Positions 1-64,000 of a stretch of 64,000 bases of DNA are shown here, piece after piece. The notes under the pieces were generated by a model that worked only from the letters and a program-made list of their open reading frames with translations, was not told the DNA's origin and made no database searches. The stretch comes from an uncultured archaeon (GTDB lineage: Archaea; Asgardarchaeota; Lokiarchaeia; Sigyniarchaeales; SOKP01): NCBI GenBank assembly GCA_964493715.1, contig CAZBPC010000011.1, positions 880-64,879 of the forward strand. Direction: 5' to 3'. The position numbers and the translations under genes are program-made. The stretch's first letter is position 1, and the number at the start of each line of letters is the position of its first letter.

Positions 1-1
1 A

Positions 2-1240
2 GCTGAAGCAAAAGTTTTAAGGACGATAGAAAGAGCGAAAGAAAACATCTCAAGAAGAGAAAACCAAAACTGTTCTTGGATTGGTCCAATTCACGGAGGA
101 AAATTCCCTAATTTGCTAAAAAAAAGCAGCATTGAAATGAGTAAATTAGATTTTGGTATATATGCTATTGGAGGATTAGTTAAAGCATTTTTACAATACC
201 AATTTGAGTTGACTCTTGACATGCTAATAACAGTAAAAAAAAACATCATTCCTAATAAGCCCTTGCACATGTTCGGTTTAGGATTGCCGCAATTCTTCTC
301 ATTAGCAGTGGCGTGCGGGTGTGATCTAATGGATTCTGCAGCCTATATCTTATTTGCTAAAGAAAATCGCTACTTTACGCTTTCCACGGGTACTAAAAAA
401 TTAGAGGAGTTGCAGGAATTTCCATGTCATTGCCCGATTTGCACTAAATACACCCCTAGTGAAGTAAAAAAGTTCGAACCTGAATTGAAAGTAGAATTGT
501 TAGCAAAACATAATCTCTATCTTTCTTTTTCAGAATTAAGAACAATAAGACAAGCAATAAGGGATGGCGATCTATGGGAACTAGTCGAAACCAGAATAAG
601 AAATCATCCAAATTTGGTAAATGCGTATAGATTAATTAAAAATCACTCCGATTTCTTTGAACAACATGAGAAAGTATATAAGAATCACGGAAGGCTTTAT
701 TCTTCTGTTGAAAGTGTAAATAGACCACTATTTCGGCGTTATCTTAATAAATTGGAAACAAATTATCGAGTCCCAAAAGAAGTAAAATTTTTAATAATTT
801 TTCCTGAATTGGATGTAAAAGGGACTTATTCACCAGAAATCCAAAAATGGTTAGGAATCATAAACAAAAACGCAAATCGAGAGAAAATTCACATCATATT
901 AGCATCTTCGTATTATGGGGTAATACCGAATGAATTAATGGAGAGTTTTCCTCTTGGTCAACATGAGGGTAGAATGGAAATCATAGATCAAGGTTATATT
1001 TCTAATGCATTATACAACACAAAATTCTTTTTTGAGAAAAATCACTCTAATTATGATAAGATAGCGATATTAATCCCTGAAGAATATCTAAACGAGTTGA
1101 ATGAACCTACGAAAATCTCAAAAACTAACGTAATTTTCGCTATTAAAGATTATTTGACTAGTAATTTTAAGGAAAAAGTATCTACTTTTCATAATATTGA
1201 ATCCACATTAGCATATTTCAATAATGGTTTAAAAGAATGA
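2..1240 (+). CDS. tRNA-guanine transglycosylase family protein (archaeosine TGT / ArcS-like), 5'-truncated by the window edge
   Basis: The frame is open from position 2, with no stop before the TTG at 113 used by the ORF track. GPIHGG, FGLGLPQFF..CGCDLMDSAAY and the Zn-site-like CHCPIC motif are typical of the TGT fold. No PUA-like C-terminus is evident. The stop overlaps the next start (ATGA). Confidence 0.8.
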   Translation, partial: AEAKVLRTIERAKENISRRENQNCSWIGPIHGGKFPNLLKKSSIEMSKLDFGIYAIGGLVKAFLQYQFELTLDMLITVKKNIIPNKPLHMFGLGLPQFFSLAVACGCDLMDSAAYILFAKENRYFTLSTGTKKLEELQEFPCHCPICTKYTPSEVKKFEPELKVELLAKHNLYLSFSELRTIRQAIRDGDLWELVETRIRNHPNLVNAYRLIKNHSDFFEQHEKVYKNHGRLYSSVESVNRPLFRRYLNKLETNYRVPKEVKFLIIFPELDVKGTYSPEIQKWLGIINKNANREKIHIILASSYYGVIPNELMESFPLGQHEGRMEIIDQGYISNALYNTKFFFEKNHSNYDKIAILIPEEYLNELNEPTKISKTNVIFAIKDYLTSNFKEKVSTFHNIESTLAYFNNGLKE

Positions 1241-1659
1241 CAATTCTAGAGAAAATAATTGCTTTTGGGCATCCCAATGTCTCTTGTATTCATAATTCAA
1301 CCATTGAAATCACGAAAGAAAATTATTTAACTATTAAAGGAACCTGCGTCTTGGGTATCAATTCATCAAAAGCATGTTTCGATTTAGATTCAAAATTAAA
1401 ACACGAAATCTGGAATGGAGCAAAAATAGAAGTTGTAATTCAAGTAGAAGAATTTTATGATAATTTTTATGGTTTTGGTAACAAATTATTATCTCTTTTG
1501 CATAAGTCAGATATAGTTTTCCGTAAAAGTGATTTTATTTGTGATCGAACCGTGTTAATTAACTGTTCTAAATCATCAAGCGATTTAAATAGAGATTTAG
1601 TTAATAGTCTTACTTCTCCTAATAAAGAAATAAAATTAACGTTTAAAACTACGACATGA
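1237..1659 (+). CDS. DUF371-like small archaeal protein
   Basis: The N-terminus AFGHPNVSCIHNSTIEITKENYLTIKGTCVLGI matches my recollection of the DUF371 consensus (GH.N..A.H.TT.E.TK...LT..GDC). It has 4-nt overlaps with both neighbours. Confidence 0.5.
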   Translation: MTILEKIIAFGHPNVSCIHNSTIEITKENYLTIKGTCVLGINSSKACFDLDSKLKHEIWNGAKIEVVIQVEEFYDNFYGFGNKLLSLLHKSDIVFRKSDFICDRTVLINCSKSSSDLNRDLVNSLTSPNKEIKLTFKTTT

Positions 1660-2798
1660 TGAAAAAAAAGATCCAATTTATTAAGGTTGAAAAGGAAAAA
1701 GGAGAAGATCTAAAAATAGCTCTAATTAAACAATTTAAAAAGCAGAGAATTATTAATCCAGATTACCAAATTGAATATGATGGTAATTTTATTCTCTTTC
1801 CAATAAAAACCCTCACTGAAAAACAATTTTCTGAATTAAAATATACGATTAAAGAACAATTTTCAATAGAAATCATAAACAAGAAAGGTACATCTAAAGG
1901 AAAGAAAGAGAGAACTTCTCTGGAAGATTTATTGGTAGAAAAATTACCAAGTGATGTATTAGACATAATTCCAAAATCTTACGATGTTATTGGTAAAATT
2001 GCGATTGTTGAGTTTGATCGCTTTACAGAATTAAATCAAAAAACGAGCATTAAATATAAGAATCAAGTAGCTAGTGCTATCATGCTGCTCCATAAGGGAT
2101 TAAAATCGGTTTATGAAAAAAAAAGTGAAATTAAAGGAGTATATCGGCTGAGAGAATTCTCGATTTTAAAAGGACCCGACAATCCTGAGACAATTCATAA
2201 AGAAAACAAATGCTTGTTTAAACTTAACATAAAAAGCACATATTTTTCTCCCCGATTGGTGTATGAAAGAAACAGAATAGCTACAAGTCAATTTACTGAA
2301 AATGAGAACATTATTGATATGTTTGCAGGAGTAGGCCCTTTTTCAATACAAATCGCTAAAAATCACCCGGTGAATATACATTCTTTTGATATAAATCCAG
2401 CAGCATGTATATATTTAGAGGAAAACATAAGAAATAATAATGTAACTGATAAAGTAACGGCTTATAATTTAGATGTCAAGAATTTAATAGATAAAGAAAG
2501 CATGTTAGGTGAGACTTTAAGAAATAGTGTAGATCGCGTTATTATGAATTTGCCAGAAAAAGCGGTCAATTATATTGATGTTGCTTGTTTTCTTCTTAAA
2601 GAATCAGGAGGTATTCTTCATTATTATCTTTTTAATGAAAAAACTTCTGCTATTGAACACGCTATCCAAGAATTAGAATGGAAGTTGGATGAGGAAAATT
2701 ATCATATCGTAAAAATCATATCTTCAAGAAAGGTTAAAGCATATTCACCAAAGATGGATCTATTATCTTTAGATTTATATATAAAATCAAAAAAATGA
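1656..2798 (+). CDS. trm5: tRNA (guanine37-N1)-methyltransferase, Trm5/Taw22 family
   Basis: SAM-binding motif IIDMFAGVGPFSI and catalytic-region motif VIMNLPE. Length and domain order are typical of archaeal Trm5. Confidence 0.85.
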   Translation: MMKKKIQFIKVEKEKGEDLKIALIKQFKKQRIINPDYQIEYDGNFILFPIKTLTEKQFSELKYTIKEQFSIEIINKKGTSKGKKERTSLEDLLVEKLPSDVLDIIPKSYDVIGKIAIVEFDRFTELNQKTSIKYKNQVASAIMLLHKGLKSVYEKKSEIKGVYRLREFSILKGPDNPETIHKENKCLFKLNIKSTYFSPRLVYERNRIATSQFTENENIIDMFAGVGPFSIQIAKNHPVNIHSFDINPAACIYLEENIRNNNVTDKVTAYNLDVKNLIDKESMLGETLRNSVDRVIMNLPEKAVNYIDVACFLLKESGGILHYYLFNEKTSAIEHAIQELEWKLDEENYHIVKIISSRKVKAYSPKMDLLSLDLYIKSKK

Positions 2799-2831
2799 TT
2801 TATAAAACCCTTTTTATTAAATAAATGAAAA

Positions 2832-2906
2832 TGGACCTGGCAGGATTCGAACCTGCGATCTTCGGATTAGAAGTCCGACGCCATATCCATGCTTGGCTAC
2901 AGATCC
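2832..2906 (-). tRNA. tRNA-Arg (anticodon UCU), 75 nt, no intron, CCA not encoded
   Basis: The reverse complement GGATCTGTAGCC...TCGGACTTCTAATCCGA...GGTTCGAATCCTGCCAGGTCCA folds as a cloverleaf. The acceptor stem has 7 bp (one G-U), the anticodon loop is CTTCTAA, and the T-loop is GGTTCGAATCC. Confidence 0.9.
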
Positions 2907-3064
2907 TCACACAAATAGAATCTCGGATTATCTATAAACTTTTTTAAAATACTTTAATTCTCAATGATAAATTAATAAATCATTAATACATTTTTTTTAA
3001 AAATTTAAACTAATATAATTATATAATAATCTCAAATGATAACATGTAAATTTCTTCTCTCAGC

Positions 3065-3790
3065 ATGAAGTATAATCTAATAAAGAAAACATTTGTACAT
3101 CAAAATATTCCTTACTCATTTAATTGGAATAGAGCGCATTATTTTCAGAAAATAAATCAAATCAATTCAGATAAGGAGGATTTTGAAAGATTAAAAACAC
3201 ATTTCGAAGAAGTTTATGAAGGAAACATACCAAATGACTTGTTTAATTCAAGGAATATTCCAAGAATTTCTCAATTCAAATTAAGAGGGATCAAATCTAC
3301 ATATCTTGAATTCTTCAGAAAAAAGCTCATAAGAACAGGTAAAATAATAGAGCTGAATTCTCAATCAAAACTACCCATAATGACTCAAAAGGTATTCGAG
3401 ACATTTGTTGGACGAAACAAGAAACCAGGACATAATCCTATATTAAAAAATATCTTAATTAAGGATCCTGATTCAATTGCCATAGAAGTCCCAATTTGGA
3501 AGGAAGATAATAACACGTGCCTTACAGGTCATATCGATCTAATCCAAATCGAAAGAAATACCTTAAAAGTAATAGATTACAAACCTGAAGGTAAATTTAT
3601 AATATCGTTACCTCAAGTTTCAATGTATGGGCTGCTTTTAAAGAACATGTTAGGGATAAGTAACTTAAAATGCATATCGTTTAATAAAGATAAAGCTTGG
3701 GAGTATGAACCACAGATATTATTAACAGATATAAAAGTATTTTTAGATTCATATAATTTAAAAGAAAGAGAATGGGAACGCTTTATATAG
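3065..3790 (+). CDS. hypothetical protein, possible PD-(D/E)XK nuclease fold
   Basis: GHIDLIQIE...LKVIDYKPEG resembles the D...(D/E)xK signature. There is no other recognisable motif. Confidence 0.4.
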   Translation: MKYNLIKKTFVHQNIPYSFNWNRAHYFQKINQINSDKEDFERLKTHFEEVYEGNIPNDLFNSRNIPRISQFKLRGIKSTYLEFFRKKLIRTGKIIELNSQSKLPIMTQKVFETFVGRNKKPGHNPILKNILIKDPDSIAIEVPIWKEDNNTCLTGHIDLIQIERNTLKVIDYKPEGKFIISLPQVSMYGLLLKNMLGISNLKCISFNKDKAWEYEPQILLTDIKVFLDSYNLKEREWERFI

Positions 3791-3791
3791 A

Positions 3792-4055
3792 TTATAGTTT
3801 TTTCTTAGTAATCTGAGTTGTCTTTTTTTCATCTTTTGGATTTATATAACCACGGAGTAAAAAATGACATAGAATTAAAGCAGCACATTCAACAATGATG
3901 CCTATAAAAGTAATCATTGTTCCATTCGTTCCTAAAAATCTTAAAAATAATGCTATTGCTAGACCAGATGATATTAGAATAACGATTAGGAAAGCTTTCA
4001 GAATTTGACCGATAGAATCTGTGATATATCCGAATTCTTTTTTTAACCAAGACAT
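3792..4055 (-). CDS. small membrane protein (2 predicted TM helices)
   Basis: Two hydrophobic stretches (ILKAFLIVILISSGLAIALFL and ITFIGIIVECAALILCHFLL) and a basic C-terminal tail. Confidence 0.4.
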   Translation of the reverse strand: MSWLKKEFGYITDSIGQILKAFLIVILISSGLAIALFLRFLGTNGTMITFIGIIVECAALILCHFLLRGYINPKDEKKTTQITKKKL

Positions 4056-4128
4056 GACAAAATCTTTTCATTTTAATTTTAATACTCTATTTTAATAAAC
4101 CATGATAATTTTAATAATTTTTTTTATT

Positions 4129-6540
4129 TTAAACATCCTTACCTTTTTTCTTGAATTTAAAATAGAGAACTTTATCTAAAATCTTACCAATTTTAATAGA
4201 AATTCTTTTCGCGATCTCAAATCTTTCCCCATCTACCATTGATTTCATTTCTTCAAGAGAAGGATCATGCTTTAATCTTTCATTTAAGACATCTTTAATA
4301 ATTTGAGATACATCCTCATTCATTTTTTCATCGATGGGAAGTTTAAAATTTGATTCTAATTTTTTTATTAAATCAATTGATTCTTTGTAAAATTCGAAGA
4401 ATTTACTCAATGGATTTTGATCAGACTCACTATGAATTTTAATACTTTCTGATAATATTTTTGTATCTTTCTCTTGCCAATAAAATTGATTCGGGTTGAT
4501 TCCAGGACGATTAACACCCATAAGTGCTGAAGTAATGCGACGTTCAATCCAATTAAAGGTACTTTCCTCCTGCTTTTCTCGAATGACCCTTCTCTTCTCT
4601 TGTTTTTCTTTTTCTACATTTTCAATGCCTTCTATAACTCTTGATTTCCCTTTTTCATTAAATTTTTCAAATCGTTTGACTAAATCATAAGCTATGCAAT
4701 ATGAAACGGGAGAGACGAGATCTGCTTTCAATGATAACGAGGCAACATCGCTAAAAATATTACTTGGCTGAGTTTTTAGCTCTGACATACTTTCTTTTAA
4801 TGATCTATTTTGCAAGAGTGATAAAATAAATCCATTAACAAGAAAAACTTGATTTTTTGCATTCAATACGATAACTAACTCCTCTTGACGTTTCATCAAT
4901 CGATTGATAATCAATTCCTCGAATTTAATATTCACCCATTCCTCAGATTCTAAAGTACCTTCAATTTTTGTTAACGCTAAAAGGAATAGACCTTTGTCAT
5001 TAGTTACCTTGTCATATAACTCAATGATACGACAATATTGCCGGAGGATTTTAGATAAGATGTGTAAATAAATATCTTTAACAATATTATTTAAAAATTC
5101 ATTAAAATTTAGAATTAAAATAATTTGTGAATAATTTGAAAGGTTAAGTTCATGAAAAAACACTTTATCTATAATCTGCTTTTTTCTTACGAATTCTCTT
5201 AAATCATTGATTGTAAAACCAAGTTTTTCTTCTAAGAGATTCCAAAATTTTTGAAGAGCGATCTCATCTCGATATATTAAATTAATTACATTAACGTCTG
5301 ATAAATTATTAATTGAACCTATAATACTCTCAAGAAAAGGATACTTTAGATCACAAAGAAGTCTATTAGTTTGATAAAGCAAATTCTTTTCAGGATCATT
5401 CAAGAGAAGTAAATCTTGTTCTTGGATATTATAGCGAATCATGTTTATTTTTACCTTTTCGATAACCTCTTCATTGACATTAACGATTTTTAGTATATCA
5501 TCAATACCTCTCATATTTAGAGAGAAAATGATCTCATCAAAATTTGATTCTTTTAGACTTTGAAGTAAATATATGAAATCATTAGGATTATTCCTAAGTT
5601 GCTTAAATAATTTAGATTTTAAGAATGAAAGAATTTTATTTTCAAAACTATCATAATCTATTTTTTGTGCCAAGCTTTTGTGAAACGTATTTACTAAATT
5701 TTCTTTTATCATATTTCCTTCAATAAAAATTTTTAAAGCATTAATAGACACGGGAAATTTCTCAGATTCATATTCCACTATTTTTCGTTTAATCATTCTT
5801 ACGGGCATTGTTTGAACTTGAAGTTCTTTATATGACTTAAATTCATATTTTCGTTTAATTCTCGAAATTAGTCTATCTAATGTAGATAATTCAATGAAAT
5901 TATCTTGTTTTTCTTCCATTTCTAATTTTTTTTCCAAATCACTCGAGAGATCTTTAAAAGCAGAACTTTCTTTTAATATCTCATATTTTATTTCATCAAC
6001 TAATCCAATTAAATCTCCAATAAAGTCATAAAAATAAAAAGGAGGATAATTTGTGACAATATCTAATAGGAGTTGTTCTATTTCTGCATCAAGGTTTTTC
6101 TTTTGTCGCTCTTTTTCAATATCTGATAAATCTGAAATTCTTTCATTTATCAAGACATTCAAAAAGGAATTTTCTAACTTTATAATCTTATGAATCAGGT
6201 CGATCTCAAGATTGAAAGAATTTTTTAATAGGATTTCGAACTCTGATAGTAATAACTTCTTTTGTTGATCTTCATAATGACTCGCAGTTTCATAAGCAAA
6301 TTTATTATATTGTTTTGTTTCAAGCACTCGAATACCCATATCATGATAAAGATGTATAGAGGCAGTAGCTAATAATAATGAATTAAAGGTGCCATCTTTT
6401 TGATTTAACTTCATTATCAAATTCTTGTCTTGTTCCCGTTTAAAATGTGAAAGTATCCTAGTCATCGTCTGAAAGTGCCTATAAGTACCTTCTATAGCGG
6501 TGGTTTTTCTCTTTATCCCACTTATTCTTCTATCAACCAT
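4129..6540 (-). CDS. large orphan protein (803 aa), mostly helical, no recognised domain
   Basis: Long uninterrupted ORF whose start overlaps the upstream gene's stop by 19 nt. K/E/L/I-rich helical composition. No P-loop or metal-binding motif seen. Confidence 0.7.
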   Translation of the reverse strand: MVDRRISGIKRKTTAIEGTYRHFQTMTRILSHFKREQDKNLIMKLNQKDGTFNSLLLATASIHLYHDMGIRVLETKQYNKFAYETASHYEDQQKKLLLSEFEILLKNSFNLEIDLIHKIIKLENSFLNVLINERISDLSDIEKERQKKNLDAEIEQLLLDIVTNYPPFYFYDFIGDLIGLVDEIKYEILKESSAFKDLSSDLEKKLEMEEKQDNFIELSTLDRLISRIKRKYEFKSYKELQVQTMPVRMIKRKIVEYESEKFPVSINALKIFIEGNMIKENLVNTFHKSLAQKIDYDSFENKILSFLKSKLFKQLRNNPNDFIYLLQSLKESNFDEIIFSLNMRGIDDILKIVNVNEEVIEKVKINMIRYNIQEQDLLLLNDPEKNLLYQTNRLLCDLKYPFLESIIGSINNLSDVNVINLIYRDEIALQKFWNLLEEKLGFTINDLREFVRKKQIIDKVFFHELNLSNYSQIILILNFNEFLNNIVKDIYLHILSKILRQYCRIIELYDKVTNDKGLFLLALTKIEGTLESEEWVNIKFEELIINRLMKRQEELVIVLNAKNQVFLVNGFILSLLQNRSLKESMSELKTQPSNIFSDVASLSLKADLVSPVSYCIAYDLVKRFEKFNEKGKSRVIEGIENVEKEKQEKRRVIREKQEESTFNWIERRITSALMGVNRPGINPNQFYWQEKDTKILSESIKIHSESDQNPLSKFFEFYKESIDLIKKLESNFKLPIDEKMNEDVSQIIKDVLNERLKHDPSLEEMKSMVDGERFEIAKRISIKIGKILDKVLYFKFKKKGKDV

Positions 6541-8825
6541 GCTCTATAAACCTCTTTAAAATTATCTGAAATTTCGAATAAAGACTTATTCCCCCAATAT
6601 TTGAAATTAAGGACATGATATAATTCTCTTTGAAACAACTCTCTTTCATTATCCGTAAGTATTTGATTTAATATTATAGATACTGGACGAGGAATCAATT
6701 TTGAAAAGTATTTTAAATTCACATCTTCAATATAATTATAAAAATTTTCTTGTTCAGTCAATTTAAGAAATTTTATTGGTATTAATTCCTCTTCGTTCAT
6801 ATTTAATATACTGAGTTCGGTTTCTATTTTTTTTCGGACATATATGGGAAATTCAGTAGCAATTCCTCTACAATATTCAAACTGTTTATAAAACTCTAGA
6901 AATAGACTGTGGTTCTGATCATTAGAAACATTAGCAATATATCGATCTAAGAATTTAATAAAGTAATCAATTTGTTGTTCACGTGATTCTCTTTCTTCTA
7001 AATAACTAATAAAGTCTGAGACAATTTCATTTAAGGTCCAAATTCGCTGTTCCTCTACCTTAAAAAAAAGTTTTGCGTAATCTATTATCCATTCTAATAT
7101 ATAATATTTCCAGGCTAGATTGATTCCACCTATACGTTTTTCTAGAAATCGATGGAACTTATTAGAAAATGTGACTGGATCGCTGATTTTATTTTTAGAT
7201 TCTTCTTTTAAAAAACGATTAATAGTACTATAACGTAAAATATAGCTTAGTAGAAATTCTAATTCAGAGGAATACGTTTTAAGATTTTCAACATATTCCT
7301 TTATTGGGTCTAATACCTTCATTTGAATTTCTGCAAAAGAAATTATATCACTAATGTTCAATTGTGCTTTTTCAAAAAATGATGGAATACTTTGTTTTAA
7401 GATTTTTTTAAATTCTCTAACTAAAATTTCCTCATCATAATGAGATCCCTTAGTAAAATGGATGGTACATAGTTCAATTTGATTAAATAAAAACTCTTGA
7501 AATTTAATTAGAATATTATTTCCTATAGATTTGGCAGGTTCTTGCTCATGGGTAAATTTATCTTTTAAATGAGATATAAGATTTAAAATGAATGTCTTTA
7601 ATCTCCTTCGAGCTAAATATTGAGGCAAACTCTCTCTTAATATCTTAAAGCTTGCTTTCACAATTTCTGAAAAGATAGATACTGAGGAATTTAAATCATT
7701 AGCTCGAAGTTTTTCGGAATTATGTATTGATTGCGTTATAGATTGGTTAGCAATTATAAATATTTCATCATAAATCTTTTCAGTTCTTCCAAATTCTTTA
7801 TGGATAAAATCTCCGTATATTTTTAATAACTCTTGTAAATTACCTGATTCTCCAGAAAGTAGAAAGGTTTTAGAATTTTCTAAAAATTGGTTAAAAGATG
7901 ACTCGAAAATCTTTAAATCTTTTTCAAATTCATCAATCACCCACTTTACGGTATGATTCTCGTTAACCTGTTCAATTCGTGCATTAATTCGATCTATAAT
8001 AAAAGAAATTACACTTTCTTTAGATTCATCGATCGTTCCCGCATTAGCCAAATTTAATAAATTCGATCCAAATTGTAGTGTTTTTTCAACAATGTAGTTT
8101 GCACTAGGTTCAGAAATTCCATATTTTAAATGTTCTTTTGAAGCATGTTCATCAAGAGGATCACTTAGTTTTTGAAAAGAAGGATTTGAAAAAATAATTT
8201 CAATTGGTTTTTTATTCCAATTATAATTTACATCTGATTTAATTGAGGCGAACGTGTTTAACATTTCTTTTTCAGTGGGCAAAGATAAACTAACTCCAAT
8301 AAGTTTTTTATTCCACTTATTTTCGAGTAAATCACCATATAATTTTTTACTAAATCTAGATGCAAAATTTCGTAGTACCAATGCTTTTTGGCTTTTATTT
8401 ATGCCGGGATGATCTGTGAATTCTTCTACCTCAAAAAATAATTTGCTTACATTATTAACCGAATCTCGAGATTTGTGAGTGTTTAAATATCCAGTTTCTG
8501 GTTTCAGTGCAAGAAGCAGGCTTTCACAATCTTTAAACTTACCAGGAATCAATAACATTGATTTTGGGAAGATTTTTAGCGATGATTCTTTTTCATCATA
8601 ATTATATAATTCAAATTCAATACTAAATAGTTCCGAACCTGTAAAATCTCTCAAAATTGCATTATACATTCTTAAATATGCGATGATCTCTTGAGATAAT
8701 TGATTCATTTTACTTCTAGTTAATTTACCCGGCCCGATAACATCTCCAACAACAATATCATCTGGAGAGGAATAACCAAATATTAGAGAAAATTGATAAT
8801 TAATTGATTCTCGTGTGGTAATCAT
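6522..8825 (-). CDS. large orphan protein (767 aa), no recognised domain
   Basis: Long uninterrupted ORF, first gene of a two-gene unit. The N-terminal ~200 aa look mixed alpha/beta and the rest looks helical. GPGKL is not a true Walker A motif. Confidence 0.7.
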   Translation of the reverse strand: MITTRESINYQFSLIFGYSSPDDIVVGDVIGPGKLTRSKMNQLSQEIIAYLRMYNAILRDFTGSELFSIEFELYNYDEKESSLKIFPKSMLLIPGKFKDCESLLLALKPETGYLNTHKSRDSVNNVSKLFFEVEEFTDHPGINKSQKALVLRNFASRFSKKLYGDLLENKWNKKLIGVSLSLPTEKEMLNTFASIKSDVNYNWNKKPIEIIFSNPSFQKLSDPLDEHASKEHLKYGISEPSANYIVEKTLQFGSNLLNLANAGTIDESKESVISFIIDRINARIEQVNENHTVKWVIDEFEKDLKIFESSFNQFLENSKTFLLSGESGNLQELLKIYGDFIHKEFGRTEKIYDEIFIIANQSITQSIHNSEKLRANDLNSSVSIFSEIVKASFKILRESLPQYLARRRLKTFILNLISHLKDKFTHEQEPAKSIGNNILIKFQEFLFNQIELCTIHFTKGSHYDEEILVREFKKILKQSIPSFFEKAQLNISDIISFAEIQMKVLDPIKEYVENLKTYSSELEFLLSYILRYSTINRFLKEESKNKISDPVTFSNKFHRFLEKRIGGINLAWKYYILEWIIDYAKLFFKVEEQRIWTLNEIVSDFISYLEERESREQQIDYFIKFLDRYIANVSNDQNHSLFLEFYKQFEYCRGIATEFPIYVRKKIETELSILNMNEEELIPIKFLKLTEQENFYNYIEDVNLKYFSKLIPRPVSIILNQILTDNERELFQRELYHVLNFKYWGNKSLFEISDNFKEVYRAWLIEE

Positions 8826-9088
8826 TATTAAATCCTTCTTATTACTAGTTTAGATTAATGGTTTTAGGCTTTAACCAATTAAAAAATTTAAATATCTTAT
8901 AGTTGATAAAGTATTAAAATTTAAGCAGAGCCATAACAGATTATATTTTTTTAGAAGTATCTAATCAAAATTTGTTTTTTTACAATATATAAAAATAAAA
9001 ACATAAAAGAGATTATTTTTATAATAAATTATAATAAGCAATTTTCGCATATTATAAGATTTAAAAAAATTGCTAATAGGTGTTATAA

Positions 9089-9493
9089 GTGGAATTCGGT
9101 TCGGATCTCGGAATCACGAGTAGTGACATTGAGAGAATTAGCCCTCAAATCACATTTATTACTTCAAACGCGGACATAGAGGCTATCGCACTCGTGTCAA
9201 AGGAGGGTTATCAGATTGCATTCTCTGCTTTACCACAATACCATGTTGACGGCGATCAATTTTGTGGATTGGCCTCAGCCTTATTAATGACGGGAAGCTC
9301 AACGATTCAAACGTTATTTCAAGAAGATTTAAGTGAAATAATAGTAAGAGCAGAAAACGGTTATATAATTGTGAGTAATGCGGGACGTTTAGTAATCGTT
9401 TGTGCAGGGACTGTAATCGAAACCCTTATGAAGACGGTTAAAGTCATGCGAATAGCGGCGAAAAATTTGAATAAAATTTTCGAAGGTCGCTAA
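9089..9493 (+). CDS. Roadblock/LC7 (MglB-like) domain protein
   Basis: 134 aa with the Roadblock pattern: IEAIALVSKEGYQIA...DQFCGLASALLMTGSSTIQTLFQEDLSEIIVRAENGYIIVSNAG.LVIVCAG. GTG start. Confidence 0.7.
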   Translation: MEFGSDLGITSSDIERISPQITFITSNADIEAIALVSKEGYQIAFSALPQYHVDGDQFCGLASALLMTGSSTIQTLFQEDLSEIIVRAENGYIIVSNAGRLVIVCAGTVIETLMKTVKVMRIAAKNLNKIFEGR

Positions 9494-9586
9494 TATTCAC
9501 TTCATTTAGTTTCATATCTAATTATTTTTAATTACTATTCAGATTTTATTGATGTTCAAAACATTAAATTTATAAGTTAATTCGAG

Positions 9587-9600
9587 TTTTTTATTTAATA
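9587..9600 (+). promoter_or_regulatory. TATA-like box positioned for a transcript starting at about 9620
   Basis: The ttttttatttaata element is centred about 27 nt upstream of the ATG at 9622. This spacing is compatible with a leaderless transcript of the Trp-rich small ORF. Confidence 0.3.
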
Positions 9601-9621
9601 TTCTTAATATGGATTTAAATC

Positions 9622-9675
9622 ATGCTTACTGAGAAAATGACTTTTTGGCGTTGGCAGTGGCAGTGGCGTTCATGA
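9622..9675 (+). CDS. putative Trp-rich leader peptide (17 aa, MLTEKMTFWRWQWQWRS) upstream of trpB2
   Basis: Direct translation: atg ctt act gag aaa atg act ttt tgg cgt tgg cag tgg cag tgg cgt tca tga. Four TGG codons fall within eight consecutive codons. It lies 157 nt upstream of the trpB2 start. Confidence 0.45.
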   Translation: MLTEKMTFWRWQWQWRS

Positions 9676-9681
9676 TAACGC
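9666..9681 (+). promoter_or_regulatory. small hairpin spanning the leader-ORF stop codon
   Basis: GCGTT (9666-9670) pairs with AACGC (9677-9681) around the 6-nt loop CATGAT, which contains the TGA stop. A second GCGTT at 9648-9652 could pair alternatively. T-rich tracts follow (ctcttt, cttttctttc, tattttt). Confidence 0.3.
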
Positions 9682-9831
9682 TCTTTCATCGGTTTAAATC
9701 ATATTAATAAACAAGCTTACTTTTCTTTCAATTTAGTTATTAATTGCCTTAGCAGTTATGCATTATATTTTTGAATTCCATTGATATAAGGAGACATAAA
9801 CCTATAATTAAAATGTGAAGGATATCTAAAA

Positions 9832-11232
9832 ATGAGTAAAATAAATGCACGAATTTTATTAGAACCAAATGAAGTCCCAAAAGAATGGGTAAATATTTTA
9901 CCAGATTTACCCTTACCCATAACACCATTAATAAATCCAATGGATGGAATGCCAGCACCTCCAGAACTAGCCTTTGCTATATTTCCCAAGGAATGTGTAA
10001 TGCAAGAAGTATCAAAAGAAAGAATGATACCCATTCCGAAAGAATTAAGAGAAATTTATGCACAAACTTACCGCCCAACACCTCTCCATCGTGCTTATGG
10101 ATTAGAAAAGGATTTGGGAATTGAAGGCGATGATATTAAAATTTTTTATAAGAATGAATCAGTTTCCACAACAGGGTCTCATAAACCTAATACTGCTTTA
10201 GCACAAGCATATTATGCAAAAAAAGAGGGGTTAAAGGAATTGGTCACTGAAACAGGAGCAGGACAATGGGGTTCAGCACTCTCTTATGGTTGCAATTTAT
10301 TTGGGTTGAAATGTGTGGTCTATATGGTAAGAGCAAGTTACATTCAGAAACCAGGGAGAAAAATACTAATGAAAGCTTATAATGGCGAAGTACACGCAAG
10401 CCCATCGAAATATACGATGTCTGGTAGAATGTTTTATGACAAGAACCCAGAACACCCGGGAAGCTTAGGAATTGCAATTTCAGAGGCTGTAGAACATAGT
10501 TTAACAAGAGATGATGCAAGATACTCCTTAGGTAGTGTACTTAATTTTGTATGTTTGCATCAAACAATAATAGGTCAAGAAACAAAGATTCAACTAAATA
10601 AAGTTGGAATTTCAGAACCAGATATAATAATTGGATGCATGGGTGGTGGTTCAAACTTCAGTGGACTTGCGCTTCCATTTATGAGAGATAAATTGGAAGG
10701 GAACCTCCCAAATACTCAATTTATTGGAGTAGAACCTAGAGCTTGTCCAAGTGTGACCAAAGGAGAATATAGATGGGATTATGGAGATACCGCAAAAAAA
10801 GCGCCTATTCTTAAAATGCATACTTTAGGGCACGGTTTCATTCCTCATCCAATACATGCCGGAGGATTAAGATATCATGGAATTGCTCCCATTATCTCAA
10901 ACCTAATCAATAACAAGCTTATGACATCTTCAATGCATTTTCAAACTGAAGTTATAGAGGCAGGGCTTCAATTTGCTAGAACTGAGGGAATTCTTCCCGC
11001 TCCAGAAACGTGTCACGCAGTGAAAGAAACTATAGATCAAGCTATATTAGCAAAAGAGAATAATGAAAAGAAAGTTATTGTTTTTAACTTCAGCGGTCAT
11101 GGATATTTTGATCTTTTAGCTTATAAGGAATATATGGAGGGAAATTTAGTAGACTTCGAATTGCCTTCTGAAGAAATTTCTGGAGCTTTGAATTCTTCAG
11201 ATATGCCAATAATTGATGAATCAAAATTTTAA
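9832..11232 (+). CDS. trpB2: TrpB2-type tryptophan synthase beta-like PLP enzyme
   Basis: PLP-lysine region TTGSHKPNTALAQAYYAKKEG, GGGSNFSG loop, and the long N-terminal extension typical of TrpB2. No other trp genes are nearby. Confidence 0.9.
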   Translation: MSKINARILLEPNEVPKEWVNILPDLPLPITPLINPMDGMPAPPELAFAIFPKECVMQEVSKERMIPIPKELREIYAQTYRPTPLHRAYGLEKDLGIEGDDIKIFYKNESVSTTGSHKPNTALAQAYYAKKEGLKELVTETGAGQWGSALSYGCNLFGLKCVVYMVRASYIQKPGRKILMKAYNGEVHASPSKYTMSGRMFYDKNPEHPGSLGIAISEAVEHSLTRDDARYSLGSVLNFVCLHQTIIGQETKIQLNKVGISEPDIIIGCMGGGSNFSGLALPFMRDKLEGNLPNTQFIGVEPRACPSVTKGEYRWDYGDTAKKAPILKMHTLGHGFIPHPIHAGGLRYHGIAPIISNLINNKLMTSSMHFQTEVIEAGLQFARTEGILPAPETCHAVKETIDQAILAKENNEKKVIVFNFSGHGYFDLLAYKEYMEGNLVDFELPSEEISGALNSSDMPIIDESKF

Positions 11233-11316
11233 TCTTTTTTTTTTATTCAATCAGTAAAAATCTTAAAGTTGAAATTATAAATTCTATATTATATAATATA
11301 TTGAGATAGCTTTTCT

Positions 11317-12399
11317 TTGAATCTTTTGTCTTTAGTTATCATTTGTATTTTTTATTTTTATTGCGCTATATTGTTTTATATTACAATATTATCAAGAAGA
11401 AAAAGAGAAACTAGTGCATTTATTAATAATCTCTGTAATTCTATAGTCTTAATTTTTAGTATTACAATCAGTTTAATTCTTATTCAAACATTAAAAGTAT
11501 CTAAAATTAATTTTATCGTTTTCCCATTCGATATATTCATCATTTCTTTTATAATAGGTTATTTACCCATATTATATTTTTTTATTCATAGGGAAAAAAA
11601 AAGAATCAAGAATCAGGATGATTCTTGGAAACGTTATTATATTGTATACACCCCAGAATTACCTTTAAAATATGACATTTATCGCAAATTAACTCATTTA
11701 GTTGTATTAGCTATAGTGTTTTTTTATTTTACACTTGGGTTTTTGGTTCAAACCGTATTTTCTTATATCCTTAATTTCTTACCCCCAATAATTTCTAATT
11801 TATTTTTTTCCCTATACAATTTAGAAGGGGACAAAATGATATTTACACAATATTTAGTAGTTTTTTTAGTTGGAATTTCTCTTATAGGTTTAATTTCGGT
11901 CGATTTGATACGAATTGTCAGGCCAGATTACTACCCTTTAAAACCTGTAAATTTAATTCTCAGAGAAAAGGAGATCCAGACGAGAATTGGTCCTCATATC
12001 TCAATGGGAATTGGATGTTTTTCAATTATAATAATATATGGATTATTTCAACCAATTGGACCGCTAGTAATATGTACCTCTATGACCATGTCAATATTTG
12101 GAGATATGGCTTCAAATTTATTCGGTAGAATGATGGGACGTAGATTTATTAGAAAAACAAATAAAACTTATGAAGGTTTGATTGCAGGAATGATCAGTGG
12201 TTTTGTATCAGGAATGATCTGCTTGGTTTTATTAAATGAGTTTTATCATATCTCTTATTTTGGATTGTTTATCCTTTCTTCGGTTGGAGCTTTTATTATC
12301 GGGGGATTAGATTTTCTTAATTTAGAAATTGATGATAACCTCTCATATAATGTAATTATAACACCTGTATTATTCTTTCTTTCACTCCTTCTTATATAA
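11317..12399 (+). CDS. polytopic membrane protein, dolichol/polyprenol kinase-like (CTP-transferase 1 superfamily)
   Basis: Many TM segments. The C-terminal motif FGDMASNLFGRMMGRRFIRKTNKTYEGLIAGMISGF resembles the GD..A...G...G......KS.EG signature of dolichol/phytol kinases. Confidence 0.5.
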   Translation: MNLLSLVIICIFYFYCAILFYITILSRRKRETSAFINNLCNSIVLIFSITISLILIQTLKVSKINFIVFPFDIFIISFIIGYLPILYFFIHREKKRIKNQDDSWKRYYIVYTPELPLKYDIYRKLTHLVVLAIVFFYFTLGFLVQTVFSYILNFLPPIISNLFFSLYNLEGDKMIFTQYLVVFLVGISLIGLISVDLIRIVRPDYYPLKPVNLILREKEIQTRIGPHISMGIGCFSIIIIYGLFQPIGPLVICTSMTMSIFGDMASNLFGRMMGRRFIRKTNKTYEGLIAGMISGFVSGMICLVLLNEFYHISYFGLFILSSVGAFIIGGLDFLNLEIDDNLSYNVIITPVLFFLSLLLI

Positions 12400-12425
12400 T
12401 TATTAATAGTAATAACAAAAATTTT

Positions 12426-12959
12426 ATGAATAAGGATAGTTTAATAAATAGAAATATGTCAGAAGATAAATTAAGGATTGATAAAATAAAGAAAGGAACA
12501 GTAATTGATCATATCACTGGGGGATATGCTCTAACTATTCTAAATCTTACTGGATTAGATGAATCTCCAAATCTCATGACAATCGGTATCAATGTTTCTT
12601 CAAATAAATTCCAAAAGAAAGATATCATTAAAATTGAAGGGGTATTTCTAAATGAGACACAAATGCAACAAATATCCATTCTTTCTCCAAACAATTCTAT
12701 ATCATTGATTGAGAACTATAAAGTTATTGAAAAGAAAAAAGTGAAAATTCCTAAAGTAATCAAAAAATTAGTTTTATGTGCAAATAAAACTTGTATTTCT
12801 AATTCAGATGAACCTATTGATTCTGAATTCAGCGTGTTGGAAGAGAAACCCTTGAAAATCCAATGTGTATACTGTAATCGGATGTATAAATTAGATGAAA
12901 TAACATTCAGTTCAAAAGGTAAAACGGAAAAGAGAGTAAAGCAAAGAATAATATTATAG
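12426..12959 (+). CDS. pyrI: aspartate carbamoyltransferase regulatory subunit
   Basis: LRIDKIKKGTVIDHI..G.ALTILNL at the N-terminus. C-terminal Zn domain CANKTCISN...CVYCNRMY (four Cys). Confidence 0.85.
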   Translation: MNKDSLINRNMSEDKLRIDKIKKGTVIDHITGGYALTILNLTGLDESPNLMTIGINVSSNKFQKKDIIKIEGVFLNETQMQQISILSPNNSISLIENYKVIEKKKVKIPKVIKKLVLCANKTCISNSDEPIDSEFSVLEEKPLKIQCVYCNRMYKLDEITFSSKGKTEKRVKQRIIL

Positions 12960-12961
12960 AG

Positions 12962-13384
12962 TTATAAGAAAGCTAATAGCGTATGTACAATTACAGAGGT
13001 TATCATAAATAGTAAGAAGAAGATTCCAAGACCTGGTTTGAGAATTTTCTTCCAATCCCAGGTTTCTTTATCATATTTATATTTCAATATCACGAAATTG
13101 ATTACAAACGGCGTCAAGAACCAAAAACAGAGCATCCATAATAATAAAGGCCACCCTATAAAACCAATTAATCGTCCAATTAAACCAGATAATGCTCCAG
13201 TCAAAGCTCGATACCAATAAAGGTTAGTTTCCTTTTCCAAGCGCATGTCTAAATTAGTTGTACTTTTCTTTTCTTTCTGATACTCTTTTTTATTCATCTG
13301 TTTCATTTTTTCTTTAATGAGCTTTTGTCTTTCCTTCTTAATATTAATTTTCTTCGAGCGAGAATCTTTTTTTGGCATAATCAT
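12962..13384 (-). CDS. small membrane protein with a lysine-rich N-terminus
   Basis: Basic N-terminal ~50 aa, followed by three hydrophobic segments. Confidence 0.5.
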   Translation of the reverse strand: MIMPKKDSRSKKINIKKERQKLIKEKMKQMNKKEYQKEKKSTTNLDMRLEKETNLYWYRALTGALSGLIGRLIGFIGWPLLLWMLCFWFLTPFVINFVILKYKYDKETWDWKKILKPGLGIFFLLFMITSVIVHTLLAFL

Positions 13385-13463
13385 TACTATAAATATTAAT
13401 TATTATAAAAAGGATTTTATATTATAGGATTATAACAATATTACTCATACAGAATAAATAACA

Positions 13464-15533
13464 ATGAAAGTTCAAACCAATTTTTCAAATTTTGATGTAC
13501 ACATAATCTCGAAGGAATTAGATCAAATTCTTTCAGAAGGAACAATATTAAATATTTATGAATTAGAAGATTTATTAATTTTAAAAATTTCGACCAAAGC
13601 GAGGGAAAAAGTTAATCTAATTGTAAAAAATGATTCGAGAATAAACTTAACAGATTATGATTATCCAATTCCTAAATATCCAAGCCAATATATTACGTCG
13701 CTGAGAAAATTACTGAAGAATAGGAAGATTAAATCTGTTTCTCAATATGAATTTGATAGAATAATCATTATCGAAATTTATTCTTATGAAGAAGGAGATT
13801 CAAAATTCATAATTGAATTATTTAACAAAGGAAATTATCTATTTTTAGATGAAAACAATATTATAAAAATAGCTAAATCATACAAAAAGTTTAGGGATAG
13901 AGATGTTTTAGCAAATCGAAAATATGAATTTCCAAGCCAAAGGAGTATTGGATTTTTAACTATTAATGAGATGGAGTTTATTGATGTAATAAGAAACTCG
14001 GATGATGAAATTGTAAGAATCTTAGCAAGAAACATTGGTATTTCGGGGCTAATTAGTGAAGAATTATGTTATAGATCGAAAATAGAAAAAACACATAATG
14101 CACAATCGCTTAGTGATATTCAGCTAAAAGAACTTTTTAATATTTTTAAAAATCTCAGAAATCAACTGCTATTTGGAGAAATAAATGCCCATATTATCTA
14201 TGATGAAAATGATAACCAAATTGCCGTTCTACCATTTGAGTTAGAAACTTTTCGGGATTATAAAAAAATATTTTATAACTCATTTAATCAAGCTGTGGAT
14301 AATTATTATTCTAAATTAGACCTTTCAGTAATAGATCCACAGCAAAATCAAAAAATTAATGATAAAATAGATGCTTATAAAAGAATCCTGCAAAACCAAG
14401 AAGATTATCTCCAGGAATTATATGAAAAAAAAGAAAGATATTATAATTATGGAGATTTCATTTATGCTCATTTTAATGAATTTGAAAAACTTTTTTATGT
14501 CATTTCTGATGCAAAAGATAAAGGATATGATTGGTATGAAATAAATAAAAAGCTATTGGATGCAAAAAAGAATAAAGTAGAAGGCGTTGAATTTTTTGTT
14601 AAAATCATTCCTGAAAGTCGAGAATTGTTAGTTAATATCTTAAATCAAGAAGTAAAATTAGATATAAGAAAAACTATTGGTGAAAATGCGAATTTGATAT
14701 ATTCCAAAGGAAAAAAAGCTGAACAAAAAATAATGGGAACTATAGAAGCAATTAATAAATCTAAGGAAAAAATGACAAAATTTGTTAAAGAGAGAGAGTC
14801 TCTTGATGATGAGGTGGTAGGGTTAGTAAAGAAAAGAAAACAAGCATGGTACGAGAAGTTTAGATGGTTTCATTCTTCAAACGGATTTTTAATAGTTGGT
14901 GGTAGAGATGCTACTTCGAATGAAGTACTATTTAAAACGCATTTGCAACCAGAAGATCTTGTTTTCCATACAAATATTCCTGGATCCCCTCTTGTAATTG
15001 TTAAAAATCCAGATAATAAAGAGATACCTGAACAAACAATAAATGAGGCTGCAATTTTTGTAGGAAGCTATTCTAATGCCTGGAAAGAGGATTGGGGTTA
15101 CATAGATGTCTGGTATGTTAATCCGAATCAAGTATCAAAAACCCCCCCTACAGGTGAGTACTTACCTAAAGGATCTTTTATGATCTCTGGTAAGAAGAAT
15201 GTTATAAAAAATGCAAAAAATGAATTAGGGATTGGAATAGAAATAGAAGAATCAAAAACAGAGACTATTGGAGATGAGAGGGTTATATTCCCCAAAATTC
15301 TCTGTGGTCCTTTGAGTGCAATTAAAACTCAGGTCTCCCATATTATTAAAATAAAACCTTCGAAAGATGGTTTATCAAAAGGAAAGCTAGCGAAAGAAAT
15401 TAAGTCAATCCTTCTCAATCAGAGTGATGATCAATTTAAAAAATGGATAAAGTTACTAAAGGAAGATGATATTATCCTATCTCTCCCTTCTGGAAAATCA
15501 ATAATTGTCCCTAATTCATCTTTTGTTAACTAA
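13464..15533 (+). CDS. NFACT-family protein (Rqc2/RqcH/FbpA homologue, ribosome quality control)
   Basis: N-terminal NFACT-N-like region, a central coiled coil, and an NFACT-R/DUF814 motif: WFHSSNGFLIVGGRDATSNEVLFKTHLQPEDLVFHTNIPGSPLVIVK. Confidence 0.85.
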   Translation: MKVQTNFSNFDVHIISKELDQILSEGTILNIYELEDLLILKISTKAREKVNLIVKNDSRINLTDYDYPIPKYPSQYITSLRKLLKNRKIKSVSQYEFDRIIIIEIYSYEEGDSKFIIELFNKGNYLFLDENNIIKIAKSYKKFRDRDVLANRKYEFPSQRSIGFLTINEMEFIDVIRNSDDEIVRILARNIGISGLISEELCYRSKIEKTHNAQSLSDIQLKELFNIFKNLRNQLLFGEINAHIIYDENDNQIAVLPFELETFRDYKKIFYNSFNQAVDNYYSKLDLSVIDPQQNQKINDKIDAYKRILQNQEDYLQELYEKKERYYNYGDFIYAHFNEFEKLFYVISDAKDKGYDWYEINKKLLDAKKNKVEGVEFFVKIIPESRELLVNILNQEVKLDIRKTIGENANLIYSKGKKAEQKIMGTIEAINKSKEKMTKFVKERESLDDEVVGLVKKRKQAWYEKFRWFHSSNGFLIVGGRDATSNEVLFKTHLQPEDLVFHTNIPGSPLVIVKNPDNKEIPEQTINEAAIFVGSYSNAWKEDWGYIDVWYVNPNQVSKTPPTGEYLPKGSFMISGKKNVIKNAKNELGIGIEIEESKTETIGDERVIFPKILCGPLSAIKTQVSHIIKIKPSKDGLSKGKLAKEIKSILLNQSDDQFKKWIKLLKEDDIILSLPSGKSIIVPNSSFVN

Positions 15534-16253
15534 ATTAGTTATATATTCAATATTATTATGATTATCAAATAAAATTCCATCAATATTCATAGCAATAAGT
15601 TTTTTCATTATCGATATAGGATTCTCATATTCCATGAAATTCCATGCTAAAACTAATATATGATTTTCATGACACTTATTAATAATTTTTGAGGAAATTT
15701 TTTCTGAATTCAAACTTATTAAATCTGGTCTTTTAAGATAGATCTCTTCTGAACTTAAGTTAATGAAAGTCTCTAAGTCTGGGTTTTTGGCCTTAGTTAT
15801 GTTATAACATATTTGAGTAGAGGGATATTTCTCTTTTATCCTTAATAACTCTCCCAAATCTCTACTACTTATTACACATGAGTTTAATAGCCGTTTTTGA
15901 GATAAGATTTTTAAAATCTGTTCAATGATCTTATTTTCTTTTAATTCAATCATAAAGCAGATTTTATCACAAAAATTATCTAATACATCTTCTAATAATG
16001 GAATTTTTGACTTGTTCTTGATTGTATTAGCTTTAAGAATGTCTGGATATATCATATCTTTAACTTTACCAACACTATCAGTGGTTCGATTTACAGTTTC
16101 ATCATGAATAACTACTAATTTTCCATCTTTAGAACATCTAATATCAAACTCAATGTAGTTTGCTCCTTTATTAATGGCGATATTAAATGCCTCTAAAGTA
16201 TTCTCATCAAATTGATATCTGGTGCCTCTGTGACCAATTAAAAAGAACTTCAT
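15516..16253 (-). CDS. glycerophosphodiester phosphodiesterase
   Basis: LIGHRG...ENTLEAF..AI..GANYIEFDIRCSKDGKLVVIHDETVNRTT is the canonical GDPD N-terminal signature. Confidence 0.85.
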   Translation of the reverse strand: MKFFLIGHRGTRYQFDENTLEAFNIAINKGANYIEFDIRCSKDGKLVVIHDETVNRTTDSVGKVKDMIYPDILKANTIKNKSKIPLLEDVLDNFCDKICFMIELKENKIIEQILKILSQKRLLNSCVISSRDLGELLRIKEKYPSTQICYNITKAKNPDLETFINLSSEEIYLKRPDLISLNSEKISSKIINKCHENHILVLAWNFMEYENPISIMKKLIAMNIDGILFDNHNNIEYITNLVNKR

Positions 16254-16273
16254 TTTTTAAAAAAATAATGAGA

Positions 16274-16678
16274 TTAATTATCTTGTGTTAAATACAAGTA
16301 AACTAATAAAATTGCCAGCCCTGCTAATGTAAAGGTAAAAACAATAGGGTTCCAGAAAGCTTGAATAATTGATAGAACTGAAAGCAACAATATATCCTTG
16401 AAATTTAAAGGCTTACCTATTAATTCTTTATAATTTCCCATACTAATTATCATAAAAACAAAGAATAACAATATAAATACAACTTTTATAATTGAGTCAA
16501 TAATGTTCCAAAGGAATATACTTGTATCAAATATCTTCAAAATTTCTGCATTAAAAAGAATTGAACCAATGAAAAAAATTCCACCTAATACAGCGGAACG
16601 TATGACAGATTTGAATGCGAACTTGTCATCATTCATATTATTCTTCTTTATTTGATTCTCTTTTTTAATTTTTGACAT
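16274..16678 (-). CDS. small membrane protein
   Basis: Four hydrophobic segments. Sits 2 nt downstream of the preceding gene on the same strand. Confidence 0.45.
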   Translation of the reverse strand: MSKIKKENQIKKNNMNDDKFAFKSVIRSAVLGGIFFIGSILFNAEILKIFDTSIFLWNIIDSIIKVVFILLFFVFMIISMGNYKELIGKPLNFKDILLLSVLSIIQAFWNPIVFTFTLAGLAILLVYLYLTQDN

Positions 16679-16679
16679 T

Positions 16680-17501
16680 TTAGCTCCTTAATCGCTTGAC
16701 CTTATCTTTAATTTTTCTAATTGAAAACACATAATAAATAAAAAAAGCACTAACTATCCCAAAAATTATAAAATTAATTATAAGTTTATCAATTGGTATT
16801 TCTGGGGGTTTATATATTGGAAATTGAATTTTAATTAAAATATTGTTTTCAAGCAATATCTCTCCTGGATATACTCCTGGATATACTGCTGATGTTCCAT
16901 AAACTATACTAAAATTATATGTAAATTGAGTCTGAAGCCATACATCTTGACCACTTTCATCATTAATTTCAATTGGGGTTCCAAATTCATATGTAATTTT
17001 ATTACCATCTAATTTTGCTGCTCCTTCTCCATTAGAAACATCATCTAAAATAAAAACTGAATTATCGATGTAACAATCTAAATACTGGAATTTATCTGCG
17101 CTTATATTTGAAAATTGAATAAATCTTGCATCACTATAATCACCTAACACATCTTCAGAAATTAGAATCCCTACAAATTCCTTATTATAATCACTCGACC
17201 CATGATGGTCAAATTCAAACTGAATTGAAATGAAAAGTGATGTCTGATCTTGCATTACCCATAAATCAATGGGTAGAGGGTTTTCAGGTGATGAGAGATT
17301 TTGATATAAATAGAGCGTACTTTTGTTAGCACTCCCCCACTCATTATTTTGCTGATCAATAACTCCATCAATTTTAGGTGTGCTCCCAATGGGTGGGATT
17401 ATCGTAGTTGAACAGTTAACATTTTGAATTAATGTGATTGAACTGAAAGAAATAAGGAAAATTATCGTAAATATGAAGATTTTATTGATTGGACGTTTCA
17501 C
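16680..17501 (-). CDS. secreted or surface-anchored protein
   Basis: N-terminal signal/TM segment (IFIFTIIFLISFSSITLI), a C-terminal TM helix plus basic tail, and several N-x-S/T sequons. Confidence 0.55.
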   Translation of the reverse strand: MKRPINKIFIFTIIFLISFSSITLIQNVNCSTTIIPPIGSTPKIDGVIDQQNNEWGSANKSTLYLYQNLSSPENPLPIDLWVMQDQTSLFISIQFEFDHHGSSDYNKEFVGILISEDVLGDYSDARFIQFSNISADKFQYLDCYIDNSVFILDDVSNGEGAAKLDGNKITYEFGTPIEINDESGQDVWLQTQFTYNFSIVYGTSAVYPGVYPGEILLENNILIKIQFPIYKPPEIPIDKLIINFIIFGIVSAFFIYYVFSIRKIKDKVKRLRS

Positions 17502-17744
17502 GTTTTTAAAGCCACTTTTATAAATATTTTACTATTAAGCAAAGATAAATAAAATAAAAAATAGTTCAATTTTAAATTTTTGAATATTATTCTTATCTTT
17601 CTTAATTTTAAAAAATATGCACGAATAAATATTGATCAGCTTATCGGTATTGAATTTTTATTCATATCATCCTAATTAATATGGACACTCTAATGTTGTT
17701 TTGGTTAATCATTATGAATTTAATTTGGCGAGTTATTTGTCCTT

Positions 17745-18206
17745 TTATTGAGATACGAATTTTGGTATGAATACCACACAATTAAACTTGTTTAGGTACG
17801 ATACTATAAAATTAATAATTCTTTTTATATCTCGCTTTGCATCGCTAATGTTTTGGCTATTAAATTCAGCAAATGATTTCGGTCCAATAGCTACTAATAA
17901 TCCTGACAAATCTAATTCTCTTTTAATAAGGAACCAAAAAGGCATCTCTTTTTCAATATCTTTTATAATCAACAATAACCAGGGATTTAATGCCCAATCT
18001 TCCTTGTCAGGACTTATCACTTCTTCTATTGCATGTTTCATCACATAATTTTTCGCGATTTTGATCGCTTTAATTAAGCGATTAAAATAACTCCTTTTAA
18101 TTTTTAGATAACCTTCAAAGTATACTTTTGCGTCAAACAGTTCAAGTTCTTCATATTTTCCATTTTCTAATTCTAATTTAATTTTCCAAGTATTCATTTC
18201 TATCAC
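17745..18206 (-). CDS. hypothetical protein
   Basis: ORF in the same orientation and tightly packed downstream of the RNase P protein genes. No motif recognised. Confidence 0.45.
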   Translation of the reverse strand: MIEMNTWKIKLELENGKYEELELFDAKVYFEGYLKIKRSYFNRLIKAIKIAKNYVMKHAIEEVISPDKEDWALNPWLLLIIKDIEKEMPFWFLIKRELDLSGLLVAIGPKSFAEFNSQNISDAKRDIKRIINFIVSYLNKFNCVVFIPKFVSQ

Positions 18207-18212
18207 TTAAAT

Positions 18213-18659
18213 TCAATTGTTCAAGCTGATCTCTTCAATATCTATATCTATATACTTATTTTTAATCTTATCTAAAGAACTTTTTAAATCGTTATATTTT
18301 GAATCTGAGAATCTTAATTTGAGATAAATTTCAATAATGAAAAGATTATTTCTTACTGTTAGACCAGAATTATGAATAATTTTAACATTTTTTAGTATGG
18401 ATGAAATTAACTTAAGATCTTCCACATTTTCTTTTAAGCTGGATACAGTAATTTTTAATATCGTATCTACATTAATCGGATAAATTATAAATCTACTAAA
18501 TTCTCTCGTGATTGCCAGAATTATAAGTATGAATTGATGTTTTTTAAACATTTTATTATTTAAAAGATCTAATCTTAACAATTCATCATATTTCCTAATA
18601 TATCCATTTGTTAATTTTTTTTCTGTCATTTTAATTTGGGTTAACGCGTTTAATTTCAA
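18213..18659 (-). CDS. hypothetical protein, translationally coupled to pop5
   Basis: 4-nt overlap with the Pop5 gene. No motif recognised. Confidence 0.5.
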   Translation of the reverse strand: MKLNALTQIKMTEKKLTNGYIRKYDELLRLDLLNNKMFKKHQFILIILAITREFSRFIIYPINVDTILKITVSSLKENVEDLKLISSILKNVKIIHNSGLTVRNNLFIIEIYLKLRFSDSKYNDLKSSLDKIKNKYIDIDIEEISLNN

Positions 18660-18997
18660 GTTTTCTTAAAAATTATATAATTTTTTATTGATTTTATCGT
18701 TCCCGAAGTCTTAACAGGAGATAATATTATTTTGTTCCCGTTTATCTCAGTGATAAGAGATAAGGCTGTGATAATTATTTCTTTTGTCTGATGAGCACAT
18801 CTAATTAAACCAAATTCGTTTTCTAAATCAATCTCAATAACCCATAATCCAATTTTATTCGCCTCTTTCATTCCAAAAAAGCGCCAAATAGATTTCCAAA
18901 TTGATTTTAATATATCTGAATGTTCTAATGAAAGATATCCTTCATGAATTATCTTAAAAAGAATGTATCTATTACGTTCGTTTCTAACGATATTCAC
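18656..18997 (-). CDS. RNase P protein component 2 (Pop5/Rnp2)
   Basis: RNRYILFKI start, a size of about 113 aa, the LIRCAHQ motif, and a position directly after Rpp30, as in other archaea. Confidence 0.75.
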   Translation of the reverse strand: MNIVRNERNRYILFKIIHEGYLSLEHSDILKSIWKSIWRFFGMKEANKIGLWVIEIDLENEFGLIRCAHQTKEIIITALSLITEINGNKIILSPVKTSGTIKSIKNYIIFKKT

Positions 18998-19716
18998 TCA
19001 CCTCCTTTAATGAATTTAATTCCATATTCTATGATATTTCTATCATATCGATCTAATGTTCTCTCTATCAATTTTTTAACATTTTCATTAAATGACTGTT
19101 TTGCTTCTATTATTGAAAGCCCTAACAATGTATGACAAATACTAATTAGAGCTCTTGGATGTCTTAAATGATATGAATCTTCAAAATTTCCACTAATTAA
19201 GAGATTTCCTTTTAAATTTTTTACCAAATGAATTATGCGGTATAATTCTCGAAAATTTTTTGATTGTTGAGCTTTATTTACTACCATCATTGATGCTAGT
19301 GAAATTTCAATGTATGAGTTATTTTGTTTTGACAAGGATATTACTCCAGTAGTTAATGTTTTCATGGTTTTAGGATCTGCAAATGATATTACATCAACTC
19401 TGGAGTCTTTAGCTGCTTGAATTTGAATTTCTTTAATTGGAGTCTCAATCGAAAGTATGGTTGGTAATTTATTATTTATATTTAACTTACTTTTTAAATC
19501 ATCAATATTTCTAGGTCGTAAAGATATCCGATAATAGAGATGCATCTTTGTCAAAGATTCAATTTTTTCCCTCAACTCAACCCCATTGTTTTTTAAATCT
19601 CCAACAGGTTCTACAATTACATTTTTTATTCCTAATTTTTCACAAATTGCAAATTTATTTTTAATTTCTTCAAAGTTTTCCAAATTTAATCTTAATCTTG
19701 ATTCAAAGTAAGGCAA
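18994..19716 (-). CDS. RNase P protein component 3 (Rpp30/Rnp3)
   Basis: AAKDSRVDVISF, a ...IEISL... segment, and LISGNFEDSYHLRHPRALISI..LLGLS..EAK match the Rpp30 TIM-barrel family pattern. Confidence 0.8.
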   Translation of the reverse strand: MPYFESRLRLNLENFEEIKNKFAICEKLGIKNVIVEPVGDLKNNGVELREKIESLTKMHLYYRISLRPRNIDDLKSKLNINNKLPTILSIETPIKEIQIQAAKDSRVDVISFADPKTMKTLTTGVISLSKQNNSYIEISLASMMVVNKAQQSKNFRELYRIIHLVKNLKGNLLISGNFEDSYHLRHPRALISICHTLLGLSIIEAKQSFNENVKKLIERTLDRYDRNIIEYGIKFIKGGE

Positions 19717-19831
19717 TCGTGAAGAACCTCTTAAAATCCAATAAATACTTATTAATTCTATAAGATTTGTAAGTGATGTTTTAATAAAAAAATTTTATTA
19801 TAACTTAATATTTTAAAAGGTATAGACTTTA

Positions 19832-21139
19832 ATGAAAGTAGTGGTCAATGGAGTGAAAAAAAGAACTTTATCAGAAATTATAAAGAAAATTGAGCGTGGC
19901 ACGAGTAACGTAATCACAGTTCAAGATTTTATTGAACGCATAGAAGATGGAGATGAAGTAAAGTTTGAAGATGTTGATGTAATAACAACTGCCACGAAAG
20001 GTTTAATGAGTGGAATAATGGGTGTTTTATCTTTTCGGATTACACCTCCTAAAGCATTAAGAAAGTTTACTGAAATTTCCATTAATGGGCTTCCTGCATT
20101 TCCAGGCCCTTGCCCAAATGAGTATTTAGGGATAGTTGATCTAATAATTTATGGAACTGCTCAAAGCCAGACTAAAAAAAATTATTGTGGAGGATCTCTT
20201 TTTAGGGATTTAGTAGAAGGAAAAGAAGTCTCAATAGTCGCAAAAAGTAGTGAAGGTCAAATAATAGAAAAAGAGATGCGACTAGAAGATATGCAGTTCG
20301 CTAAATTAATGGGTACGAGACAATCTATTAAAAATTATAATGCCATGATAAATTGTGAATCATATGAAGTTAACACTATTTTTTCTAGCCAACCTTTTAA
20401 ACCAAACAAATCAGAAATCACTTTTTCTGGATGTGGAGCACTAAATCCATTTCAAAATGATCCAGAATTTGAGTCACTTGGCGTAGGGTCCCCTTTATTG
20501 GTAAATGGAAGCAGAGGATACCTTATAGGTCCGGGAACGCGTAATTATATAGAAAAACCAAATATGATGACAATTGCTCCATTTTCAAATATGAAACCAG
20601 AATATATGGGTGCTTTCAAGACATCATATGGGCTAGAACCAATATGTAGTATTGCGGTTCCAATTCCCATTCTTAATGAGAGGATTTTGGGAAATATTGT
20701 TAGATCTGATAAAGATGTAAAATTGAATATATTGAGTTTAGTCGGTAGAGAGAAAGTAGCTCAAATTACTTATGGTGACGTATGGGAAAAAAATTATTTG
20801 ATGATTTTTGATTCGTCAGCCTGTAAGAGCTGCAAGGAATGTACTGTAGCAGAAACTTGTCCAACTGATGCATTCATAATGAAAAATGAAATAGTTACAG
20901 GAATTGATAGATCTAGATGTTTCAATTGTGGAACTTGTTCATTATTATGCCCTGATGCCTTTAAATTAAACCTCAAAACAATAAAATTTGAGCGAAAAGA
21001 GGTACCTATAGTCCTTAGACAATCTGACAGAAATGGAGCAATATTATTGGCAAAAGACTTAAAGAGAATGATTTTAAGTGAGGAATTTCCTTTAAAAAGT
21101 CCTACAGGTTCTTTAGATTTCGCAGATAGTGTAAAATAG
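19832..21139 (+). CDS. homocysteine biosynthesis protein (COG1900/DUF39-type) fused to a 2x[4Fe-4S] ferredoxin domain
   Basis: The N-terminal region (VITVQDF...DVDVITTATKGLMSG) resembles COG1900. The C-terminus carries CKSCKECTVAETCP and CFNCGTCSLLCP cluster motifs. Confidence 0.7.
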   Translation: MKVVVNGVKKRTLSEIIKKIERGTSNVITVQDFIERIEDGDEVKFEDVDVITTATKGLMSGIMGVLSFRITPPKALRKFTEISINGLPAFPGPCPNEYLGIVDLIIYGTAQSQTKKNYCGGSLFRDLVEGKEVSIVAKSSEGQIIEKEMRLEDMQFAKLMGTRQSIKNYNAMINCESYEVNTIFSSQPFKPNKSEITFSGCGALNPFQNDPEFESLGVGSPLLVNGSRGYLIGPGTRNYIEKPNMMTIAPFSNMKPEYMGAFKTSYGLEPICSIAVPIPILNERILGNIVRSDKDVKLNILSLVGREKVAQITYGDVWEKNYLMIFDSSACKSCKECTVAETCPTDAFIMKNEIVTGIDRSRCFNCGTCSLLCPDAFKLNLKTIKFERKEVPIVLRQSDRNGAILLAKDLKRMILSEEFPLKSPTGSLDFADSVK

Positions 21140-21155
21140 AAAAGGTGTCAAGAAA

Positions 21156-21599
21156 TTGAATGAATTAAAATTAGATAAATTTGATCAGATCGGGATTGTT
21201 GTAAAAGATATTGAAAAAGCGAAGTCATACTTTGGGGGTCTCTTAAATTTTCAGTCAGAATTAAAAATCGTTGAACAAAATTCAACAGTAATTTATAAGG
21301 GAAAAGAAATCGTATTTAAAATGAAAAAAATAATGCAAAATTTCGGGGGAAAGCAATTGGAAATAGTAGAGGTAGTAGAATCTAATGGGGATCATTTATA
21401 TTTAGATTATATTAAAGAAGGTAATGAAGGTTTGCATCATTTGGGGGTATATACTAAAAATGCTGAAGATCTCATATCAGAATTTAAAACTAAGTATAAT
21501 GTAGAAGTTGTTCAAACGGGAAAAGCTGGAAAAGTTAATTTCTATTATTTAGATACCAGAAAACTAATTGGATTTTACTTAGAATTGATTTCTTTTTAA
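21156..21599 (+). CDS. VOC/glyoxalase-family protein (methylmalonyl-CoA epimerase-like)
   Basis: FDQIGIVVKDIEKAKSYF and GLHHLGVYT motifs. TTG start preceded by aaaggtg. Confidence 0.7.
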   Translation: MNELKLDKFDQIGIVVKDIEKAKSYFGGLLNFQSELKIVEQNSTVIYKGKEIVFKMKKIMQNFGGKQLEIVEVVESNGDHLYLDYIKEGNEGLHHLGVYTKNAEDLISEFKTKYNVEVVQTGKAGKVNFYYLDTRKLIGFYLELISF

Positions 21600-21667
21600 A
21601 ATTTACCCTTCTCATTCTATATCTGATTTTAAGAAACTTTAATTTTTAATTTTAATAAGATGCATAT

Positions 21668-23410
21668 ATGTCTAAACAAGTATCGAATGGTGGAGATTTA
21701 TTAGTTAAATGTCTCCTAAATGAAGGAATTACCAAGATGTTTGGAATAATTGGTGGAGAACTAACTAGAATTTATGATGCCGTTGAAAGGTTTGGTCGTG
21801 AAGAGGGTATCGATACTGTAATGGTACGCCATGAGCAAGCAGGAGGTCACATGGCGGATGGGTGGGCACGAGCCACGGGAGAGCTAGGAGTTTGTCTCGG
21901 TACAGCTGGGCCGGGTGTAACTCATCTTGTTCCTGCTGTCGCTGTAGCTCAAGCAGATTCCATCCCGTTGTTAGTAATTGGAGCTCAAATCGCAAGAATG
22001 TTTGATAATACCGGAATTTTACAGGGTGGTTTAAATCAAATGGAATTAATGAAACCAATCACCAAACTAGCCATCTCAGTAGAAGAACCATACGAGATTC
22101 CTTTTGCTGTACAGAGATGCGTTAAAGCTGCTTTATCCGGGAGAAGGGGTCCTGTCTTTCTTGAATTAAGAGAAACAGCATTAGTGAGGGAAGCTTCTGA
22201 GAAAGATTTTAAAAAAATTATTCCTCCTGAAAAATATCGCCCTTTTTATCGACCAAGTGGAAATCCTGAAGTGATAAAAGAAGCTGTTGAGCTCTTAAAA
22301 ACAGCCGAAAAACCCATCATTATTTCAGGAGGAGGGACAATTGCTTCCGAAGCATCAAATGAATTAAAAAAATTATCAAGAACATACAAAATCCCTGCAT
22401 TAACAACCGTTAATGGATTAGGAGCAATTTCTATTGATGAGAAGACTTATGCAGGTTCATATCCCTTATCAAGCACATTCCGAAGAGCTGCATCTGAAGC
22501 AGATGTGGTTCTCTCGCTAGGTTGTCGCTGGGATTATACAACATTATATGGTATGGGCCCTTTATGGAATCAAGACCAAAAAATCATTCAAGTAGATATC
22601 GATCCTAATGAAATTGGGAAAAATCGACCGTCAGAAATCGCTATCATAGGAGACATTAAAGCTGTAATAAATCAGTTGCTGAATGATATGGAAAAAAATC
22701 TACCAAAAGATATGATCGCTAAATGGTCTCAATGGAACGATTATCTTCAAGAAGCTCGTGGAATTGATAAAGCTATAATTGATAAAATCTTGGATTCTGA
22801 TAAAATACCAATGAAACCAGAACGAATGCTTATTGAAATATTAGATTTTGTTCCTCCTGATACACTTATATCTGTAGATGGAGGAGATATAGCGATATTT
22901 ACATTTGGATTAATATCTAATTTTCATAGAAATCCAAGGAGTACGTATTGCTCGATAGGAATGGGGCATCTAGGTGTCGGTTCAAGTTATGCTATCGCTG
23001 CGAAGCTTGCTAAAAAAGATAAGCCCGTAGTATGCATTAACGGGGACGGTTCATTTATGTTTAACGTCCAAGAACTTGAAACAGCAGTCAGATTAAACTT
23101 GCCAATCATTATCTGCATAGCAAATAACTGTGCTTGGGGAATGTTAAAAACTTATCAAAAAAATAGCATGAAACGAAGATATTGTGATGTTGATCTTCCA
23201 TTTATCGACTACTCACAGATTGCTAAGGCATTTGGATGTTATGGAGAAAAAATAGAGAGACCTGAAGATATAAAGCCAGCATTAAAGCGAGCATTTGACT
23301 CAGGAAAGCCAAGCGTTCTTGATATTTCAATTGCTTTTGAATCACCACCTGCAGGAAAGTTTTTAGGGACTTATAAACAAAGCAAGGGTCTCTTTGGAGC
23401 GGGATATTAA
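21668..23410 (+). CDS. thiamine-diphosphate-dependent enzyme, acetolactate synthase large-subunit-like
   Basis: N-terminal PYR domain (HEQAGGHMADGWAR, GPGVTHL) and TPP-binding motif GDGSFMFNVQELETAVRLNLP...NN. Confidence 0.85.
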   Translation: MSKQVSNGGDLLVKCLLNEGITKMFGIIGGELTRIYDAVERFGREEGIDTVMVRHEQAGGHMADGWARATGELGVCLGTAGPGVTHLVPAVAVAQADSIPLLVIGAQIARMFDNTGILQGGLNQMELMKPITKLAISVEEPYEIPFAVQRCVKAALSGRRGPVFLELRETALVREASEKDFKKIIPPEKYRPFYRPSGNPEVIKEAVELLKTAEKPIIISGGGTIASEASNELKKLSRTYKIPALTTVNGLGAISIDEKTYAGSYPLSSTFRRAASEADVVLSLGCRWDYTTLYGMGPLWNQDQKIIQVDIDPNEIGKNRPSEIAIIGDIKAVINQLLNDMEKNLPKDMIAKWSQWNDYLQEARGIDKAIIDKILDSDKIPMKPERMLIEILDFVPPDTLISVDGGDIAIFTFGLISNFHRNPRSTYCSIGMGHLGVGSSYAIAAKLAKKDKPVVCINGDGSFMFNVQELETAVRLNLPIIICIANNCAWGMLKTYQKNSMKRRYCDVDLPFIDYSQIAKAFGCYGEKIERPEDIKPALKRAFDSGKPSVLDISIAFESPPAGKFLGTYKQSKGLFGAGY

Positions 23411-23454
23411 CTTTAAAAATATTTAAAACATTTATAGTTAGATGTGAATATAGA

Positions 23455-24258
23455 ATGGAAAATAAAAGATTTTTAGAAGGAAAAGTTGCACTTATAACTG
23501 GTGCGGGTAGTGGATTTGGGCAAAAAATGGCCATTACTTTCGCATCTAAAGGGGCAGATTTGGTTTTAAACGATATAAATATGGATGGGCTTAAAGAAAC
23601 AAGAGATTTAGTTTTAAAATCTAATAAATCTAAAATTCTTCTAATTAAAGCTGATGTTTCAGATTCAAAGCAAGTTGATGATATGGCTAAAGAAACGTTC
23701 GAAACTTTTGACAACGTGTATTTATTGATTAACAATGCCGGGATTGACGGAGGACTTTATACAGCATTAAAAGCTAAAGAAGATGTCTACGATAAGGTTT
23801 TTGGTGTTAATGTTAAAGGTCCTTTAAATGTAACTAGAGCTTTTTTTAGGAGAATGAAACGCCAGAAGCAATTCAAACCTGTTCGAGGGAAAATCATAAA
23901 CATCGCATCCACAGCAGGTACCCAGAATGGTCACAATCCCATGCTCGGAATTTATAGTGCTAGCAAGGCAGCTCTTATTGCGTTCACGAGAATCTGGGCC
24001 CTTGAGCTTGGTTCGAGCAATATCACAGTAAATTCAATATCGCCAGGAGTCTTTTTAACACCGATCTATAACAATGATCCAAAACTTATTCGACAATTTC
24101 TTGAATCTCGCAATGTAAAGCTTCCAATAGATAAAATTGGTGAATCTCAATGGGTTGCTGATTTAGCGCTATTCTTAGCATCATCTACAGCGGATTATAT
24201 TACTGGTCAGAATCTGATTATCGATGGTGGCCTTACTTTAAGCGTTAACAAACTATAA
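23455..24258 (+). CDS. short-chain dehydrogenase/reductase (FabG-like)
   Basis: TGAGSGFG cofactor motif, NNAG, and catalytic YSASKAAL. Confidence 0.9.
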   Translation: MENKRFLEGKVALITGAGSGFGQKMAITFASKGADLVLNDINMDGLKETRDLVLKSNKSKILLIKADVSDSKQVDDMAKETFETFDNVYLLINNAGIDGGLYTALKAKEDVYDKVFGVNVKGPLNVTRAFFRRMKRQKQFKPVRGKIINIASTAGTQNGHNPMLGIYSASKAALIAFTRIWALELGSSNITVNSISPGVFLTPIYNNDPKLIRQFLESRNVKLPIDKIGESQWVADLALFLASSTADYITGQNLIIDGGLTLSVNKL

Positions 24259-24312
24259 GCATAGATTAAATAATTTGTAAAAAGTTTTTAAAAATTAGGA
24301 TTTTATAATATT

Positions 24313-24897
24313 TTATTTCCCACGACCTTTATTTGCTCCTATGCTAGGTCGTGTTTTTTCAGAACCCCATCCTTTCTTATGCAAACCACGAGCTCTTTTT
24401 CCGGCTGAAGTTAAACCCCTAGTGACCCTCTTATGATGTGGTGCTTCACAGATCCAATTAATTTTTGGATCAGATTTTATTACGGGATGATTGGGGTCTA
24501 CGAGGATTACTTCATAATACCAACTCCTACCATCAGCATAAATTTTATAACTGTTTAGCACTTCCATATTAGGATATTTTCTTTGAACTCGTTCTTCAGC
24601 CACCCACTGCAAGTTCTTTCCAGGTGTGTATTTGGAAACACCCATAGCTCGAGGCTTTCTTCCACGCTTTGGGCGTACTTTATGAGCCCCACCTTTTCTG
24701 ATGCGTGATCTTACTATAACATAACCTTGTTTAGCTTTATATCCTAAAGTTCGGGCTCGATATAGTTTTGTAGGTTTATCGACGCGTTGTATTGATTTAC
24801 CTTTTCTATATTCGATTCCTCTTTCCCAATGAGGGGTTTGATATCCTGTTTCATGAGTCTCAAAGGTTTCTTTTACATAACTATATCCAGACTTCAT
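24313..24897 (-). CDS. rpl15e: 50S ribosomal protein L15e
   Basis: YKAKQGYVIVRSRIRKGG and the basic C-terminus. I place the start at the second Met (MKSGYSYVKE, 194 aa, the usual L15e length) rather than at 24960 as in the ORF track. Confidence 0.9.
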   Translation of the reverse strand: MKSGYSYVKETFETHETGYQTPHWERGIEYRKGKSIQRVDKPTKLYRARTLGYKAKQGYVIVRSRIRKGGAHKVRPKRGRKPRAMGVSKYTPGKNLQWVAEERVQRKYPNMEVLNSYKIYADGRSWYYEVILVDPNHPVIKSDPKINWICEAPHHKRVTRGLTSAGKRARGLHKKGWGSEKTRPSIGANKGRGK

Positions 24898-25072
24898 TTT
24901 ATTGCTACTTCCATAATATAATAAATGTTGAAGTCGTGTAAAATTAATTAATTTTTTCATTTTAGAATTATTTTTTTTACTTTAAATTACATCATTTTAG
25001 TTCTTCAAGATTTAATTTATATACAAACCAAAATTAATTTAATTAAGAATAAAATTTGCTAATGTTTAACTA

Positions 25073-25522
25073 ATGGACCATAAAGAAACCAAAGAAAAAG
25101 AAAAATTCATAGAACTACAAGTTACTGAAAACGATAAAGTAAAGATATTGTATGATAAGACAGAATTGAAAGAATACTTTCCTAATTTAACTTCTGAAAT
25201 AAATCAAGGAAAGAAATCTATGAAGATCTCATCGATTGAAGAAGATAAAGATGAATCGGAGAATATTGAAATAAAGTATGAAGAAAGTCTCTCAAATCCA
25301 GGAGTTATAGATTTTCTACGAAGATGTTCAACCTCTGATGAAGCCATAGAAATTTTAGAATATTTGAATGTAAGAAAAGAACTAACTGAAGATTTATTCA
25401 TTCTATTAAAAGAAAGAGTTTCTGAAGATGAGGGATTGAAAAAATTGATTGATGAATGTGGTGGTCCAAAAAAGAAAGGGTATTATATTGACAAATTTTA
25501 TAATAGGAGTGATACAATTTAG
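25073..25522 (+). CDS. acidic hypothetical protein
   Basis: ORF with ordinary coding composition and a conserved-looking C-terminus (GVIDFLRRC...GGPKKKGYY). Family not confidently recognised. Confidence 0.5.
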   Translation: MDHKETKEKEKFIELQVTENDKVKILYDKTELKEYFPNLTSEINQGKKSMKISSIEEDKDESENIEIKYEESLSNPGVIDFLRRCSTSDEAIEILEYLNVRKELTEDLFILLKERVSEDEGLKKLIDECGGPKKKGYYIDKFYNRSDTI

Positions 25523-25538
25523 ACTTAAATTTAGATTA

Positions 25539-25600
25539 ATGATGATCTTATGACAATTAGAGCTATTGCTCATAGCGATGATTCTGTCGCCCCAATCTGA
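25539..25600 (+). ncRNA. candidate C/D box sRNA (coordinates run from C box to D box; true ends lie a few nt outside)
   Basis: C box ATGATGA (25539-25545), then a 12-nt spacer, then a degenerate D' TAGA. An internal 5-bp hairpin GCTAT/ATAGC follows, then C'-like GCGATGA, then a spacer, then D box CTGA (25597-25600). AT-rich complementary flanks. Lies between convergent genes. Confidence 0.55.
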
Positions 25601-25614
25601 AATTTAAATTTAGT

Positions 25615-27045
25615 TTATGTTTTTTTTTCTAAACTTTTAATGAAATTAATACCATAATGAGTTATCACATAACCAGAAGAATCCTTTTTTACAAGGTTAA
25701 AATCAATTAGCACGGGAAGTCTCCCTTTTATGCATTCAATGGGAACACCAGATATTATCTCAATAGTTTCAAAATTACTTGCTCCTTTTTCGACTGCAAG
25801 TAGAATATCTATTCCCATATTTCCTAAAAGATATTTCAAATGATCAAAAGAATTCTTTTCATCAACAGCATTTACTTGCTTTGGTTCATACTTTTCTGCT
25901 ACAACTGGTTTTGATTCCTTGGGTAAAAGCTTTCTTAAGTATTCTGGAAACGCTGTTGTAATTTGAATATTTGTCTTTAATGCGGTATACCTTTCATTTT
26001 TATATTTTATTTCTTCTATAACGTCGTGCTTTTTTAAAAAATTCAAGGATGCGGTTAAATATTCTAAAGTCCGTTTTGATACTAATCGTGGCAATTTGTC
26101 TTTAGGTATTAACCCATTTCTTAACTCTGATAACACGTTGTATTTTTTCGAATCGGACACAATTTGAAATAAAATGAACGAATCCTCTTCCAATTCGTCT
26201 TTCAGCTTATTTTCATAATTACTGAAATACTCTTGGACTTTAGGTAACAAAATATCAATAATATCGCTCTCTAGGTCTTCAGGAGATTCTTCTAAATATT
26301 CAATGACGCTGTCTGGAGGTATTCTTTCAGCATTTACTTCTTTTAATAAAAGAACATACTTTTCTACAAATCCAATTTGATTTATAAAAATTAATTGTCT
26401 ATCTTTCAGAAGATCAATTACTTGGTCAAAATTTAACTTCGAAAACTGCCCGTTAAACCATTCATTCAATTCTTCAAGAGAAATAGGACCTTTTGATAAT
26501 TTCTTTAGTGTTAAGAAGATATGCTTTTTATTTAACAAAGTAGCAATCTTCTCTTCTTCACTTTTCTCTCTAGTATCTTCGATAGTTGCCCAGTATAGTT
26601 CCTTTACCCATAGTTTAACAAGAGAATTATTTTTATATATTATCTCTCTTTCTTGTTCTTCCATGTTATTAATATCATTGATGTAAAACGCGGTGTATAT
26701 CTCTTCATTTGATTGGAGTTTTTCAGAGAATTCAGATAATAAATTTATAACATTTTGTTCTATTTCAGGTGTTAATTGATGGTAAAAAATAGTCGAAACC
26801 ATCAACATTTCTTTATTTCCCCTCGCCCAATCAGAATGGACTTCAAAGTAGTAATTCATGGAGTTTTTATTTTCAAATGAATGAGTAAAAAAGCCTTCAC
26901 TAACCGTTTGATCCATTATATTTGCGATTCGAGTTGACAATTGTTCATCTAATTCATTTTCTGGATACGAATAGAACACTAGCGGCCCTATTTTTCGATG
27001 AAAGTATGATAAAGCTACAATCGTCTTCAAGGATGATATCTCCAA
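25615..27045 (-). CDS. hypothetical protein: possible longin-like N-terminal domain plus three winged-helix-like modules
   Basis: The N-terminus IVALSYFHRKIGPLVFYSYPE resembles the start of AVL9/DENN/folliculin-type longin domains. Three segments further along resemble wHTH domains, for example GASNFETIEIISGVPIECIKGRLPVLIDFNLVKKDSSGYVIT. Confidence 0.6.
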   Translation of the reverse strand: MEISSLKTIVALSYFHRKIGPLVFYSYPENELDEQLSTRIANIMDQTVSEGFFTHSFENKNSMNYYFEVHSDWARGNKEMLMVSTIFYHQLTPEIEQNVINLLSEFSEKLQSNEEIYTAFYINDINNMEEQEREIIYKNNSLVKLWVKELYWATIEDTREKSEEEKIATLLNKKHIFLTLKKLSKGPISLEELNEWFNGQFSKLNFDQVIDLLKDRQLIFINQIGFVEKYVLLLKEVNAERIPPDSVIEYLEESPEDLESDIIDILLPKVQEYFSNYENKLKDELEEDSFILFQIVSDSKKYNVLSELRNGLIPKDKLPRLVSKRTLEYLTASLNFLKKHDVIEEIKYKNERYTALKTNIQITTAFPEYLRKLLPKESKPVVAEKYEPKQVNAVDEKNSFDHLKYLLGNMGIDILLAVEKGASNFETIEIISGVPIECIKGRLPVLIDFNLVKKDSSGYVITHYGINFIKSLEKKT

Positions 27046-27192
27046 GTAATATTCTAAATAAGGGAGTATGTGATTTTTTGAGGGTTACAATGTAAAATTA
27101 CATTAAAAATTATATATAGTAAAAGATAAATAAATTTAACTTAACAAGTCTTCTATCTTGTGTAAAGGGTTAATTAAATTATTGAAAAAATT

Positions 27193-27939
27193 ATGACTTC
27201 TATAAAATTAATTGGATTTGACCTTGATGATTGCCTTTTTGATTCAACAGGTTTGTCAGAACGTGCTAGAATTATGGGAATAGATGCGATGATTGATTTG
27301 GGATTAGACATAGATAGGGATGTAGCTATTACCCTCATCCACGAAATTGTAAATGAATATGGCTCAAATTCATCACAACATTATAATTATTTTATTAGAA
27401 GGCTAAATGAGCTGGAAATTCTTTCAATATCATTAAATAAACAGTTTATGTACATCGCTGCGGCAGTTATGGCATATCACAAAGAAAAGATAAATTCAAT
27501 TTCTCTTTATAGTGATGTGGAACCATGTTTAAAAGAATTAAGAAAAAGGAGAATTAAATCTGTAATAATTAGTGATGGAATACCGATCAAACAATATGAA
27601 AAGATATTAAGATTAAAAATTGACAAACTTGTGGATTCAATTGTTATTTCAGATGAAATTGGAATAAGAAAACCAAACCCCAAACTTTTCTCGTATTATT
27701 TAAAAAAATTTAATGTAAAGGGTGCTGAAACAATTTATGTTGGTGATAATATATATAAGGATATTGCTCCTGCAAAAGAAAATAATATCCATAGTGTTTT
27801 CATTCATCGTGGGGGAAAGCATGATACTATTTATACCGAACTCAAAACAACGGATTATTTACAACCAGATTATGAAATTTATAACCTAAATGAAATTTTT
27901 CCTATAATAGAAGAAATTAATAAAGAATCATTCAAATAA
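27193..27939 (+). CDS. HAD-superfamily hydrolase
   Basis: Motif I FDLDDCLF, motif II VIISDG, motif III/IV K...YVGDN.YKDI. Confidence 0.8.
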   Translation: MTSIKLIGFDLDDCLFDSTGLSERARIMGIDAMIDLGLDIDRDVAITLIHEIVNEYGSNSSQHYNYFIRRLNELEILSISLNKQFMYIAAAVMAYHKEKINSISLYSDVEPCLKELRKRRIKSVIISDGIPIKQYEKILRLKIDKLVDSIVISDEIGIRKPNPKLFSYYLKKFNVKGAETIYVGDNIYKDIAPAKENNIHSVFIHRGGKHDTIYTELKTTDYLQPDYEIYNLNEIFPIIEEINKESFK

Positions 27940-27942
27940 AAA

Positions 27943-28761
27943 ATGTTGAAAATTAGTTGTCTCCAACCCGAAATTATGCGAAATCGAACCGAGTGTTATA
28001 AAGAAATCGAAGACATATTGAAAATAATAATGCAAAATCATAATGATTGTGATATAATCTGTTTACCCGAGAGATGGTTACCTTTTTCTAAAAACTTTTC
28101 GAAAACTATACAAACAGAAAGAGGAGATGATTATCTTTTCACAAAAAATTTAGCCAAAGATTACAATGTAAATATAATTGCTGGAGCTATATGGGAAAAA
28201 AGAAAAAAGTTACATAAACCTTTCATTACTAGTTATTATTTTAATAATCAAGGTGAAGAGATTGGAAGACAAGATAAAATTCACTTATATGCTTATGAGA
28301 GAGAAATATTCGATTCTGGTAATGAGTTAATAATTTTTCATAAGAATAAATTTTCTTTTGCTATTTTGATTTGCTTTGATATAGCATTTTTTGAAACTCC
28401 CCGATTAGCAGCTGAAAATGGAGCACAAATTCTTTTTTCTCCTACTCAAATCAGAGAGGAGGGAATGAACAATTGGGAGATATACTTAAAAGCTAGAGCT
28501 TTGGAAAATCGAATTCCAATTGTTGCGTGTAATACACTTGGGACACTGTTTAAGCGTAAGTTTTTGGGTAAGAGTAAAATTATATCTTTTAAGGAGGGTT
28601 TCATCAGTCCATCTCAGCTCAAAGTTATCGAAGGACTAAATGGTTCTAGTGGGTATGTCTATGATGAATTAGATTTAAAATTTTCAGATAAACTTAGAAA
28701 ATTAAGATTAAATGAAGTAATAAATAAGAATAGGATTAAAGTCAGTCTTTTATCTTACTAA
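27943..28761 (+). CDS. carbon-nitrogen hydrolase (nitrilase superfamily)
   Basis: The catalytic triad context is present: ICLPERW (Glu), a Lys region, and AILICFD (Cys). Confidence 0.8.
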   Translation: MLKISCLQPEIMRNRTECYKEIEDILKIIMQNHNDCDIICLPERWLPFSKNFSKTIQTERGDDYLFTKNLAKDYNVNIIAGAIWEKRKKLHKPFITSYYFNNQGEEIGRQDKIHLYAYEREIFDSGNELIIFHKNKFSFAILICFDIAFFETPRLAAENGAQILFSPTQIREEGMNNWEIYLKARALENRIPIVACNTLGTLFKRKFLGKSKIISFKEGFISPSQLKVIEGLNGSSGYVYDELDLKFSDKLRKLRLNEVINKNRIKVSLLSY

Positions 28762-28864
28762 TTTTTTATATTTCATTTTTACTTCCAATGAACCCACTCA
28801 GTCTGCATGGGGGTTTAAATACCTTGATCCAAATTAAATATAAATTAAAAAAAATTGAACAAAA

Positions 28865-30025
28865 ATGATAGCTAAATCAAAATCTTATGGAAATTATATA
28901 GGACCAAGAGCAATCTTCGATCAAAACTTTATTCCTCCCCAAATTTTACACCGACAAAAAGAAGAGCATTCACTTTTTTCGGTAGTGAATGATGCCATCA
29001 CAGATGATTTTGGAATTAACATAATTTACCAAGGAATAGAGGGTATCGGAAAGAAAGTAATTATCAATAAAGTTATTAACGATTTATTAAATCAAGATAA
29101 AAACTCTTCATATATCTATAAAATTAAAGTTGATTGCAAAGAAAAAAAACTTGAAGAACTTATTATATCACTGTTAAGTGAAATGAATGGAGTGTATAAT
29201 TTTAATTTAGATTTTCAACAAATATTAAATTTAAATTTACCAAATTTGTGGAACCTCTTTAAACTTGCTTGTCAAAAAGTCGACTATAATCTTCTCATAG
29301 CTTTCAATAATGTTGAACATTTAAATCCTGAAATTTTTAAGAAATTTCTTCATTTTGGGAATGAAAAAAATATGATTTTAATCTCTACTATTAATAAAGT
29401 TCTAAAACCAGCTGCTTATGACTTGCTCGGGTGTTTTGATTTGAAAATAAACTTGAATTATTTTTCTTATAATCAATTATGCGAAATTCTTCATCAACGG
29501 ATAGCTTTGGCATATACCGTAAATTTAGAAACAGATTTAGTAGAATTTATCACAGATTTAATATTCGAACATTACGTACCCGTACCAGGAAAGGGAGTTG
29601 ATATTTTAAGAGAATTATATCTCTTATTAAATTCAAAAAAGGATTATAAAGAATGCGGGGTATATGAAATAGTACAAAATCAATTTGATCCATTACAAAT
29701 ATCTGATGAATATAGCCTACTCGCATATATTTCTGAAGAGGAATTACTCACAATTATCTTTTTAGATAATTTGTCAAATTTTTTTTTAAAAAATACGAGA
29801 TATTATATAAGTTTTCAAGAATTAAAAGAATTATATCAAATATCTTGTGAATCCCTTGATTATAATATTTCCTTGGAAGAATTTGAAAGTTTAATAAATA
29901 TGTATCAAAATATCGGAATTTTATCCCTGTCAAAGAAAAATTTATTCAACAACTCTCGTTACTTCTTAATCATTCCCCCAAAACAACTAAAAGCAATTGT
30001 GGATGCCTTATTTACACAATTTTAA
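28865..30025 (+). CDS. Orc1/Cdc6-like AAA+ paralogue with degenerate Walker motifs
   Basis: Orc1-like N-terminus (FDQNFIPPQILHRQKEE). Walker A is GIEGIGKK (Lys in place of Ser/Thr). The Walker B position reads LLIAFNNVEHL (NN instead of DE). The C-terminus looks like a winged helix. Confidence 0.55.
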   Translation: MIAKSKSYGNYIGPRAIFDQNFIPPQILHRQKEEHSLFSVVNDAITDDFGINIIYQGIEGIGKKVIINKVINDLLNQDKNSSYIYKIKVDCKEKKLEELIISLLSEMNGVYNFNLDFQQILNLNLPNLWNLFKLACQKVDYNLLIAFNNVEHLNPEIFKKFLHFGNEKNMILISTINKVLKPAAYDLLGCFDLKINLNYFSYNQLCEILHQRIALAYTVNLETDLVEFITDLIFEHYVPVPGKGVDILRELYLLLNSKKDYKECGVYEIVQNQFDPLQISDEYSLLAYISEEELLTIIFLDNLSNFFLKNTRYYISFQELKELYQISCESLDYNISLEEFESLINMYQNIGILSLSKKNLFNNSRYFLIIPPKQLKAIVDALFTQF

Positions 30026-30075
30026 TTTTTTTTTCATAATTTTAACAATTTTATAGTACACAATTTTAATTTTTT
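30013..30075. repeat. pair of 19-bp direct repeats (tacacaattttaatttttt) at 30013-30031 and 30057-30075
   Basis: Read directly from the sequence. The first copy contains the stop codon of the Orc1-like gene. Confidence 0.6.
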
Positions 30076-30148
30076 AGTTGCCTTGGATATATATAGATGG
30101 AATTACTCATTATTTTAAGAAAGAGTTAATTTATGAGGAGATTTTTTT

Positions 30149-33100
30149 TTGACCTATATTAAAAAAATTTCAATGACAGGTTTTAAATCTTTTGGTGAAA
30201 GAACAGTAACCATTAGACTCTCAAGCGGATTCACTTGCATTGTTGGTCCAAATGGTGCGGGTAAATCTAATATAATTGATGCATTGTGTTTTGCTCTTGG
30301 ACGTTTAAGCAAAAAAACATTAAGAGCGAAAAGTTTAGAAGATTTAATTTTTGCAGGGTCTAGGGGTAAAAATCCTTCTCAGAGGGCGTCTGTAACCTTA
30401 TCTTTTGATAATTCCGAGAATATTTTTCCAGGAGGGACAGATACATTTGATATAACTCGCACTATTAAAAAGGGTGGAGGAGGAGGTTATAAAATGAATG
30501 AAAAAAAAACCACTCGTCAACAGATTCTTAATGCTCTAGCAGCTGCTAATATAGATCCAGATGGAAGTAATCAGTTTGTACTCCAAGGGAAGATTGTAGA
30601 ATTAACTCATATGAATGCAGAAGATCGGCGGTTATTTATCGAAGAACTTATTGGACTGCAAAAATATGATGAGATGAAAGATTCTACAATGAAAGAATTA
30701 GAAAAAGCTGAGAGAGATCTAGGCCAATTTGAAGCTATTTTTAAAGAAGTCTCCGCACAACTGAAAAAAGTTGAAAAAGAAAAGAATGATGCTCTCACTT
30801 GGAAAGAATTTGATGAAAAAATCAAATTGTATAATGCTCAACTCATTGCGTTAAAAATATCAAAATTACGTGAAGAAGAAGCTCAATTAGAATTAAAAAT
30901 TGAAGATACCAATAAAATTATTGAAGAGGTCAATGAAAAAATCATTGTACAAGAAGACGTTTTAAAACAGGAATCTCTTGTGATGGATAACATTCAGAAA
31001 ACCATTGTTGAGAAAGAGAAAGAAAAGGAAACTATAAATGAAACCATAACTCAATTAAAAACTAATTTATCTTCAAATCAAACTTCTCTAAATATTACAC
31101 AAAAATCCATAGATAAATTACGTCAAGAAATTAAGGCATTAGAAATGAACCAAATGGAATTACAAGAAGGTCAAACGTTTGATTCATTAATTGAAGAAGT
31201 TTCTACTGAAATAGTAGAAAAGGAAAACAGCATTGAAGATTTAAAAAAAGAGATAGAAGAAAAACAACAAAGTCAAGCAGAATTTGATGGAAAGATAAAA
31301 GATAAAAATGAGGAAAAATCCTCTCATGAGGCTGAGATTTCAAAAATTAAACAAAAAATTTCTTCAAACAATACGCAAATAACTCTGCTTAAGGAAACTA
31401 TACAGAAAAACAAGGATAAAAAAGAGAAATTAATATCAGAACTAAATCGTATTAAAGGAGACGCTGAAAATGTAGATGATGCGATGAAATTAATAAAAGA
31501 ACAAGAGACTCAAACAAGAAATAATATCAATGGAATGAGAGCTAAAATAAATGAGGAAAAAAATAAGCAAAAAGATTTAGAGGGGCAAGTCACTCGAATT
31601 CAAGAAGAAAAAAGCAAATTAAATACAAAATTAGCTGAAATGCAATCTTTCCTCTCCTCCGTGAATACTGAAATTAAAATGAATATGGATAGAATTGAGA
31701 GATTAAACTCACAAAAAGTTACTATTGAAGAGAAGATTCAAGAACTAAGCAAAGGAAAAGATTCTGAGGAAGCCCTAAAAGAATTATTTAAAGAAAAGGA
31801 TACTCTACTAAAAGAATTAAGTGAATTAAAAGCTAAAGCAAAAGAGCGAGATTCTACTTTTAGAAGGAATGAACAAAATTTGGAATTAATGGTTATGAAG
31901 CAAAACTCTATTGAGTCCATGATTTTAGATAATAAGGCAAAAATAGAAAATTTAAACACTAGATTAAAAATAAATGATAAAGAACTCACCAGTTTAGAGA
32001 GAGAAAAACGAGATTTTGAACAAAAAGTCTTCTCACTTGAATCACATTTAACTAAAAATGATAAAGAGCTTGAAAATTATAATATAAAAAAAGAAAATGT
32101 TCAAAGAAGGATCGGAGAATTAAATAAAGAAAAAGACAATCTTCTAAAAAAGATTGAGATTACAGAAAAAGAGTATGAAAGTAATACCGAAGATATCTCA
32201 GGAATTCTTCAAATTTTAAGCATGCTAACCCAAAATATTAATATTTCAGTGGAATCAATAAAAAGCAATATACAGCAGTCAAATGCAGAGGCTATTGATA
32301 CATCTGCTGAAGATTTTAGAAAATTTGTTTTAGATATCATTGATATTATAAAAACAATGGATTATCTTGAAGAGGAAAAGGATTCTAAAGCTTCATCCAA
32401 CACACTCCATTCAATTCTTCAAACGCTTAATTTATTCACTAATAATGTTGATTTAACCATTGATCAACTAATTAGTAGAGTAAAAGAATCGGCAGATGTT
32501 GAAATCCAACAATCTACCTCAACTATTGATACACTAATTCAAGATTTGATGGAAATCCTTGAAAATGTCCATCTATCTTTGAGAAAACTCACAATGTCAA
32601 AAAGTCAAGAACTTTACAAGCAATTAGAAGAAATTTCTGAAAATATTAATTCTCAGAATGATGATTTAAACGAGATTGAGATGAAGGTCACGGAATTAAC
32701 CATTCAAAATAAACACGATTCCGAATCAATTACAGTCTCTAGTCAACGATTAGACGTGGTAAATAAACGCATACAAGAATTATCATATAATTTAAAGATA
32801 TATAATGAGGAAATTAAACAAAGAACTGAACAGATCAATAAAAAACAAGAAGAAAATCTTTTAGAATCAATAAATTCTTTAAAAACTTCCCGAGAGAGTT
32901 ATTGGGAGAAAAATGCGGTTTTACAATCTGAGATCGAAGAAAAACAAAGGGAATTGGATAGTCTTCAAAATAAATTGCAGGAACTTAAGGGAATCGAAAA
33001 TCTGATTGAATCTATGGTGGAAATCGATAAAAACGTTTTAGAATTAAATACTAAAAACGCAGAAAAGAAAGAGGTAATATTAAATACTGAAAAAGAAATT

Positions 33101-34585
33101 ACGACAAAAGAAGAAGAACGAAAAATTTTCGATGCAAACATTGAGCAATTAACAAAATCCAAAGATAAGTTTTGGGAGAATACTGAAGAACTCAATGCTC
33201 AAATTGATGAAGAAAATAAAATACTCGAAGAAACAATCGATAGACTCAGATCTCTAGAAAATATTATGATGATCATCAATAACATTGAAGAATTGACTAA
33301 AGAAAATGAAGATTCTGAAAATAACATCAAAACATGCTTGGGAGCTATTGAAGAAGCTAATATTGGAGTCGAAGATATTCAAAAACTCATCGATAAAATA
33401 CAACAGGAAATAATTGCATTTAGAGAGGAAAAAACTGAAGAACTTGAAGTACAAAAGAAAGCTCAGACCACACTTAATAAGTTTAATAAAGATCTTCAAA
33501 AAACCCAAAAGAAACTAAATGAGCTCAATAAGAATAAAGAACGCGAACAACAAATTGTAAACCTTAACCAAGATATCGAAGATACTGAAAAACAAATCCA
33601 AACAACTTTAAGCGAGATTGAGGTAATTAATAAGAACCTCGAAAGTGAAAATGAAAAGAAAATAATAAAACAACAAGATTTAGACGCACATGTTAAAGAA
33701 AAGGATGAATCTTGGAAACGACAAAAGGGATACCAAAAGACATTGAATGACCTCAAATCTGATCTTTCAATGGAACGATCGAAATTAAGCAATTTTGAAT
33801 CAAAAAAAACCATAAGCACTGAACAAATTGAAACGCTCTATCATAGATCTAAAGATTACGGCGCTTTACCACCAGTTACTGATGAACTTTCGGAAACTGG
33901 ACTCCAATCAGATATAATGGAAACTAATAAGAAAAAACAAGCACTCGAACCCGTTAACTTAAAAGCTATCGAGCAATATGACGCAGTAAAAGAGCGTTTT
34001 GATGAAATTGATATGCGAAGACAAACCATTCAGCGAGAACGCAAGTCAATTCTAGATGCAATTGATAAGATTGAACTCGAAAAGACTCGAACCTTTATGA
34101 AAGCATATCATGAGATCAACCGTGAATTCAGCCGGATATTCCAACAACTTAGCCCTGGTGGATCAGCCAAGATGATATTAGATCGACCTGATAAACCATT
34201 TGAAGGGGGAGTTTCCATCGAAGCTCGACCACGAGGTAAAAAAATCAGTAGCCTTGAAATTCTCAGTGGAGGGGAAAAAACTCTCGTAGCGCTCGCATTC
34301 ATTTTCGCGGTCCAGGAGTTTTACCCTGCTCCGTTTTATGTACTTGATGAGATCGATGCGGCCTTGGACGGTCCAAATGTTCACAGGGTTTCGACAGTCA
34401 TAAAAGAGTTTGCTTCACAAGCTCAATTCATGGTCATCAGTCATCGAGAGGAGAATATCGTCAATGCTGATCGTATATATGGCGTATCGATGCAACAATC
34501 AGGAATTACAGATATCTTTAATGTAGATTTAGAAGAGGAGGCAAAACGCATTCTTGAACTTCCAGATGTAGCTGAAACAGAATAA
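30149..34585 (+). CDS. smc: SMC-family ATPase, unusually long (1478 aa), present C-terminal tail supplied by an insertion
   Basis: N-terminal FKSF...GPNGAGKSNIIDA, Q-loop LQGK, C-terminal LSGGEKTLVALAFIFA and FYVLDEIDAALD. About 1,100 aa of K/E-rich coiled coil lie in between. TTG start preceded by GGAG. Confidence 0.85.
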   Translation: MTYIKKISMTGFKSFGERTVTIRLSSGFTCIVGPNGAGKSNIIDALCFALGRLSKKTLRAKSLEDLIFAGSRGKNPSQRASVTLSFDNSENIFPGGTDTFDITRTIKKGGGGGYKMNEKKTTRQQILNALAAANIDPDGSNQFVLQGKIVELTHMNAEDRRLFIEELIGLQKYDEMKDSTMKELEKAERDLGQFEAIFKEVSAQLKKVEKEKNDALTWKEFDEKIKLYNAQLIALKISKLREEEAQLELKIEDTNKIIEEVNEKIIVQEDVLKQESLVMDNIQKTIVEKEKEKETINETITQLKTNLSSNQTSLNITQKSIDKLRQEIKALEMNQMELQEGQTFDSLIEEVSTEIVEKENSIEDLKKEIEEKQQSQAEFDGKIKDKNEEKSSHEAEISKIKQKISSNNTQITLLKETIQKNKDKKEKLISELNRIKGDAENVDDAMKLIKEQETQTRNNINGMRAKINEEKNKQKDLEGQVTRIQEEKSKLNTKLAEMQSFLSSVNTEIKMNMDRIERLNSQKVTIEEKIQELSKGKDSEEALKELFKEKDTLLKELSELKAKAKERDSTFRRNEQNLELMVMKQNSIESMILDNKAKIENLNTRLKINDKELTSLEREKRDFEQKVFSLESHLTKNDKELENYNIKKENVQRRIGELNKEKDNLLKKIEITEKEYESNTEDISGILQILSMLTQNINISVESIKSNIQQSNAEAIDTSAEDFRKFVLDIIDIIKTMDYLEEEKDSKASSNTLHSILQTLNLFTNNVDLTIDQLISRVKESADVEIQQSTSTIDTLIQDLMEILENVHLSLRKLTMSKSQELYKQLEEISENINSQNDDLNEIEMKVTELTIQNKHDSESITVSSQRLDVVNKRIQELSYNLKIYNEEIKQRTEQINKKQEENLLESINSLKTSRESYWEKNAVLQSEIEEKQRELDSLQNKLQELKGIENLIESMVEIDKNVLELNTKNAEKKEVILNTEKEITTKEEERKIFDANIEQLTKSKDKFWENTEELNAQIDEENKILEETIDRLRSLENIMMIINNIEELTKENEDSENNIKTCLGAIEEANIGVEDIQKLIDKIQQEIIAFREEKTEELEVQKKAQTTLNKFNKDLQKTQKKLNELNKNKEREQQIVNLNQDIEDTEKQIQTTLSEIEVINKNLESENEKKIIKQQDLDAHVKEKDESWKRQKGYQKTLNDLKSDLSMERSKLSNFESKKTISTEQIETLYHRSKDYGALPPVTDELSETGLQSDIMETNKKKQALEPVNLKAIEQYDAVKERFDEIDMRRQTIQRERKSILDAIDKIELEKTRTFMKAYHEINREFSRIFQQLSPGGSAKMILDRPDKPFEGGVSIEARPRGKKISSLEILSGGEKTLVALAFIFAVQEFYPAPFYVLDEIDAALDGPNVHRVSTVIKEFASQAQFMVISHREENIVNADRIYGVSMQQSGITDIFNVDLEEEAKRILELPDVAETE
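34552..34569. repeat. left copy of an 18-bp direct repeat (tcttgaacttccagatgt), inside the smc 3' end
   Basis: Identical 18-mer at 37962-37979. The flanks diverge immediately on both sides. Confidence 0.85.
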
Positions 34586-34613
34586 ATAAGGTTATAAAAA
34601 ATAGATAAAAAAT

Positions 34614-37268
34614 CTAATATTCTTTCCTACATTTATAACAAGGCTCAATGTTTTGCTTTCGTAATTGTTTGAAGTTCTTTGGGGTCATAGTGAATTTGTG
34701 ATTTCTTTCACATTTAATTTGTACTTTTATAGTATTTTTTTCATATTCTGAAATCAGCGAATAATTCATTGTTTTGAGCATTTCGAGGAACTTATTTTTT
34801 GCTGCTTCAATTTTTGCTAGATTAGGATCGTTACATATCTTGCACCAATGACCTTGGTAGATAGCTCCCGGTATGGGTTCCCAAATGTGCCCTTTTTTAC
34901 ATCGAATTTTTATGGGTTTGAACCTACCCTTGTAAGGAGTTAATATCTCACCGCCTTTATTAAGCACAATTTCCTTAAATTTGTTAGCATTTATGTCCAT
35001 TTGGCATTTTGGGCACAATATTTCAATTGTTTTGCTATTTCTCTTCAGCCAGTATGGATCTTTTCTAAACCTGTGCCCTCTATCGCACTTGAAATGTAAG
35101 GATGTTTTTGCGTTTACATATTCATCAAGCAATTCACAATCAAACATCCTTCCTATTTCTTGGAATTCCTCACTTGTTCCTTTTTTGTTTCCAACACATT
35201 CAGGGCACCAATTATTCATATATATGGAATTAGGAGTGGTTCTCCATTCATGTCCACGTTCACATAAGAGGGTAACTTCTTTTTTTGCTGTAAAATAAGG
35301 AGTTAATAGAGTTCCTCCTTTTTCTTCAACATAGTTTCTGAATTTCTTAGCATTTTTATTTTCATAAATCGAAAATTCACGATAGTCATATTTTGGAATG
35401 ACCTCCAGAGATTTCCCCGATTTTCTTTCGTATTCTTTTACAATATAATCTTGCATTTTATCATAGGGCACAATTTCATCGTCGGGTATTTGGAGGAGTG
35501 ACACTCCATTTTCTTCACATTTTTTTAACTTGTAAGCATCTTCTTTTTGTATATTCTTTATATCCTCATCTTTAAGCCCAAATGCTTTCTTGCGATGTTG
35601 AATCCCTTGATATTCACCTGCTAGAGCTAAATTTTTGTTATACATATCAAGCTCCATTTGATTTCCGTTTTTATTAACAAGCCAAGGAGGATAGCTTTTC
35701 GGGAATGGTCGCTTAAAAACATGCTCAAAAAATTGCCTGCAAATTGTTTCTCCAACATAAATGTGGCAATTAGGGCACCACGTACCGTGATATACTAAAC
35801 TATCATAAGAAGTGCTAAACTTATGCCCTTCTGCACATTCAAGTTGAATTTTTGATTTCGCATTTTTAATGGTCATAGAAAGGCACTTTCCTCCTTTCTT
35901 CTTAGCTATCTCTTTTACAGTGTCAATTGATACATGCATTTGAGTTCGAATAAATTCTTCGTAGTTCTCATCAGGAAACATTTTTTGTAAGAAATTTCGT
36001 GCTGCAGTATCACTAATGAGGAGCCACTCTTGGATGTCATATGCGTTGTATATACCCTTGTTATTATGAATTTTTTCTCGAATTGTTTTATTTAAAACAT
36101 CTTCCTCCATGATTTTAGAGATTAAGTTGATATAATATGAAATAGTCTTTAGTTGGTCTTTATTTTCCAGCTTTTCTTTCTTCTCAGCTAAAAAATTTAA
36201 GAATGTTTTGGTTGGTTTGAAATTTTTAATCCAATTACTTGATTTATTGAATTCAGTGATAACTTGGTTTATAAAATCATTATCATGAGTATAGTCTAAA
36301 AATTGTTCAAACAATTCAGAATTTTGAGAAGAAGCATCAATCATTTGATTTTTATTTATACTAAAGTTTTTTAACTCCTCATGGAAATCCTCATCTTGTC
36401 GATGATTCTCAATTTTGATAAGACTCATTATTCCTGATTTAGTAAACTTTTGAGTTAACCCTTCTCCATAAAATTCGTGATATGCGGAAAATACATCAAA
36501 TGCGGTTAATTTCGCTCTCTTAACTTCTCTACTTTCAAGATTTAAACCAAGAAGACATCTACACGTTCCAACATTTAAGATATCATCATAATTCTGCTTG
36601 ATGTCATATAAACTCCTTTCTCGCGTGTTTTCTGGGGAATTCAGCACATCATTGCTCCTCAAAATGCCTTTTTGCCAATCATTCAAGTGATTTCTAAGTG
36701 ATTTAGAAAGTGGTCTAAGTTTTTGATGATCATTGAGGATTTCGGAATGTATTCGAAGGTGCTTGAGGAGTCGTGTGTATTGATTGATGATTTCTTTCAT
36801 CCCATCTTTTATTGCTTTACTTATTTTATTGAGATTCGTATCATCCCCTTTTTTCAAAGCTTTTTTCTGTTTTCTGGTTAACTGCTTGAGATATCCATTG
36901 GAAATCCCGTCCATGTAGCGGGAAACTATGGGTGCCCCTCTTCCACTTGTGATACAGTAGATCCATCCTCTTACGAAGGTTTCTAATTCTTGAGGGAATT
37001 TTGAACGTATTTCCTCAAGTAATTTACTTGGCGGGAGTGCTGACTTGTCAAAAAAACAAGCTAAGGTGGCGTCCGTGAAATTTCCAATCATTTCATCCAC
37101 ATAGATTAAGGAGAGATGATGTTTCTTACATTTGGGATGCTTTCCAAATCCAAAGAACCTGAATTTAAGCGGTTTTACCCGTGTCATGTACTCACATCCA
37201 AAAAGAGGGTAAATTGCAATCCGATCTTCACCAACCGTTTTTCGTGATACTCCAATGTCCTCATTCAT
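34614..37268 (-). CDS. 884-aa protein with five zinc-ribbon modules, a PD-(D/E)XK (Vsr-like) nuclease core and an unknown N-terminal region
   Basis: Five repeats of C-x2-GH-x(n)-C-x2-C: CAEGHKF..WCPNC, CERGHEW..WCPEC, CDRGHRF..CPKC, CKKGHIW..WCKIC, CERNHKF..CYKC. Between modules 1 and 2 lies GETICRQFFE...ELDMYNKNLALAGEYQGIQH...D..K...NGVSLLQIP, which resembles Vsr/DUF559-type endonuclease cores. Confidence 0.7.
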   Translation of the reverse strand: MNEDIGVSRKTVGEDRIAIYPLFGCEYMTRVKPLKFRFFGFGKHPKCKKHHLSLIYVDEMIGNFTDATLACFFDKSALPPSKLLEEIRSKFPQELETFVRGWIYCITSGRGAPIVSRYMDGISNGYLKQLTRKQKKALKKGDDTNLNKISKAIKDGMKEIINQYTRLLKHLRIHSEILNDHQKLRPLSKSLRNHLNDWQKGILRSNDVLNSPENTRERSLYDIKQNYDDILNVGTCRCLLGLNLESREVKRAKLTAFDVFSAYHEFYGEGLTQKFTKSGIMSLIKIENHRQDEDFHEELKNFSINKNQMIDASSQNSELFEQFLDYTHDNDFINQVITEFNKSSNWIKNFKPTKTFLNFLAEKKEKLENKDQLKTISYYINLISKIMEEDVLNKTIREKIHNNKGIYNAYDIQEWLLISDTAARNFLQKMFPDENYEEFIRTQMHVSIDTVKEIAKKKGGKCLSMTIKNAKSKIQLECAEGHKFSTSYDSLVYHGTWCPNCHIYVGETICRQFFEHVFKRPFPKSYPPWLVNKNGNQMELDMYNKNLALAGEYQGIQHRKKAFGLKDEDIKNIQKEDAYKLKKCEENGVSLLQIPDDEIVPYDKMQDYIVKEYERKSGKSLEVIPKYDYREFSIYENKNAKKFRNYVEEKGGTLLTPYFTAKKEVTLLCERGHEWRTTPNSIYMNNWCPECVGNKKGTSEEFQEIGRMFDCELLDEYVNAKTSLHFKCDRGHRFRKDPYWLKRNSKTIEILCPKCQMDINANKFKEIVLNKGGEILTPYKGRFKPIKIRCKKGHIWEPIPGAIYQGHWCKICNDPNLAKIEAAKNKFLEMLKTMNYSLISEYEKNTIKVQIKCERNHKFTMTPKNFKQLRKQNIEPCYKCRKEY

Positions 37269-37888
37269 GATAACAATCTCTCCTCTCGAAGTTTTGTAGA
37301 ACTTGCATTCTTCACTCGTGATACTTCTCCTATTAAATCCTTAAGTTCTTTCTCTAAATTACCATAATTTATTTCAAGTTCATCATAAAACGTGTAAAAT
37401 TCCGCGTTTAAGCACTTTTTCACAAAAATAATGTTTTTACTTAGTATTACGATAAATTTAAGAAATTTAGGATGGTCATAAATGCTTCCCTCTGAAAAAG
37501 AGTGAATCAAGTTGGAAATTTTTTCAGTAACATTTGAAAGTTTGTTAAGCCTTGTTGGTTTCTTATCAAAATGCAGATAATATATATCTTGTTCAATCGT
37601 GCTGCCATCTCTCTTAAGACTTTTTAGCAAGGATATGAATTCCTGAGATAATGATTCAATCTTTTGTTTTTGGGTATAAAACGTGCTTTTGGTGTAACTC
37701 TTGTTCGGATCACGATTAGAAGGAACATTAGATTGAAATCTAAATTGGATTACTTCTGCTTTATAATTGAAAAAGGTTCGAAGTTGTCGAGACAATTCCT
37801 TTATCTTTCTTGCACCTTCTTTTTCATAGATATCACTAAAAAGGGCATCAAGTTCTGATTCTGTATAAAAATCAATATAATCTGTCAT
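37265..37888 (-). CDS. hypothetical protein (207 aa), translationally coupled to the 884-aa gene
   Basis: 4-nt ATGA overlap with the downstream gene. No motif recognised. Confidence 0.55.
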   Translation of the reverse strand: MTDYIDFYTESELDALFSDIYEKEGARKIKELSRQLRTFFNYKAEVIQFRFQSNVPSNRDPNKSYTKSTFYTQKQKIESLSQEFISLLKSLKRDGSTIEQDIYYLHFDKKPTRLNKLSNVTEKISNLIHSFSEGSIYDHPKFLKFIVILSKNIIFVKKCLNAEFYTFYDELEINYGNLEKELKDLIGEVSRVKNASSTKLREERLLS

Positions 37889-37961
37889 AAGTCATTATTC
37901 TGCCTAATTTACTATCTAATTATAACAGTTATATTTAAAGAGCAAAAATAGTTAAGATAAA

Positions 37962-37979
37962 TCTTGAACTTCCAGATGT
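37962..37979. repeat. right copy of the 18-bp direct repeat
   Basis: Identical to 34552-34569. Confidence 0.85.
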
Positions 37980-38007
37980 TCCCGAAGATGACAAAGATAA
38001 CTTATAA
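37963..38007 (+). pseudogene. displaced ancestral 3' end of smc (LELPDVPEDDKDNL, then stop)
   Basis: Reading in the frame that the repeat has in smc gives ctt gaa ctt cca gat gtt ccc gaa gat gac aaa gat aac tta taa. There is no upstream ORF or start codon. Confidence 0.6.
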
Positions 38008-38110
38008 CAACTTTCTTCACCTAAATTCATTCTCAATTATTTACAATATTTCAATATTACATTAGTTTAAATAGTCCCATATAGAAGGATCTAAAAGAGA
38101 TGGTTATATC

Positions 38111-38332
38111 ATGAAAAATATCAGTAAAAGCATTCTTCATTGTCCCCGATGTAAAGGGTTTAAGGTCTGGGAACTTGACTCAAACATTTATTGTCCACAA
38201 TGTGAACTTACATTTAATAAATCTGTTCTAAAATGCATGAGTGATGATCTCATCTTAGCTATCGAAGAATTGGAAGGCATTATCCATCCTTTTAAAGAAA
38301 AGGGATTTGATCTTAAACCACTTATGGGATAA
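38111..38332 (+). CDS. small zinc-ribbon protein
   Basis: CPRC...CPQC pair near the N-terminus. Confidence 0.45.
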   Translation: MKNISKSILHCPRCKGFKVWELDSNIYCPQCELTFNKSVLKCMSDDLILAIEELEGIIHPFKEKGFDLKPLMG

Positions 38333-38620
38333 TTATTATCATCACTTCTATCCTAATTTTTATTTGAATAAATATCATTTTAGAGAATTGAAGTAGAATT
38401 TAGTATCATAAAATTAGCAATCTTAACAACATTTACCATTTAATACATTAGAAAATTTAACATATTCATAATTTTGACCCAGAAGACGACGATGATTGGA
38501 TCCAAATTCAGTTAGATAATCAATAAATTTTTACACACTTGGTATTTTTTTTATTCGTTAATTAACTTAATTTTTAATAGGTAGCATGGTTAAATTTTAA
38601 GTATACAATTTAATTTTTAT

Positions 38621-39061
38621 GTGAGGAGCGTGCCCAGAATATTAGAATATTCCATCATTGGATTAGAAGATTATTTGATAAGTTTTGAATCGTTTTGCTC
38701 TCCATGTGACATTCAAAAATACTGTAAATTTGGAAAGGATAATCCCTTTACTCTTTCGATAAATTGTGGAGATTTAAACAGGGCAAAAGAAAAAATAAAA
38801 TTTGATCAACTTCAAAAGTTACAGAAGGTGGTAGATGTTTCAGTAACTTATGAAGAATTAATAAAAAAGGTAAAGATCAACTTGCAGAATATATTTAGTC
38901 AAATTTGGAAAGAAAAGATAAAAGCTCATACAGAAGAAATCCGCTGTTTAGATTCAAAAAAGGTCGATCCCATTTTAGTTAGTCAACAAGGGCAAGATTG
39001 GTGGCAAGATTTCAATGCCACGATAAAAGAAGTCAATAAAGAGTGTGAAAAAATAAGTTAA
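38621..39061 (+). CDS. hypothetical protein
   Basis: ORF with a GTG start. No motif recognised. Confidence 0.4.
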   Translation: MRSVPRILEYSIIGLEDYLISFESFCSPCDIQKYCKFGKDNPFTLSINCGDLNRAKEKIKFDQLQKLQKVVDVSVTYEELIKKVKINLQNIFSQIWKEKIKAHTEEIRCLDSKKVDPILVSQQGQDWWQDFNATIKEVNKECEKIS

Positions 39062-39167
39062 TTTCCTAATTAAAAAGATAAAGGAATGATTTTCTCCTTT
39101 TTCTCTTACCTTTTATATATTCTTATAGAAATAATGTAAAGAATAGCTTATCATATCTTGATCAACT

Positions 39168-39710
39168 ATGATTTACGACATTTTTGACTTTTTAATTAGC
39201 TATATTCCTTTAATTTTTATTTTTCTAAAATATACATTTGTAATAATCCTATTTATAATAGGTTCGTTGATCCTTCTAAGACTTCGGGGCATTTACCTTC
39301 ATCAAAGAATTAAAGATCCTGGAAATTCGAATAAAGGGTTAAACAACGTCAGGCTTGTATTAGGGTGTACCTATATAATTTTGGCTTTTGGGATTCTTTT
39401 TAATTATTTAACATACTTTTTAATTTGGATGTGTCAAGATTTTAATGGATTACTTTTGATCTTCTTAAATTATTTTGTATCAACATTACCAATTGAAACT
39501 TTTAAAAATTTACCCAATATAGAATATTACATCTATCCAATTGTTGCATTATGCTCTTTCTTTTCCATATTACAATATGTTATGAGTATGTTTTATTTGG
39601 TTAACAATAATCGGATTATTAGTAGTCCAAAAAAAACCGTTATTCTCTTAGCTTCCTCACTTTTTCAAATAATATTTTTTGGGTTCGCTTGTTTACCATA
39701 CTTGCTATAA
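39168..39710 (+). CDS. membrane protein (4-5 TM helices)
   Basis: Hydrophobic segments throughout. Confidence 0.5.
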   Translation: MIYDIFDFLISYIPLIFIFLKYTFVIILFIIGSLILLRLRGIYLHQRIKDPGNSNKGLNNVRLVLGCTYIILAFGILFNYLTYFLIWMCQDFNGLLLIFLNYFVSTLPIETFKNLPNIEYYIYPIVALCSFFSILQYVMSMFYLVNNNRIISSPKKTVILLASSLFQIIFFGFACLPYLL

Positions 39711-39794
39711 TTAAACTAAAAGGAGATATCTAAACGTAATAAATTTTAGAAAAACTTGACTATCTTAGAAATCAAAACCGATAAAAATAGGTAG

Positions 39795-39809
39795 CGAAAG
39801 ATTTATATA
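39795..39809 (+). promoter_or_regulatory. BRE/TATA-like element upstream of tfb
   Basis: cgaaag followed by tttatata, about 158 nt upstream of the tfb ATG. This would imply a long 5' leader. Confidence 0.3.
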
Positions 39810-39966
39810 ATTAAGTTGCATATAATATTGTTGTTTTCAAGGAAATTAGAAATTTCAGTCACTTTTAATTTTCAATTTTAGTAATACAAGTAGTACGGGG
39901 TTTAAAGAACTGTTAATAGAAGTTCATTATAAGTTCTTTTTAAGTAATTTTAAGAGGAAAATATAT

Positions 39967-40854
39967 ATGGAAAGTAAAGAAGAAGTTAAATCTTTTTCAA
40001 GTTCATGCCCAGAATGTGGAGGGAAGACAATCTCTATTCAAGAGAAGGGAGAAATAGTATGTGGTCAATGTGGATTAGTAATAAATGAAAGAATTTTAGA
40101 TACATCTCATAGTGGTAAACGAGCATTCACCAAACAAGAAAAAGAAAAAAGAGAGGGAACAGGATCACCTATTTCTATACTATTACCTGATATGGGTCTA
40201 AGCACAATTATTGATAAAACAAGTATAAAAAGTCCAGATCTTAAACGAGCCGCAAAGTGGAATTCCAGAATGACATGGGATAAACGAAATATGCTCATTG
40301 CTACAACAGAATTAAAAAGGATTGCAAGTAATTTAAATTTACCAGACCATGTGAAAAAAGCAGCTATTCGTTTATATATTAATGCTTTCAAAAAGAAATT
40401 ACTTAGAGGAAGATCAATTAATGGAATGGTTGCAGCTTGCCTATACTTTGCATGTAGAGAGCGCAAAATTCCAAGAACTCTTCAAGAAATTTTAGAAGAA
40501 AGTGCAATTAGTGCAAAAAATGTTCGTCGTTGTTATAGAACGTTAATAAGGGAATTAAATCTAAAGGTTCCTTCAACAGACCCCATTTCTCTAATACCTA
40601 GATATGTTGCCGAACTGGGATTAGACGTTGATATTGAAAAGATGACAATTAAGACATTACAATTATTTATCTCAAATAATTCTACAAGTGGTAAAGATCC
40701 CAAAGGATTGTGTGCTGGAGCTTTATATCTAGTGAGTAGGCAAAAAAATAAAAGAGTCTCTCAAAAGGATATTGCAAATATAGTTGGAATTACTGAGGTC
40801 ACTCTCCGCTCTAGGTATAAGGAACTTGTTAATAAATTAAATATAAAAAATTAA
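39967..40854 (+). CDS. tfb: transcription initiation factor IIB (TFB)
   Basis: N-terminal Zn ribbon CPECGG...CGQCG, a B-reader/linker, and two cyclin-fold repeats (GRSINGMVAACLYFACRE, GKDPKGLCAGALYLVS). Confidence 0.9.
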   Translation: MESKEEVKSFSSSCPECGGKTISIQEKGEIVCGQCGLVINERILDTSHSGKRAFTKQEKEKREGTGSPISILLPDMGLSTIIDKTSIKSPDLKRAAKWNSRMTWDKRNMLIATTELKRIASNLNLPDHVKKAAIRLYINAFKKKLLRGRSINGMVAACLYFACRERKIPRTLQEILEESAISAKNVRRCYRTLIRELNLKVPSTDPISLIPRYVAELGLDVDIEKMTIKTLQLFISNNSTSGKDPKGLCAGALYLVSRQKNKRVSQKDIANIVGITEVTLRSRYKELVNKLNIKN

Positions 40855-40868
40855 ATACTTTTTTTCTT

Positions 40869-41450
40869 TTATGTTTCTTTTTTAATATAGAGTTTTAAGA
40901 AATCGGGTAAAGTTAATACATAACTCTGTGCATTAGGGAGTTGATTTTTAATCTTAATAAATAACTGAGAATAATGTTCTGCACGCTCTTTCTGTTCTAA
41001 CACCTCATTTCTCGTTTGTTCCCGTATAGGTTCCACAGGAATACCTCTCAATACAGATCTTGCAGGTACAGTTAACCCAGGAGGGATTTGGCTTTTATTT
41101 AGGATGATAGTACCTTCACCTAAAGATGATTCTTCATAAATTATTGATCCTTCCATAACTTGTACATAATCCTCCATAAAACACCCTAAAACAGTTACTC
41201 CCGATTCAATAATGCAATATCGACCAATATGTATTGAACTTTTTCGAGATCTTGTAAATAACATAACCCCATCAAATATAGTTGTGTACTCACCAATATT
41301 AATTGGTGAATTTTCTGCTCGAATTATAGCGCCAGGCCAAATTATTACATTATCATTGATTTTAACATCTCCTATAAGTGTAGCCATAGGTGATACATAA
41401 CTATTTTCACTAATAGTCGGAGTTCTCCCATTATATTCCATTAACGGCAT
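40869..41450 (-). CDS. gamma-carbonic-anhydrase-like left-handed beta-helix (hexapeptide repeat) protein
   Basis: ISENSYVSPMATLIGDVKINDNVIIWPGAIIRAE...INIGEYTTIFDG is the typical LbH/gamma-CA family pattern. Confidence 0.8.
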   Translation of the reverse strand: MPLMEYNGRTPTISENSYVSPMATLIGDVKINDNVIIWPGAIIRAENSPINIGEYTTIFDGVMLFTRSRKSSIHIGRYCIIESGVTVLGCFMEDYVQVMEGSIIYEESSLGEGTIILNKSQIPPGLTVPARSVLRGIPVEPIREQTRNEVLEQKERAEHYSQLFIKIKNQLPNAQSYVLTLPDFLKLYIKKET

Positions 41451-41570
41451 TATGAATCTAATCTCAATATTATACTCTGATAAAATAATGATCGATTACA
41501 TCTATTTTAATTTAATTGCGTTTTTATGATATTTTTAATTTTCATATTAAAATCCCAAATTTTGAAGAAA

Positions 41571-42398
41571 TCAAGCAAAAAATTTTATGGGATTTTTTGA
41601 CTCAAATAATATAAACTCTGTTTGTGGAAACTCCAAACTGAAATAATTACCCATTTTTCTTAAAGCTATAATTTCACTGTTATAATGGGATGCTTCTATA
41701 AGAACTAATCCTAAATCTCTTGCTAGACTTGCTAGATGATGATCAATATTAAAAGAAATGTAACAATCACATCCTTTCCGTACTATTTTCCGAATCAAGT
41801 ATTCATTCCCATAACTTCCTCCTACAATGCAGATTCGATTTATTTCTTTATTTAATGCACCTGTATAAGGTATAGCGTTCATATTAAGATTTTCCTTCAT
41901 ACGTTTTAATAGGTTTTCTAAATTCATTTTATTATTATTACTAGGATATTTTTCAGGATAACAAATTCTACCTATAGGTATTTTTATTCCTGTATTATTT
42001 TTAATGTTTAATGGACGTTCTAACTTGAGATATAATGCTTCCATTATTGTATCAGAAATTCCTCCTTCTGCTGCGATAAATGGTGTATTTAATATGTAAA
42101 TTGAAATCGGATACCTTGAAAGTAATGATAATTTATTGATTAGATCAGTATTAAAATTCCTCGGTTGTTCTTGAAATAAACCATGATGCGATATTATTAA
42201 GTTCACTTTGCTCTTAATAGCAAAATGAATTGATTCTAAACTTAAATCAACAGTTATCATGATTTTCTTTATTATCTTTTCTCTACTTGACCTATTGTAG
42301 TGAAATCCATATATTTCTGAATCAATTTGATAAAATTTCGGTGAAATTTTGTTTTTTAATATTGTTTCAATTTCTTCAAGATACATATTATTCAACAT
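41571..42398 (-). CDS. Nif3-family dinuclear metal-centre protein
   Basis: LIISHHGLF and EASHYNSE motifs correspond to the HHP and GHY.(S/T)E signatures of NIF3. Confidence 0.75.
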   Translation of the reverse strand: MLNNMYLEEIETILKNKISPKFYQIDSEIYGFHYNRSSREKIIKKIMITVDLSLESIHFAIKSKVNLIISHHGLFQEQPRNFNTDLINKLSLLSRYPISIYILNTPFIAAEGGISDTIMEALYLKLERPLNIKNNTGIKIPIGRICYPEKYPSNNNKMNLENLLKRMKENLNMNAIPYTGALNKEINRICIVGGSYGNEYLIRKIVRKGCDCYISFNIDHHLASLARDLGLVLIEASHYNSEIIALRKMGNYFSLEFPQTEFILFESKNPIKFFA

Positions 42399-42520
42399 TA
42401 GAGTGAGGTATAAAATAGATCTGAATAAAATTAAAAAAGATATGACCGTGCGGAAGTTTATTAAAATATATATTATGTAGAAAATTTAATTAAATAATAA
42501 TCCGAAATTCTAAAAAAGTT

Positions 42521-42946
42521 GTGAATTTATTCTTGAATAATGAAAATTGCATATTTTGTCAGATTGTTAATAGATCTATTCCCTCCAATATCATTTATGA
42601 AGACGAGCTAAGTTTAGCTTTTCTCGATATATTTCCTGTCTCTAAAGGGCATACAATTGTCATTCCAAAAGATCATTATCAAAATGTCGAAGATATAACT
42701 GAAGATTCCTTAGCATATTTAATGATGATAACTAAAAATTTATCAATTCTTATCAAAAAAAAATTGAATGTTGAGGGTTATAATATTTTACAAAACAATT
42801 TCCCAGCTGCGGGACAAGCAATTAACCACTTTCATTTTCATATTATACCAAGGAGTACTGGTGATGCAATATTTAAAATGAGAATTCCCAAGACTCAAGC
42901 AAGTGAAGAATCGCTCAAAAAGGTGTTAAGTATATTAAAGGGATAA
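42521..42946 (+). CDS. HIT-family nucleotide hydrolase/transferase
   Basis: CIFC Zn-like motif and histidine triad HFHFHIIP. Confidence 0.9.
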   Translation: MNLFLNNENCIFCQIVNRSIPSNIIYEDELSLAFLDIFPVSKGHTIVIPKDHYQNVEDITEDSLAYLMMITKNLSILIKKKLNVEGYNILQNNFPAAGQAINHFHFHIIPRSTGDAIFKMRIPKTQASEESLKKVLSILKG

Positions 42947-43023
42947 ATTCTCATTCACCACCAAATATTAGTTTAGTTTTTAAACGTCATTATAAACTCT
43001 CAAATAAAGAAAGAAATAATATC

Positions 43024-43230
43024 ATGAGTAAATTCAAAAATATTTTCAATAAAATAAAACATAAAATAGTTGAGTTTATATCAGATGATTATGGAGGAAA
43101 CTTAGTAGAATATGCATTACTCCTCGGATTTGCACTATTTGTGTTCTTTATTATTATAGGTGTTATTACCTCCATCTTAAATTGGACATTAGGATTATCT
43201 AATGATTTTTTCAACATTATTGGAGGATAA
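43024..43230 (+). CDS. Flp/Fap-like small pilin (class III signal peptide)
   Basis: FISDDYGGNLVEYALLLGFALFVFFIIIGVI matches the Flp prepilin pattern: an acidic segment, then G, then xxxEY, then a hydrophobic helix. 68 aa. Confidence 0.55.
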   Translation: MSKFKNIFNKIKHKIVEFISDDYGGNLVEYALLLGFALFVFFIIIGVITSILNWTLGLSNDFFNIIGG

Positions 43231-43256
43231 ATTTAGTTTTTTTGGAATTTAAGCAA

Positions 43257-43637
43257 TTAAAATGATGGTGAATTTTTAATAACTAAGTTTTCCACAACTC
43301 TAATCCCAAATTTTTTCGACCATATATGAAGATTTTCCAAAGCAAAATTTTTATCTACTTCTAGATAATTTATAAAATCTTCAAATGGAATTCTGTCTCC
43401 TCCTTTAAATAAATCTATAATTTTAAGTTTAAGAACTTGGTCATCAGGAGGATATAATTGTCTTTTTTTTGCCCTTAGTTTTTCTAAAACCTCATCAAAT
43501 TTACCATAATCGAAGAAATGCTCGACAATTCTACTGATTACTGATGCAGGAGTATTTCCAAACACTCCTACTAATTCTTCCACTTGTTTCATACTAACTT
43601 TACTTAAAGTTACTGTTGTTCGAGCTGTATCAGTCAT
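43257..43637 (-). CDS. hypothetical protein, possible ribbon-helix-helix N-terminus
   Basis: TTVTLSKVSMKQVEELV resembles an RHH beta-strand plus helix. This is weak evidence. Confidence 0.4.
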   Translation of the reverse strand: MTDTARTTVTLSKVSMKQVEELVGVFGNTPASVISRIVEHFFDYGKFDEVLEKLRAKKRQLYPPDDQVLKLKIIDLFKGGDRIPFEDFINYLEVDKNFALENLHIWSKKFGIRVVENLVIKNSPSF

Positions 43638-43845
43638 TATAGAATCTAATCGAATTCTTCAATCTAAAATAATAATTTTTTTGTTATTAATAAATTTATG
43701 CTTAATGATGATAATAATGCATAAATAAACATCTTTATATATCTTTTGAGTTTATATTCTATTATAAAATCTATTTATGAAATTAGATTTATATTGTCGA
43801 AAAATTGTCGAATTTAAAATTAAGAAAATTGTGGAGGGATAAAAT

Positions 43846-44100
43846 ATGGCAAACAAGACTTTGATGGAAAAAAATAATGAAATGAATGAAATTTTGACTC
43901 CATTGCAAAGTAATCTAATAAAGATACTATACGAAAATGGACCTGCAACTCGAAAAGAATTAGTTAATCATTTAAGTATTCCCAGAACAACAATCTATGA
44001 TAATTTATTGAAATTACAAAAAAGACGATTATTGGAAAAATTTACAAGAACTTATGGATCTCGTGGAAGACCTTTAGTTTTTTGGAAAATTAGTGAATAA
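43846..44100 (+). CDS. small winged helix-turn-helix DNA-binding protein
   Basis: LIKILYENGPATRKELVNHLSIPRTTIYDNLLKLQKRRLLEKF....GRPLVFWKI. Confidence 0.65.
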   Translation: MANKTLMEKNNEMNEILTPLQSNLIKILYENGPATRKELVNHLSIPRTTIYDNLLKLQKRRLLEKFTRTYGSRGRPLVFWKISE

Positions 44101-44351
44101 TTATCAAAGAGGGTTTTTTTTTAATTTTTTATTTATATCAACAATATATACTCCTTTATTTCCACTGCAAAATCAAAACATTGAAGATAAAACTTTTTTT
44201 TAATTATAATAATATAAAATGGCCCCCATCAATGAATTAATTTATCATATATAAATTATTTTATTAAATCATAACTAGATTACCTGAATTTATTAAGATT
44301 TACTTAATATAAATGCAGTCGAAATAAAGGAGTCACTAATATTAAAAATTT

Positions 44352-46160
44352 TTATTCAGGGATATAATAATATTCATTGATACTTTTTTGATAAGTATCT
44401 TTATTACTATTCAGTTTATTTACACGTGGCCGTTTACTGATTGAATCTCTTCTGAATGTAATTTCCATAATTTTTAGAAATTGATTAAATCCCTCTCTTA
44501 AATTTTGTGGAGGTAAAGCTTTTCCTCTTAATCCTGGAGATCCTTTAAAAACCAAGATGGAATCAGCTATAAAATCTTGAGTTATAATATCATGTTCTAC
44601 TACAAACGCAGCTTTTTTCAATTCCTCAATAGATTTTCTTAAAAGTTGAGCAACATTCAATCTCATTTCAACATCTAAAAACGCTGATGGTTCGTCTAAT
44701 AGATATATATCAGCTTCTGTTGTAATACACTTTGCTATAGCAACCCTTTGTAATTCACCACCACTCAATTCAGAGATTTTTCGATTTTTAATATTTTCTA
44801 AACTTAGGCTATTTAGAACACGTTTCTTATAAGATTGACTAAGATGAGAGGAGAGTTTTATTTTCATAATTAACTCAGAAACTACATTTAAATCTTCTAT
44901 CTCGATATATTGGGGCTTGATTGACACTTTTAATTTTTTATTTTCAAAATCACGTTCATAAGTATAGGATTTAGCTTCATTTGCAATTAAATTAATAAAT
45001 GTCGATTTACCTATGCCATTTGGTCCTAAAATCCCTATAATTTCACCGGCATGAATTTCACTACCTGATACCTCTAATTCAAAATTTCCTAAAGAGGTTT
45101 TTAGATCACTATAAGTAAATATAATATCTCCAGAATCAAAAATAGACTTGATTGGAGGGCGCTCATGGAATTGAATTGGAGAATCTCTAATCCTCACGTT
45201 CTCATCCTTTATATATCCATTAAGATAGATGTTAATTCCAACTCTTACTCCTTGAGGATGTGAGATTATCCCATAAACTCCTGGTATTCCATAAAATAGA
45301 GAGATATAATCACTTAAATAATCTAAAATCGCTAAATCATGTTCTACAACAATAATTGTCTTTGCCTTATTAGTAAGTGATCGAATTAATTTTGCCATAT
45401 TAATTCTTTCACTTACATCAAGATATGAGCTTGGTTCATCTATTAAATACACATCGCCATCCTTAAGATAAGCTGCTGCTATTGTAACACGTTGCAGTTC
45501 TCCACCCGATAAAATAGAAACATCTCGATCCAAAATTTCACTTAAATTTAGGTGTTCAATCACATAGTCTAAATTTTCTCCAACGTCATTTTTTGTTAAT
45601 AGGTCAAATACTTTCCCTTTGACAAATTTCGGTATTGAGGTAATATTTTGTGGTTTTAGAATGATTTTATTTTTAGAGGATTTCATATCAATGAAATACT
45701 GCTGCAGCTCAGAACCTTTAAAAAAATTGATAATTTCATCCGGTTCAGGAGAATTATCACCAAAACGGCCTAAATTTATTTTTAATTCACCAGATAAGAT
45801 ATTAAGCATAGTACTCTTGCCAATCCCGTTTTGACCGATTAATCCGAGTACTTTCCCTTTTTTTGGTATCGCCATTCTAAAGAGAGAAAATTGATCAGGA
45901 CCATAACGATAGGTAATTTGATTACTTAAAGGATCTGGTAAATTAACAATATTAATTGCATTGAATGGACACTTTTTAATACATATTCCACATCCAGTGC
46001 ATAGATTTTCTGTAATTGTAACACTTTTGCCATCAGAATTTAATGTTATCGTTTTATCTCCTGTTCTTACTTTAGGACAATATTTGATGCAAGGTTTTTC
46101 TCCAAATGGACTACATTTAACCGGTTTACAACGTTCTTTATTAAGAACAGCAATCCTCAT
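44352..46160 (-). CDS. abce1: ABCE1 / RNase L inhibitor ribosome-recycling ATPase
   Basis: N-terminal 2x[4Fe-4S] domain (CKPVKC...CIKYCP, CTGCGICIKKCP). Two ABC cassettes (GQNGIGKST and GPNGIGKST; LSGGELQR appears twice). Confidence 0.92.
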   Translation of the reverse strand: MRIAVLNKERCKPVKCSPFGEKPCIKYCPKVRTGDKTITLNSDGKSVTITENLCTGCGICIKKCPFNAINIVNLPDPLSNQITYRYGPDQFSLFRMAIPKKGKVLGLIGQNGIGKSTMLNILSGELKINLGRFGDNSPEPDEIINFFKGSELQQYFIDMKSSKNKIILKPQNITSIPKFVKGKVFDLLTKNDVGENLDYVIEHLNLSEILDRDVSILSGGELQRVTIAAAYLKDGDVYLIDEPSSYLDVSERINMAKLIRSLTNKAKTIIVVEHDLAILDYLSDYISLFYGIPGVYGIISHPQGVRVGINIYLNGYIKDENVRIRDSPIQFHERPPIKSIFDSGDIIFTYSDLKTSLGNFELEVSGSEIHAGEIIGILGPNGIGKSTFINLIANEAKSYTYERDFENKKLKVSIKPQYIEIEDLNVVSELIMKIKLSSHLSQSYKKRVLNSLSLENIKNRKISELSGGELQRVAIAKCITTEADIYLLDEPSAFLDVEMRLNVAQLLRKSIEELKKAAFVVEHDIITQDFIADSILVFKGSPGLRGKALPPQNLREGFNQFLKIMEITFRRDSISKRPRVNKLNSNKDTYQKSINEYYYIPE

Positions 46161-46248
46161 AATTTTTCCACCACGATTTAAAATGCAAAATGATAAATAA
46201 TTTTTATCATTTACTCAGTTAAGAATATTGAGTAATAAGGGATAAACT

Positions 46249-47952
46249 GTGAGTAGAGAATTTTCAGTTCATTGGCTTGAAGATACAGTGGAAAAAATTA
46301 CGAGTAGGAATCCTCTAGAAATAACGTTATCTACAGGAAAAACACCATCAGGACACATTCATATAGGGATATTAAGAGAAATAATTATTTGTGATGCATT
46401 ACGTAGAATTTTTAATAATAGGGGTAAAAAAGTTAATTTTTATCTTTTTTTAGATGATTTTGATGCAGCAAAAAGATTTCCCGATTATATTGATGTTGAG
46501 TTCCAAAATGAACATATAGGAAAACCTTTTGCACTAATCCCTTGTCCATTTAAGGATTGCGGATGCGAAAGTTACGCAAGACATTTTGGTAATGAATTAA
46601 TTTCTACATTCAAGGATTATGGAATCAAAAATGAGATTATATGGGCTTTTACCCTTTATAAGGAAAGTAGAATGCAAGAAAAAATTAAAATTGCCCTAGA
46701 AAATTCAGAGAAGATAAAAAAAATTTTAAAAAAATATATATTACCAACTTTGGATGGTGAAAAGAAAGAAAGATTCATAGAGATGCAAAAATCTTGGATG
46801 CCTGTAATGGTTTTATGTGAAGAATGTGATAGAATTCAAAAAAAAGGAGAAGATGGGTCTATTAAACCAAACAGGGTTATTTCTTATTCCAAGGATGGTA
46901 ATGAAGTGCTCTATAATTGCCCAGCTTGTGGTTATCAAGGAAAAATTTCTATTTATAGTGGTCGGTTGAAATTGAATTGGCGGGTAGATTGGCCAGCTAA
47001 ATGGTCTTTATTCAAAACCTCTTGTGAGCCCGCGGGAAAAGATCATTGTGTCAAGGGAGGATCTTACGATACAGGTTTGGAAATATGTCACCGAATATAT
47101 AATTATCAAGGACCAGTAAAACTGTCTTATGAATGGTTAAGATTAGGAAATCAGGATATGAAGACTTCTAAAGGGATTGTTTTTACTCCAAAGCGATTTC
47201 ATGAACTAGCAGACACAGAAATTTATAGAATGCTCATATTACGTACAAATCCAATGAAACACATTTCATTAAGAATTGAAGAACTCTCGCAATACTATAA
47301 TTATTATGAAAAGATGGAGAATATTTACTATAACATCGAAGAAGCAGAATCGACAGAAGAAAAAGATTTTCTAACGTATTTATATCCTTTAACCAAAATA
47401 GAAAATGTCCCTGAGACTAAACCCATAAGGATTCCATTTAATAATATGATCTTCTTATCCCAAGTACAAAATCTCTTAAGTAAAGAAAATCTTTATAAAA
47501 AAGCCCTTTCTTGGGTGGACAAAGAAGAAAAAGAAATAACATTTGAAGAATTTGATAATATACTAACTCGAACTACAAATTGGATATCGGAAGTTCAAGC
47601 CTTTATAAATAATATCGAATCTGAAAAGGAAAAAAAGTTTCTTTTGAATAAAATTGGTATTTTTTCAATTCCAGTCGAGATTAACAAATCAATTATTAAT
47701 AGATTAAATCAGAATCAAATTTCGGGTCTTAAATTATTTAGGGATTTCATTCTAAAAGATGAAAATATGAATCCTGAAAAGATTCAAAATGAAATATTTA
47801 TTATTGCGAAGCAAAGTTTAAAAATGAATCCAAAAGGATTATTTGAGGCATTATATTTAGTCTTATTAGGTAAAAATTCAGGTCCAAGACTCGGATCATT
47901 TATAGCTCTCTTAGATAAAGAGTGGTTGCAACGAAGATTAAATTTTCTATAA
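46249..47952 (+). CDS. lysK: lysine--tRNA ligase, class I
   Basis: PSGHIHIGILRE (HIGH-like), MKTSKG (KMSKS-like), and an internal Cys cluster. GTG start. Confidence 0.9.
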   Translation: MSREFSVHWLEDTVEKITSRNPLEITLSTGKTPSGHIHIGILREIIICDALRRIFNNRGKKVNFYLFLDDFDAAKRFPDYIDVEFQNEHIGKPFALIPCPFKDCGCESYARHFGNELISTFKDYGIKNEIIWAFTLYKESRMQEKIKIALENSEKIKKILKKYILPTLDGEKKERFIEMQKSWMPVMVLCEECDRIQKKGEDGSIKPNRVISYSKDGNEVLYNCPACGYQGKISIYSGRLKLNWRVDWPAKWSLFKTSCEPAGKDHCVKGGSYDTGLEICHRIYNYQGPVKLSYEWLRLGNQDMKTSKGIVFTPKRFHELADTEIYRMLILRTNPMKHISLRIEELSQYYNYYEKMENIYYNIEEAESTEEKDFLTYLYPLTKIENVPETKPIRIPFNNMIFLSQVQNLLSKENLYKKALSWVDKEEKEITFEEFDNILTRTTNWISEVQAFINNIESEKEKKFLLNKIGIFSIPVEINKSIINRLNQNQISGLKLFRDFILKDENMNPEKIQNEIFIIAKQSLKMNPKGLFEALYLVLLGKNSGPRLGSFIALLDKEWLQRRLNFL

Positions 47953-47964
47953 TAATCTCTATAA

Positions 47965-48141
47965 TTAATCCTCTTTTTTTTTAAATTTAAAACGCTTTTT
48001 CTTTTTTTTTTCTTGAATTTTTCTATAACACTCGGGACAGTAATTATACGCTTCTTCTATCATTTCTCCGCATTTATCACAGTGTTTATGAGGATAAATG
48101 TACAAATCATTTGTTTTCTTATATCTCTCAAATTTACTCAA
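47965..48141 (-). CDS. small (58 aa) basic zinc-ribbon protein, below the ORF-track size cutoff
   Basis: My own translation is (M)SKFERYKKTNDLYIYPHKHCDKCGEMIEEAYNYCPECYRKIQEKKKKKRFKFKKKED. TTG start, with GGAG 7-8 nt upstream. Confidence 0.45.
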   Translation of the reverse strand: MSKFERYKKTNDLYIYPHKHCDKCGEMIEEAYNYCPECYRKIQEKKKKKRFKFKKKED

Positions 48142-48285
48142 AAAAAATCTCCTAAAGTTTATTGTTGATTAATCAATATCTTTGGTAAATTTTAATTCTT
48201 TCACTCTACTTACAAAATAAATATTTCTTTGAAAAAAATAAAAAAAGGTAGTGTTTTTATATTTTTCTCTTAAAATTCTAATGAA

Positions 48286-49392
48286 ATGACCAAAAAAGGT
48301 AAATTTAAACTATCCTCATTTTTAGTAGAGGACTTTTTAATTTATTTTAAAAGTATCAATAAAAATCAGAAACTAAATGCTTTTGCTGTAGCTCTAGTTC
48401 CAGATTTTCAAGACATTTTTCCACATTTAATTCAAATGTTGAGAAAAAGACATATCAATTATTTTTCAGTACAAATTAACGTTATGGAAAAAAGAGAAGA
48501 TTTGATTATTTTAAATCTCTATAATAACAATAAAGATGGAATAATTAGGTCTTTCCATATTGTTTATGAATATCTAAATAAGCAGAGTAAAATTAAGTGT
48601 TTTTATAAAGATGATATGCTAAGGAATACATTTCTTGGTTTACTAACAACAGATTTAAATTCACATATTAAATTAATAAAGCCATCAAACTCCTTAATGA
48701 TAATAAATCAAAATGAGACGAAAGTTTTTAAATTATATGAATTAGATTTTGAAAGAGAAAATATATCGATTCTTATCTCTAATTTTATAAATTATCTTGT
48801 TAATTCAGAGTTAGGAGGATACTTTCTTTTAAATGTGCAATTTAATGAATATGATAACATTTTTGCTAGATCTATATATATCAATTTGAGTGAAACGATT
48901 CAAGAAGATAAAAGCATTATCGAAAAGGAAATTAATGAATTTTTTGACCGGCAAATATTAAAGAGCATAAGGTTAGAACTTATTGACGTTTTTTCAATAC
49001 TTTGGAGAAAACTATTTAACAATAATAAACAAATGTTTACCAAACTATCAGATTGGGGAATAAACAGTGAAGATAAATTAAACATAAGGGAGATTGTCAA
49101 TGAAATTGAACATAGTTTCAAGGAAAAGAACATCAATTTTCAAAAAATTAATCCATTTCTATTCTTTATTGAACAAAATAAAATATTCCTCATTGTTAAA
49201 GAAGTAGATATTACCCATATTTCAAAAATATTGAATAAATACTATTCAAAATATAAGATCTTTATTCTTATCATTGAGGACGAAGAGTATGATAAATTAA
49301 AAAAAATTGAGAAAATAACCCAATTAAAGGATCTCAAAATGATGAAAATATCTGATCTTTCTCAATTTAATTATACAACCTTGAAAAATTAG
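48286..49392 (+). CDS. hypothetical protein (368 aa)
   Basis: Long ORF. No motif recognised. Confidence 0.5.
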   Translation: MTKKGKFKLSSFLVEDFLIYFKSINKNQKLNAFAVALVPDFQDIFPHLIQMLRKRHINYFSVQINVMEKREDLIILNLYNNNKDGIIRSFHIVYEYLNKQSKIKCFYKDDMLRNTFLGLLTTDLNSHIKLIKPSNSLMIINQNETKVFKLYELDFERENISILISNFINYLVNSELGGYFLLNVQFNEYDNIFARSIYINLSETIQEDKSIIEKEINEFFDRQILKSIRLELIDVFSILWRKLFNNNKQMFTKLSDWGINSEDKLNIREIVNEIEHSFKEKNINFQKINPFLFFIEQNKIFLIVKEVDITHISKILNKYYSKYKIFILIIEDEEYDKLKKIEKITQLKDLKMMKISDLSQFNYTTLKN

Positions 49393-49397
49393 TTGAA

Positions 49398-49661
49398 TTA
49401 GAAAATGCCTAGATCGATTGCGATATCCTGTGCAGAATTATCCGGATGTAATTTAAGAAAAGCTTTTTTCTCTCCTTTGGGGGTAATTAGAGTATTCACT
49501 TTAATAACCTTAACGTTATGAATTTTTTCGACGGCTCTTTTTATTTCACTTTTATTAGAGGTTCTATCAACTAGAAATACTAATTTATTCTCTTTTTCAA
49601 TTAAATCAAATGTTTTTTCTGTTATTAATGGTTTTTTAATTATACTATAATATCTTTCCAT
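49398..49661 (-). CDS. rpl23: 50S ribosomal protein uL23
   Basis: IIKKPLITEKT...NKLVFLVD...NK.EIK.AVEK...VKV..VNT. Confidence 0.9.
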   Translation of the reverse strand: MERYYSIIKKPLITEKTFDLIEKENKLVFLVDRTSNKSEIKRAVEKIHNVKVIKVNTLITPKGEKKAFLKLHPDNSAQDIAIDLGIF

Positions 49662-50451
49662 ATTTAATCAGATCCTCAAAATTATTTAATTCACTAAAAG
49701 CTGATTGCGTCCAAATTATAAAACGTCCGGGCATTGCTCCTGGTGCAAGAAGTTCGACTGATAAATCTTCTACCTTCGAAATATCCATTCCTAAAAGATT
49801 TTTTGACGCTTTAACAATTCCAAAATCATCCTTAATTACAAGTAAGGGACCCTTTCTAATTTTATACTTTCTTCCTCTTCTTTTTCCTTTACCAGCCCTT
49901 ATTTTTTTTGTCTTCTTAATTTTTTGTAATTCTTGACCTAGTCCTAAATCACATAGAATCTCATAGATTTCCCGTGTCTTTTTTACAGTTTGCACCTTGT
50001 CATCAATAACTAATGGTATTTCAGGAATATTTTCTACAATATGTCCCCTTTGTTTAACCAATTTTTGGTTACCTGAAGCAGAAATAGCAGAGATTAAGGA
50101 TAATTTTTTAGTTTTATCATTAATTTTTTTCTTTATTTTTTTCTCTACCTTAACAGCATGTGCTGCACGCCCACCTTTCGCATATGGGACTCTTCCTACA
50201 TTTCGAGCAGTACTAAATCCAGATCCTTGTATTCTAGGTGCTCTTGACATTCCATGCCCTGTACCCCATCCTTTTGCAGTATTTCTTAAACCTGCTCTCT
50301 TATCTCTTCCTTGTACTTGTTTGTTCTTACTAGTAGAGACCTCACAAGCAAATCGTATTAGATCTAATCGGGGAGATACATTAAAAATTAGAGGTAAATC
50401 TAAAGATGTTTTTATCTGCCCTTCTAAATTATAAACATTAATCTTATCCAT
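49645..50451 (-). CDS. rpl4: 50S ribosomal protein uL4
   Basis: QGRDKRAGLRNTAKGWGTGHGMSRAPR is the archaeal L4 signature. Its position between uL3 and uL23 fits. Confidence 0.9.
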   Translation of the reverse strand: MDKINVYNLEGQIKTSLDLPLIFNVSPRLDLIRFACEVSTSKNKQVQGRDKRAGLRNTAKGWGTGHGMSRAPRIQGSGFSTARNVGRVPYAKGGRAAHAVKVEKKIKKKINDKTKKLSLISAISASGNQKLVKQRGHIVENIPEIPLVIDDKVQTVKKTREIYEILCDLGLGQELQKIKKTKKIRAGKGKRRGRKYKIRKGPLLVIKDDFGIVKASKNLLGMDISKVEDLSVELLAPGAMPGRFIIWTQSAFSELNNFEDLIKYGKIL

Positions 50452-50478
50452 AAATTTTCACTTGTTATCCTTTATATC

Positions 50479-51498
50479 TTATTTTCCTTGTTGACTCTCT
50501 CTACTGATAAACGTAATCTCTGGAGACTGAGCTTCAAATGATTTAATCGGACGGATAGTTTTTCTGATTCTAATTAATCTTTTCTTTGGTCCCGGAATCG
50601 AACCTAAAATAATAAGATAATCCCCTTTAATTTGACCATAATTAATCAATCCACCTTTTGGATTAATTTCCTCCTCGTTTTCTCCAATTAACATAATTCT
50701 TTTATGATATTCTGTTCTCTGGTGAAAACCTAATTGACCGGGTCGTGGTACCGTGTATAAAACTCTTGCTGGATGCCAAGGGCCAATACAAGCAACAGCT
50801 CTTCTAATTTTACTATTTTTACGCGGTAAGAGTTTAATTCCATATCTCTTAACTGGACCTTGGAAACCCTTTCCTTTAGTTACAGCAATAATATCTATCA
50901 ATTCACCTTCAACTAATACATCTCGAGCTCTAATTTGCCCGCCAAGCTTTTCCAATGCATAAGTTAATTCATTTTTAGGATCTCGAACTGAATTAAGTTT
51001 AATCTCGATAATATCTGGTTTTTTCCGTGGTAGAGATGAAAGATTGGGTTGAGTTTGAAAAACTCCTCTTATTTCACTTGTATCGTCTAGATTATCAAAT
51101 AATTTCTCTTTTGATTTTTTATAATCATTCTTATCAGGATTAGGAACATTAAGTTTACGACCTAAAAATTGGTTAATATTAGTTGATAATACTTCTCCAG
51201 CGATATAATTTCCATATTCATCTTGATTATAGAGTCTAATACCAATTAAGATTAATGGAGGTACTTCTAATATTGAAACTGGCTTCATCAGTTCTTTTCC
51301 ATAATACGGACTGTTTTTTTGATCTTCAATATAGGTTACATGTGTCATACCAGCTTTAAATCCAGCAAATCCAAGAAAATTTATATTATCACCCGAATCA
51401 ATCCAATGCCTTATTCTTCCTTTAATCGCTGCTGCTCTTTTTCTTGGAAGATATGCTAATGATCCGTGTCTAGGTGAGTGTTGTTTTCGATGTCCCAT
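50479..51498 (-). CDS. rpl3: 50S ribosomal protein uL3
   Basis: MGHRKQHSPRHGSLAYLPRKRA...FAGFKAGMTHV...KGKGFQGPVKR. Confidence 0.92.
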   Translation of the reverse strand: MGHRKQHSPRHGSLAYLPRKRAAAIKGRIRHWIDSGDNINFLGFAGFKAGMTHVTYIEDQKNSPYYGKELMKPVSILEVPPLILIGIRLYNQDEYGNYIAGEVLSTNINQFLGRKLNVPNPDKNDYKKSKEKLFDNLDDTSEIRGVFQTQPNLSSLPRKKPDIIEIKLNSVRDPKNELTYALEKLGGQIRARDVLVEGELIDIIAVTKGKGFQGPVKRYGIKLLPRKNSKIRRAVACIGPWHPARVLYTVPRPGQLGFHQRTEYHKRIMLIGENEEEINPKGGLINYGQIKGDYLIILGSIPGPKKRLIRIRKTIRPIKSFEAQSPEITFISRESQQGK

Positions 51499-51586
51499 AA
51501 CTAATCACTTGAATATTGGAGTTTTAAATTAATCAAAGTAAAAAAAGTTTCGTATTCCTAATCATATATTTGAGAACCAACCATAA

Positions 51587-53803
51587 ATGGGGTGCTTTTT
51601 AATAGTAAATTCTAATTTATACTTTATGGAAATAAACTTAAGCAAATCCTCATCCATTCAAGAAAAAGAAAACTTAAATGGAACAAAAGAAAAATTTTTA
51701 GTTATTAATTGTAAAAATTGTGAGATTTTTTCACAAAAAGACATTTATCAAGACGAGTGCATTTCTTGTGTATTAACCGTTCTTAAAAATAATAAGAATA
51801 ATAAGTCTAAATATCTGACGGTTGGAGATCCTACTTATAATATTCAATATCATACATATAACAAATTAATCTCTTATTATAATAATCAAAAACAAATCAA
51901 GAGAATTTGGAATAAAATATTATCGACGAAAGCACAGAAATGTATCTATAATGATTTTAAGTGTAAACAATTTCATAATTTAAATGATTATCTCTATATT
52001 GAAGAAAATCTGTTTGATGATCCTATAGAACTATATATAAGACTTAAAAAATTTGAAACTATATTTATCCAAAAGGAATTAAATGATACCTATTGTAAAA
52101 GTTGTTTAACTGAGATTCAATCTCTTCTTTTTAAACTCATAAAAATTTTAGATAATTCTAAAATCATTATTGAATTTAAGAAATATCAGTTTATTATCAA
52201 AGATTTAAACTCTAGATCTAAGTTCTATAAACAATTATTTTTCAGAAATCAATATGAAAAAAAACCTAATTTAAATAGGCAAATCGAAATAAATAAAAAC
52301 CTAAAAAAACAAACAAATTACATAATAGGAGAGGAAAAGCTTTTCCAAGTTGGGATTTATGAGGTAAAAAACGAGGTAGAGTCCCTTTACGAAGTGATCC
52401 TTAACTTTTCAAACAAATTGAATAATATCTATATTGAAAAAGTTACTAAGGATGTTGGAAAGACGTTTGAACTAATCAACATAGATAAAATTCTTTCATT
52501 TGAAGAATTAATCGAAAGGTATAAAAATCAAGCTTTAAATTACATACTCCAGAAATATCGTTTTTCAAAGGAGGACGCAGAAAAGCTAGCTTTGTTAGCA
52601 ACAATTATAAGGATTAACTTGCTTAAATTATTTCCATTACTTATTGATGATTTTGTTGAAGAAATATTTCTAGATTCACCCGAAGAAATGATATATTTAA
52701 ACCATCAAAAATTTGGACGTTGTAGAACCAACATTAAATTCAGTCGAGGAGAAACCGAACGTTTAAAAACATTTTTAAGAGTTTATAGTGGAAAACGTCT
52801 GGATTACTCTAATCCGAGTATTAAATTTGTAATAAAAAACAAATTCTTTTATTGTAGATTCGCTATTGATGTTTCTCCAATTCAATTAAACGATTTCGCA
52901 TTAGATATAAGAAAACTTAATAAAAATGTAATGACAATCCAAGATCTTTTAAAAAATGAGACTCTAAGTGTGGAAATGGGAGCATTCTTATATTTCATTA
53001 TCTTAAGAAGAATAAATATTACTGTTACTGGTGAAACGGATACAGGGAAAACAACACTAATTAATGCATTCGATCTAATTACTCCTAAAGAATTTAGGAA
53101 AATTTATATTGAAAACGTTGTCGAGTCATTGGATCAAAATATTTTTCATAAGCATCAATTAAAATTCATAGTGGATTCGTTAGAAGATTCTAATAATTTC
53201 CGATATTCAAAACATAATCAAATTAAAAAATTACTTCATCGTACACCTGATATTATATATTTAGGAGAAATTTTAACGGCAGATGAAGCAAAAGCTTTAT
53301 TTCATTGTTTATCAGCTGGTTTAAGAGGATTTCAGACTATCCATTCAAATGATATTTCTTCCCTTTTCAATCGCCTATTATATCATTTTGGTATTGATCG
53401 AAGTTGTTTAAACGATTTAGGTCTTATTATTTTAATGAAAAAAAATCAAAATAAGAGAAGAATTATCTCAGTTACTGAAATAAATAAGGAATTATTAAAT
53501 AATGAAATTGTTAATTCCATTTTTATTTATAATCCTCAATGCGATCTATGGGAGAGGAAAATTAATACCTATGAAACATTAACAATTTTGAATATAAAAA
53601 GATATGAAAATCTTAATGAAGAAAAATATCAATTTTTCATTAAAATATATGAAGAAATCTTCCAATTTCTCAAATCCAATGATAAGATATCAAATATGGC
53701 ATTAGTTCAGTTGTTTGATGCTATCTCTTACTTTTCGTTTAAAAACCCCTCCCAATTAGAAGATTTGTGGAATAACTGGAAAAAGTCACGGAATTTAAAT
53801 TGA
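51587..53803 (+). CDS. type IV filament/secretion ATPase (FlaI/TadA/VirB11 family) with a ~440-aa N-terminal extension
   Basis: Walker A VTGETDTGKTTLINAF, Walker B/Asp box HRTPDIIYLGEI, His box GLRGFQTIHSN. The N-terminal region has Cys pairs (CKNC...CISC) and no recognised domain. The true start may be the Met at 51626. Confidence 0.8.
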   Translation: MGCFLIVNSNLYFMEINLSKSSSIQEKENLNGTKEKFLVINCKNCEIFSQKDIYQDECISCVLTVLKNNKNNKSKYLTVGDPTYNIQYHTYNKLISYYNNQKQIKRIWNKILSTKAQKCIYNDFKCKQFHNLNDYLYIEENLFDDPIELYIRLKKFETIFIQKELNDTYCKSCLTEIQSLLFKLIKILDNSKIIIEFKKYQFIIKDLNSRSKFYKQLFFRNQYEKKPNLNRQIEINKNLKKQTNYIIGEEKLFQVGIYEVKNEVESLYEVILNFSNKLNNIYIEKVTKDVGKTFELINIDKILSFEELIERYKNQALNYILQKYRFSKEDAEKLALLATIIRINLLKLFPLLIDDFVEEIFLDSPEEMIYLNHQKFGRCRTNIKFSRGETERLKTFLRVYSGKRLDYSNPSIKFVIKNKFFYCRFAIDVSPIQLNDFALDIRKLNKNVMTIQDLLKNETLSVEMGAFLYFIILRRINITVTGETDTGKTTLINAFDLITPKEFRKIYIENVVESLDQNIFHKHQLKFIVDSLEDSNNFRYSKHNQIKKLLHRTPDIIYLGEILTADEAKALFHCLSAGLRGFQTIHSNDISSLFNRLLYHFGIDRSCLNDLGLIILMKKNQNKRRIISVTEINKELLNNEIVNSIFIYNPQCDLWERKINTYETLTILNIKRYENLNEEKYQFFIKIYEEIFQFLKSNDKISNMALVQLFDAISYFSFKNPSQLEDLWNNWKKSRNLN

Positions 53804-53821
53804 TAGAAATAAAAATAGGGT

Positions 53822-54235
53822 ATGACAAATATGGTTGAAAAGTCAATGCTAATTGGCTTTGGTCTATTTACCCTGATATTATTTCTCTCAATTATTCAAC
53901 CCTTTTTAGCAGAAATAATGCAATTTTATGATGAAGACAAGCAAAATTTAGAAAATATAGAAAATTTTATTGAAGAAATTGATAATGCAATAATATATAT
54001 TATATCAAATCCTGAAGAAATTTATCAAAAGGAACTATTATATCCAAGAGATTTAAACATCACGATTTCTGGAAACGAAGTAGAATATAATTACTTAATT
54101 AATAGTAATGTGTACTCGAATTCAAAAAATTATGGAATTTTATTTCATGATGTATTTTATCATTATAATACTTCAAAACAATATATCTTACAAGTGTTTT
54201 TCGAATCTAATTATATAAGAATCTTATTTATTTAG
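53822..54235 (+). CDS. small protein with an N-terminal TM helix (FlaF/FlaG- or pilin-like accessory candidate)
   Basis: KSMLIGFGLFTLILFLSIIQPFL hydrophobic N-terminus. Located between the ATPase and the platform gene. Confidence 0.45.
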   Translation: MTNMVEKSMLIGFGLFTLILFLSIIQPFLAEIMQFYDEDKQNLENIENFIEEIDNAIIYIISNPEEIYQKELLYPRDLNITISGNEVEYNYLINSNVYSNSKNYGILFHDVFYHYNTSKQYILQVFFESNYIRILFI

Positions 54236-54254
54236 AAATTTATGGAAGAATAAA

Positions 54255-55781
54255 ATGAATCTTAATAGTATTTATCTTAAGTTTTGCAGGAAATTTCATG
54301 ATTATAAAATTCCTGGATTAAAATTCAAAGAATTAGACATGAGAATTAAGAAGATATATAAGGATTTTTATCAAATTGAAGAAAATGATATAAATAAAGC
54401 GACATTCGTAATTCTAATCATCTCGATTATTAGTTTTACCTTCATTTCATTAATTTTTACTTCTTTTAACATTTATATGATTTTATTATTTACATTTATT
54501 TTTTCACTAAGTATTTCTTATTTCTTTAATTTAAGAATCTTTAAAGAAATAAGAAAAAAAGATATGAAAATTAACTCAATCCTTCATTTAATCAAAATAT
54601 ATTATTCACTTATTGAAAAATCCCTATTAACAGACTCGGATCGAGTACTTGCTTTCATTCAGCTTATAAATGATTTTGAAATTTCCGTATCAAAAGCTTT
54701 TATTCATTCCGTGAAGGTAATTCAAGAAGGAACTAATCCCGAAGTATATTTGCAAAATATTAAAACATTTTCACAAGATTTTGATAATTATATCAAAGAA
54801 TTATTATTGTGTGATTTTATCCCTCAAAACAAATTTGAGCAAATTGAGGATGGATCGTTAGAAAACAGTTTCAGAGTGTTTATAAAACAACTAGAATCAA
54901 GACTGAGCATAGTTTTTTTTATAGGTATTTTCTTCCCCTTAGGTGCTTGTTTCTTGATTTTATTTCAAATGACAAATGTTGTGTTTTTATTAATTCTTAT
55001 TCCAATCTATTTCTTATTGTTAAGCTATATGAACCGTAAATTCGTTAAATCCGATATTTTTCTTATTGGATTATTGTCAGATTATTCGAAGCGTGAAAAG
55101 AAAAGGTTTAAAGAATTTATAGAATTCATAAAACTTTTTTCACTTAACTTGCAAAAAAATATATCCCCTGAAGCCGCATATATTAATGCTTTTTCTCGAC
55201 AAAGAGCACACCTAAAATTTTTAAATTCAGATCTTCAAAACCATTCATTAAGTTTAGTTAATTTTTCTTATTCTTTTAATGAAATGATTGATAAATTAAA
55301 AATTCAAATAAATTCATTTCGATATTCAATAATTTTACAAGTATTAAAAAAAATCCTTGAACAAAATCCTCTAGCATCATCAAATAAAATTATGGACATC
55401 ATTACAGTTCTCAATAGCCACCAGAGACTTGAGAAAAAGCTAGAAATTATAATAAAAGGGGAAAAGTTTAAGGCTTTTCTCTACTTATTCATAATGCCAT
55501 TTGTATTGGGGATAATTGGGGGTTTAATCCCTTCATTTTACATAATTTTGAATAATGTTAATATTGACAATATTTTTCAGATCCTAATTGTTCAAAATAT
55601 TAATTTTATTTTAAATATTTCATTAACCTATATTTTCCTTATATTTTGTGTTATAATCTCGTCATTTTACTTCCTTAAAATTGTAAATCAACATAAAATT
55701 TATTTTCTTATTATTATCTCATGTATTTTATTTTCTCTTCTATATCTAATTTCAATACTTAATATTAGTTATTTTATATAA
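54255..55781 (+). CDS. polytopic membrane protein, FlaJ/TadC/PilC-like platform candidate
   Basis: Topology of TM pairs alternating with two ~110-130-aa helical soluble domains, as in T2SSF-family proteins. The position after the ATPase fits. No sequence motif was checked. Confidence 0.5.
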   Translation: MNLNSIYLKFCRKFHDYKIPGLKFKELDMRIKKIYKDFYQIEENDINKATFVILIISIISFTFISLIFTSFNIYMILLFTFIFSLSISYFFNLRIFKEIRKKDMKINSILHLIKIYYSLIEKSLLTDSDRVLAFIQLINDFEISVSKAFIHSVKVIQEGTNPEVYLQNIKTFSQDFDNYIKELLLCDFIPQNKFEQIEDGSLENSFRVFIKQLESRLSIVFFIGIFFPLGACFLILFQMTNVVFLLILIPIYFLLLSYMNRKFVKSDIFLIGLLSDYSKREKKRFKEFIEFIKLFSLNLQKNISPEAAYINAFSRQRAHLKFLNSDLQNHSLSLVNFSYSFNEMIDKLKIQINSFRYSIILQVLKKILEQNPLASSNKIMDIITVLNSHQRLEKKLEIIIKGEKFKAFLYLFIMPFVLGIIGGLIPSFYIILNNVNIDNIFQILIVQNINFILNISLTYIFLIFCVIISSFYFLKIVNQHKIYFLIIISCILFSLLYLISILNISYFI

Positions 55782-55783
55782 AA

Positions 55784-56074
55784 TTAGCCAAAAAAATGAA
55801 CATAGATAATATCAATGAATAAAAAAATCCCGATAAAGATATTTACTACCGGAGAGAAAAAAGATAGAATTTTAAAATAGAGATTGCTATTCCCTATCGT
55901 TAATATATTAAATTGATTTAGTAATACAAGATAAGGGATTAATAAAATTAAAAATAAAATAATACTAGTAAAAATAATAAATTGATCAGCTGATATTGAA
56001 GCAATTATGAAAATAACAATGAAAAAAATCATAAAAAACAATAATTCAAAAAAAATATAACTAACATTAAGCAT
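55784..56074 (-). CDS. small hydrophobic protein
   Basis: Three hydrophobic segments. Extremely AT-rich, so it may not be a real gene. Confidence 0.3.
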   Translation of the reverse strand: MLNVSYIFFELLFFMIFFIVIFIIASISADQFIIFTSIILFLILLIPYLVLLNQFNILTIGNSNLYFKILSFFSPVVNIFIGIFLFIDIIYVHFFG

Positions 56075-56259
56075 AACATTAATTTTAGTGAGATTTATAT
56101 ATAAAGTCAGAACAAATCATTTTGCTATATCTAATTACCTCTTTTCAATTAATTTACTTATAAAACAATTATGTAAATTATTTCATATGATTAATCATTA
56201 TAATTTTTATCACCGTTTTTATGGTAAAAAATTTATAAAAAAAAAGCTAGTATTTTATT

Positions 56260-56748
56260 ATGAGAAATTTGAAATTAAAAGGATTAAAATATGAGAAAGG
56301 GACTTATCAATTGTTTAATGATAGATTTGTATTTTTCCCGCCGCAAATCATAGATGTATTTTCTTCCATTTATGGAGAAGGCGTGAAATCTCTGTTAGTA
56401 TGGTTGGGTAAAAAGGCTGGTTGGGCGTTGATACAAGATTGGGATGATAATTTGAAATCAAAATCATTGTATGACCTAGTCACGCAATTCTGTAATATAA
56501 TAAGTAACCATGGATGGGGACGATTTATTCCGAAGACTGTATCAGATAAGATAATAATTATTGATCTTTATCAAAATATTTCCAGTGAGTTAGAAGATAA
56601 ATCTAAATATATCTGCTATTATATTACAGGAATTTTAGCGGGCTTTGGAGAATATGCTTTATACAGAGCCAATGTAACTGAGGTTGATTGCTGTCTTCAA
56701 AATCCTGAACGAGAGTCTTGTCAGTTTAAGATAGAAAAAACGCTTTGA
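56260..56748 (+). CDS. V4R (4-vinyl reductase / Bet3-TRAPP-related) domain protein
   Basis: LVWLGKKAGWALIQDW...HGWGRF...CYYITGILAGFGEYALYRANVTEVDCCLQNPERESCQFKIEK is a typical V4R C-terminal Cys-containing pattern. Confidence 0.7.
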   Translation: MRNLKLKGLKYEKGTYQLFNDRFVFFPPQIIDVFSSIYGEGVKSLLVWLGKKAGWALIQDWDDNLKSKSLYDLVTQFCNIISNHGWGRFIPKTVSDKIIIIDLYQNISSELEDKSKYICYYITGILAGFGEYALYRANVTEVDCCLQNPERESCQFKIEKTL

Positions 56749-56752
56749 TTGT

Positions 56753-57130
56753 TTACCAAGGATCCCATTCTTCTGGGTTTAAATCATTGGATTCATCATT
56801 GGTATAATCTTTCTCAACGATTTCATTGAGATCCTTTTTTTCAGTTATAATTTCATTATGATCATCGTAAATTTCAACATTGGTCATTTGATCCTGCAAG
56901 TAGTTTATATCTCCACCAATAATTACGTCTTTAAAAGCAATAATTAAAGAAAGAAAATTGAAGAATTCTGCTTTACCCATTTCGACTCGAATTAGATCTT
57001 TTTCTTTTCTAAGTGCTAATTTGATATTTCTAACCACACCGCTTATTTCAACTGATGTTAATTCAATTGTTTCATCATTTTTCTTCAAACTTATTTTCCA
57101 AGTTGTCTCTCTTGTCTTTTCAATTTCCAT
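56753..57130 (-). CDS. acidic hypothetical protein
   Basis: ORF with an acidic C-terminal tail ending EEWDPW. Confidence 0.45.
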   Translation of the reverse strand: MEIEKTRETTWKISLKKNDETIELTSVEISGVVRNIKLALRKEKDLIRVEMGKAEFFNFLSLIIAFKDVIIGGDINYLQDQMTNVEIYDDHNEIITEKKDLNEIVEKDYTNDESNDLNPEEWDPW

Positions 57131-57204
57131 TCTTAATATTTACTCCTATCAACTTATTTTGATAAATTAATAAAAATTATTACTTTTAAAATTTTATTAA
57201 TTGT

Positions 57205-57897
57205 CTATCCAAACATTAAAAATGATATTATATAACTCAGCGATATAACTAACGTTAGAGGAGGTCTATATTGGACTAAAATCTGAAGCTTTAAAGTTTT
57301 AACATTAAAAAATAATCCTCCTTCACATAATCGATATTTATCTTCTTTAATATCACCTAATTTTGATATATCTTGAAAAATGTAATAGGATTTTATAAAT
57401 TTTTTTCTAAAGCTTGAAAGAGGAATTGTTGTATTAAAATAAATATCAAATGAAAAACGGTACTTTATACACCCATTAATCAGGAATTTCATTAGAATTA
57501 ATCCGACATAAATAAACGTAAATATAAAATAAAAAAAGAAAATAAAAGTAAGTAAAGAATTAAATATTGGTTTAGAAAGGAATAGGATCATTATTAATTT
57601 ACCATCGCTTCCCCCTAAAATTCTAATTGTAAATAAATAAATTGAAATTAGAAGAGAAAAACATATTAAAAAAATCATTATAGCAAGATCTCCTAGTGAA
57701 AAACTGTTATTATAGATTAAATTTAGAAAAATAAATAGACAACAAAAAAATAGGCTAATAATAAAAAATCTATTCGATATCTTTCTTAATTTTAAATCAA
57801 AATAAGTATAGTATAATATTATGAATGTTATAAAGCAATTGTTAAGAAATGTTAAATCTGAAATCATAGGATCAAAATTCTCCTTCCCAAATCTCAA
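57205..57897 (-). CDS. A24-family prepilin/preflagellin peptidase (PibD/FlaK/TadV-like)
   Basis: First catalytic Asp context YTYFDLKLRKISN, second LGGSDGKLIMIL (G.GD.K motif). Polytopic. Confidence 0.65.
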   Translation of the reverse strand: MRFGKENFDPMISDLTFLNNCFITFIILYYTYFDLKLRKISNRFFIISLFFCCLFIFLNLIYNNSFSLGDLAIMIFLICFSLLISIYLFTIRILGGSDGKLIMILFLSKPIFNSLLTFIFFFYFIFTFIYVGLILMKFLINGCIKYRFSFDIYFNTTIPLSSFRKKFIKSYYIFQDISKLGDIKEDKYRLCEGGLFFNVKTLKLQILVQYRPPLTLVISLSYIISFLMFG

Positions 57898-58156
57898 TAA
57901 ATTTCTTTAAACTCTTCGCTTTTAAATTTTCATTTTTATATCTGAAAATCTTAATCCGCCCAAAATTTTTTTCTTGCACTAAATTAAGTAATTTTAGATG
58001 GTTCAAATGAGATGTTACACTTGAATGGTTTAATTTAGTATTTCTAATTATTTGAGTTATAGAAAGTTCATTATTTGCAGCTAATGTTTTCAAAATCTTA
58101 ATTTTAGCACGAGAACCAAATAGATTTTCTATATTGTTTTCATGACTTAATATCAT
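57872..58156 (-). CDS. ArsR-like winged helix-turn-helix regulator
   Basis: RAKIKILKTLAANNELSITQIIRNTKLNHSSVTSHLNHLKLLNLV. Confidence 0.7.
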   Translation of the reverse strand: MILSHENNIENLFGSRAKIKILKTLAANNELSITQIIRNTKLNHSSVTSHLNHLKLLNLVQEKNFGRIKIFRYKNENLKAKSLKKFIEIWEGEF

Positions 58157-59373
58157 AATAAAATTCCCTTAGACTTTAAAATTCTTGTAATCTCAGCTTC
58201 AAGTTTAATCAATGAAAATTCTGGTATTTCAATTAATCCTTTTCTGCCTTTAAAAGATTCACTTTTGACTAGAACTGTAATGAAATTATCTCGTTTGAAT
58301 TCTTGCAGATAATTCCATAATTGAGAATATGAGCGACAGCTGATATCCAAGTTTTCACAAATCATTTTGTAGGTGTTAATGACTTCCATAATAGAAATTT
58401 GAGTTTTCCCACTTTGCTTCAATCCTCGAATTATTGAAATGAGAAAGATTAATTTTTGTTCATTTAAATAAATCAATATATCTTGAACAGAAAATGGAAT
58501 TAAATCTTGATTACCTAAACGTATGCATTCTGCATTAATTTGTCGTAAATGCTTTCTTTCAGCAATCTTACACGCTCGCCATATCAGATTCAGACCATAT
58601 CTAATATCACCTTTACTATGGACTAAATCTGTGACAGATTCCATTAAATCATCAGAGATTGCATTTTCTATTAGACTAATATGTGATCTATATTTTAAAA
58701 TATCAAAAACCTCTTCTTTTGAATAATTTTTAAATTCAATTATATTTCTTTGAAGTGTGCTCATTGTACTAGCATCTAATTTGCTTAGACAGGTAATATC
58801 TCTTACAATCCCGATTATTGAAACTCTTTGTTTTAAATTTACAGAGTCCTCGTTTAGTCTCGTCAAAGAATAAATAAGATCTCCTCCTTCATTGATTAAA
58901 TAGCTAAGTTCATCTAAAACAATTAATAAGTGAGACTCGTGATTATTAAGATTTTCTAATATGATTTCCAACAATTCCTGAGGTGAGAATCCCCTTTTTG
59001 GAAAGTTAGTGTTTATAATCCCAACAATTTTAATTAACACTTTATAACTTGTTCTTTCTTTACGACAATTTATATGAATGTGTTTTATAAGCACATGTCT
59101 TTTTAGTGCTGCTTCGACTATCATATTTCCAAAGTATTTCACTGTAGCAGTTTTTCCCACACCTGTTTTTCCTGTTATTAAAATTTTCCTAGATGTTGAA
59201 TTTGGACTTGTAATTAGAACTAAGAAAAGTTGGGATAATAAATATAATTCTTTTTCTCTATGGAGTAATTTATTTGGTACAAAGTTTATATCAAGCTTAC
59301 TTTCATCCTTGAATAGGGAAGGTTGTTTTAATAATTCATCAAAGTAATCAATCATCATAATGCTCAACCGCAA
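58153..59373 (-). CDS. cdc6: Orc1/Cdc6 replication initiator
   Basis: FVPNKLLHREKEL, Walker A GKTGVGKTAT, Walker B LLIVLDELSYL, C-terminal winged helix. Confidence 0.9.
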   Translation of the reverse strand: MRLSIMMIDYFDELLKQPSLFKDESKLDINFVPNKLLHREKELYLLSQLFLVLITSPNSTSRKILITGKTGVGKTATVKYFGNMIVEAALKRHVLIKHIHINCRKERTSYKVLIKIVGIINTNFPKRGFSPQELLEIILENLNNHESHLLIVLDELSYLINEGGDLIYSLTRLNEDSVNLKQRVSIIGIVRDITCLSKLDASTMSTLQRNIIEFKNYSKEEVFDILKYRSHISLIENAISDDLMESVTDLVHSKGDIRYGLNLIWRACKIAERKHLRQINAECIRLGNQDLIPFSVQDILIYLNEQKLIFLISIIRGLKQSGKTQISIMEVINTYKMICENLDISCRSYSQLWNYLQEFKRDNFITVLVKSESFKGRKGLIEIPEFSLIKLEAEITRILKSKGILL

Positions 59374-59564
59374 AATTTAATATTAGAATTAAGACGGTGA
59401 TTGTTTATAATCAAAAACAGAGTCATAATTTTTTATATTATGATTTAAAGTATAAACTTAAATATGAAAAAATTAACCATTATAATTCAATACTTTATCG
59501 TGCTATGAAGAATACAGTAAATATCGCATGCAATTTTTTTTTGTCGGTTAATATGATTTATAAG

Positions 59565-60770
59565 TTAGATTCTAATATAAAGGTCTGCCAAATTTTTATC
59601 TCTCCCCCTTCTCTTTTTAGTAATCATTAAACCGATTACAATAATTGAAGAGAAGAAACTAGATAAATATAAAAGTTCCATTGTATCTAAAACATTTTGA
59701 TAAATAAACTCATCCACATCAATAATTTTTGAAACTATTTTACTATGTAGATATTCATTACCATTGTAAATAATCGTAATATTTACCTCCGTACTATTAT
59801 TGTCTAGATTAATCGATCCGAGCGAAAATGTAAACAAAGTTTTCCCTAAAGTGCTTGTATTCAAGAATTTCGAATATTTTAGTGAATTTCCTTGATATAG
59901 TTGCGCAGAAACTAAAGAATTATGTAAGGGAATGATACTATGATTGAAACTGTAATAAAAATGACTTTGGACCTCAATTATTCCTTGGTTTTTATCAATT
60001 CCATTAACGCTAATGATTTCTCCAGAAATTGGTATCTTTTCAACCCTTAATTTATAAGAAAATTGACAATTGTTATACATTTCATTACCTATTATTATAA
60101 ATTTCAAATTGTTCATCCCAACAGATAAATGAGAGACAGATGATATATTTGTTTTAATAATCCCGGAATTATTTGTCTTAAAATCATATTGATATAAAAC
60201 TACTAACTCCCATTCAATTTTGAACCTAATTGTATTATTAATTAAAAGTAAATTATTATTAGTTTCATAGAATTTAGCTAGTAAGGAAATTTCTTCACCA
60301 TAAATTATCGAGTTTTTGAATCCACTTAACTCACATGTAACATTTGCTTTTATTATATTTATAGTGAGGAATTCAAGATCATAAATATCTCCTGAAGAGA
60401 CATGGTCATTGAAAGAAATCCAAAATTTAACAAACAGACAAATGGAGTCATTTTTGATTTTGATATTCAAATTAGGGATATGAATCATCCAATTATCTTC
60501 ATTATATCCCGAATTATTATATTTTGGTGACTTCCAAAGAATTTCCTCAGATTCATTCATAAGATGAATTTGCACGAAAACAAAATCTTGTTCTTCATAA
60601 TATAAATTCCACGACGCATTAATTTCTATATTTTCATAGTTATAGTAGTTCTCTTTATCTGATTGAAGGGAGATTATATCCCAAGAAGGCCAACCAAATG
60701 TGAATTGAGGAAAAAACAAAAAAACTAACACGATACATAAGAGAACCAAAATTATACTTTTTCTAACCAC
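59565..60770 (-). CDS. surface-anchored, probably glycosylated protein
   Basis: N-terminal signal/TM segment, C-terminal TM helix plus KKRRGRDK tail, and more than 10 N-x-S/T sequons. Confidence 0.55.
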   Translation of the reverse strand: MVRKSIILVLLCIVLVFLFFPQFTFGWPSWDIISLQSDKENYYNYENIEINASWNLYYEEQDFVFVQIHLMNESEEILWKSPKYNNSGYNEDNWMIHIPNLNIKIKNDSICLFVKFWISFNDHVSSGDIYDLEFLTINIIKANVTCELSGFKNSIIYGEEISLLAKFYETNNNLLLINNTIRFKIEWELVVLYQYDFKTNNSGIIKTNISSVSHLSVGMNNLKFIIIGNEMYNNCQFSYKLRVEKIPISGEIISVNGIDKNQGIIEVQSHFYYSFNHSIIPLHNSLVSAQLYQGNSLKYSKFLNTSTLGKTLFTFSLGSINLDNNSTEVNITIIYNGNEYLHSKIVSKIIDVDEFIYQNVLDTMELLYLSSFFSSIIVIGLMITKKRRGRDKNLADLYIRI

Positions 60771-60878
60771 ATATTTTTTTTCACACTAAATTATAAAAAG
60801 TCATACAAAATCCAAAAAAAATTTATTTTAGAAATGACTATTTAAAGTAGATTAATAAATAAAACTTGAGATGAGATT

Positions 60879-61073
60879 ATGGGAAAAGTAAGAACGATTT
60901 TAATTAAAAATGTTTCAAAAGAGTTAATTAATAAGTATCCCGATGTTTTTACAACAGATTTTGAGGCTAATAAGAGATTATTGGATAAATATATTGAAGC
61001 TGATTCAAAGCATTTACGAAATCGGATTTCCGGATACATAGTAACTTTATTGAAGATAAGAGAAAAAGAATAA
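60879..61073 (+). CDS. rps17e: 30S ribosomal protein S17e
   Basis: MGKVRTILIKNVSKELINKYPDVFTTDFEANKRLL...RNRISGYIV. Confidence 0.9.
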   Translation: MGKVRTILIKNVSKELINKYPDVFTTDFEANKRLLDKYIEADSKHLRNRISGYIVTLLKIREKE

Positions 61074-61130
61074 ATCTTTTACCTCGCTAATTTTCCTTTT
61101 CACTATATTATAAAATAAAAATTTAGAGAT

Positions 61131-61517
61131 GTGAGAAATATTCAACAAGATACAAAAAAAATGGCAAACCTATTGAGATTGGGTCATAAAATGCTTAATT
61201 TATCATGTCCTGTATGCAATAATCCTATTTTTAAAAAAAAAAATGGTGAAATGTTTTGTCCAATATGTGATAGACCCGTAATATTTGATGATGATAAAGT
61301 TTTGAATGAATCAATAAATTTAGACAACAAATCCAAGAATGAAAATATTGATTTAGATAGAACAATTGATAATATAACCTTTTTTAATCTAAAAAAAATT
61401 ATTTCCTTAAAAATACAAGAAATATCTGAAATCATAAAAATTGAAAATCCGATGATAAATATCGATCCCTATTTAAATATATTACAAAAACTTTTGGATA
61501 TTTATGAAAGGATTTAA
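61131..61517 (+). CDS. UPF0148 / autoantigen-p27 (SSSCA1)-family zinc-ribbon protein
   Basis: ANLLRLGHKMLNLSCPVCNNPIF..KNGEMFCPICD is the family's characteristic N-terminus. Confidence 0.65.
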   Translation: MRNIQQDTKKMANLLRLGHKMLNLSCPVCNNPIFKKKNGEMFCPICDRPVIFDDDKVLNESINLDNKSKNENIDLDRTIDNITFFNLKKIISLKIQEISEIIKIENPMINIDPYLNILQKLLDIYERI

Positions 61518-61552
61518 AAAATTATTGATTAATGAATAAGGATTAGTCTTAA

Positions 61553-61659
61553 TGCTTCCGCCGGGATTCGAACCCGGGTCACGAGGGTGAGAACCTCGCA
61601 TGCTTAGTCTTTCCGAAAGAAGTTTAAGGATAATATTGACCGGACTACACTACGGAAGC
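61553..61659 (-). tRNA. tRNA-Glu (anticodon CUC) with a 32-nt intron at a non-canonical D-arm position
   Basis: 5' exon GCTTCCGTAGTGTAGTCCGGTCAAT (61659-61635). Intron 61634-61603. 3' exon CATGCGAGGTTCTCACCCTCGTGACCCGGGTTCGAATCCCGGCGGAAGCA (61602-61553). The spliced 75-nt product has a perfect 7-bp acceptor stem, anticodon loop TTCTCAC and a standard T-arm. The exact splice junction is ambiguous by 1-2 nt. Confidence 0.8.
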
Positions 61660-61882
61660 CATTCAAATAGTTAAATCATAGTATATTTTTTGATAATTAT
61701 TTTAATAATTTATTAAATTTTAATAAAATAACGATTTTAGGACTTTCAAATTTTTTCTTTAATTTTGAGGAGCATATCAAGATATCAACTCCAAAGAATT
61801 TATTTAAACTCATACTACTACGAATTTAATCCTAATTTCATAAAATAACTTTGTTTAAATTGTTATTTAAAAATAGAGAAAT

Positions 61883-62839
61883 TCAATTGGAGGAAAATTG
61901 CTTTTCTCTGCTCATAAAAATTGGTTTTAATAAATTAACATAATGATCTCTTATCGAGTATTCTGCTATGTTGGTCGCTTCTGAAATTAATTTTTGTGTT
62001 AAAATCGCTTTTTGATTGAATTCTCTTGCTAGAAGTTTATCAGCTAAATATATAATTGCTCCTGCTAAAATGAATGGATTTCTACCTCCACGATGCCAAA
62101 CTGATAATTTTTTTAACACCTCTCGGCATTTATTTGTTAAATGGTTTTCAAACTGTTCTTTTGACCAACATACTCCTTTACTTCGGATACGTGTTTCAAG
62201 ATCTTTATGGTTATTAATTTCATTAATTAACCTTATTAAATAATCTTCGCTTTTATGTGGTATTGTGTAATTATTCAAAAATTTTTTATATTTTATACCA
62301 TCTCTTAAAATTAACCTCGGATTAACGCGATGTCCAAAATTTTGAAAGGCATGAGAAATTTCATTAATCGTTAACGGTGCGTTATGTTGCTCTTTTCTAG
62401 CAGCATAAAAAATACAAAAAGCAATTAATGAAATGTTATTTATTATTTTTTCCTCGTTTTTTATTATTTTCTTGTAGTAATAAGCTGCATTGTTTCGAAT
62501 ATTTCTATTTAAATTAAGATATAGTGCAATCTTATTTAAAATATTAAAAATTCTATATTCTGTTTCATGGTTTTTAATCCTTAGAAACTGAGCATAATTT
62601 TTCTTAAGTCTCCTGTATAATTTTTGCTCTTGAGGAGGTAGTAATTTACCAAATTTATCCTTAAGGTATTTTGAATTCTCATAATCTATAAATGTTCCCA
62701 ATCCTCCTACAAAATCAGCTCTATTCCCTAAAGCTACAAATTGTTTATTTATATTACTTTTTACATCACTATTGTTAAAAATATAGGAAGATTCCTTAAA
62801 CAATTTCTCTAAAACCAATCCACATTCTTTGCATATCAT
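61883..62839 (-). CDS. TFB-like paralogue (coordinates from the ORF track; the frame stays open upstream to 62974)
   Basis: Cyclin-fold repeats and the second half of a Zn ribbon (MICKECG). The first CxxC (CPEC) is in frame upstream of the first canonical start codon. Confidence 0.7.
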   Translation of the reverse strand: MICKECGLVLEKLFKESSYIFNNSDVKSNINKQFVALGNRADFVGGLGTFIDYENSKYLKDKFGKLLPPQEQKLYRRLKKNYAQFLRIKNHETEYRIFNILNKIALYLNLNRNIRNNAAYYYKKIIKNEEKIINNISLIAFCIFYAARKEQHNAPLTINEISHAFQNFGHRVNPRLILRDGIKYKKFLNNYTIPHKSEDYLIRLINEINNHKDLETRIRSKGVCWSKEQFENHLTNKCREVLKKLSVWHRGGRNPFILAGAIIYLADKLLAREFNQKAILTQKLISEATNIAEYSIRDHYVNLLKPIFMSREKQFSSN

Positions 62840-63163
62840 TTCATAACTATTATTTATAATATTTCCATTGCATTCTGGACATAATTCTTTAAAATTTTTA
62901 TGATTGAAAGTTTCATTTAATATAATTAACCACCTTAAATTTGTAGGGTTTGAAGTAACGAATATTAAAAACTTTTATTTGAATAATCCATACCAAAGTT
63001 TCAAATATGAGAACCTACAATACTTATGAATGGAATGAAAATCTCTACACTATCAGAGAGGGTTAGCTGAAAATAAAAAAAATGGGCTTTATATTATTCA
63101 GCTTAAAAGATCTTTGATTATGAATAATTTAATATAGAATTTTTTGAATGGAGTTAATCTTTT

Positions 63164-63400
63164 ATGAGAAGAATTTCTGAAACAGTAAAATTTATAGAAA
63201 ACATTCCAAGAAAAAATATAGACCTATTAAAGGAATTATGTAACCAATTAAAGAAAATTACTAATGAAAATCGTCCAATTATGTATTCAGATATCATTAA
63301 TGTCATCATACGTGAACAATTTTATGGAGAGAGGTATAATCAACTGATTATATGGTGTAATTATCATATTAGGAAGGGAAATTATTTAGTCAACTTCTAA
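63164..63400 (+). CDS. hypothetical small protein
   Basis: ORF only. Confidence 0.35.
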   Translation: MRRISETVKFIENIPRKNIDLLKELCNQLKKITNENRPIMYSDIINVIIREQFYGERYNQLIIWCNYHIRKGNYLVNF

Positions 63401-63703
63401 GGAAAGGAATTGAAACCTAAAAAATCAACTACTCTTTAAATTATTCAAACCGCTTCTAAAAAGGTTATTAGATAACGAATTGTTCGCGTGTAATATCTTA
63501 AAGAAAGAAATAAAAAGTTCTTTTCCAATTAATTAATGAACAGAGTTTTCTAAAAAAGAGTTATAAATGTTTAATTCTATTATTATTTAATAATATCAAA
63601 TGATATAGTTTAAAGGAACTTATTATTAAAGATTTATTTTGATTTTAAAAATCTAATATTAGGTTATTTAATTAATAAAATATTATTTAAGAGAGGCGCT
63701 TTA

Positions 63704-64000
63704 ATGGTTAGATTTCTGCCAGATCATAAGATATACATTAAAATCCTCTACTGGGGTATGGGAGGATCAGGGAAAACAACAATCGTAGATACATTATATA
63801 GACTCACAAGAGAACAAGATAAAGATATAACTCCTGTTGCAGAATTAAAAAAAATTTGTATGGCTAGTGGTTCTACATTATATTTTGATCGAGGATTTTT
63901 TCAATCTACTAAACAAAACAAGGTTTTTTATCATGTATATACTGTAGCCGGACAAAGTCGATTTTCCCCTTTGAGAGAACGAATTTTTAAAGGAACTGAT
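63704..64000 (+). CDS. MglA/Arf-like small GTPase, 3'-truncated by the window edge
   Basis: My own translation is MVRFLPDHKIYIKILYWGMGGSGKTTIVDTL...STLYFDRGFF...VYTVAGQSRF...FKGTD. P-loop GMGGSGKT and an MglA-type switch II (TV.GQ). Absent from the ORF track because no stop is reached. Confidence 0.75.
   Translation, partial: MVRFLPDHKIYIKILYWGMGGSGKTTIVDTLYRLTREQDKDITPVAELKKICMASGSTLYFDRGFFQSTKQNKVFYHVYTVAGQSRFSPLRERIFKGTD

Follow-up and report, generated by a model that had tools for sequence, protein, structure and literature searches.

A conserved Trp-codon leader ORF upstream of trpB2 in Loki-type Asgard archaea: a candidate ribosome-mediated attenuator

Overview

The leader region of a stand-alone trpB2 gene, found in 64 kb of DNA from a Loki-type Asgard archaeon (Promethearchaeota), seems to be best explained as a ribosome-mediated attenuator of this gene, with charged tRNA-Trp as the signal. 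The probability of this reading is put at roughly 0.55. "The window" means here the whole 64-kb stretch that was analysed. A preliminary description of this DNA had proposed a translation-sensing attenuator, and the proposal stands as a candidate, on far firmer ground than a single sequence could give: the leader ORF is conserved, a helix over its stop codon (P1) covaries, and a strand-specific T-run follows. From these comparisons, we infer that the leader senses Trp-tRNA and that trpB2 is under its control. As to the wider claim, namely a leader-peptide transcription attenuator in Archaea that is widespread in the Loki-type Asgard archaea, lets a ribosome stalled at alternating Trp codons decide on termination before trpB2, has no classical antiterminator and is coupled to a second conserved RNA or DNA module (P3-P4), the odds appear to be about even. 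The features are collected in Table 1.

Table 1. Coordinates of the features in the trpB2 leader region of the window
Feature	Position	Strand	Remarks
Promoter candidate, TATA-like AAATTTATAAGTTAA	9566-9580	+	TTTATAA at 9569-9575
TATA-like stretch TTTTTTATTTAATA of the preliminary description	9587-9600	+	Present in the window
P0 5' strand	9604-9624	+	5' UTR box TTAATATGGATTTAAATC and leader ATG; pairs with 9687-9707 in the minimum-free-energy fold
Leader ORF	9622-9675	+	17 codons, MLTEKMTFWRWQWQWRS; ATG at 9622, stop TGA at 9673-9675
Trp-codon run	9646-9666	+	TGG at 9646, 9652, 9658 and 9664 (W9, W11, W13, W15)
P1 hairpin	9665-9682	+	GGCGTT 9665-9670, loop 9671-9676 with the stop codon, AACGCT 9677-9682
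P0 3' strand CATCGGTTTAAATCATATTAA	9687-9707	+	Conserved 'CAxxGG-TTAAAcc' box; CAT pairs with the leader ATG
Pyrimidine/T-rich tract	9717-9734	+	Core TTTTCTTT at 9721-9728; candidate termination site or strand of a long-range helix
P2 hairpin	9742-9757	+	AATTGC-CTTA-GCAGTT; minimum-free-energy fold
P3 block GCATTATATTTTTGAATTCCATTGATATAAGGAGAC	9760-9795	+	Most conserved sequence of the region; hairpin/palindrome, invariant loop TTGAnTTCC
P4 hairpin (weak)	9794-9822	+	ACAT 9794-9797 with ATGT 9813-9816
trpB2	9832-11232	+	466 aa; stand-alone TrpB-like PLP enzyme, presumed regulated gene

Results

Leader ORF and trpB2 in the window

The contig is found in JGI sample 3300031699. The leader ORF lies exactly where it had been described, and its translation is the peptide given before. 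The three codons between its Trp codons are CGT, CAG and CAG, in this order. The clustering of four TGG codons within eight codons was also reproduced: it is the sole such place in the six frames of the window, for which the TGG frequency predicts approximately 0.07. In the long ORFs of the window, 0.67% of the residues are Trp. Such rarity of Trp in the proteome, together with a downstream gene for a Trp-making enzyme, is consistent with the logic of an attenuator.

The gene at 9832 had been named trpB2, and this identity is borne out by full-length matches of its product to two equivalog models over their curated cutoffs, NCBIfam NF009057 (643.7 bits; cutoff 366) and TIGR01415 (595.8 bits; cutoff 518.85). 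Pfam PALP matches it as well. In keeping with a TrpB2 of the stand-alone type, there is no adjacent trpA. The neighbours of trpB2 in the window encode Roadblock, a membrane protein of 360 residues and PyrI, and the scanned neighbours included no further trp gene.

Conservation across Asgard trpB2 loci

The preliminary description had suggested a search of related trpB2 5' regions for W-rich ORFs. This search was strongly positive. When 73 Asgard trpB2 loci (TrpB2 identity of 70-95%) were compared, the leader element was found upstream of trpB2 in 65 of them, and in two metagenome contigs in addition. The contigs carrying it are labelled Promethearchaeota, Hodarchaeota and Hermodarchaeota, and it is absent at the trpB2 genes of Bathyarchaeia and Thorarchaeota, which show 54-55% identity. 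Several lineages are without the leader (L009, L067, L011, L019, L020, L027 and L056). Leader and trpB2 stay linked in the unrelated gene neighbourhoods of L033 and L054.

Coding statistics were computed on the 63 distinct leader sequences. In 50 of these, the start codon (46 ATG and 4 GTG) precedes the first TGG by exactly 24 nt, and in the 13 others by 27 or 30 nt. Frame 0 is open in all 63, and the other two frames are open in 17 and 33, respectively. The stop codon is one or two codons past the last W in 53. The run takes the form W-x-W-x-W(-x-W), and TGG is retained at its positions 1, 3 and 5 in 63, 59 and 60 sequences, respectively. By comparison, the N-terminal peptides occur in at least 15 different versions, and the inter-Trp codons differ, also synonymously (CAG/CAA, CCT/CCC/CCA/CCG, CGT/CGC/CGA). 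The peptides are 13-24 residues long, have no conserved Asp, and contain Pro in only about half of the sequences. In the frameshifted variants (L013, L018 and the L029 group), the Trp codons are kept and the stop codon comes 7-9 codons later.

This means that Trp codons, start, frame and stop are kept while the N-terminal part and some synonymous positions vary. The region thus has two properties of an attenuator: a short translatable ORF with a fixed start distance ahead of a cognate biosynthetic gene, and cognate codons (the TGG codons of positions 1, 3 and 5) that are kept while others vary. The opposite outcome, a microsatellite of variable length losing the frame or the Trp codons, was not seen. 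The number of Trp codons changes in frame throughout, from 2 to 5 per leader, and the alignment gaps are of 3 or 6 nt. A microsatellite or a chance ORF is ruled out by the statistics of frame and start codon. It should be mentioned that the third positions of the inter-Trp codons are unusually conserved in the comparison, which shows constraints beyond coding.

Outside the leader, a W.W.W peptide occurs once in the six frames of approximately 560 kb of compared loci. A pattern scan of metagenomes with TGGCARTGGCCNTGGNNNTGG gave at least 120 matching stretches. Among the matches listed, 118 of 120 were due to chance, mostly in GC-rich DNA, and L111 and L174 were the only genuine leaders; both are upstream of trpB2.

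Helix P1 over the stop codon

A GCGTT/AACGC hairpin whose loop encloses the stop codon had been noticed before. It is real, and it extends to GGCGTT/AACGCT. Its 5' arm consists of the last Trp/Arg codons of the leader, and its 3' arm of the sequence just past the stop codon; in the window, CTTTCAT directly follows. P1 is predicted in every subgroup, with the arms GCGUU/AACGC, GUUGGC/GCCAAC, GGUCUUG/UAAGACC, GUGGC/GCCAC or GGUGC/GCACU. In the pair count over 21 sequences, 94.8% of the cells were paired and 11 cells in 4 pairs were changed on both sides; none of 500 shuffles matched the score, and slid registers were 18-48% paired. Where leader codon 14 differs (CGU, CAG, CAU), the non-coding 3' arm carries the compensating change. 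Thus, the presumed regulatory codons form one strand of a conserved, covarying helix. The excess of G.U over A.C (14:3) suggests that the pairing is in RNA of the + strand.

The arm-swap test of P1 gave a modest contrast, with -9.4 kcal/mol for the native duplex, -6.4 kcal/mol for dissimilar swaps and -4.6 kcal/mol for shuffled arms. The argument for P1 is based on the formal pair count, because all 5' arms share UUGGC/GGCGU. RNAalifold recovered only three P1 pairs from the alignment of 64 sequences. Sub-alignments and arm-swap tests were used because the sequences are too AU-rich and the alignment is too gappy.

The second GCGTT at 9648-9652, which had been thought to offer an alternative partner within the Trp run, exists. 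Its alternative pairing, however, is limited to the W-R-W subgroups and is not general. Likewise, a classical terminator/antiterminator pair finds no support, since no conserved partner of the 3' arm of P1 was found. Among candidates for an antiterminator of the 2:3 type, the best partners of this arm differ among the subgroups: they are, for example, in the SD region, the P3 loop or the P4 arm, and a classical antiterminator was therefore rejected as a conserved feature. A two-state model in which the ribosome serves as the antiterminator requires no antiterminator structure. As a side observation, the AU-rich leader sequence permits many weak alternative pairings.

Helix P0 and the 5' end of the transcript

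Helix P0 joins the start region of the ORF to the box that follows P1. An SD-like GGA at 9611-9613 lies within its 5' strand. Over 24 sequences, 82.8% of the cells were paired, and 16 cells in 6 pairs were changed on both sides. In the controls, slid registers were 28-46% paired, and the score was reached by none of 500 shuffles. The native duplex had -14.4 kcal/mol, versus -7.4 kcal/mol with swapped partners. In the largest ('MATV') subgroup, the arm-swap test gave no support for P0.

P0 also accounts for the direct repeats TTTAAATCAT at 9614-9623 and 9693-9702 reported earlier, both of which are present at these positions. The second copy falls inside the 3' strand of P0, and because UUUAAA is palindromic, the two copies are complementary as well as repeated. 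Pairing of the start region with the post-P1 box therefore explains the repeat.

From the candidate promoter, transcription is predicted to start near 9596-9602. The window group shares the motif '(A/C)TTTATAAGTT', at an equal distance, with L006, L025, L035, L040 and L066. The preliminary description had placed a TATA box at 9587-9600 and had proposed a leaderless transcript. The TATA-like stretch itself is present in the window; however, close relatives carry TTTTAAAT at its position, and what is conserved from group to group is TTTATAA at 9569-9575. If the stretch at 9587-9600 were the TATA box, the 5' strand of P0 would be untranscribed, which clashes with the covariation of P0. The 5' UTR box (9604-9621) belongs to this helix and covaries with its downstream partner, and so must be in the RNA. 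A leaderless transcript is therefore improbable, and the leader transcript is probably not leaderless. A bacterial-type scan gave one sigma-70-like match (11/12) at 9781-9808; this consensus is not relevant to archaeal promoters.

Two other pairings were considered and dropped. Helix Pa (AUGGCAACUGU with GCAGUGGCC, the start region and the first Trp codons) was predicted by RNAalifold in the main group and had 77.6% of its cells paired, but shuffles reached this value 64-107 times in 500. By eye, the P3 loop UCCA and the UGGA box after P1 were considered as partners; this pairing was given up, as the changes in the window group are not compensatory.

T-run and the region before trpB2

A run of at least five T is found at +20 to +65 after the leader stop codon in 59 of the 66 sequences, compared with 13.8 +- 3.3 in shuffles. 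A run of at least five A is seen in the same span in only 8 sequences, and so the T-run is strand-specific. In many sequences, it is 15-40 nt past P1 and does not adjoin a hairpin. The tract of the window is only T4CT3, and the relatives L002 and L005 have T5. The oligo-T tracts that had been noted before trpB2 are therefore present but weak; the sole T5 of the window (9768-9772) is inside the conserved downstream hairpin. A scan for bacterial-type or simple terminators found none in the window. Another possible partner of the T-rich tract is GUGAAGGA...AUGAGU in the purine-rich SD region of trpB2. Since the T-run can just as well pair with the A/G-rich stretch before trpB2, its conservation may reflect an anti-SD helix rather than termination.

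Between the tract and trpB2, P2, P3 and P4 follow one another. By eye, a hairpin of different sequence is at the place of P2 in other subgroups. P3 has nine invariant columns (alignment A3); 88% of its cells are paired, 6 pairs are changed on both sides, and none of 500 shuffles reaches the score. The ratio of G.U to A.C is only 22:12, and RNAalifold recovered no structure on the P3-P4 block. The P3 block was seen only upstream of trpB2, and it is retained at loci where the leader ORF is lost. It could be a protein site. Most relatives have a strong P4 (CACAUC/GAUGUG, CACAUU/AAUGUG, UCACC/GGUGA, CAACC/GGUUG), with a z-score under -1.5 in 36 of 54 sequences; in the window group, this hairpin is weak. 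The SD-like GAAGGA of trpB2 is at 9817-9822.

Discussion

Proposed mechanism

In the attenuator model, transcription would begin approximately 20-25 nt upstream of the leader ATG, and a ribosome would load onto the 17-codon ORF while RNA polymerase is transcribing the leader. When Trp-tRNA is plentiful, the ribosome would pass the four alternating Trp codons, reach the stop codon within the P1 loop, terminate there and depart. The RNA could then close, with P1 stacked on P0. As P0 would also conceal the start site of the leader, only the first, coupled ribosome would count. The polymerase would be released at the U-rich tract 25-55 nt downstream, either by intrinsic oligo-U termination or by the archaeal factor aCPSF1/FttA, and few transcripts would reach trpB2. 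When Trp-tRNA is scarce, the ribosome would linger on W9-W15 with its footprint over the 5' arm of P1. With this arm covered, the closed structure would form too late, and the polymerase would continue into P2-P3-P4 and trpB2. TrpB2 might then produce Trp from indole.

In this model, the leader ORF is presumably translated, ribosomes would stall at its Trp codons, P1/P0 would promote termination, and the regulated step would be transcription rather than translation. These four steps are deduced from the sequences. A ribosome at the stop codon would likewise mask P1, and discrimination would therefore rest on kinetics.

Alternative explanations

The same stalling at Trp codons might act on the translation or stability of the trpB2 mRNA. 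Here the pyrimidine tract would pair with the SD/start region of trpB2 and close a P2-P3-P4 domain, and translation of the leader would shift this structure. Several foldings agree with such an output. The minimum-free-energy fold of the window pairs 9715-9745 with 9803-9837, including GAAGGA and AUG; RNAalifold pairs AUUUAUUUUUUCAU with GUGAAAAAAUGAAU in the main group; almost every sequence permits a U-tract duplex of -10 to -16 kcal/mol; and in the L010/L049 group, the 3' arm of P4 overlaps the SD sequence GUGGUAA. Moreover, archaeal termination requires no hairpins, so that a role of P1 in termination is not obvious. However, the pairing of the U-tract with the A-tract/SD (P5) is unspecific, being possible everywhere with native duplexes (-12.2 kcal/mol) equal to swapped ones (-11.7 kcal/mol), and it was dropped as a helix. 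In most loci, 135-175 nt separate the leader stop codon from the start of trpB2, and no conserved route from the position of the ribosome to the long-range helix was found. Control of translation or stability thus seems rather unlikely. The small ORF might instead be an independent gene for a Trp-rich micropeptide having its own terminator, with the trpB2 promoter between the T-run and P3 and with the adjacency due to shared use of Trp rather than cis regulation. The T-run could then mark an ordinary gene end, AT-rich TATA-like sequences do occur between it and P3, and L009 and L067 have P3-P4 and trpB2 without the ORF. Such a gene is quite unlikely: its N-terminal half is unconserved, the ORF was not found away from trpB2 in the compared loci or among the metagenome matches listed, and the covarying helices P0 and P1 overlap its start and stop, which is typical of regulatory leaders and not of protein genes.

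The peptide itself might be the sensor. In an arrest peptide like TnaC, free tryptophan would cause stalling at or near the stop codon, and trpB2 would be induced by high Trp. The core W-Q-W-P-W-R-W is conserved at the amino-acid level, stands at a fixed distance from the start with W at codon 9, is followed by the stop codon within one or two codons, and includes a mid-run Pro in about half of the sequences. Nevertheless, given P1 pairing, the inter-Trp residues vary freely (Q/C/R/H, P/Q/L, R/Q/C/S/H). The changing number of Trp codons, the displaced stop codon of L013, L018 and the L029 group and the absence of the W12-D16-P24 spacing that defines TnaC also speak against it, and induction of a Trp-forming enzyme by Trp is physiologically implausible. 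We regard an arrest peptide as decidedly improbable. The remaining possibility is that the UGG/TGG repeats are a binding site, for a TRAP-like RNA-binding protein or a DNA-binding regulator, and that the ORF is incidental. The even spacing of the repeats, the conservation of TGGCAGTGGCCTTGG down to third codon positions and the adjoining P3 block, itself a possible protein site, would suit a binding site. It would not account, however, for a start codon conserved in frame at a constant distance, for the frame open in every sequence, for the in-frame indels or for the nearby stop codon; there are only 3-5 repeats compared with 9-11 for TRAP, and no Rfam family matches. This explanation is hardly credible.

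Significance

Leader-peptide attenuation is a textbook mechanism of bacteria. According to Blombach et al. (2021), no attenuation is known in archaea, and full-text searches of the literature turned up no subsequent description of a Trp leader from an archaeon. If the attenuator model is true, the closest prokaryotic relatives of eukaryotes would regulate genes through transcription-translation coupling. The conserved leader makes post-initiation regulation in archaea a defined, testable question, as it does the questions of whether archaea exploit ribosome-polymerase coupling and how oligo-U or aCPSF1/FttA termination interacts with translation. The ATG, the TGG codons and the arms of P1 and P0 are clear targets for mutation. 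In addition, the association suggests that the stand-alone TrpB2 may have a function in Trp starvation (indole salvage) in these organisms. Other archaeal amino-acid leaders could also be sought with this one as a template.

Comparison with known systems

At gathering thresholds, Rfam gave no match over the whole window, including Trp_leader and T-box; at E<=10, the segment 9480-9860 matched only two chance lncRNA fragments. Thus, neither by sequence nor by structure does the Asgard leader match an Rfam family, the Trp_leader and T-box models included.

The closest parallels are with trpL of E. coli and Salmonella. In both systems, the 5' leader of a gene for Trp biosynthesis contains a short ORF for a peptide of about 15 residues, with Trp codons clustered toward its end; the region of these codons forms one strand of an RNA helix with the stop codon nearby, a U-rich tract is ahead of the structural gene, and the ribosome-binding site of the leader can be sequestered by a downstream segment. 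The differences are also clear. The polymerase of the archaeal host is Pol II-like, Rho is absent, and termination is by oligo-U or aCPSF1/FttA. Three to five alternating Trp codons (W-x-W-x-W) replace the tandem WW of trpL, no conserved 2:3 antiterminator or 3:4 terminator was found, P0 encloses the entire ORF, and a stand-alone trpB2 would be controlled instead of a trp operon.

With the pyrBI attenuator of E. coli, the proposed mechanism shares a two-state logic that needs no dedicated antiterminator, the 5' arm of the hairpin being occluded by the translating or stalled ribosome. The pyrBI attenuator senses UTP via pausing of the polymerase, whereas the signal for the Asgard leader would be Trp-tRNA, and the distance from hairpin to U-tract is longer in the latter. 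The polycysteine short-ORF attenuators reported from mycobacteria (bioRxiv 10.1101/834739) resemble the Asgard leader in having a tiny upstream ORF rich in one amino acid, with biosynthetic genes downstream, and in falling outside the classical proteobacterial model; these are bacterial and leaderless, whereas the Asgard transcript, with its 5' UTR in a covarying helix, probably has a leader.

TnaC of the E. coli tna operon is likewise a short leader peptide with Trp and Pro, both functionally critical in TnaC, and with the stop codon near the sensing site; in both cases, the outcome would hinge on a termination factor reaching naked RNA. However, TnaC senses free L-Trp and induces a catabolic operon, whereas the Asgard gene is biosynthetic, and the W...D...P arrangement at fixed spacing is missing here, with no conserved Asp and a shifting stop codon. 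TRAP leaders have 9-11 (G/U)AG triplet repeats spaced 2-3 nt apart and do not require translation; the Asgard leader has 3-5 UGG repeats with 3-nt spacing and a strong ORF signature. Finally, TrpY is a DNA-binding repressor of the trp genes in Methanothermobacter. It shares with the control proposed here a response of archaeal trp genes to Trp. TrpY acts at promoter DNA, whereas the conserved features of the Asgard leader are a translatable ORF and RNA helices.

Trp-codon-rich leader ORF upstream of trpB2

The gene starting at position 9832 encodes a full-length TrpB2 (NF009057 of NCBIfam, 644 bits, cutoff 366; TIGR01415, 596 bits, cutoff 519) and is preceded, in the same orientation, by a gene for a Roadblock/LC7 protein. 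The Trp-codon-rich ORF that the preliminary description had noticed ahead of trpB2 is indeed present: its translation is MLTEKMTFWRWQWQWRS, followed by a stop codon, with four TGG codons within eight codons. This is the only such place in the window in all six frames (about 0.07 expected from the TGG frequency); Trp accounts for 0.67% of the residues in the long ORFs, and the G+C content is about 29%. The closest public relatives are Promethearchaeota contigs (Loki-type Asgard archaea), and the contig itself is also contained in a JGI metagenome.

Positions of the features in the window
Feature	Positions	Strand	Remarks
Large ORF (803 aa)	4129-6540	-	overlaps the next ORF by 19 nt
Large ORF (767 aa)	6522-8825	-	
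P0, 5' strand	9604-9624	+	TTAATATGGATTTAAATCATG; box of the 5' UTR directly ahead of the leader ATG, and the ATG itself
Leader ORF	9622-9675	+	ATG CTT ACT GAG AAA ATG ACT TTT TGG CGT TGG CAG TGG CAG TGG CGT TCA TGA
P1 arms	9665-9670, 9677-9682		GGCGUU/AACGCU; other subgroups GUUGGC/GCCAAC, GGUCUUG/UAAGACC, GUGGC/GCCAC, GGUGC/GCACU
P0, 3' strand	9687-9707	+	CATCGGTTTAAATCATATTAA; box after P1
P2 hairpin	9742-9757		subgroup-specific sequence
P3 block	9760-9795		GCATTAA-N4-ATTGAnTTCCAAT-N4-TAATGAnAC; nine invariant columns
pyrI	12426-12959		no preceding pyrB in the window
tRNA-Arg	2832-2906		71 bits, Rfam tRNA model
tRNA-Glu(CUC)	61553-61623	-	30.3 bits, Rfam tRNA model (gathering score 29)

A scan with one genome per species gave 80 trpB2 loci. 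The search for W-rich ORFs in relatives, proposed in the preliminary description, was positive: 65 of the 73 Asgard loci (TrpB2 identity 70-95%) carry a short ORF that encodes a W-x-W-x-W(-x-W) run and whose stop codon lies 133-175 nt ahead of the start of trpB2. No such ORF precedes the eight trpB2 genes of Bathyarchaeia and Thorarchaeota (54-55% identity). Representative peptides are MATVRNFCWQWPWRWR, MTLAKNLAWCWQWPWRWR, MVTEDILFCWQWPWRS, MATGNYYFWQWPWSWL, and MSNLFNFAWQWRWRWI.

Among the 63 distinct sequences, the first TGG is preceded at exactly 24 nt by ATG in 46 and by GTG in 4; in a further 13, the start lies 27 or 30 nt before it. Over the 39 nt examined, all 63 have an open Trp frame, compared with 17 and 33 for the other two frames, and the stop codon follows the last in-frame TGG by 1-2 codons in 53. 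TGG is retained at run positions 1, 3, and 5 in 63, 59, and 60 sequences, respectively. The codons between them vary, partly synonymously (CAG/CAA, CCT/CCC/CCA/CCG, CGT/CGC/CGA), the first eight codons of the leader are of at least 15 unrelated types, and gaps in the alignment are of 3 or 6 nt. Outside the leader position, W.W.W occurs once in about 560 kb of related loci in six frames. The relatives thus do not show a microsatellite keeping neither frame nor Trp codons, which would have refuted the idea.

The unit of leader, P3, and trpB2 is also found in unrelated neighbourhoods, between beta-lactamase-like, flavin reductase, and UxaE genes in one locus (L033) and GH57 and hydrolase genes in another (L054). 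This means that it belongs to trpB2, not to the flanking genes.

Helices around the leader

P1 forms in every subgroup by pairing of the last Trp/Arg codons with the sequence directly 3' of the stop codon, which lies in or beside the loop. In the largest subgroup (21 sequences), this 12-pair helix is 94.8% paired, with changes on both sides in four pairs (11 cells); slid registers are 18-48% paired, and none of 500 shuffles reached its score. For example, the change of leader codon 14 from CGU to CAG or CAU is matched in the non-coding arm. G.U exceeds A.C by 14 to 3, as expected of RNA from this strand.

The second helix, P0, is long-range. It is 82.8% paired in 24 sequences versus 28-46% in slid registers, and six pairs (16 cells) show changes on both sides: AUGG/CCAU, UUGG/CCAA, UUCGG/GCGAA, and UUUAG/CUAAA. 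Its score was reached by 0/500 shuffles, and in the window the native partners give -14.4 kcal/mol versus -7.4 for swapped ones. The largest ("MATV") subgroup gives no support for P0. In that subgroup, RNAalifold instead joined the first Trp codons to the start region, a helix without statistical support.

The 10-bp direct repeats of the preliminary description are real sequences and are accounted for by P0, in whose two strands they lie: UUUAAA is self-complementary, so that the two copies can pair. Covariation in the 5' box means that this box has to be part of the transcript; contrary to what had been proposed, the mRNA is therefore probably not leaderless. The TATA-like element common to several subgroups is TTTATAA at 9569-9575, instead of that proposed at 9587-9600.

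Region between the leader and trpB2

In 59 of 66 sequences, a run of at least five T is found 20-65 nt past the stop of the leader (13.8 ± 3.3 in shuffled spacers); at least five A occur in this interval in only 8 of 66. The tract of the window itself is weak, only TTTTCTTT at 9721-9728, where the nearest relatives have T5.

The run is followed by P2, P3, P4, and the SD-like GG(T/A) of trpB2. P3, the most conserved sequence 5' of trpB2, occupies a matching place in about 60 loci (e.g., L042:2917-2955) and was found solely upstream of trpB2 in the sequences examined. It is able to form a hairpin (88% of cells paired, six pairs changed on both sides, 0/500 shuffles). The ratio of G.U to A.C is only 22:12, which leaves room for both an RNA hairpin and a DNA palindrome: P3 may act as RNA, in a hairpin that binds a protein or ligand, or as DNA, in an operator or promoter element. 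The P4 hairpin has z < -1.5 in 36 of 54 sequences and several compensated variants, and is weak in the window.

The leader itself is dispensable in evolution. L009 and L067 have lost the Trp ORF by deletion but keep the remnants AACGCC-CTTTCATTGG together with P3-P4 (region 2600-3000 in each), and five loci (L011, L019, L020, L027, L056) have neither leader nor P3 and a short spacer of 150-177 nt. Six leaders (L013, L018, L029, L036, L043, L047; about 2710-2850) are frameshifted, e.g., MTLARNLLWCWQWPWRGDTALSLE and MFTKINLLKCWHGLWRFKTLFQR. These keep 2-4 Trp codons and reach a later stop by reading through P1; the nucleotide sequence GGCGT..AACGC is retained.

Neighbouring genes

The gene order over 6522-12959 is conserved in Loki-type genomes (most of L002-L072): the 767-aa protein on the minus strand, Roadblock/LC7, trpB2, a 360-aa membrane protein, and PyrI. 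The 767-aa protein is kept beside Roadblock in relatives at 43-86% identity. Neither it nor the 803-aa ORF or the membrane protein has a Pfam match. The membrane protein gene begins about 85 nt after trpB2 and may be co-transcribed with it. The tRNA-Glu(CUC) may be atypical.

It should be mentioned that two loci were deposited under bacterial names: L029 (DATKTW010000128.1) as 'Nanopelagicaceae bacterium' and L031 (JAGMEL010000010.1) as 'candidate division WOR-3 bacterium'. Both carry the Asgard-type leader with a trpB2 of 76% identity; in L029, the neighbouring genes are Asgard as well. Mis-binning of these contigs is probable.

Proposed mechanism

In the anatomy of the element, the start region is followed by eight free codons, by a Trp run that is the 5' arm of a hairpin with the stop in its loop, by a box closing on the start region, and finally by the U-run. 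This arrangement fits a ribosome-mediated attenuator, which is a plausible mechanism here. What the sequences show is the coding signature, the two helices, the T-run, and linkage to trpB2; translation of the leader, stalling, and termination are inferred. In the two-state version proposed, with ample Trp-tRNA, the ribosome would complete the leader and depart, P1 and P0 would close, also shutting the leader start site, and the polymerase would terminate at the U-run. When Trp-tRNA is scarce, the ribosome would linger on the Trp codons W9-W15 and cover the 5' arm of P1, so that the polymerase would read through into trpB2.

This model has weak points. No antiterminator partner is conserved, a scan for bacterial-type terminators was negative, and the U-run, which often lies 15-40 nt from P1, can also pair with the A/G-rich stretch containing the SD of trpB2. 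A translational or anti-SD output is therefore a serious rival. An arrest peptide like TnaC, an independent micropeptide gene, and a repeat that merely binds a protein are less likely; the statistics on start codon and frame speak strongly against the last. Comparison across genomes supports the candidate translation-sensing attenuator of the preliminary description, with corrections as to the leaderless transcript, the repeats, and the T tract.

Comparison with known systems

No Rfam family matches the leader region, and a literature search gave no relevant report on leader peptides of archaea or Asgard archaea, on attenuators with Trp codons, or on the regulation of trpB2. According to a 2021 study on transcription in archaea (PMC8448881), these organisms have no known mechanism of attenuation or antitermination. 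This kind of attenuator is known from bacteria and has not been demonstrated in archaea, the domain of the present element. The element lacks the canonical terminator/antiterminator pair of the bacterial trp leader and is not a member of it by homology, but would work alike; in its two-state form, it resembles the pyrBI attenuator.

Follow-up and report, generated by a model that had tools for sequence, protein, structure and literature searches.

The stretch of DNA analysed here (the window, 64 kb), from a Lokiarchaeia-type Asgard archaeon, carries smc, a chromosome-organising gene encoding 1478 aa (30149..34585, forward strand), an open reading frame in which a native body is joined to an element-associated C-terminal end and whose counterpart in the relative L001 matched the SMC_N and related AAA Pfam domains. 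The encoded protein ends in ILELPDVAETE, and the final smc codons contain the left copy (34552..34569, forward strand) of an 18-nt direct repeat, TCTTGAACTTCCAGATGT, which recurs at 37962-37979. Exactly two copies of this 18-mer were found in the window even with two mismatches allowed; the number of matches expected from shuffles was 0.01. The 3,392 nt between the copies contain two minus-strand genes only, encoding proteins of 884 aa (34614-37268) and 207 aa (37265-37888) and overlapping by 4 nt (ATGA). A 28-nt spacer (34586..34613), which is conserved in L001, L003 and L005, separates the smc stop codon from that of the convergent 884-aa gene, and on the far side of the gene pair a promoter-like 5' leader (37889..37961, minus strand; TATA-like tttaaatata...ataactgt.ataat...tagtaaa) extends up to the right boundary of the element. 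Past the second repeat copy the smc frame reads LELPDVPEDDKDNL followed by a stop codon, with no gene upstream of it; this displaced native smc C-terminus (37962..38007, forward strand) opens with the right copy of the repeat and is a non-coding remnant. The same order of smc ending in LELPDV-AETE-stop, the 884-aa and 207-aa genes and the displaced fragment was found in L001 and L003. Judging from these relatives rather than from the window itself, the 'inserted C-terminal' segment would span 34516..34585 (forward strand) and comprise ~52 nt of smc coding sequence before the junction and then the surrogate tail V-AETE-stop (34568-34585).

Neither a second copy of the cassette nor scpA was found within the 64-kb window, no tRNA gene was found, and an Rfam search returned zero matches. 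A compositional check recommended in an earlier reading of the same DNA, made from the sequence only (hereafter the sequence-only reading), proved uninformative: the GC content of the insert was 0.329 compared to 0.288 for the window, and 10.5% of equal-sized windows were at least as GC-rich and 14.5% at least as deviant in tetranucleotide usage.

To place the insertion in context, 80 Lokiarchaeia orthologues of smc were recovered, and at ~58 of these 80 loci scpA lay directly after smc. In L006 (MAG bin22), whose SMC C-terminus is 95% identical to that of the window, smc ends in LELPDFPKEVIDN (KRILELPDFPKEVIDN before the stop codon) and is directly followed by a 73-aa gene. This is the empty site (L006 ~8840-8930) with a PEDDKDNL-like tail that the sequence-only reading had predicted and, together with the occurrence of the 18-mer only twice in the window, it upholds the proposal that the smc 3' end has been the site of a genuine insertion with the 18-mer at both ends. 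The cassette occupies the same point in the window, L001, L003 and L005, each with the smc tail LELPDVAETE-stop. As had been proposed, the AETE tail arrived with the element: it was present in occupied genomes only, and empty sites had tails of the form P/E-x5-7. The view of the PEDDKDNL-type fragment as the displaced native tail was likewise confirmed, since its counterpart in L003 together with the downstream DNA matched the native tail and flank of L006 at 183 of 184 nt, both having the tail PKEVIDN; a longer native remnant, EAKRILELPDIPKEVIDN between two stop codons, is kept in L001. The cassette insertion is polymorphic among close relatives, and the smc tail is replaced where it is present. 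The surrogate end DVAETE is similar to the native smc tail of the cassette-free L008 (DVVETDVE), which fits a foreign smc end brought in by the element.

Upstream of the junction, no difference separates L003 from L006 between -180 and -53; the two differ at -52, -49, -37 and -22, positions at which L003 has the haplotype of the occupied genomes. These four substitutions within 52 nt of the junction may reflect co-conversion of flanking sequence; they compare with none in the next 128 nt and one in the 184 nt downstream, in a comparison that also includes a second divergent block from -181 to -229 and in which L003 is a short metagenomic contig. An origin of L006 by loss of the cassette through recombination between the repeats was considered and is disfavoured, because native-type tails are the rule across the 80 loci and L006 lacks the occupied haplotype between -52 and -22. 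Within the cassette, identity between the window and L003 reaches 99-100% over a tract from ~36135 to 37977 that includes the leader and the repeat copy (37962-37977), the two 150-nt bins starting at 35835 having 97% and 90%; identity drops to 85% exactly past 'ccagat' (37977), and the host flanks are 85-91% identical. Cassette sequence has been exchanged between lineages in a mosaic fashion, as seen in this tract, and part of the mosaicism could stem from chimeric assembly, L003 and L004 both being short metagenomic contigs.

The direct repeat differed in length between orthologous smc insertions, from 15 nt in L003 and 18 nt in the window to ~33 nt with four mismatches in L001, and in the distant lineage L057 the duplication of the smc 3' end amounted to 175 nt (88.6% identity). 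In the wider cassette family described below, target-end duplications were found in 11 of 33 cassettes, with lengths of 18 nt to at least 162 nt; those in cassettes other than the smc ones were imperfect and ranged from 32 nt to at least 162 nt, and the distance from repeat to gene varied among cassettes. Convergence with the 3' end of a host gene was seen in 15 of 31 cassettes. A repeat as variable and imperfect as this is expected of a mobile endonuclease ORF with a surrogate gene end, and neither a crossover core nor a target-site duplication would give this pattern; on sequence comparison the 18-nt repeat in the window is best read as the remnant of a longer, imperfect smc 3' duplication. 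Displaced smc fragments were searched for in L017, L067, L068, L073, L083, L084 and L090 and none was found, so that tail duplication is not universal among distant occupied loci; no DNA-level alignment was obtained for the empty counterparts of distant occupied loci (L017, L067 and others). In distant occupied lineages lacking a displaced fragment scpA was absent within 8 kb, and larger rearrangements are therefore possible there.

The 884-aa protein consists of two parts. Its C-terminal module (C-module; residues 301-884, 34614..36368, minus strand) is predicted to contain a helical linker, a Vsr/EDxHD-like nuclease core and five treble-clef zinc fingers, and the AlphaFold2 model of this module had a mean pLDDT of 88.8. 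Searching the BFVD with Foldseek gave 242 matches at E<=1e-3, including phage proteins annotated as 'Homing endonuclease' and 'Group I intron-associated VSR homing endonuclease' (E~1e-13) and zinc-ribbon nucleases of giant viruses (down to 1.8e-32), and PHROG 559 ('HNH endonuclease') matched the 884-aa protein at 3.6e-47. An alignment of 23 diverse family members revealed six invariant residues in the nuclease core (residues 503-600, 35469..35762, minus strand), namely E507, D541, E552, H558, D577 and K580. Weak matches to DUF2726, which we take to be a member of the PD-(D/E)XK clan, were obtained for 7 of the 23 sequences. No Pfam nuclease model exceeded the threshold for the C-module and the PDB profile search also stayed below threshold; phmmer and profile searches against PDB sequences gave nothing meaningful. 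For both cassette proteins together, Pfam yielded a sub-threshold DUF4379 match only and NCBIfam zero matches.

Among structures in the PDB, Foldseek pointed to the catalytic domain of I-Bth0305I (3r3p_B) with a probability of 0.87 and a TM score of 0.60 on the target, the E-value being only 0.33 for the 584-residue query. The 17 residues from D541 to H558 equal the distance from D196 to H213 of I-Bth0305I, a correspondence by spacing and not by superposition (PMC3239194). With E507, D541, H558 and D577 invariant among the 23 members, the core is compatible with the composite EDxHD motif. The C-module resembles EDxHD homing endonucleases (I-Bth0305I, phage Hef type), of which free-standing members are known, in an apparently similar core fold, in E-D-x-H-D-compatible residues and in the D-to-H spacing. 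It differs from them in having five treble-clef (DUF4379/CapR-type) zinc fingers as predicted DNA binders instead of NUMOD/HTH elements, in lacking an intron or intein, in the far larger size of the protein (884 aa) and in a similarity that lies below the Pfam and PDB profile thresholds. Taken together with its genomic distribution, the modelled C-module is probably an smc-specific homing endonuclease of the Vsr/EDxHD type, and we infer cleavage and homing by the 884-aa protein.

Homologues of the C-module, which fall into about 35 clusters, were present at the smc 3' end at 17 or more other Lokiarchaeia loci. Those with 56-65% amino acid identity over residues ~315-884 were convergent with smc and 13-79 nt from its stop codon in L017, L057, L067, L068, L073, L083, L084, L090 and L092 and ~685 nt from it in L077 and L091; partial copies were found in L005, L023 and L078. 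Several of these loci lacked the 207-aa gene, and most of the smc-end homologues were without both this gene and the N-terminal part of the 884-aa protein. Target specificity tracks the C-module, whose association with smc is exclusive.

The N-terminal part (NTD; residues 1-285, 36414..37268, minus strand) starts with a Cys/His zinc-ribbon-like segment followed by an all-alpha domain. It recurred at 55-75% identity in >110 protein clusters with differing C-termini, was restricted to Lokiarchaeia and matched just 99 representative sequences among 1.84 billion proteins, always as residues 1-285. The AlphaFold2 model of the NTD (pTM 0.74) matched no fold in the PDB (best E 1.6) and, specifically, no recombinase, transposase or nuclease fold; an H-L-R-x-H string in the NTD was considered as box II of a tyrosine recombinase, an idea dropped when the fold search turned up no recombinase. 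The 207-aa gene (37265..37888, minus strand), coupled to the 884-aa gene through the ATGA overlap, is a conserved partner of NTD-bearing genes: its homologues formed >200 clusters, all of about 203-207 aa, and in all 37 modules examined the homologue lay directly upstream of the NTD-bearing gene with the same 4-nt overlap. The 207-aa protein had zero matches in Pfam, NCBIfam, PHROG and PADLOC. A leader motif of ~50 nt was conserved upstream of the 207-aa homologue at the unrelated insertion sites L085, L087 and L088.

The search for further copies of the gene pair, suggested along with the insertion itself, was productive outside the window, with >100 cassettes in Lokiarchaeia carrying the 207-aa gene and the NTD in combination with unrelated C-termini. 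Across the wider family of cassettes, conservation is highest in this pair and not in any nuclease. The 207-aa protein, together with the NTD, makes up a conserved, Lokiarchaeia-restricted module fused to interchangeable nucleases (HNH, LAGLIDADG, Vsr-like) at other gene ends, and the cassette belongs to a large undescribed family of selfish cassettes. One set with a different C-terminal type (L108, L116, L127) has a target sequence of its own that is common to all three.

We consider it fairly likely that these 3.4 kb are a homing-endonuclease cassette, free-standing and of the 'mobile ORF' type, whose target in Lokiarchaeia (Promethearchaeota) is specifically the conserved smc 3' end. For its spread we infer four steps throughout. 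On a cassette-free chromosome the C-module would recognise the native 3' end of smc and cut it, the cut in an empty site of the L006 type being expected near CTTGAACTTCCAGAT/TTTCC; a cassette-bearing copy would then serve as repair template for the break; repair would bring in the two genes with their promoter and the surrogate smc C-terminus, made up of the ~17 last codons and AETE-stop; and the native tail would stay downstream as a dead fragment. The 18-nt repeat would represent the overlap of the surrogate and displaced smc ends, shortened by later deletion, and the 207-aa protein with the NTD a separate module that was recombined onto the smc-specific nuclease in this lineage. With the surrogate tail, smc would stay intact and the recognition site would be divided, so that the occupied allele should resist cutting.

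The sequence-only reading had framed the insertion as integrase-driven, with duplication of an 18-bp att core at the end of smc; in this account the integrase gene was lost later or acts in trans. Integrative elements of archaea and bacteria are flanked by direct repeats and replace the last codons of their target genes, both of which are seen here, and the 18-mer repeat is far above chance. Yet one and the same insertion has repeats of 15, 18 and ~33 nt with mismatches in the longer versions, the cassette of only 3.4 kb has no replication or virion genes, and the position next to smc follows the nuclease family and not an integrase. No tyrosine or serine recombinase was present in ~40 cassettes inspected or in the window flanks, integrase-family records were lacking among the neighbour genes of the cassettes looked up and among ten cassette proteins scanned, and no recombinase family in Pfam, NCBIfam or PHROGs matched either cassette protein. 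We regard this account as unsupported and very unlikely. The same reading had itself pointed to the lack of a recombinase or transposase and of terminal inverted repeats, which these searches and a comparison of the two 100-nt insert ends (longest inverted match 8 nt) corroborate. Nor does the cassette fit a DNA transposon or casposon, given this 8-nt match, the lack of any transposase or Cas1 family among the matches in Pfam, NCBIfam and PHROG and the variable duplication length. Of the ideas in the sequence-only reading, a dependence of mobility on the nuclease/zinc-ribbon protein, put forward as a fallback, is the best supported.

The 207-aa protein and the NTD could nevertheless be the true mobility determinant, and they might constitute a new integration machinery or recombinase that inserts the cassette, with the C-terminal nuclease/DNA-binding module only picking the target. 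They are the invariant core of >100 cassettes with the same ATGA overlap and the same promoter-like leader, flanking target duplications also occur in cassettes with HNH or unassigned C-termini, and the tract of 99-100% identity shared by the window and L003 coincides with this module, ending at the boundary of the element. However, in nine or more lineages, among them L057 with its 175-nt duplication, the C-module lies beside smc and both the NTD and the 207-aa gene are missing; the NTD resembles no recombinase, transposase or nuclease in the PDB; matches in Pfam, NCBIfam, PHROG and PADLOC are lacking; and neither the boundaries nor the repeat lengths are constant, as they would be for a site-specific recombinase. 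We regard this alternative as improbable. Somewhat less probable still is an accessory locus, for example for defence or addiction, that is not self-mobile and arrived by horizontal transfer and one-sided, homology-facilitated illegitimate recombination in smc, with no homing. One-sided homology and an illegitimate junction would also yield a hybrid gene end and a variable displaced fragment, loci of a nuclease plus a partner gene are common in defence systems, and several occupied loci are without a duplication. Against this, members of one nuclease subfamily are found at this gene end again and again although the downstream neighbourhoods differ, paralogous cassettes with another C-terminal type have recurrent targets of their own (L108, L116, L127), and the structural relatives are annotated as homing endonucleases. 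PADLOC assigned zero families to the two proteins, giving no match to a known anti-phage defence system. A broader proposal is tentative and in our view rather doubtful as a whole, though less so than the alternatives above: the 207-aa protein and the NTD would be a hitherto unrecognised, Lokiarchaeia-only 'carrier' platform that recombines with Vsr-like, HNH, LAGLIDADG/intein-derived and other nucleases, forming a new type of modular selfish element that supplies surrogate ends at many gene 3' ends, its core being active in mobility, immunity or maintenance and not a passenger.

The mobile-ORF reading has its closest parallel in fungal mitochondrial mORFs, in which a gene core, an inserted C-terminal, an endonuclease ORF and the native C*-terminal follow one another (Allomyces macrogynus atp6; Glomus sp. 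atp6, atp9, cox2 and nad3) (PMC3630166). The smc cassette has the same linear architecture, a variable duplication length and a sporadic distribution among close relatives, and its native fragment is likewise nearer to the genes of relatives than the inserted end is (PMC3630166). In contrast to the fungal cases it resides in an archaeal chromosome and not in a mitochondrial genome, targets smc, and encodes a Vsr/EDxHD-like nuclease with a zinc-finger array in place of a LAGLIDADG or GIY-YIG enzyme, fused to the NTD and preceded by the 207-aa gene. The fungal ORFs run in the same direction as the host gene and frequently share its reading frame, whereas the nuclease gene described here has its own promoter-like leader and lies on the strand opposite to smc, which is a point against the mobile-ORF reading.

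The seg and mob genes of T4-like phages are intron-less, free-standing nuclease genes beside conserved genes; relatives may have or lack them, and they spread when double-strand breaks are repaired, flanking markers being co-converted. They differ in occupying phage intergenic sites with the end of the neighbouring gene kept, whereas the smc cassette lies in a cellular chromosome and has surrogate and displaced native tails. With archaeal integrative elements (SSV-type and pNOB8-type integrases) it shares flanking direct repeats and a target gene end restored by the element; unlike them it has no integrase, no fixed att core and no replication or virion genes, in a length of only 3.4 kb.

A literature search found no description of gene-end-replacing endonuclease ORFs in Asgard archaea or at smc. 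For annotation the cassette family is of practical importance, since its hybrid gene ends and pseudo-fragments are bound to be mis-called, and >100 nuclease-swapping cassettes could be a significant source of micro-heterogeneity, gene-end mosaicism and contig breaks among genomes of Lokiarchaeia. The 884-aa protein, with its zinc-finger array and Vsr-type nuclease, could be of interest as a scaffold for the recognition of long DNA sites, and this protein and the empty smc site of L006 form a testable pair of enzyme and target.

With up to two mismatches allowed, the 18-mer TCTTGAACTTCCAGATGT was found in the window only at 34552-34569 and 37962-37979 (0.01 matches expected by chance in shuffled sequence). 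The smc gene (30149-34585, forward strand) ended in KRILELPDVAETE and a stop codon, and after the second copy the same frame read LELPDVPEDDKDNL and a stop codon with no gene upstream of it. Between the copies, on the reverse strand, lay the genes of an 884-aa protein (34614-37268) and a 207-aa protein (37265-37888), overlapping in ATGA. This arrangement, as described in a sequence-only reading, was confirmed throughout, as was the lack of terminal inverted repeats: inverted matches between the two insert ends did not exceed 8 nt. Neither a tRNA gene nor an Rfam match was found. The proposed comparison of GC content (insert 0.329, window 0.288, with 10.5% of equal-sized windows at or above the insert's value) did not mark the insert as foreign.

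A search of species-representative genomes with the C-terminal 300 residues of SMC collected related smc genes from 80 loci; almost all homologues belonged to MAGs that bear a Promethearchaeota, Lokiarchaeota or other Asgard label. An empty site, which the sequence-only reading had proposed to look for, was found in locus L006, where smc (C-terminus 95% identical) ended in KRILELPDFPKEVIDN and a stop codon and was directly followed by the 73-aa gene located at 38111 in the window. The same gene pair occupied the same point in four other sequences (L001/L002, L003/L004, and L005, the last cut off inside the nuclease gene), all of which had the AETE smc tail and retained a displaced native fragment, namely ILELPDFPKEVIDN with a terminal stop codon in L003 and EAKRILELPDIPKEVIDN with a stop codon on either side in L001. 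Compared with native L006 DNA, the L003 fragment and the 170 nt downstream of it agreed in 183 of 184 positions. Native tails in the 80 loci had the form P/E-x5-7, mostly with E or N last, and AETE was confined to cassette-bearing loci. Two MAG contigs stopped within the last smc codons near the junction region (L007 at 8881, ...KRILEL; L079 at 8847, ...LEEEA), consistent with assembly breaks caused by mixed occupied and empty alleles in a population.

The 884-aa protein consisted of an N-terminal domain (NTD, residues 1-285) and a C-module (residues ~300-884). Only 99 NTD matches, always N-terminal, came from an exhaustive search through 1.84 billion representative proteins. The NTD was common to more than 110 protein clusters at 55-75% identity with unrelated C-termini (HNH_3, LAGLIDADG_3 with intein-like segments, RNase_T, PDDEXK_5, winged-helix, and many without a Pfam match); its model was all-alpha (pTM 0.74), with no neighbor in the PDB. 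In L118 (3138-6239) and proteins P0056, P0057, P0070 and P0103 the part behind the NTD contained LAGLIDADG_3 and Intein_splicing-like segments, suggesting that intein-derived homing endonucleases were recruited there as free-standing modules. The C-module model (pLDDT 88.8) comprised a helical linker, a nuclease core (503-600) and five Cys/His treble-clef fingers. It had 242 BFVD matches at E ≤ 1e-3, the best (down to 1.8e-32) being giant-virus proteins of the zinc-ribbon or 'restriction endonuclease' kind, and others (~1e-13) being phage proteins annotated as 'Homing endonuclease' and 'Group I intron-associated VSR homing endonuclease'. The sole meaningful PDB match, a weak one (E 0.33, prob 0.87, TM 0.60 on target), was the I-Bth0305I catalytic domain (3r3p_B), which has the same D-to-H spacing; this enzyme is the prototype of the Vsr-like EDxHD family, to which phage enzymes of the free-standing type belong as well (PMC3239194). 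Residues E507, D541, E552, H558, D577 and K580 were invariant in 23 diverse relatives. PHROG 559 ('HNH endonuclease') covered the finger array (3.6e-47), and sequence-profile support for the nuclease fold was weak (DUF2726 in 7 of the 23 sequences, best E 0.003).

Homologs of residues ~315-884 (56-65% amino acid identity) were convergent with smc; their distance from the smc stop codon was 13-79 nt in L017, L057, L067, L068, L073, L083, L084, L090 and L092, and partial copies occurred in L005, L023 and L078. Most smc-adjacent homologs had different N-termini and no 207-aa partner; target specificity went with the C-module. L092 derives from LCGC14, the marine-sediment metagenome that yielded the first description of Lokiarchaeota. 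In L057 (8989-15671) the 462-aa homolog headed a 6.6-kb insert between smc and scpA with four unrelated cargo genes. Immediately before scpA this insert ended in a pseudo-copy of the 3' end of smc, 175 nt long with the stop codon and 88.6% identical, that carried a 75-aa ORF (15444-15671); the whole resembles a larger island of the same design. The nuclease gene was ~685 nt from smc in L077 (8913-9597; also L091, 12470-13727), with a ~185-aa ORF in the gap and, in L077, a degenerate smc-tail fragment, GVTDVFSVDLEDVAKQKLE, adjoining the 3' end of the nuclease gene, as though a later insertion had pushed the element's surrogate tail away. L090 carried the nuclease gene and two others between smc and scpA/scpB, and no surviving smc-end duplicate was found there. 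Whereas scpA followed smc by ~70-85 nt in about 58 of the 80 loci, nearly all nuclease-bearing loci had no scpA within 8 kb, none was present in the whole 64-kb window, and in L006 the 73-aa zinc-ribbon gene stood in its usual place. The smc-scpA linkage may have been broken repeatedly at this hotspot. In L055 (8916-10538) a 277-aa gene and two small ORFs, with no nuclease homolog, lay between smc and scpA, and this spacer seems to be a hotspot for insertions in general.

The 207-aa protein matched no family in Pfam, NCBIfam, PHROG or PADLOC and had homologs in more than 200 clusters. Its gene, preceded by a conserved promoter-like motif of ~50 nt, lay directly upstream of the NTD gene with the identical 4-nt overlap in all 37 modules examined. 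Among 73 loci from a metagenome scan with the 207-aa alignment, the wider family carried the same insertion signature: 11 of 33 modules with usable flanks had imperfect direct repeats between the flanks (18 to at least 162 nt, 76-88% identity, variable distance from the genes), clearly above shuffled controls, and in those inspected an intact host gene ended in one copy while the second copy was an orphan fragment. Of 31 modules, 15 converged on the end of a host gene no more than 200 nt away. L108, L116 and L127 had one target sequence in common, which suggests a separate target for each C-terminal type. An HNH_3-type cassette of this family (L085, 5190-5306 and 8470-8689) had at its flanks an exact repeat of 35 nt and a diverged copy of the codons that end the upstream gene, with the same target in L097; the downstream copy held a partial tandem duplication of the intergenic segment.

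The insertion into the smc 3' end with replacement of its tail was upheld as an observation, and the interpretation given in the sequence-only reading was supported in part; its comparison with integrase-driven elements and a duplicated att core was not supported. For the same insertion the repeat was 15 nt in L003, 18 nt in the window and ~33 nt with four mismatches in L001, which retained ~27 nt absent from the other two. The repeat is therefore an eroded overlap of two smc-end copies, one element-borne and one native, rather than an att core, and we judge an integrase-type event very improbable. Counted from the junction, L003 and L006 showed no difference between -180 and -53 and differed at -52, -49, -37 and -22, where L003 had the haplotype of other occupied genomes; a further divergent block lay at -181 to -229. 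The element-associated segment may therefore include ~50 nt from the coding part of smc, as a co-conversion tract or 'inserted C-terminal', which we treat as suggestive because L003 is a 3.8-kb metagenomic contig. The surrogate tail DVAETE resembled the native DVVETDVE of the cassette-free lineage L008, a resemblance that fits a foreign origin of the surrogate end.

The same anatomy is known from fungal mitochondria, where a foreign 'inserted C-terminal' with an endonuclease ORF displaces the 'native C*-terminal' of atp6, atp9, cox2 and nad3 (PMC3630166). We consider the smc insert to be probably a homing-type cassette: smc 3' ends that lack the cassette would be cleaved by the Vsr/EDxHD-like zinc-finger nuclease at a presumed recognition site, and repair from an occupied copy, the presumed homing step, would bring in the surrogate tail together with the cassette. 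That the insert was acquired passively, through one-sided homologous recombination, is improbable in our judgment. A role in mobility for the 207-aa/NTD module has a somewhat better but still small chance. On the favored reading, an mORF-like homing cassette resides in an archaeal chromosome, has smc as its target and is linked to an uncharacterized Lokiarchaeia-specific two-protein module (207-aa and NTD); literature searches returned no description of this cassette family in Asgard archaea.

The window and L003 were 99-100% identical from ~36135 to 37977 (97% and 90% in two 150-nt bins from 35835), a tract spanning the NTD, 207-aa gene, leader and right repeat copy, and identity fell to 85% immediately past 'ccagat' (host flanks 85-91%). 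The zinc-finger half of the C-module was only 68-74% identical between the two, whereas that of L003 was 93-95% identical to L001 and L005. These uneven identities indicate that the cassettes are probably mosaics with a sharp right-hand boundary and that exchange between lineages is ongoing. Zinc fingers 3-5 (34635-35085) formed the most divergent part of the cassette, with 64-75% DNA identity to every relative beside NTD and 207-aa genes 99-100% identical to L003, which could reflect diversified DNA-recognition fingers or recombination with another variant.
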